The notes: generated by a model from the sequence alone, not told the origin. DNA of 20,781 bases from Candidatus Thorarchaeota archaeon (GCA_016840855.1 JAEORO010000123.1:1-20781), one strand, 5' to 3'. Counted from the first letter of the stretch, positions 1 through 20,781 are shown. Made by a program: numbers and translations.

Positions 1-618
1 GAAGCAATCCAACCGGAGGGGGACTGTAACTCCATTGGTGCCTTGGAAAGCATTGCTACAATTGTCGATTTAGTCGATGTGCCTGTAATAATCAAGGAAA
101 CTGGAGCGGGGATTTCTAGTGAAGTTGCTAAAAGCTTGGAGGAAGTTGGCGTTGTGGGAGTCGATGTTGGAGGTGTTGGAGGGACTAGTTGGGCCGGGGT
201 CGAGTACTTCCGTGCTCAGAAAGAGGATGATGATCTTAAAGCACAGCTTGGCCTTGAATTTTGGGATTGGGGAATACCCACTGCATTGAGTGTGATAATG
301 GTACTAGATTCCACGGAGCTTGACGTCATTGCCACGGGTGGGATTCGTAGTGGACTTGATATTGCAAAAGCCCTCTCTCTTGGAGCCACTGCTGCTGGTA
401 TCGCTCATCCACTACTCAGACAAGCCGTTTATGGTTCATCACTTGATGTTGTGGTGGAGCTTGAACGGTTTTTGGAAGGTCTAACAGTAGCTATGTACCT
501 TACAGGGTCTCAGAAGGTAGAGGACCTCTCATCGAAACCGCTCATCTTGAGTGGCAAGCTTGTAGAGTCATTAGAATCACTCGGGATTGACTACCAGAAA
601 GTTGCTCGTGGGATTTGA
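1..618 (+). CDS. fni: Type 2 (FMN-dependent) isopentenyl-diphosphate delta-isomerase, 5'-truncated by the window edge
   Basis: Frame +1 is open from base 1 (EAIQPEGD...), so the track start at 43 is not the true start. IDI-2 motifs: QPEGD, PVIIKETGAG, DVGGVGGTSWAGVE, WGIPT, IATGGIRSGLDIAKALSLGA. Confidence 0.93.
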   Translation, partial: EAIQPEGDCNSIGALESIATIVDLVDVPVIIKETGAGISSEVAKSLEEVGVVGVDVGGVGGTSWAGVEYFRAQKEDDDLKAQLGLEFWDWGIPTALSVIMVLDSTELDVIATGGIRSGLDIAKALSLGATAAGIAHPLLRQAVYGSSLDVVVELERFLEGLTVAMYLTGSQKVEDLSSKPLILSGKLVESLESLGIDYQKVARGI

Positions 619-619
619 A

Positions 620-2026
620 CTAGATTACTCCCGCATGCTGAAGATACTTTGAACGCATTCGTATCCCATTCAACATCTGCACAGCTTCTTCTATGGTGTC
701 CCCTACTGAAATTCCATTTAATTCAAAACCACGGATAATAACTTCATATTTTTCCAAGTCTGGGACATATGCAATGACTGTTTTCTGATGACGCTTAGCA
801 ACATTTGCCACTCGAGCTCCAATCTGGAGGGAGATGCCTGGCGCATATGGTAAGAGAAGCAATAGAGCCGCATCAATTGTGTCAAATCCGAGCATTTGGT
901 CAAGAACTTTTTCATAATCTATGTCTGATGCACTGCCAGTGAGATCACATGGATTTCGAAAGGATGCAATACCTTGATACTCTGGAGTCATCATATCTCT
1001 CATCGATGCTTGTTGCTCCTTGTCAAAGAGTGGCATCAAGAGACCATATTGTGCAGCTTCATCACTTGCGATTACTCCGTGACCACCACTAACCGTCAAG
1101 GTGCCAACTCTGGAACCTTTCATAGGCTTAGGTTTGAAAGAGAACACTTTTGCATACGCCATCACTTCATCCTCGTCTAGAGCGTGAATAACACCATATT
1201 GGTTGAAGGCGGCATTAGTAATAGCGTGGTCTCCTGCAAGTGACGAAGTATGACTCTGTGTCGCTCGATGACCAGCTTCTGACTCTCCTCCTTTAAGGAC
1301 CACAATTGGTTTCTTTGGCACAATTTTTTCGCACGCCTCAACAAAATCTCTTCCTTCTCCAGGTGCGAATCCTTCAATGTATGCCAAAATTACATCTACC
1401 CGATTATCGTTCCCAAAATACTCAACGAAGTCAGTCACTCTCGTCTGTGCGGCATTACCAATTGATATTGCAGCAGCAATTCCAACATCCCTACCAGCAA
1501 ACTCCTCAAGCCTTTCTATTAGCCATCCTCCGCTCTGAGAAATAATAGCAACATTTCCTCTTCTGGGTCGAGCAACACGTTCTGACGGTAGGAAAAATGT
1601 ATCAAGAACATCTGGCACAAAAACTCCTATGCAGTTTGGTCCGACCATCGTTATTCCATATTTGTTAGCAATATCGACAATCTCAGACTGAAGGTTAGCA
1701 CCAGCTTCTCCAACTTCACTAAATCCACCAGAAACAACGATGACCGACTTGATGTTCTTTTCTCCACACTCAGTCAAGATTCCGGGTACATATTTTGCTG
1801 GGACTGATATAACAACAAGGTCAATGTCATTTGGAGCGGCTGTAAGGGACTTATGGACAGCAATTCCTTCAACTGTCCCTCCCTTAGGATTGATAGGATA
1901 TGTGGGAAGTCCATTTTCGAAGGCAAGCTTCCGAAAAATGACATTACCTGGATTGAACGGGTTCGTTGTTGAGACGCCAACCACAGCTGCTACTCTTGGA
2001 TTTAGCATCTTCTTTAGGCCTATCAT
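620..2026 (-). CDS. acdA: Acyl-CoA synthetase (ADP/NDP-forming) alpha-subunit-like protein (CoA-binding + ligase domains)
   Basis: CoA-binding Rossmann start (VAAVVGVS, YPINPKG, DLVVISVPA), SGGFSEVG, GPNCIG, SQSGG, SIGN, YIEG, phospho-His motif QSHTSSLAG, TVSGGHG and NPCDLTG. No ATP-grasp domain is present. Confidence 0.85.
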   Translation of the reverse strand: MIGLKKMLNPRVAAVVGVSTTNPFNPGNVIFRKLAFENGLPTYPINPKGGTVEGIAVHKSLTAAPNDIDLVVISVPAKYVPGILTECGEKNIKSVIVVSGGFSEVGEAGANLQSEIVDIANKYGITMVGPNCIGVFVPDVLDTFFLPSERVARPRRGNVAIISQSGGWLIERLEEFAGRDVGIAAAISIGNAAQTRVTDFVEYFGNDNRVDVILAYIEGFAPGEGRDFVEACEKIVPKKPIVVLKGGESEAGHRATQSHTSSLAGDHAITNAAFNQYGVIHALDEDEVMAYAKVFSFKPKPMKGSRVGTLTVSGGHGVIASDEAAQYGLLMPLFDKEQQASMRDMMTPEYQGIASFRNPCDLTGSASDIDYEKVLDQMLGFDTIDAALLLLLPYAPGISLQIGARVANVAKRHQKTVIAYVPDLEKYEVIIRGFELNGISVGDTIEEAVQMLNGIRMRSKYLQHAGVI

Positions 2027-2117
2027 CTCTTACCCTCGTGAATCTTTTCTCTGAGTTGTAGCTGTCCCTTATATGGGCTATGGATACGAATATCTTGAGA
2101 AATCTTATAATAATGAC

Positions 2118-3185
2118 TCAAGGTTTCATCTGAGCTAGAATCTCACTTGTTCTAGGTTCAGCCAATATCGCGTGCTGAAGTTTACCAAGCAGCTTTGCTA
2201 TCTCTGCATAGATTACCTGACGAGCAGGATCTGACGCTGAGGTCGCATTTTGAATAGCTTCCTCTACCTCTTGATTCAGTCGTTTGATAATCCGCTTTTC
2301 TAAGTCTGGCCCACCCCATCCAAATCCATCGAAAGCTGTTTGAGCCTCTAGGATTTTCTCTTTGACATCCAGCTTATCCTCTTTAAGAACAGGTTCTATA
2401 CCTTGGAAATACTTTGCAACAGCTCTCTCTACTCTTTCCATCTCTGAGCCATTCAAATAACTCTCTTGTTGACGATGTTTCATGAGATCCTGTAGGAGCC
2501 GAGCGCCTGGAGCTTCTGTGAGAAGTCCTTTAGCTATTTTTACTAGGATACGTGCTGGTAGTTCAATTACATCTCCGAAAAATGGTGACTCGGATCTATA
2601 TCGATGAAGCTCTCGTAGTGACTCCAACCAGAAAGTTGGAAGGAGAATGTGACACCGACCTGAATACTGTTGTATCAATCTTTGACTTTGACCTATCAGG
2701 CCAAACAAATCATCTTCAACGTCCACTTTCCGATAAATTTCTAATGGCTTTACTTGTTCCTCACCTACAAGAGGTACTAATTCAACATCCTTGCTCTGTG
2801 CAGTTCCCTCCACAGAAGCTACTCCTCCCGGTGGAGCTTCTTTTCCATCAAGAAGGGAGAGTATCTCCTGGGCGGCTTGTCCGGACTCCATTTGTTTGGC
2901 CTTATCTGACAACTTGGGTAGGAGACTCTCTATCTGTGAAAGGCGTTTCACAATGAGACTGATAATATTTTGAGTTGAAGGTGGCACTCCTTTCATTGTG
3001 GTGGCTTCTTCCATCCATTTCCGTGTCCTTAGAAGCCCTTGAGTTAATGAGTCCACTCTGTCAGGGTCTATTGTTTCTTCAACCTGTGTGCTAATTAGAA
3101 AGTGGATGAGTGTTGAATTCAAGGTGACAATAAGAAGAAGTCTATCAATGAGATCTTCGTATTGAAAAGAAGAGGAGTCAGACAT
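2118..3185 (-). CDS. Hypothetical alpha-helical protein (355 aa), third gene of the tubulin-like operon
   Basis: Long ORF with a strong Shine-Dalgarno GAGGTGA in the 16-nt gap after the upstream stop. Two helical-looking halves are joined by a G/P/A linker (GKEAPPGGVASVEG). No family motif recognised. Confidence 0.8.
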   Translation of the reverse strand: MSDSSSFQYEDLIDRLLLIVTLNSTLIHFLISTQVEETIDPDRVDSLTQGLLRTRKWMEEATTMKGVPPSTQNIISLIVKRLSQIESLLPKLSDKAKQMESGQAAQEILSLLDGKEAPPGGVASVEGTAQSKDVELVPLVGEEQVKPLEIYRKVDVEDDLFGLIGQSQRLIQQYSGRCHILLPTFWLESLRELHRYRSESPFFGDVIELPARILVKIAKGLLTEAPGARLLQDLMKHRQQESYLNGSEMERVERAVAKYFQGIEPVLKEDKLDVKEKILEAQTAFDGFGWGGPDLEKRIIKRLNQEVEEAIQNATSASDPARQVIYAEIAKLLGKLQHAILAEPRTSEILAQMKP

Positions 3186-3201
3186 TCTGTCATCACCTCT
3201 C

Positions 3202-4596
3202 TTATTCCATTGTATCGCCCGGAGTCATATAATAGCTGAATAACTCACGAAAATCATTGATTGCATCAACTAGTTCTTTTCTAGTAGTTCCTTTTGATCT
3301 CATAAACCACCCCTGCTTTAGTGGGGAGGCTCCACTATGCAAGTTAACTAGCTGTGTTGCTTCATTAATTATCTGGACGAGTTCTGGAATCTTGGGTAGA
3401 CCAAGAAGAAGCAGCAGATTGGTCTTCGGGTCTTCTTCATGGTATTGTACATAGCATGGAGTAATCGCAGCACCAGGTGCGATGAACTTGTCAAGTGCCT
3501 CCTTCAGATGCATTCCAAACTCCGCCTTCGCTACATGCCTAGGTCCAGACAGGACATAGTAAACACTCTCTGCATTTGGTTCTTCGCCAACATCTGCATA
3601 GGAGCACTCCGTCACTGCATAGTCAATCATTGTTCTTAGTTGTTTGGCCATACTACCTGCATCTGGAATCAAACCAATGTCTGTATAGAGTGCAGGAACC
3701 ACGATTGGGTCAAGTTTTCTAGCATAGTCAGCCAAGTCAGTCGTAGGGAACACATCTTTTGATTTTTCCCAGACACCAGGAGAGAGCATTGCTTCAACAA
3801 CATCTAGCGCCAAGGGATTAACAAGCTCAACAAATGCTTGTTCAGTTCGAGCTTCTAAGTCGGAGCTCTCGTCTAGTGTTGATGGTACCATCGTTTCAAT
3901 TGAGTCAATGTCCGCAATATCGACCTCAAGCTCCCTTTGTAGATAATCCACCGTATCGCCCTTTCTCCATTGGAGGATTCGTTTCAGCATTGTCCTATTT
4001 GAGAGTAGAATCGTTAGATCTGCTCCACGCTCTTGCAGCTGTGCTCTAAGTAGCTTTGATACAGCCCAAATCGAGTTCAAGGCTTCACTTGACTGTCCTT
4101 CAAATGGAAGGATTCCAACGACATAGACGAATATTCGGCGTCCCTCTTCTTCTTGGAATCTCTGTTTGAGCAACTCAATTAGAGCTGGTGTACCTCCACA
4201 TCCAGTACCACCGCCTAGACTTGTGAAGATACAAAAACCAGACACCCCTTCAAACCCAAGATTACTAAGCTGGTCAAAGATGATGTCTTTGGATTCCATA
4301 ATCGAATTATACCCATCCATAAATCGACCACCCACACCAATTTCCGAAGCACCATAGAGTAGCGTATTTTCTTTGGGGATTCCGTACTTCTGGCGTACCT
4401 TGGTCAGGTCTGCTCTGTCAGTGTTTATCAAAAGATATCCTCTGACTCTTGATGGTAGTTTCTTGTCTCTGCTGGTTTGGAGATATGACCCTACAATGTT
4501 TGAGCCACATTCACCAATTCCAATAGCGAAAACTTCAGCTGCTTTTGTTGTATCATCAATCTCAACAGGTTTCTTTGGTGGACCGCTTCCGAACAT
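3202..4596 (-). CDS. Divergent tubulin/FtsZ-superfamily GTPase
   Basis: T1-like AIGIGECGSNIV, LINTDRADL, T3-like GVGG, signature SLGGGTGCG (GGGTGCG at 4215-4195), GILPFEG, LLSN, and T7-like TTDLADY (3744-3724). Confidence 0.92.
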   Translation of the reverse strand: MFGSGPPKKPVEIDDTTKAAEVFAIGIGECGSNIVGSYLQTSRDKKLPSRVRGYLLINTDRADLTKVRQKYGIPKENTLLYGASEIGVGGRFMDGYNSIMESKDIIFDQLSNLGFEGVSGFCIFTSLGGGTGCGGTPALIELLKQRFQEEEGRRIFVYVVGILPFEGQSSEALNSIWAVSKLLRAQLQERGADLTILLSNRTMLKRILQWRKGDTVDYLQRELEVDIADIDSIETMVPSTLDESSDLEARTEQAFVELVNPLALDVVEAMLSPGVWEKSKDVFPTTDLADYARKLDPIVVPALYTDIGLIPDAGSMAKQLRTMIDYAVTECSYADVGEEPNAESVYYVLSGPRHVAKAEFGMHLKEALDKFIAPGAAITPCYVQYHEEDPKTNLLLLLGLPKIPELVQIINEATQLVNLHSGASPLKQGWFMRSKGTTRKELVDAINDFRELFSYYMTPGDTME

Positions 4597-4608
4597 TGGT
4601 TTCTTCTC

Positions 4609-7299
4609 CTATTTCTTCCGTGAACCGACTAGAGCTTGGGCGCTCTCTTTTATAGCCCAGCTTAGGTATGAACTAATATCTTCTCGGCTATAGGTTTCTC
4701 TTATTTTCCTTATTGCATCTTCAATGAACTTATCGCGTTCATCCTGTTTTGCTGCAGGACTAAATCCAGTCATGAACATTCTAAGGGACTTGTGCCAGTC
4801 ATCCATTGAAATGGCTTTATCCAGCCATTGGCTCCTCATTTCCTCTAACTCGTGGAAGTTAGCGATTGCCTGGTCTAGGTCGACCGCTTCGGTAAGACTA
4901 TCTTCCAACGTCTTCATTTTCTTGATATTGAACACAAGTTTGCTGAAGTCCTCTGGATATTTCTCAGCAACTCGTTCAATTGTAGAATAGTATTGACTTT
5001 TTGTTCTCAAATCAGTTTCATGAGTTTCCCCACTCTTAGTGGCTATGCTTTTAATCATCTGCAACATTTCTTCCTGTATGTTTGCGAGTGTAAGGCAAAC
5101 ATCAAGTGCTTCATTTACATGAGGTGAGTCTGTTTCCAGTTTTGATGGGACTTTATCAATAAGCACCTTTAATCGCTCAACAAATTCAGACATTCCTTGT
5201 TGTTCAAATAGTGATAAAGCTCCTTTGATCTGAACGTATGCCTCATCCACACGTTCTCTTATCTTCTTGTGAACATTTGGTGAGGTAGTTAAATTCTGGA
5301 GCTGATCGAATGCATCTGCAGCTTCTTCGAGCTCCGATGGAGGCTTATTTTTGAGGTCATTGAGCATCTTTAGCTCTTTCTGAAGCTTCACACCAATGCT
5401 ACTTGCACGTTCTAAACTAGTTGTGAGAGAGTCAACCTCAGTACCAAGCTTCTCTATTATTTTGTCTTGGATTTTCTTTTCGTATATTTCAACCATTTTT
5501 CGTGCAATGGCTGGAAGACTGAATACCGTATCAGCTGCAACACCAACATTATTCAGTTCACTAATTGCTTCTTGCGCTTCATGAGGTATCTCTACTCCTG
5601 CACCCATCAATTTTGCAGCTGCAAGCCTTATTTTAACACCAAGTCTGTATCTAAGATTCTCAAGAGCATCTTGAGCTTTAACAAGTATGCCATCTTTGAT
5701 AGAACGCATCTCTGATTTTATCTCAGCAAAATCTTCCATGCTTTGAATTCGAGTAGCGCCTTCATCGAGCTCAACAATAATCGGCATGAAAATCTCAGCG
5801 TAAGCAGGTTTTACAGTTTGAAGGTCATGAACAATTGCGTCAATCTCTTGTTGACAAGCTTCTCGGAATGTTGCAACACCACTCTCAACAGCACTTCTTA
5901 GACTTGTCAAAGAACCAAGTAGGTATACAATTCCGCCTTCAAGTTCCTCAACCTTTGGGGCTTTCTTACTCAATTGAGCATGGTCCAGAACCCTGTCAGC
6001 TGAAGTTGCGAGCTCATTGAATTTTGCTAGATAGCTGCGAATACTATCTGTGATGTTTTTACGAAAGTCATCATCCATTCCTTTTGCTTGGAGATATACT
6101 CTGACCATCTCATCAATGTCAGCTGTCTTCAAAGTTTTCTTCGAATTAGCAATGAATTGGCGGACAGCAACAACATCTTTTATTCCTGCATCTTCCGGGG
6201 CTTCGGTTGCTTTTTCAACGTCATCTAATAGCTCAAACAGACGTTCTCTAAGTGCAATTTTCACTTGCCCTTCCCATTCCACCATCCGCTGATAACTAGA
6301 TAATAGAGGGGCAACGTTGTCTCCTTCAACATTTACATTTGGCGGGGTTGGAATCACCTCTGCAGTTGTTGGGATACCACCTTCGACAATCTTCGTTGTG
6401 ACTTCGTGCTTAATGTTTATTATTTTATCACGGAGTGCATTAGCCATCTTAACTTGAGCCGAATGAAGCTGATTCTCAAGAGACACGAGTGCAGTAAGTG
6501 TATCAGCTTTTGCAGCATCCCTAGCAATTAGACGGAGTTCTTTAGAGAATTCCATTGGCAGTTCGAGACCTAACCTAGCTGCAGTTTCAACTGATGCTTG
6601 AAGGGATTCTGTTGAACCCACGAGAGAAGTACCGAGTAATTTGCTAACTTCATCCTTTCTCCCGTCTAGAAATTCTCTATCCGATTGTAGTTTATCGTTT
6701 AGAATTGTTAGATCTCTTAGCGATAGACCTATGACCTCATTATTTGAAACAGTCGTGGCCACTTCACTCTTATCAATCGTGATATGTCTCTCATAGGTTT
6801 CCACAGTAGCTTTGTTTTCATCGAGAGTTGATTTAACATCTCGCGCAACATCTTCAAGAATGACCATGTATAATTTTGAGAAAGCTTTAGCAAACTCATG
6901 AAGTTTTTCGAAGTCTTTGAAATCGCCTGCTCCTATTCCTGGGAAATTCAGAGCTGATATTCCTTTTACTTCTGCAGGTTTGAAAGTTTGAATTTTCGGT
7001 GCGATAGCTAGTGTGTCTTTGTGTTCTTTTCGGAAGTACTCTGCAAAGTCACGAGTAACTCTCATGAAATCCGTTTCAAGGTCGTTAGCTGTTTTCTCAA
7101 CTTGAGCTTGAACCTTTCTCTTTTTCATAAATCCTGATGTAGCGAGATCGTTCTCCATCTTTGTCAAGTTGGCAAAGATATCATAGAGTTGACGCACCTG
7201 ACGGTCCGCTTGTTCTTCCATTCCAGGATTTACTGAAACAAGGATTCCTTTTAGTTCGGCGAGTTTATCTAATTCTCGTCTCCATCCGCTAGTGTCCAA
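4609..7299 (-). CDS. Large all-helical/coiled-coil protein (896 aa), first gene of the tubulin-like operon
   Basis: TTG start preceded by GGAGG. E/K/A/L-rich heptad-like sequence throughout, with no Walker A motif, TM segment or signal peptide seen. Confidence 0.85.
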   Translation of the reverse strand: MDTSGWRRELDKLAELKGILVSVNPGMEEQADRQVRQLYDIFANLTKMENDLATSGFMKKRKVQAQVEKTANDLETDFMRVTRDFAEYFRKEHKDTLAIAPKIQTFKPAEVKGISALNFPGIGAGDFKDFEKLHEFAKAFSKLYMVILEDVARDVKSTLDENKATVETYERHITIDKSEVATTVSNNEVIGLSLRDLTILNDKLQSDREFLDGRKDEVSKLLGTSLVGSTESLQASVETAARLGLELPMEFSKELRLIARDAAKADTLTALVSLENQLHSAQVKMANALRDKIINIKHEVTTKIVEGGIPTTAEVIPTPPNVNVEGDNVAPLLSSYQRMVEWEGQVKIALRERLFELLDDVEKATEAPEDAGIKDVVAVRQFIANSKKTLKTADIDEMVRVYLQAKGMDDDFRKNITDSIRSYLAKFNELATSADRVLDHAQLSKKAPKVEELEGGIVYLLGSLTSLRSAVESGVATFREACQQEIDAIVHDLQTVKPAYAEIFMPIIVELDEGATRIQSMEDFAEIKSEMRSIKDGILVKAQDALENLRYRLGVKIRLAAAKLMGAGVEIPHEAQEAISELNNVGVAADTVFSLPAIARKMVEIYEKKIQDKIIEKLGTEVDSLTTSLERASSIGVKLQKELKMLNDLKNKPPSELEEAADAFDQLQNLTTSPNVHKKIRERVDEAYVQIKGALSLFEQQGMSEFVERLKVLIDKVPSKLETDSPHVNEALDVCLTLANIQEEMLQMIKSIATKSGETHETDLRTKSQYYSTIERVAEKYPEDFSKLVFNIKKMKTLEDSLTEAVDLDQAIANFHELEEMRSQWLDKAISMDDWHKSLRMFMTGFSPAAKQDERDKFIEDAIRKIRETYSREDISSYLSWAIKESAQALVGSRKK

Positions 7300-7341
7300 G
7301 ATGCCTGCCTCCGTCTAGTATGGCTTTTTGCGTGAGGATGT

Positions 7342-7355
7342 CTTAAGTTCTTTCT
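7342..7355 (-). promoter_or_regulatory. Putative BRE/TATA-like promoter of the coiled-coil/tubulin operon
   Basis: Minus strand reads AGAAAGAA-CTTAAG about 43 nt before the TTG at 7299, followed by GGAGG. Spacing fits an archaeal promoter with a short leader. Confidence 0.5.
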
Positions 7356-7444
7356 GTGTGGGTCCTCCCTTTTCAACGATTTTATCATGTATTGAAGCGC
7401 TCTAAATTGCTGTTTTACGCTCTCTGACATCATTTTGACATAGT

Positions 7445-7460
7445 TAGAAACACCCTTAAG
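7445..7460 (+). promoter_or_regulatory. Putative BRE/TATA-like promoter of the WD40 gene
   Basis: AGAAACACC-CTTAAG about 48 nt upstream of ATG 7509, followed by a GAGGAG SD. It mirrors the element on the opposite strand. Confidence 0.45.
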
Positions 7461-7508
7461 CACTCCAAAATTCGGAATGTTAATTGCTAAATCCTTAGAG
7501 GAGAGACT

Positions 7509-9416
7509 ATGGATAAAGGCTCTTTGAGCTCAAATGGTACACCTTCTCTAAATCATGAGAAGGTCATCAAATTAGAAGCAGCTGCAGTTGACCTTGATTA
7601 CGATGAGAACTTTCTATATGCTGCATGTCGAGATCTGAAAGTTCGAGTCTGGTCTAAGACTGACTGGCATTTAGTCGCTGAGCTAGGGGATACGGATACT
7701 CCACCTCTAATTGTTGATGTTGATGATACCCAAGTTTTCGCTACATGTGAACGAAGAGTCTATGTCTGGAAGAAAGATACATGGGGGATGACTGGCTGGT
7801 TCGAGCTCAGTTATGAAGCTCTGACATCGACTCTTTATGGAGATTACTTCTATGTTGGCGCAAATGATGGAAGACTCGTATCTATCCAAAAAGACACTCA
7901 TGAAACTTCAAGCTGGCAGCTTCACAAGTCAGATCTTACAAGTTTATGGTCTGATGATAAAATCATATGCACGAGTACCAAGAAGGAAGAGCCTCGGGTT
8001 TGGTTGAAAGACCGAGACACTGCTCCTTCTGAACTTGCTCGCCTGGATAAAAAAGGCAAAGGCGGAGTCCTCTCAGGAAATGCTGAATTCATTCTAGTAG
8101 GAAACTCGACAGGCGAGGTTGCTGTGTATGATCGTGTTGAATGGGAACTAGTCAAAACACTGGAATCTGGTTATACAAGTCCAATTTCGTCTATGTGGGC
8201 AAGCAGTCACTATCTGATTGCAGCGACCGTAGCTGGAACTCTAACCATTTGGGATTTGAAGAGAGGTGAAGATATTGGAGAAATCACTCTAAATGGTCAG
8301 AAAATTGAGTGGGTCACTGCAGATCATGATCTTCTCTATATTGCGACTCAGGAAGGAATCACAATTGTTCGTTTGACAGCAGCTGGGAGACCTTTCGACA
8401 TATGTTCTGATTCTCCTGCAATATTGACTGATAGTTTATTGAAAACCTCACCATATGATGTTCTTGAGGGAGCTCTTGAACTCGAGAAGAAAGCTGATGA
8501 ACACTTTCAAGAAGGTCTTTTCCATGATGCGGTTCTTGCTTATGAAAATGCCTTACAATTATTGATTGACAATACACATGCATTACTAGAAGTGCCAGCG
8601 GAACGACAACATCTAACAGATGAACTAAACACCAGACTTGGAAAAGCTCTTCTAAAAGCAAAGATTCAGGAATTACAAACAATAGACCATGAGATTCGTC
8701 AGTTGTCTGAGGAACTTGATGTCCGCAAAAGGACCGATCAGAATCCTGAAGATATTGAGCGATTGTGGAGTTCTGCTGGAAGAATAATTAAGGAGAGTCG
8801 AGTTCTCGCTGAGGCTCAAGCTAGTGATATGCTAAGTTATCAGCTTACGCATGTCGTAGAAACTCTTGAGTTTAATTTGAATGAAGCCATGTCTAAATTT
8901 GATGTTTTTCGAGAAACTATCAATCAGGCTTTGGCTCTCACACGTCAGATCTCTAATGAATGGCGATGGATGGAAAGGAGACGTACAAAACTTCCAGAAC
9001 GAAAGCAGTTTCTCGAAGGAGCAATGGAGAAACTTCAGGCTGCCCTTGAAAAGTCTGATCCTGAAGGTGAAGTGAGAAAAATCCTTTCGGGAGCTCTTGA
9101 TGAGTACAAACGATTGTATAGTCAAATCGACCGGATTGTGACATCATACGAAACCGAGCTTGAAAAATCGTTCAGCTCAAAGGAAGAAGCCCAAGAAGCA
9201 ATTGATGGACTTCTCGCCATTGTACCAAAAAAGATTGAAGCGCTAAACGATATCGCAGATGAAACTGAACGGGATTTGGAACAGAAACGTATTATCGCCG
9301 CACTTGAACAGGCTCTTAACACAGCAAAGTCGTTCAAAATGAATAAATCCGCAGAAACCATTCAAAAAGAGCTCGAGAAGGTTCAACCTTCTGAAGAGCC
9401 AGAGAAAAACAAGTGA
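7509..9416 (+). CDS. WD40-like beta-propeller protein with a MIT/TPR-like three-helix segment and a C-terminal helical/coiled-coil region
   Basis: aa ~20-290 carry ~40-aa repeats ending VRVWSK, VYVWKK, LVSIQK, PRVWLK, VAVYDR, LTIWDL. aa ~315-388 read ALELEKKADEHFQEGLFHDAVLAYENALQLL...ERQHLTDELNTRLGKA. The rest is E/K/L-rich helix. Confidence 0.82.
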   Translation: MDKGSLSSNGTPSLNHEKVIKLEAAAVDLDYDENFLYAACRDLKVRVWSKTDWHLVAELGDTDTPPLIVDVDDTQVFATCERRVYVWKKDTWGMTGWFELSYEALTSTLYGDYFYVGANDGRLVSIQKDTHETSSWQLHKSDLTSLWSDDKIICTSTKKEEPRVWLKDRDTAPSELARLDKKGKGGVLSGNAEFILVGNSTGEVAVYDRVEWELVKTLESGYTSPISSMWASSHYLIAATVAGTLTIWDLKRGEDIGEITLNGQKIEWVTADHDLLYIATQEGITIVRLTAAGRPFDICSDSPAILTDSLLKTSPYDVLEGALELEKKADEHFQEGLFHDAVLAYENALQLLIDNTHALLEVPAERQHLTDELNTRLGKALLKAKIQELQTIDHEIRQLSEELDVRKRTDQNPEDIERLWSSAGRIIKESRVLAEAQASDMLSYQLTHVVETLEFNLNEAMSKFDVFRETINQALALTRQISNEWRWMERRRTKLPERKQFLEGAMEKLQAALEKSDPEGEVRKILSGALDEYKRLYSQIDRIVTSYETELEKSFSSKEEAQEAIDGLLAIVPKKIEALNDIADETERDLEQKRIIAALEQALNTAKSFKMNKSAETIQKELEKVQPSEEPEKNK

Positions 9417-9431
9417 CAATACTCTTTGAAT

Positions 9432-10079
9432 CTAGGATGCTGCGATTCCATCAATAGAAGGATAAGCCTCGTCAATGAAATCCTCGTCATCAACCAAATC
9501 CATCCATTCTTCTGCAAGCTCCTCTATAGATGGATCCAACGAGATTGCATATTCGACATCTTGCAGTGCTGTAGCGAAGTCCTCGAAGTAGAGATGACAA
9601 AGTGCAAGATTGTACCAAGCTACTGCTGATGAAGGATTTAGATCAAGTGATTTCTCGAGAGCATCCATTGCTTCCTCCCATTGGTCCTCTGTGATTAGAG
9701 CAGTTGCAAGAAGCTCCCATTTTCGCACATCTAGAGGTCGGAGTTTTAGACTCTCTTTTAATGCCCAAATACCTTCAGAATTCTCGTTAAGCAAGAGATG
9801 AATATATCCCTTATCTGCCCATTTTGAAGAAGAAGTTGGTTCAATTTGAAGAAGATTGTTAAGTGCTTCAATTGCACTCTTTGGTTTACCCATTTCTAAA
9901 TTACAGATGACCAAATTTTCCCAAGCGCTCACATTTTTTGGATCTAAGGATAGTCCTACGTGAAGTTTATCCCGTGCTTCGCTGAATAATCTTTTTTCAA
10001 TTAAACGTGAAGCTTGTCTAAGAAAAGAATCGACGCTATCAATATCAGAAGAGTTTTGGTCCAACGCTCGATGCTCCAT
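9432..10079 (-). CDS. Tetratricopeptide repeat protein (~5 TPRs, acidic tail)
   Basis: 34-aa periodic repeats: LSLDPKNVSAWENL, LQIEPTSSSKWADKG, LKLRPLDVRKWELLA, LDLNPSSAVAWYNLA. Confidence 0.88.
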   Translation of the reverse strand: MEHRALDQNSSDIDSVDSFLRQASRLIEKRLFSEARDKLHVGLSLDPKNVSAWENLVICNLEMGKPKSAIEALNNLLQIEPTSSSKWADKGYIHLLLNENSEGIWALKESLKLRPLDVRKWELLATALITEDQWEEAMDALEKSLDLNPSSAVAWYNLALCHLYFEDFATALQDVEYAISLDPSIEELAEEWMDLVDDEDFIDEAYPSIDGIAAS

Positions 10080-10220
10080 ATCTTACATGACGATGCACAC
10101 GATATTGCCAAGAAAAAGGTTGCTCTGTCCGCACAAATTTCTTTCTCTCTTTTAGGTTTCAAGATAGAACATCATATCCACTCCAAACCAAGATTTCAGT
10201 ATTGAATGGTTTGTTCGAGA

Positions 10221-10601
10221 TTATAGGAGTGCAATTGCATCGATCTCAATTCTCACATCCCTAGGCAAGCGTGCGACTTCTACAGTTGCTCTAGCTGGTG
10301 GTATGTTTCCAAACCATCTTGCATATTCTGAATTCATTTCTGCGAAATCATCCATATCCTTGAGATAAACCGTGCACTTCAAAACGTGATTCATAGAAGA
10401 CCCTGCTGCTTCAATGACTCCTTGAAGATTGGATAGCACTTGCTTTGTCTGAATCGTAATAGAACCAGACACAAGTTCTCCTGTTTCTGGATTGATAGGG
10501 ACTTGACCAGAACAGAATACAAATCCGTTTGCCTTTACACCCTGCGAATATGGACCAATTGCCTTAGGCGCTTTGTCTGTTGAAATTCGTTCAAGCGTCA
10601 T
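10221..10601 (-). CDS. ridA: RidA family enamine/imine deaminase (YjgF/YER057c/UK114)
   Basis: [52 protein letters not shown]; the catalytic Arg is present. Confidence 0.95.
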
Positions 10602-10648
10602 TTTTCATCATGAAATGAGGCTGCATTAATCCACGATTAATCTAACGG

Positions 10649-11626
10649 TTAGTGTCTCCTTTCTGGTGGTGGTGGAACGGCAAAACCTGCAACGATTCTT
10701 GTTCCAGTTTCCCCTCTCAGAGCTCTTGTGATATTGGGGGGATCTGTGATGATTGCCATTTCTCCTCCATTCTTTATGAATTGGATACATGATTCTATTT
10801 TTGGTAGCATACTTCCAGGACTGAAATGACCTTCCTCGATATAATGTTGAGCCTGAATATGGTCCATTTTATCAATAGCTTTCTGGTCCGCTTCGCCGAA
10901 ATTAAGATAGACCTGCTCAACTGCAGTTGATATGAGTAAAACATCTGCATCTAGATCCGTCGCTAGAAGACTAGACGCACGATCCTTATCAATAACTGCG
11001 GCGATTCCTTCTAAGCCTCCTGATTCATTGGCTATAACCGGAATACCTCCACCTCCGACAGCATAAACAATGATATCATCGTTAAGGAGTGCTTTGATTG
11101 CTGGAAGCTCAATGATTTCTTTAGGAATTGGTGAAGGTACTACTCTGCGCCATCCCCGTCCGGCGTCTTCTTTGACATTCCAACCTTCTTCATCAGCTTT
11201 CTTTTTCGCATCCTTTTCATCCATGAATGAGCCTATGGGTTTGTTTGGATTACCAAATGCAGGATCATCCTTGGCAACTCTTACCTGAGTTACCAGTGAG
11301 GCAACATGCTTGTTCATGCCACGTTTGTGGAATTCATTATAGAGTGCTCTCTCAATCATGTAACCAATTGCACCTTGAGTGTCAGCTCCACAATAGTCCA
11401 GAGGTACTGGATGCAATTCATGCTCAGCTAGTTCTGATCTCCTTAGAATAAAGCCTACTTGAGGTCCATTACCTGATGTGATAACAACATTCCATCCCTC
11501 TTGGATCATATCTGCAATATGTTTGCATGTTTCAGCAGTTGCAGCGTATTGATCTGGCACTGTTTTATGATCCTTATCCTTAATTAGTGAGTTACCGCCA
11601 ATTGCAATTACAGCCGTTTTAGCCAA
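10649..11626 (-). CDS. arcC: Carbamate kinase
   Basis: VIAIGGNSL, GNGPQVG, ADTQGAIGY, VTQVRV..DDPAF.NPNKPIG, GWRRVVPSP, GGGGIPV, AVIDKD, GSMLPKI. TTG start with a GAGGAG SD. Confidence 0.95.
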   Translation of the reverse strand: MAKTAVIAIGGNSLIKDKDHKTVPDQYAATAETCKHIADMIQEGWNVVITSGNGPQVGFILRRSELAEHELHPVPLDYCGADTQGAIGYMIERALYNEFHKRGMNKHVASLVTQVRVAKDDPAFGNPNKPIGSFMDEKDAKKKADEEGWNVKEDAGRGWRRVVPSPIPKEIIELPAIKALLNDDIIVYAVGGGGIPVIANESGGLEGIAAVIDKDRASSLLATDLDADVLLISTAVEQVYLNFGEADQKAIDKMDHIQAQHYIEEGHFSPGSMLPKIESCIQFIKNGGEMAIITDPPNITRALRGETGTRIVAGFAVPPPPERRH

Positions 11627-11700
11627 ATTATCATCTCCTCATCTAGAAGGAATTTGAAAATCTACCTTTTTCAATTTAAACGAATGGGTTTGGTTTACTT

Positions 11701-12438
11701 TCATTCGGAAGTTTCTTCTCTTTCCCTAAGCCATTCATCGAGGTAAGCTGTTTCAAGTTCGTCTGCATCGGCAATATCTTTTCCAGTCATGCCATCAATC
11801 AGGGTTTTGGTCCTGACAAGGATTTTTGCATCTTTCTTTAATATCTCTTCAACAAATTCCATTGTCTTCTCCATCAGCTCATCTTGATTCACGAGCATGT
11901 CGGCAAGACCGATCTGAAGCGCCTCTTTTGCAGAAACACGTCTAGTTGTCATTATGATATCTTTCGCACGAGCTGGACCTACCAACTGCAATAAATTCGA
12001 TGATGCACCTGCGCCTGGAAAAACTGATAGCTCGACTTCTGGAAGTCTGAAAACCGCTGTGTCCGTAAAGAATCTAAAGTCGCAGGCTAAAGCTAACATA
12101 GCTCCAAATCCAATTGCATATCCATTTACAGCAGCAATCGTGACACATGTCCTATTTTGACGGATGAGTCGCATTGTTCGTTCTAGAATTTTGAAAAATT
12201 CGGTCACTTCGTCACCTTTAAGACCCATTATCGTTTCGAGGTCAAATCCTGCACTAAATGCACGCTTCCCTTCTCCCGTAAAGATAATCACTCTGATATT
12301 GGGATCGTTAGCAATCTGTGAAACTTGGTCACTAAAATTAACAAGCATGTCTTTTGTGACTGAATTTAATTTATCTTCCCGAGATATTGTGATAATTGCA
12401 TGAGCATCATCAGCACTGAGTTTGATTTCTCCTGTCAA
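11701..12438 (-). CDS. Enoyl-CoA hydratase/isomerase (crotonase) family protein
   Basis: FSAGFDL oxyanion motif, IAAVNGYAIGFG, LALACDFR, FRLPEVEL, SAKEALQIGL. Confidence 0.92.
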   Translation of the reverse strand: MTGEIKLSADDAHAIITISREDKLNSVTKDMLVNFSDQVSQIANDPNIRVIIFTGEGKRAFSAGFDLETIMGLKGDEVTEFFKILERTMRLIRQNRTCVTIAAVNGYAIGFGAMLALACDFRFFTDTAVFRLPEVELSVFPGAGASSNLLQLVGPARAKDIIMTTRRVSAKEALQIGLADMLVNQDELMEKTMEFVEEILKKDAKILVRTKTLIDGMTGKDIADADELETAYLDEWLREREETSE

Positions 12439-12513
12439 TATCTAACACCCTATAGAACTTCAGGTGTGAGAAAAGACGAATAAAACCTTCTACTACAGAA
12501 TATGGATGTAATG

Positions 12514-13032
12514 TTATGCCTTTTTTGAATCACAAGCTTCACAAGGATCATTCACATGAGCGCAGAACTCTCTATGAATATCACACATCACACCTAGATC
12601 TCTCATGAATTTGATGATGCGATTGATTTCGCTAGTCATAGCTTCGAAGATATCTTCGTCTTCATTCGATCTTGTCTTCTCGTATTCTGCAATCATTGCG
12701 TCAGCTGCTTTGTCAATTTCCTTCACTACTCGTTCTGGCAGACTTACTTGATCCCCTCTAGATCTTTGACCCTTTTTTTTCAGTAGGTATTGGGTGATTG
12801 CAGGTTCAGTCACTCCAAGCATTCTAGCAATCTCTTTCTGAGTGATCTTGTGATCAACCATTTTCCCCTCCTCATTTAAGCGAGGAACCACCTTTGTTTT
12901 CATAGCTTTGGCAAGCTCTCTTCTTATTGCAGGTAGAACATACCAGACCTCAACTTCTTGAGGCATCATCCATGTTCTCCTCTTAACCTGTTTTTCCTTC
13001 GAGACCTCACCTGTAGACATTGCATGCACCAT
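12514..13032 (-). CDS. Archaeal XRE-type HTH transcriptional regulator with a C-terminal Cys/His cluster
   Basis: PQEVEVWYVLPAIRRELAKAM, HTH TQKEIARMLGVTEPAITQYL, and C-terminal CDIHREFC...CEAC. The start may be the second Met (13020). Confidence 0.85.
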   Translation of the reverse strand: MVHAMSTGEVSKEKQVKRRTWMMPQEVEVWYVLPAIRRELAKAMKTKVVPRLNEEGKMVDHKITQKEIARMLGVTEPAITQYLLKKKGQRSRGDQVSLPERVVKEIDKAADAMIAEYEKTRSNEDEDIFEAMTSEINRIIKFMRDLGVMCDIHREFCAHVNDPCEACDSKKA

Positions 13033-13033
13033 C

Positions 13034-13051
13034 TATTCACAATAGTGAATA
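13034..13051. promoter_or_regulatory. 7-4-7 inverted repeat, candidate operator
   Basis: TATTCAC-AATA-GTGAATA has perfect arms and lies immediately upstream of the HTH gene start. Confidence 0.45.
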
Positions 13052-13135
13052 ATTTTCTATCGTTTCACCTAATAAGGATGATGGCATAGGAACGAGGGCA
13101 GGCTTAAGAAAGAATGCCTCGTATAATTTCTGGGT

Positions 13136-13882
13136 TTGATAATGAATATGACTCATCTTGGAGAAGTTGCAGATGCCATTTCAAAGTCAGATTATTTTGT
13201 AGCGCTCACTGGTGCTGGAATTTCAAAAGAATCAAATGTGCCAACATTTCGTGGAGAGGATGGACTATGGCGCCAATATAATGCTATGGAGTTAGCTACA
13301 CCATCTGCCTTTGCGAAGAATCCTTCCCTTGTTTGGGAGTGGTATGCTTGGCGTCAGAAGCTGATAGGTGAGTGTGAACCAAATCCCGCTCACAAAACTC
13401 TTGCTTTGTGGGAACAAAGAGGCATTCTCAAATCACTAATCACACAGAATGTGGATGGTTTGCATATCCGAGCTGGATCAAAAGATGTTCTTGAGGTACA
13501 TGGCGATTTATGGACTGTGAAATGTATTGCTTGTGATCATCGTGAGCGATTACAAATAGCTGCTGTGGGGATTCCATCATGTCCTAAATGCAACAATCAT
13601 CTTCGTCCTGATGTTGTATGGTTTGGGGAATCCTTGAATCCGGAAATCATGAAGAAAGTGTATGCACAGTTGGAACAAGCAGATACATGTATGGTGATAG
13701 GAACTTCTGCTCTTGTTCAACCCGCAGCGTCCTTTCCTCTCATTGTGAAACGACACAGCGGAATTGTAATAGAAATTAATCTTGAAGAAACAGTATTAAC
13801 GCCAGTAGTTGATTTCCACATTTCTGGGAAAGCTGGTGAAATTCTGCCTGAGCTTGATGAGCTATTGAATAAATTTAGATGA
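13136..13882 (+). CDS. cobB: NAD-dependent protein deacylase, sirtuin class III (CobB/Sir2)
   Basis: ALTGAGISKES..PTFRG, WEWYAWR, TQNVDGLH, EVHG, CxxC...CxxC zinc site, RPDVVWFGE, IGTS. The true start is probably ATG 13142 or 13148. Confidence 0.95.
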   Translation: MIMNMTHLGEVADAISKSDYFVALTGAGISKESNVPTFRGEDGLWRQYNAMELATPSAFAKNPSLVWEWYAWRQKLIGECEPNPAHKTLALWEQRGILKSLITQNVDGLHIRAGSKDVLEVHGDLWTVKCIACDHRERLQIAAVGIPSCPKCNNHLRPDVVWFGESLNPEIMKKVYAQLEQADTCMVIGTSALVQPAASFPLIVKRHSGIVIEINLEETVLTPVVDFHISGKAGEILPELDELLNKFR

Positions 13883-15077
13883 TCTGCTTGTCAGCTTTTG
13901 ATTTGCGATGATATGCTGCTAGGGTCTTTGCCCTATTTGCTGTCTGAATTTCACCAAGCCGATGGAATGATTTGGAAAGCTCCTCAAGTATTTCAGGATT
14001 GTCTGGTTCTAGGTCCAACAATTTCCGGTAGATTCTCAAAGCATGGGTTTCATTACCACGGTACTCCATACAACGACCAAGATAGAATAGTGCAAATTTA
14101 TGATTGGGCTGAATTCTAAGGGCACGGAGAAAACTCCTTGCAGCATCTTGATACATGCTTCTATAATAGTCTGCTTCGCCAAGCTTCACCCAGACCTCAG
14201 CATTTCGAGGATTTTTCTCACTAGCAATCTTCAAAACCTCCGAGGATTCTTGCCATCTGTTGTGAGCTTGCAAACATATCCCTAATTGAAGCCAAGCTTC
14301 TGAGTTCTCAGGCGAATATTTCACTGCTTTTCTAAGAGCTTCTTCAGCTTTATCATAGACCTCTCTTCTCATCAGGAGCGTTCCAAATCTGAGCAATGCG
14401 TCACCATTCTCAGAATCAATAGCCAGTCCCCTCTCGAATGCTTTCTCAGCCTTGTCAAACTCACTTTTATTCAAATGGACGCTCGCAGTACTAAACCAAA
14501 ATTTAGCTGATCTGTATGAGGCTTTAGCATCATGTATATCGACTTGAGAGTCAGATTCCATTGATACACTCTTTCTATTATTGACTGTAGTTTCGGTTGT
14601 AGTAATTTCGACGGAATCAGACAGTTCTTCTTCTTCATCTTGGGATTCAACCTTTTCCAATAATTCTTCATTAGATGCAAGTTTTTTGAGTATTAGACTC
14701 CAATCAGTTGTGTCAGTTGCGTCAATTCGAATTTTTCTTGGGTTCTTCCAATCCTTACCTTTCTGTATTGCCTGAGAGGTAATAATACTCCGAAGTTTGG
14801 GCCACGTCATCTTCAAATCAGGAAATTGCTCTAAAGCCATTTTTCCAGCTTTTTCGGCATCAGTTTCACGACCCTGAGATAATAAAACTGCACTCAGAAT
14901 TGACCAAGCAAGAGAATTGTCCTTCTGCATCTCGATTGCAATTTTAAGTGCTCTCTCTGCTTCCGCTAGCTTGCCTTTAGCTGCGAGAGAACAGCCAAAA
15001 TGGAACCATCCTATCGAAGTATCCTCCTCCGGAACTTCCTCTAACACTCGTATCTCCTCATGACCTTTTGGTTCCAT
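13875..15077 (-). CDS. Tetratricopeptide repeat protein (N-terminal TPR pair, acidic linker, C-terminal array of ~6 TPRs)
   Basis: Repeats such as GLAIDSENGDALLRFG, AVKYSPENSEAWLQLG, EKNPRNAEVWVKLG, ALRIQPNHKFALFYLG, LLDLEPDNPEIL. It overlaps the cobB 3' end by 8 nt convergently. Confidence 0.88.
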   Translation of the reverse strand: MEPKGHEEIRVLEEVPEEDTSIGWFHFGCSLAAKGKLAEAERALKIAIEMQKDNSLAWSILSAVLLSQGRETDAEKAGKMALEQFPDLKMTWPKLRSIITSQAIQKGKDWKNPRKIRIDATDTTDWSLILKKLASNEELLEKVESQDEEEELSDSVEITTTETTVNNRKSVSMESDSQVDIHDAKASYRSAKFWFSTASVHLNKSEFDKAEKAFERGLAIDSENGDALLRFGTLLMRREVYDKAEEALRKAVKYSPENSEAWLQLGICLQAHNRWQESSEVLKIASEKNPRNAEVWVKLGEADYYRSMYQDAARSFLRALRIQPNHKFALFYLGRCMEYRGNETHALRIYRKLLDLEPDNPEILEELSKSFHRLGEIQTANRAKTLAAYHRKSKADKQII

Positions 15078-15196
15078 GTTTCTCCCACCGGTTCACTCTA
15101 ATTATTCTAGCACGTGAACGAATATTACTTTTGGCTGACATATTGAGATACAGATAAATGAGGGACCGGTTGAGCTAAAATTGATGGTGAGTCCCA

Positions 15197-16192
15197 GTGA
15201 AAGTTCTAGTGACAGGAGCAAGTGGTTTCATAGGTAGGCGCGTTGCTTCAAGACTTCTGGAAGAAGGGCATGAAGTAGTAGCTCTTGTTCGTGCTTCAAG
15301 CAATAATGAAGGACTCCCCAAAAATATTGAAATTAGAGAAGCAGATTTGTTTGATATTCCAAGTCTTGAAAATGCGGTTCAGGGAATTCAAGTAGTCTAT
15401 CATTTTGCTGCATATTTTGACTTCTATCCTGGTGACGAAGAACTCATGTTCAAGGTGAATGTCGAAGGTACAAAGAACTTAATGAACGCATGTGTGGGAA
15501 CGGAGGTTGAGCGATTCATCTATTGCTCGTCTACTGAATCTATGGGCTCAATTAGATTCCCACCTGGAACTGAGGATACAGAGCTAAGACCAGATTTCAG
15601 TTATGGTGAAAGTAAAGTAGAAGCTGAGAGATCAATTCGTGAGATTACAGAAGAAACGGGATTGGCACATGTCATTTTACGTCCTACTGGTGTAATGGGA
15701 GAAGGCGATCTCTATGTAATGTACCAAGTTATTCATGAGTTAAATGATGGTAAGGTATTTGCCCTACCCAGTGATTTGAGTGCTGAGTTTATGTATACAC
15801 ATATTGACGATGTTGTATCCGGATTCGTGGCAGCCCTAACGCCAATGGTGATTCTTAATAACACAATTATCATTTGTCCAGATGAGCCTATTACTTGGGA
15901 TACATTTGTTCAGGTCGTTACAGAACGTCTTGGAGTTAAGCCACCCCGTCTACGTGTTCCAAAAACAGCTGCAAAACTTGGCATGGCAGTTCTTAGTCCC
16001 TTCAAGAACAGAAAGAAGATGACTTTCTTCTGGCACGGAAAATCTGTTGACATAATGTTTTCAAATCGTGTTTATTCAAACGAAAAAGCTAAGCGCCTTC
16101 TTGGATGGACTCCAAAAGTCTCAATGGTCGAGGGTCTCCAGAGAGCAATAGATTGGTATTATGATAATGGTTTACTTAAAAGGAGGACATAG
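15197..16192 (+). CDS. NAD-dependent epimerase/dehydratase (extended SDR; 3-beta-HSD/dihydroflavonol reductase-like)
   Basis: KVLVTGASGFIG, HFAA, NVEGT, YCSS, catalytic YGESK (YxxxK), ILRP. GTG start with a GGTGA SD. Confidence 0.92.
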   Translation: MKVLVTGASGFIGRRVASRLLEEGHEVVALVRASSNNEGLPKNIEIREADLFDIPSLENAVQGIQVVYHFAAYFDFYPGDEELMFKVNVEGTKNLMNACVGTEVERFIYCSSTESMGSIRFPPGTEDTELRPDFSYGESKVEAERSIREITEETGLAHVILRPTGVMGEGDLYVMYQVIHELNDGKVFALPSDLSAEFMYTHIDDVVSGFVAALTPMVILNNTIIICPDEPITWDTFVQVVTERLGVKPPRLRVPKTAAKLGMAVLSPFKNRKKMTFFWHGKSVDIMFSNRVYSNEKAKRLLGWTPKVSMVEGLQRAIDWYYDNGLLKRRT

Positions 16193-16195
16193 TTC

Positions 16196-17914
16196 ATGGA
16201 TCCAACATTGGGTTTTATTCTAATTATTCTACCTATAATTCTGGCACTATTACTTCTTGTTTACTTCAAAAAAGCAGCTGATACTACTGGTGTTGTAGTA
16301 TGGATTACCACTATTGTGATTGCTATTCTCGCTTTTCAGACAGATGTTGGCGTTGTCCTTACAGCGAGTTTAGCGGGTATCGTTCGTTCTTTTCCTATCT
16401 CTCTGATGGTCGCAACATCAATTCTAATGATGACCTATATGCAAGAAACTGGTGCTCTGCAGAGACTAATTGTTTTCTTTAAGACACTAGGAGGCGGAAA
16501 TCGTCCAATGCAGATTTTAATAATAAGCTTCGGGCTTGGATTATTTCTGGTTGGGATTGGAGCTACTCCAGTGTCAATGCTTCCTCCAGTAATGTTAGCT
16601 CTCGGTTTTTCACCATTGGTTTCAGTTGCGCTTCCATCCATAGGATATGACCCCCTTACGACTTTTGCATTACTCGGCGTTCCTGCTCAGGTATTTTCTG
16701 ATGTCTATTCAGGGGTTTCAGGAAGTCCATTAGAGCTCTGGTTTGCTGGGACAGTGTTTGCTTCTTTCATGCCTATCGTTTCAGTAGGAATAGCAATAGC
16801 TATGCTATGGATTGCAGGTGGAAGGAAATTGTTGCTTAATAAACAAGGACTTTTCGTTGCCATTATTGCTGGTCTAACCGCTGGCATAACTGCTATAATC
16901 TGCAACCTACAGATAGTCAATTTGACCCGACTTACTAATGTTATAGCTGGAGCTGCTGTTCTTGGAGTTCTGTTTGCATACAATAAGTCTTCAAAGAAAC
17001 CATTTATAGATAGAACTCAACTTGATGAGAAGGATTTGGATACTGAAAGAACAATGAGCCTCTGGCGAGCTAGTATCCCTTGGGTCATTTTAGTAATTCT
17101 CTCATTAATCACGACTCTTATTGAGCCAATCAAAATTCTTCTCGCAAGTACACTTGATTATGTAGTCAATTTTGGTCAATATCAGACAGCTGATTTCATG
17201 ATTCGTGATTTGACTATCAGTACAAAATTCCTCTGGCAGGCATATACGCTCATGTTAATTGCCACCATAGTGTCAATGCCTTTCTTCAAGAACGATAAAC
17301 AAGTGTTGAAGAACACATACACAAAATTCCTCAAACGAGCACCTCGTCCTGTTCTTGCTGCCGCTATCTTTTTTGCAATGGCTGAAGTGATGAACTTCAG
17401 CGGATTTGTACCAGATTTGAGTGGAGTTTGGATTTTTCCAACTGATCCTACGAACAATATGGTCTATCTCTTAGCTTCCTTAACTTCAGCGACTCTTGGA
17501 ACAGCATATCCTCTCACTGCCGCATTCCTTGGTTTGTTGGCTGGATTTATTTCAGGTTCTGAAACTTCTGCTATTGCAATGTTCACTAATTATCACTATC
17601 AAGCAAGTCTTGCTATTGGAGCCAACACGATCGTTGTTTCAGCATCAAATGGGATAGGTGGAGGGCTAGCGAGTGTACTGAGTCCAGCTAAGATACAAAA
17701 TGCAGCCGCTGTCATTGATGAGATTGGTATTGAAGGAGATGTGATTCGCTATGGATTGGTTGTAGCGGTTTTGATGACACTTGTAACTGCAATTATGACC
17801 CTGCTGTGGGCATTCCCTCTAAGCATAATTACAGTGACAATTGCTGCAAGTACAATCATAGCAGTTATTCTGATTGGAAGTCTAATCTATTGGTTGAAAA
17901 AACCACGTGCATAG
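16196..17914 (+). CDS. lctP: L-lactate permease (LctP)-like transporter
   Basis: Many hydrophobic segments, with LctP-like motifs ETGAL..L, LALGFSPL, FALLGVP, LAGFISGSETSA.AMF, GGGLASVLSPAKIQ. The substrate is not established. Confidence 0.78.
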   Translation: MDPTLGFILIILPIILALLLLVYFKKAADTTGVVVWITTIVIAILAFQTDVGVVLTASLAGIVRSFPISLMVATSILMMTYMQETGALQRLIVFFKTLGGGNRPMQILIISFGLGLFLVGIGATPVSMLPPVMLALGFSPLVSVALPSIGYDPLTTFALLGVPAQVFSDVYSGVSGSPLELWFAGTVFASFMPIVSVGIAIAMLWIAGGRKLLLNKQGLFVAIIAGLTAGITAIICNLQIVNLTRLTNVIAGAAVLGVLFAYNKSSKKPFIDRTQLDEKDLDTERTMSLWRASIPWVILVILSLITTLIEPIKILLASTLDYVVNFGQYQTADFMIRDLTISTKFLWQAYTLMLIATIVSMPFFKNDKQVLKNTYTKFLKRAPRPVLAAAIFFAMAEVMNFSGFVPDLSGVWIFPTDPTNNMVYLLASLTSATLGTAYPLTAAFLGLLAGFISGSETSAIAMFTNYHYQASLAIGANTIVVSASNGIGGGLASVLSPAKIQNAAAVIDEIGIEGDVIRYGLVVAVLMTLVTAIMTLLWAFPLSIITVTIAASTIIAVILIGSLIYWLKKPRA

Positions 17915-17921
17915 CAGTCGC

Positions 17922-18263
17922 TTATAATTTATCGATTTTCGCAGCTAGAATGAAATCATTGTCAAACAAGCCATTGATTGCATGAGTCCAAAGTGTGAGA
18001 GTAACCTTATTCCATTGGATGAAAATATCTGGATGATGACCTTCCTCTTCTGCAATCTCAGCAACTTTGTTCACAAACACCATAGCTTCTTTGAAATTCT
18101 TAAATTTGAAGAGCTTCTCTATCTTGTCAACATCCCCTGCTGACTTTGTCCAACCTGATACTGCATCAAGCATCAATTTCACTTTCTCTTGTTCCATAGG
18201 CGGCACGCCCCCTCGGCATGGAACGCATTTTAATGAAGCAAGTTCATTCTCTCTTATTGTCAT
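17922..18263 (-). CDS. phhB: Pterin-4-alpha-carbinolamine dehydratase
   Basis: F.FKNF.EAM.FVNKVA.IAEEEGHHPDI, LWTH, GL..NDFILAAKID, N-terminal CVPC. Confidence 0.95.
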   Translation of the reverse strand: MTIRENELASLKCVPCRGGVPPMEQEKVKLMLDAVSGWTKSAGDVDKIEKLFKFKNFKEAMVFVNKVAEIAEEEGHHPDIFIQWNKVTLTLWTHAINGLFDNDFILAAKIDKL

Positions 18264-18352
18264 TGTCTATGGCTTCCTGTTAACTATTGTTTTTCTAGAG
18301 TTCGAACGTGTTAAATCCTTGCATAGGGATATAGAGTTCAGGAGGAGATTGA

Positions 18353-18775
18353 ATGTCTCAAAATGAAAATCAAAAGTTAGTGGAATCTGGAAAAATACTA
18401 GGAAGCATGTATGGTTCACTTATCATCTTCTTCGCAGTTCTATTTTTCCTTGGATTTATGGCATTCTCATCATTGCCGTCATGGGCTGCTGAGAGAAGCT
18501 TCATCTTAATATGGTCAGTCGGAGTATTCATAGTCATTCTCGGTGCTGAGCTTGGCAGAGTGTTGTTTAAATCTGGAGTGACAGTTGTTGGCTTCTTTGG
18601 ACTTCTTGCACTTAACTTACTAATGATTGTTCTAGGTCTTGCTGTCTATGTAGATGTAGTACTTCCAACTGCAAGCGATGTGACCATTCAATGGGTTTTG
18701 GTTCTCTTGGTTGCTACTATTGTGTGGTATTTCGTTCTCTGTTTGCTCTTGTTCAGGGAGAGAAGACGCGGATAG
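18353..18775 (+). CDS. Hypothetical membrane protein (4 predicted TM helices)
   Basis: AGGAGG-like SD (AGGAG) precedes the ATG. Four ~20-aa hydrophobic stretches and a basic C-terminus (RERRRG). Confidence 0.75.
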   Translation: MSQNENQKLVESGKILGSMYGSLIIFFAVLFFLGFMAFSSLPSWAAERSFILIWSVGVFIVILGAELGRVLFKSGVTVVGFFGLLALNLLMIVLGLAVYVDVVLPTASDVTIQWVLVLLVATIVWYFVLCLLLFRERRRG

Positions 18776-18787
18776 TATCGATATTGT

Positions 18788-20188
18788 CTACATTAAAGCT
18801 GAGAGCGTGCTAAGAATCATCTCATATCGATGATTAGCGGCAACTTTCCATAACCATGTGACTTCAACCAAGAAGTCAACATTGTATAATTCATCCAAAA
18901 TACTAAGAGCATAGCTACTTGTGAAGCTCTCGTTCAAATGTGAAATAGGGTCAATAATCGAAAGAGGTTCACCAAGCTGTTCTCTAAATTGCCTAAATTG
19001 CATGAAATCTATTGAACTGTTCATTTCTGCATTGACAACATTCTTCCAAGTTAAGGTTAGATTATCCAATGCTGAAAATACAGTCGAATTGAAATAATAC
19101 CAGAGAGCGAAATCTTCAGATGATATCCATTCTGTCACGCCCGGTCCTCCTGATCTCATGGTCCAATTAAATTCCTCATATTTATTCATGTTAAATCCTT
19201 CGTCATTATCGAAAGCTTCACGACGAACAGGTAACTTATCAGATTCATCTAATATCCAAAGAGCTTGACCTTCTGGTGAAAGCAGATAATCTATGAAGAC
19301 CTCAGATTGGGATTGTTGTGTGGTGCCATCTGCTATCGCAATCAGGTCTGGTTGCACAACTATCATGTTCTGTAAATGACATCTCCGAAAAGGCCATAGC
19401 GGCGTTTCATATGCTTGACCGTCGAAGAATGTCAGTGCTATCGCGGTTTCATAACCAAGAAGAGCATTTAGAGCATCTTCATCGTCTTCGTAAAATCGTG
19501 AATTGCTATACATGAGTGTTAGATTCTGAATACCATTCTTCCACCCTAATTTCTTAGTGACAACATTTTGAAACTGGTGTTCAATAGAAAGTTTCTCTGG
19601 AACAACCAATCCAATCAGTGACTCATTCATTCCGCTAGGACAAAAATCAGCAGATGCAAGGTCTTCAACTGTTTCCGGAATTGAAAGATCGTATGCTTGA
19701 AGAAGGACTTCATTGACGAACAATTCGAAGGTGGTAACTCTGAGTGCATAAGCACACCAGATTGGTAGCCCCTCGGAATATCTCTTCATTAGCACACCTG
19801 CTATTGTTTGGCTAACTCCAGATGTCGCTGTGGTCGCTATTGGTCTTAGAGAGTTTGAACTTTCAAGAGCAGGCAAGTCTTGTAATGTGCCAAGAATAAG
19901 ATCTATTTCACCGGAAAGCGCATAATTGCTCCAAAAACTACTATCGACAGATTCCCATTCGATATCAATTATGTTGTTTTCTACAGCATAAGCACTATGA
20001 AGAAATCCGTACTCTATCTCGTTGACAATTGAAACGTCATAACGTGTAAGAATTCGTAAGGTTGTACCTGGGTTATATTGCGGCAATAGATATGGAATTA
20101 CGATGATAAGCGCAGATATGATGATTCCAATGATTAGAAGTGTATCAACTGTTCTACTCCTTGAAATCTTTCCTCTCAATACAGACAT
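18788..20188 (-). CDS. Membrane-anchored ABC-type substrate-binding protein (Fe3+/thiamine-binding-like), divergent
   Basis: N-terminal TM anchor, LRILTRYD, VNEVLL...L.IPETVEDLA, PDLIAI, and the class II SBP C-terminal motif FIDYLLSPEGQ..W....LPVR. Confidence 0.72.
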   Translation of the reverse strand: MSVLRGKISRSRTVDTLLIIGIIISALIIVIPYLLPQYNPGTTLRILTRYDVSIVNEIEYGFLHSAYAVENNIIDIEWESVDSSFWSNYALSGEIDLILGTLQDLPALESSNSLRPIATTATSGVSQTIAGVLMKRYSEGLPIWCAYALRVTTFELFVNEVLLQAYDLSIPETVEDLASADFCPSGMNESLIGLVVPEKLSIEHQFQNVVTKKLGWKNGIQNLTLMYSNSRFYEDDEDALNALLGYETAIALTFFDGQAYETPLWPFRRCHLQNMIVVQPDLIAIADGTTQQSQSEVFIDYLLSPEGQALWILDESDKLPVRREAFDNDEGFNMNKYEEFNWTMRSGGPGVTEWISSEDFALWYYFNSTVFSALDNLTLTWKNVVNAEMNSSIDFMQFRQFREQLGEPLSIIDPISHLNESFTSSYALSILDELYNVDFLVEVTWLWKVAANHRYEMILSTLSALM

Positions 20189-20320
20189 ATCCCTGCCAGT
20201 TTATCCTTGAAGCTTAATGAAATAAATGAATTGATATCAAATTAGAGAAGGTTAAATGTGAGTAAGCTAGAATGCTATAGCAGTTGACGATTCAGCATCA
20301 TTGAAAGATGTGTTGTCCTG

Positions 20321-20781
20321 ATGTCAAAAGGCAATCTGACATATTGGCGCGGGAGTAGTTTCTACATCAACCCGACATCTAAGTGTGTGAACGAATGTTT
20401 GTTCTGTGTAAGACAGTTTGGCGAAGGTGTATTTGGTTTTAATTTGGTACTCAAAGAAGATCCAAGTCCTCAAGAACTCGTGGAAGCGATTGAGAACAGC
20501 TGGGCCTCAAAATTTGATGATGTTGCTATTGTTGGTTTTGGTGAGCCACTACTCAACCTTGATGCTGTTCTGGCTGCAATCAGAAAGCTCAAACAACTGA
20601 CTGTTGTCCCAATTAGAATGAATACTGATGGACAAGCTCATCTGCTGTATCCCTCCCGTGATGTTGCTAATGAGCTTGCAGACGCTGGTTTAGACCGCAT
20701 TCAGATCTCTCTTAACGCACAAGATCCTGAAACATATTTTCGGTTGTGCAAACCCAAATTTGGAAGAGGCGCTTTTGAATC
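20321..20781 (+). CDS. Radical SAM protein, TatD-associated family-like; 3'-truncated by the window edge and absent from the ORF track
   Basis: Manual translation: MSKGNLTYWRGSSFYINPTSKCVNECLFCVRQF...VGFGEPLL...IRMNTDGQ...LDRIQISLNA..PETY..LCKP.FG. It carries CxxxCxxC and GEP motifs. Confidence 0.88.
   Translation, partial: MSKGNLTYWRGSSFYINPTSKCVNECLFCVRQFGEGVFGFNLVLKEDPSPQELVEAIENSWASKFDDVAIVGFGEPLLNLDAVLAAIRKLKQLTVVPIRMNTDGQAHLLYPSRDVANELADAGLDRIQISLNAQDPETYFRLCKPKFGRGAFE

Follow-up and report, generated by a model that had tools for sequence, protein, structure and literature searches.

What does a three-gene unit built around a divergent tubulin-superfamily gene encode in an archaeon that already has two ordinary FtsZ genes? 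The unit occupies positions 2118-7299 of the window, the whole 20,781-nucleotide stretch analyzed here (Candidatus Thorarchaeota archaeon, GCA_016840855.1 JAEORO010000123.1:1-20781). An original prediction, made from the DNA without knowledge of its source, described it as a candidate novel cytomotive system of a probably Asgard-type archaeon. The host is indeed an Asgard archaeon, with 99% protein identity to near-identical contigs labeled Candidatus Thorarchaeota. On balance we favor the view that the three genes make up a cytoskeletal module that is specific to Asgard archaea and passed on vertically, and the unit probably encodes an uncharacterized cytoskeletal filament system.

Locus organization

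Three co-oriented open reading frames lie on the minus strand: gene A (4609-7299, 896 aa, TTG start), gene B (3202-4596, 464 aa, ATG start) and gene C (2118-3185, 355 aa, ATG start). The intergenic gaps are 12 nt between A and B (4597-4608) and 16 nt between B and C (3186-3201), a packing tight enough for coupled translation. Gene A is preceded by the Shine-Dalgarno sequence GGAGG (7308-7312, minus strand), placed 8 nt before the TTG and invariant in 11/11 Thorarchaeota loci. Reading the sequence also gives AGGAG for gene B, overlapping the TAG stop of gene A, and GAGGTGA for gene C, so that the predicted layout, with its short gaps and a Shine-Dalgarno before each gene, is borne out.

The aligned upstream regions of the Thorarchaeota loci have TTG as the gene A start codon in 10 of 11 cases and ATG in the other. 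Lying 43-48 nt upstream of this start, a CTTAAG box (7342-7347, minus strand) has TTA.G columns that are invariant in all 11 regions, and could plausibly serve the unit as a TATA-like promoter element. Another CTTAAG copy (7455-7460) faces a divergent WD40 gene. The locus is chromosomal, of ordinary GC content and situated among metabolic genes. There are no division genes among its neighbors. The unit and its flanks contain no arrays of iterons or centromere-like repeats, only two-copy matches of 14-23 nt.

Gene B is a CetZ-like GTPase

Judged by its sequence, gene B is a complete two-domain GTPase of the tubulin/FtsZ superfamily, belonging to an Asgard-specific CetZ-like clade. It passes the Pfam Tubulin model (PF00091), scoring 72.1 bits where the cut-off is 33, the match covering the nucleotide-binding domain (residues 21-205; 3982-4536, minus strand), and a search of the genome for the tubulin family returned the same residues. 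The tubulin signature loop, GGGTGCG (G128-G134; 4195-4215, minus strand), is invariant in 18/18 family rows and is a variant of the motif, having Cys at the position occupied by Ser in tubulin and FtsZ (the usual residue being Ser or Thr). The remaining nucleotide-binding residues, G26xG28E29xG31, G87xG89G90 (GVGG), N174 and N200, are likewise invariant across the 18 rows, and together with the Pfam match they uphold the original description of a divergent GTPase of this superfamily.

The T7-type loop, P284-T-T-D287-L-A-D290 (3727-3747, minus strand), retains P284, D287 and D290 in every one of the 18 rows and aligns with the CetZ segment VVDxsDI in a profile-profile alignment. In tubulin and FtsZ proteins the active site of one subunit is completed by the acidic residue or residues in the T7 loop of its neighbor, and by analogy those of gene B would be expected to activate GTP hydrolysis in a neighboring subunit. 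Identity within the family across Asgard classes is 43-76%, indicating strong constraint over the whole protein. The C-terminal domain matches none of CetZ_C, FtsZ_C, Tubulin_C or TubZ-like_C in Pfam at E up to 1, and the family has an insert of ~45 residues (~213-256) and a C-terminal tail of its own, in which a WF..K-G motif is invariant. Given these divergent parts, assembly of gene B could differ from that of known filaments.

CetZ was the closest match when gene B was searched as a single sequence against the PDB (1.8e-10). The family profile also placed CetZ-type entries first (CetZ1, 4b46, at 1.9e-13, then entries at 2.3e-8 and 4.5e-8), followed by beta-tubulin (~4e-7) and by gamma-tubulin and OdinTubulin (~3e-6); CetZ-type entries aside, FtsZ chains were absent among the best 60 matches listed. 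The hhalign alignment of the family with CetZ had a probability of 99.8% and E 7.5e-28 over 335 columns spanning both domains, and in the direct comparison CetZ reached E 1.4e-28 and FtsZ 6.1e-19. In a careful tree of 49 rows and 388 columns, the gene B family formed its own clade (100/99) on a long branch (stem 0.70, and 1.15 below that), outside both the CetZ_C-bearing CetZ clade (100/98) and the FtsZ group (98/95). The gene thus nests in neither canonical family, a point on which the original prediction could have failed, and since the tree fixes no root the family may be sister to CetZ.

Three familiar identities for gene B were considered and rejected. As an FtsZ it scores 31.4 bits against the NCBIfam ftsZ cut-off of 295.2 (TIGR00065), is without FtsZ_C and falls outside the FtsZ group. 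As a tubulin proper it is without Tubulin_C (PF03953), and its matches to tubulins in the PDB involve the N-terminal domain only, at E 4e-7 or weaker. As a CetZ member it is excluded from the well-supported CetZ_C-bearing clade and has no match to the CetZ C-terminal domain (PF21011) at E up to 1, using a model that detects 36 of the 78 collected relatives (e.g., P0262 at 1.8e-54). The same genome has two further tubulin-family genes, with Pfam Tubulin scores of 160 and 151 bits, which form the core of the tree group labeled FtsZ; that label rests on the 3 of 78 rows that have an FtsZ_C domain.

The helical partner proteins

Gene A encodes a protein modeled as all-helical, with repeats of ~110 residues, and is a candidate rod or scaffold. 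Its AF2 model contains helices only (mean pLDDT 86.1, pTM 0.39). The clearest internal repeat pair (residues 216-328 and 329-455; 5935-6654, minus strand) was aligned by hhalign with a probability of 90.7% and E 1.2e-6 over 105 columns, these values referring to the alignment segments; other segment pairs reached 20-55%. Lineages differ in the number of repeats, with orthologues ranging from 873 to 1185 aa, and the longer ones (1140-1185 aa) match the repeat-pair part of the profile twice. The best-conserved region is C-terminal (approximately residues 770-896; 4612-4992, minus strand), with invariant W835, H836, Y878 and L879, and the tblastn matches to gene A in the most distant loci center on the C-terminal half. 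We infer that this region is a candidate contact region.

Gene C encodes a two-domain helical protein that is a candidate adaptor (AF2 mean pLDDT 81.8). A three-helix bundle at the N-terminus (residues 4-112; 2850-3176, minus strand) is followed by a disordered linker (residues 102-146) and a conserved C-terminal domain modeled with pLDDT 90-97 (residues 150-355; 2121-2738, minus strand). The alignment of this last domain is marked by the motifs D159..WG, LLP.FW, EAP.ARLLQ, WGGPDLEKR and a terminal MKP; no solved fold was matched, in fold searches that barely covered this part.

The models thus agree with the predicted helical nature of both partners, and portray them as folded proteins. Neither has a match beyond generic helical bundles in Pfam, NCBIfam, PDB sequences or solved folds, in keeping with the earlier view that they are unlike the known partner families of the tubulin superfamily. 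Pfam and NCBIfam gave no DNA-binding family match, recognizable membrane anchor or known filament-binding domain for either protein, and these databases and PDB sequences no similarity to stathmin, tubulin cofactors or other regulator families. The terms scaffold and adaptor describe roles suggested by shape and gene context alone.

Conservation and inheritance

The gene order, conservation of which was one check proposed with the original prediction, is retained in Thorarchaeota wherever contigs allow it to be seen. Across 45 loci, gene A is directly upstream of gene B in 37/37 with upstream DNA and gene C directly downstream in 44/44 with downstream DNA. Among 16 distant Asgard loci, 14 have the order A-B-C, at partner identities of only 19-57% for A and 23-59% for C, and two have A-B only, gene A being directly upstream of the GTPase gene in all 16. 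Because it recurs in distant lineages at partner identities of 16-30%, the arrangement is far beyond chance. We take the conserved adjacency as a functional link, not as contact. Both A-B-only loci come from one family and represent a second paralogue that keeps the large partner without a neighboring C, so that gene C is not a requirement throughout the family.

Gene A was found in 129, gene B in 126 and gene C in 123 of 400 Asgard genomes. Of the 33 Asgard families covered, the same nine contain all three genes; none of the three was found in the other 24, including the largest (0/135 genomes). Gene C is present in one copy per genome as a rule. From our reading of two tables, 121 genomes have B and C together, five have B only and two have C only, and none of these seven discordant genomes is more than 86% complete. 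The source labels of the gene B family span Thor-, Hod-/Heimdall-, Hermod- and Baldrarchaeia, and its tree groups rows by host family (f1-f2, f5-f6 and f11-f12). With the GC content unremarkable as well, inheritance of the module looks vertical, as far as can be read from the sequences.

Proposed function and alternatives

We infer that the GTPase polymerizes, binds its partners and has a role in cell shape, protrusion, or membrane organization or remodeling. Since gene B keeps the nucleotide-binding loops and the T7-type acidic loop, the most likely mechanism, modeled on the established one of tubulin and FtsZ, would be GTP-dependent head-to-tail assembly into protofilaments, with GTP hydrolysis triggered by the next subunit. 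Genes A and C most probably encode partners devoted to the GTPase and produced together with it. Gene A would form a rod-like protein of about six to ten ~110-residue repeats, each of long helices, that could scaffold or bundle filaments or act as a spacer, whether along them or between them. Gene C, predicted to combine a three-helix bundle, a flexible linker and a strongly conserved helical domain, could connect filaments to another structure, as their adaptor or regulator. A role in shape, protrusion or membrane organization is preferred over one in division because the genome has its two ordinary FtsZ genes.

Stathmin and the tubulin cofactors cap, sequester or chaperone tubulin, and genes A and/or C could similarly be assembly regulators that bind the unassembled GTPase and control when and where it polymerizes. 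The conserved order and shared phyletic pattern would suit any tight functional partnership, the compact and highly conserved domain of gene C (pLDDT >90) would suit a specific binding module, and a second paralogue without its own C is what might be seen if a regulator were shared between paralogues or dispensable. However, neither partner resembles these regulators in the searches described above, and an 896-aa rod with lineage-varying repeat number fits the picture of a spacer or scaffold better than that of a sequestering factor; we consider this explanation rather unlikely. Also unlikely, and more so, is that the module is an accessory to cell division, either a third FtsZ-like ring or a regulator of the ring working with FtsZ1 and FtsZ2. 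Gene B is in the same superfamily as FtsZ, the genome has the two FtsZ genes with which such a system would act, and helical-repeat regulators of FtsZ, such as EzrA, exist in bacteria. Yet the family is absent from 24 of the 33 Asgard families, which presumably divide too, the locus neighbors are not division genes, and both the closer relationship to CetZ and the low ftsZ score point away from FtsZ.

It is also conceivable that gene B has lost polymerization and, as part of a complex of helical proteins, works as a GTPase switch that forms no filaments, as its divergent C-terminal domain, extra insert and tail, unusual signature-loop Cys and long branch might suggest. Nevertheless, the family has an invariant T7-type loop, a feature of consequence only when GTP is hydrolyzed across an interface between subunits, and the whole protein is strongly constrained across Asgard classes, making such a switch improbable in our view. 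Least credible is DNA segregation of the type III, TubZ-like kind, for the chromosome or an integrated element, which we regard as very improbable. TubZ-type systems are small operons around a divergent tubulin-like GTPase, as here, but the partners have no DNA-binding family match, no centromere-like array accompanies the unit, gene B is without TubZ-like_C, the locus is chromosomal with ordinary GC among metabolic genes, and a family tree that follows host families argues against a mobile origin.

Returning to the preferred cytoskeletal module, its boldest form would be a third Asgard cytoskeletal filament system alongside Lokiactin and FtsZ, in which a CetZ-like GTPase polymer, a repeat-rod and an adaptor, each founding a new family, shape cells, protrusions or internal membranes. 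This we put forward only tentatively, as a possibility that may well not hold. If true, the system would be far more widespread than true Asgard tubulins, including by source labels the Hodarchaeales/Heimdall-type lineage, and in the gene A rod prokaryotes would have a counterpart to the repeat-rod linkers of the eukaryotic cytoskeleton. Should a filament-scaffold-adaptor assembly form, it would be a major addition to the Asgard cytoskeleton and bring two new cytoskeleton-associated protein families; should it not, the tight conservation of the triad would still mark an unknown lineage-wide cellular machine. In either case, the GTPase and its two conserved partner genes are a ready-made three-protein experimental system for co-expression.

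Comparison with known systems

By every measure used, the closest named family to gene B is CetZ (PDB 4b46, 4b45 and 3zid), the archaeal tubulin-like cell-shape proteins. CetZ and gene B alike are archaeal proteins that exist in addition to the FtsZ1/FtsZ2 pair used in division. In contrast to CetZ, gene B is without CetZ_C, carries the ~45-residue insert and the WF..K-G tail, and has GGGTGCG in place of GGGTGSG; its family belongs to Asgard archaea, not to Euryarchaeota, and gene A is always its neighbor. For gene A, a possible analogy is with EzrA-type FtsZ regulators and with spectrin-repeat rods, which are tandem three-helix repeats of ~106 residues.

The gene B clade is probably already in print as 'Asg.Tub', or the 'CetZ-related Asgard archaeal clade' (Santana-Molina et al. 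2023, PMC9871819; bioRxiv 10.64898/2026.02.15.705738), matched here by description only. As described in PMC9871819, Asg.Tub is CetZ-like and confined to Asgard archaea; its placement between CetZ and tubulins is unstable, its C-terminus matches no other family and its neighbors are unknown genes, mostly with coiled-coil regions. It is named there in Heimdallarchaeia and Lokiarchaeia and called scarce, whereas we find the gene B family in 126 of 400 Asgard species genomes. Of the original interpretation, the module itself (conserved, and with a phyletic pattern shared by its genes), the GTPase placement, the unfamiliar partners and the Asgard host stand, but its claim of novelty was overstated given this published group and its coiled-coil neighbors. 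We found no published description of the three-gene unit, and the available text of PMC9871819 neither reports such a unit nor delimits the families of the partners.

The TubZ-TubR-tubC system is likewise a small operon of a divergent tubulin-like GTPase with dedicated partners, differing from the present locus, which is chromosomal, has neither a DNA-binding partner match nor centromere repeats nor TubZ-like_C, and looks vertically inherited. In the BtubA/B-BtubC operon of Prosthecobacter, the filament genes are co-transcribed with a helical-repeat partner that stabilizes the filament, according to the available text of PMC9871819. The likeness lies in a tubulin-superfamily gene alongside a helical-repeat partner gene, known here from the genes alone. 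BtubC is of TPR type and BtubA/B are true tubulins, whereas the present locus joins a CetZ-like GTPase to partners that have no TPR or other family match; BtubA and BtubB match the gene B family profile at only ~1e-5, in the N-terminal domain alone. The Asgard and eukaryotic tubulins (OdinTubulin 7evb, AtubA 9f6t, and alpha-, beta- and gamma-tubulin) share the superfamily with gene B, but their profile matches cover only ~100-130 residues of the GTPase domain, and Tubulin_C is missing from gene B. True tubulins are rare, being present in ~1% of Asgard genomes by the available text of PMC13394414, whereas the tubulin-superfamily module described here is common, its GTPase occurring in about a third of species representatives.

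Gene order, signals and neighbors of the three-gene unit

Genes A (4609-7299, an 896-aa ORF with a TTG start), B (3202-4596, 464 aa) and C (2118-3185, 355 aa) follow one another on the (-) strand and encode a large helical protein, a tubulin/FtsZ-superfamily GTPase and a small helical protein, respectively. By coordinates, 12 nt separate A from B and 16 nt separate B from C, and a fourth consecutive ORF on the same strand (620-2026, 468 aa) begins 91 nt beyond C. Purine-rich ribosome-binding sites can be read from the sequence upstream of all three genes: GGAGG 8 nt 5' of the TTG of A, AGGAG overlapping the stop codon of A, and GAGGTGA 5' of C. ORFs, coordinates and sequence thus bear out the original prediction of three co-oriented genes with short gaps and a Shine-Dalgarno (SD) motif before each. 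In an alignment of 11 Thorarchaeota loci the GGAGG upstream of A is invariant and the unusual TTG start is kept in 10 of the 11, making the long ORF start of A credible.

The same alignment revealed two palindromic CTTAAG boxes in the divergent intergenic region, at 7342-7347 on the side of the A-B-C unit and at 7455-7460, each 43-54 nt 5' of the start codon of the gene that it faces, with the TTA.G columns invariant in 11/11 loci. A TATA-like identity is plausible for these boxes, the original prediction having placed one BRE/TATA-like element upstream of the unit; they may be a variant of the archaeal TATA box used locally, or a site for a shared regulator. The GC content of the unit (0.41-0.44) equals that of the remainder of the window, in which Rfam found no matches and a scan for bacterial-type promoters and terminators gave counts no higher than the shuffled level. 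Four metatranscriptome contig sets searched at 85% likeness gave zero cover and are uninformative on expression.

Genes on either side were rejected as members of the unit. The fourth ORF encodes an ADP-forming acetyl-CoA synthetase alpha subunit, matching TIGR02717 at 6.1e-109 though short of the equivalog cut-off, and probably has its own promoter, judging from an AT-rich, TATA-like stretch, ATATAAGG, approximately 45 nt 5' of its ATG. It is present in 42 of 45 close loci and adjoins the unit in close relatives only, apart from one 32%-identical match in the distant locus L080; the 91-nt gap, the TATA-like stretch and this limited adjacency led us to exclude it. On the other side, a 635-aa WD40/beta-propeller protein is encoded divergently from the unit (7509-9416, (+) strand), with a 215-aa TPR protein beyond it (9432-10079, (-) strand). 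Both genes were excluded because their adjacency is conserved only in Thorarchaeota-family loci (0/16 distant loci, except one TPR match in L090). Farther along the window, a 172-aa ORF (12514-13032, (-) strand) flanked by genes for an enoyl-CoA hydratase and a Sir2-family protein matched no Pfam family.

Conservation and distribution

The gene order is conserved among homologs, as the original prediction implied. We used tblastn to compare 45 close loci on contigs named Thorarchaeota or Promethearchaeota (86-99% identity in B) and 16 distant loci representing further family-level lineages in the phylum (43-77%). Order and orientation are identical throughout the close loci: A lies directly upstream of B in 37 and C directly downstream in 44; the eight loci without A start inside or at B, and the one without C stops inside B. 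A and C both flank B in the same order in 14 of the 16 distant loci, where their identities to the window's proteins fall to 19-57% and 23-59%, respectively. ORF lengths across loci range from 873 to 1185 aa for A, 440 to 499 aa for B and 293 to 380 aa for C.

The two exceptions, L083 and L093, contain a second B paralog found in some genomes of one family (L083:8020-12780 in genome G067; L093:4560-9331 in G072; genome sizes 4-6 Mb), the tubulin-like protein being 51% identical to B. The 1140-aa gene directly 5' of this paralog matches the A-family HMM (5.5e-113 and 1.3e-110), an unannotated 311-aa gene further upstream has no match to the C family, and genomes with the second paralog have a single C gene, at the primary locus. 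Downstream of the second paralog lies a convergent gene for a 739-aa Gtr1/RagA-type small-GTPase protein. In ORF maps of the same family, a fourth gene in the same orientation (252-297 aa) also comes after the primary unit, at L092:5884-6729, L089:10814-11572, L082:10559-11452 and L081:10629-11489. Searched against Pfam from L092, L089 and L082, this gene gave no match in L082 and, in the other two, weak hits to Apolipoprotein A1/A4/E below the cut-off (4.4e-7, 7.3e-4); it is a possible fourth helical partner limited to this lineage.

Among 400 Asgard species representatives, matches were found to B in 126 genomes (E <= 1e-20), to A in 129 (E <= 1e-10) and to C in 123 (E <= 1e-5), which puts the module in roughly one third of them. 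All three genes are restricted to the same nine families: f1 (B in 75, A in 76 and C in 73 of 85 genomes), f11 (21, 22 and 20 of 22), f14 (15, 16 and 16 of 19), f30 (all three genes in 5/5), f6 (all three in 4/4), f12 (B and A in 2/2, C in 1/2), and f2, f3 and f5, each with one genome carrying all three. The other 24 families yielded no A, B or C, including 0/135 and 0/31 in the two largest. Comparing the tables by hand, we found B and C together in 121 genomes, B only in five and C only in two, each of these seven discordant genomes being at most 86% complete. The phyletic pattern is that expected of three genes gained or lost together as a single unit; we attach no statistic to it because related genomes are not independent. 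Homologs come from sources labeled Thor-, Hod-/Heimdall-, Hermod-, "Asgardarchaeia" and Baldrarchaeia, and B sequences group by host family in the tree, as expected for vertical descent.

Phylogenetic position and motifs of the GTPase

We ran B exhaustively against 1.84 billion representatives with phmmer, which gave only 103 proteins at E <= 1e-3 and five at E <= 1e-30. The full-length representatives were P0107 (56% identity) and P0245 (45%, from a cluster labeled mostly Baldrarchaeia), followed by P0250 (32%, 6.5e-27), beyond which matches covered the GTPase domain only. P0250 itself had no match in the 400 Asgard genomes at E <= 1e-30. We collected 78 sequences, comprising 76 full-length relatives from the scan and two further tubulin-family genes from the assembly of the window (3.36 Mb, 259 contigs, 92% complete). 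Public contigs with names that carry a 99%-identical B protein are labeled Candidatus Thorarchaeota. C-terminal domains among the 78 were CetZ_C in 36, FtsZ_C in three, TubZ-like_C in three and Tubulin_C in one.

Based on an IQ-TREE analysis of 49 sequences and 388 columns (LG+C20+F+G4 PMSF, root not inferred), the B family forms its own clade (11 sequences, support 100/99), separate from the CetZ_C-bearing proteins (12 sequences, 100/98) and from a group that we labeled FtsZ (five sequences, 98/95), the core of which is formed by the two further genes of the host. A quick tree of 90 sequences recovered these groupings, with support of 100 for the B family; 41 of its sequences, on long branches or redundant within their clades, were left out of the 49-sequence tree to save run time. 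Nesting within canonical CetZ or FtsZ is thus excluded, in line with the divergent GTPase originally predicted, and the unrooted tree allows a sister relationship to CetZ. The nearest outgroups are P0250 and P0259, which join the B family with support of 100/99, and then a 12-member metagenomic group around P0266, P0277 and P0329 (six in the tree; 97/94); none of these carries a C-terminal Pfam domain.

Domain searches place B in the superfamily through its N-terminal part, with 72.1 bits against Pfam Tubulin (PF00091, cut-off 33, residues 21-205) and only 31 bits against NCBIfam ftsZ (cut-off 295), and its C-terminus had no Pfam match to CetZ_C, FtsZ_C, Tubulin_C or TubZ-like_C at E up to 1. 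Haloferax CetZ1 (4b46) was the best PDB match of the single sequence (1.8e-10) and of the family profile (1.9e-13), the latter followed by 3zid (2.3e-8), CetZ2 (4.5e-8), beta-tubulin (4e-7), gamma-tubulin and OdinTubulin (approximately 3e-6), and BtubA and AtubA (approximately 1e-5), all over the N-terminal domain alone. The best 60 rows included no FtsZ chain other than the CetZ-type entries, whose deposited chain names are of FtsZ type. Profile-profile comparison with 22 CetZ_C-bearing proteins aligned 335 columns over residues 21-422 (99.8% probability, E 7.5e-28), a span from which we conclude that B has the full two-domain fold; a scripted comparison gave E 1.4e-28 against CetZ and 6.1e-19 against the FtsZ set. 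B departs from CetZ in having an approximately 45-residue insert (about 213-256) and a tail specific to the family.

In 18 members of the B family drawn from different lineages (43-76% identity to B), the nucleotide-binding loops, the GGGTGCG signature, N200, a T7-type loop (P284-T-T-D287-x-x-D290) and a C-terminal motif (W430-F431..K435-G436) are invariant. In the signature loop (4195-4215, (-) strand; residues 128-134), Cys133 replaces the usual Ser in 18/18 sequences, and we speculate that a cysteine beside the nucleotide phosphates might render assembly redox-sensitive.

The helical partner proteins

Neither A nor C belongs to a Pfam or NCBIfam family, and hhalign found no relation between them. 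An AF2 model of A (19-row alignment, mean pLDDT 86.1, pTM 0.39) consists of helices only, many of 35-43 residues, and therefore describes an elongated multi-unit rod. Segment-wise hhalign identified residues 216-328 and 329-455 as repeats (90.7%, E 1.2e-6), with weaker likeness among other segments of approximately 110 residues. Longer orthologs match the repeat part of the A profile twice, from which it follows that length differences reflect repeat number. Foldseek found no PDB match to A at E <= 1e-3, although most of the protein was barely probed; weak rows for a dynein tail, the WAVE complex and a gamma-tubulin-complex subunit (E 0.05-0.6, TM approximately 0.1) were judged to be noise. 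The sole ESM Atlas match was its own Thorarchaeota cluster (0.86), and the best match of the A profile to PDB sequences, apolipoprotein A-I (3.5e-3, residues 465-590), was attributed to amphipathic-helix composition and not to homology.

Searching 5.8 billion proteins with a profile of C gave 211 matches at E <= 1e-3. None of the 120 listed has a Pfam domain, and those with names are called hypothetical and come from Asgard-labeled sources. C has three parts according to the alignment and the model (mean pLDDT 81.8): residues 4-112 form an N-terminal bundle of three helices, residues 102-146 a disordered linker, and residues 150-355 a C-terminal helical domain with strongly conserved motifs (pLDDT 90-97). 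Structural neighbors were generic and limited to the N-terminal bundle; Foldseek gave no PDB match at E <= 1e-3, the C-terminal domain being barely probed, the ESM Atlas nothing usable, and the profile nothing significant among PDB sequences (best 0.091). We do not claim new folds for A or C, given how lightly most of A and the C-terminal domain of C were probed.

Proposed role and relation to known systems

Together, the evidence supports a dedicated module of a tubulin-superfamily GTPase and two co-evolving helical proteins. B very probably polymerizes, since its invariant T7 loop is, by the established tubulin/FtsZ mechanism, what would be expected of GTP hydrolysis across a polymer interface; a non-polymerizing GTPase switch is the rival reading of the same protein. 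On this view A, as a repeat rod, would lend itself to spacing, bundling or scaffolding, and C, as a two-domain protein, to linking. A and C might alternatively regulate assembly. Complex prediction for B with C scored 0.11, below the mark of 0.32, and counts neither for nor against binding.

Less probably, the module could be a division accessory or a partition system. Two ordinary FtsZ genes are retained in the genome, and the named proteins closest to B act in cell shape; involvement in shape, protrusions or membrane organization is therefore more likely than involvement in division.

Non-canonical tubulin-superfamily proteins have been mentioned in Asgard archaea (Brown and Duggin 2023, PMC9856176). 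Santana-Molina et al. (2023, PMC9871819) described a CetZ-like group, Asg.Tub, that branches unstably between CetZ and tubulins, has a C-terminus matching no other family, and lies among unknown genes, most with coiled-coil regions. Judging from the published description, Asg.Tub very probably includes the B family. The published texts consulted describe no conserved A-B-C order, partner families or shared distribution, no second paralogous A-B pair and no experiment; supplementary figures may show some of the neighborhoods. The three-gene unit is genuine. A tubulin-superfamily gene accompanied by dedicated neighbors is of an ordinary kind; what sets this one apart is its members: a GTPase clade outside CetZ, FtsZ and tubulin, with two conserved, unannotated partner families.
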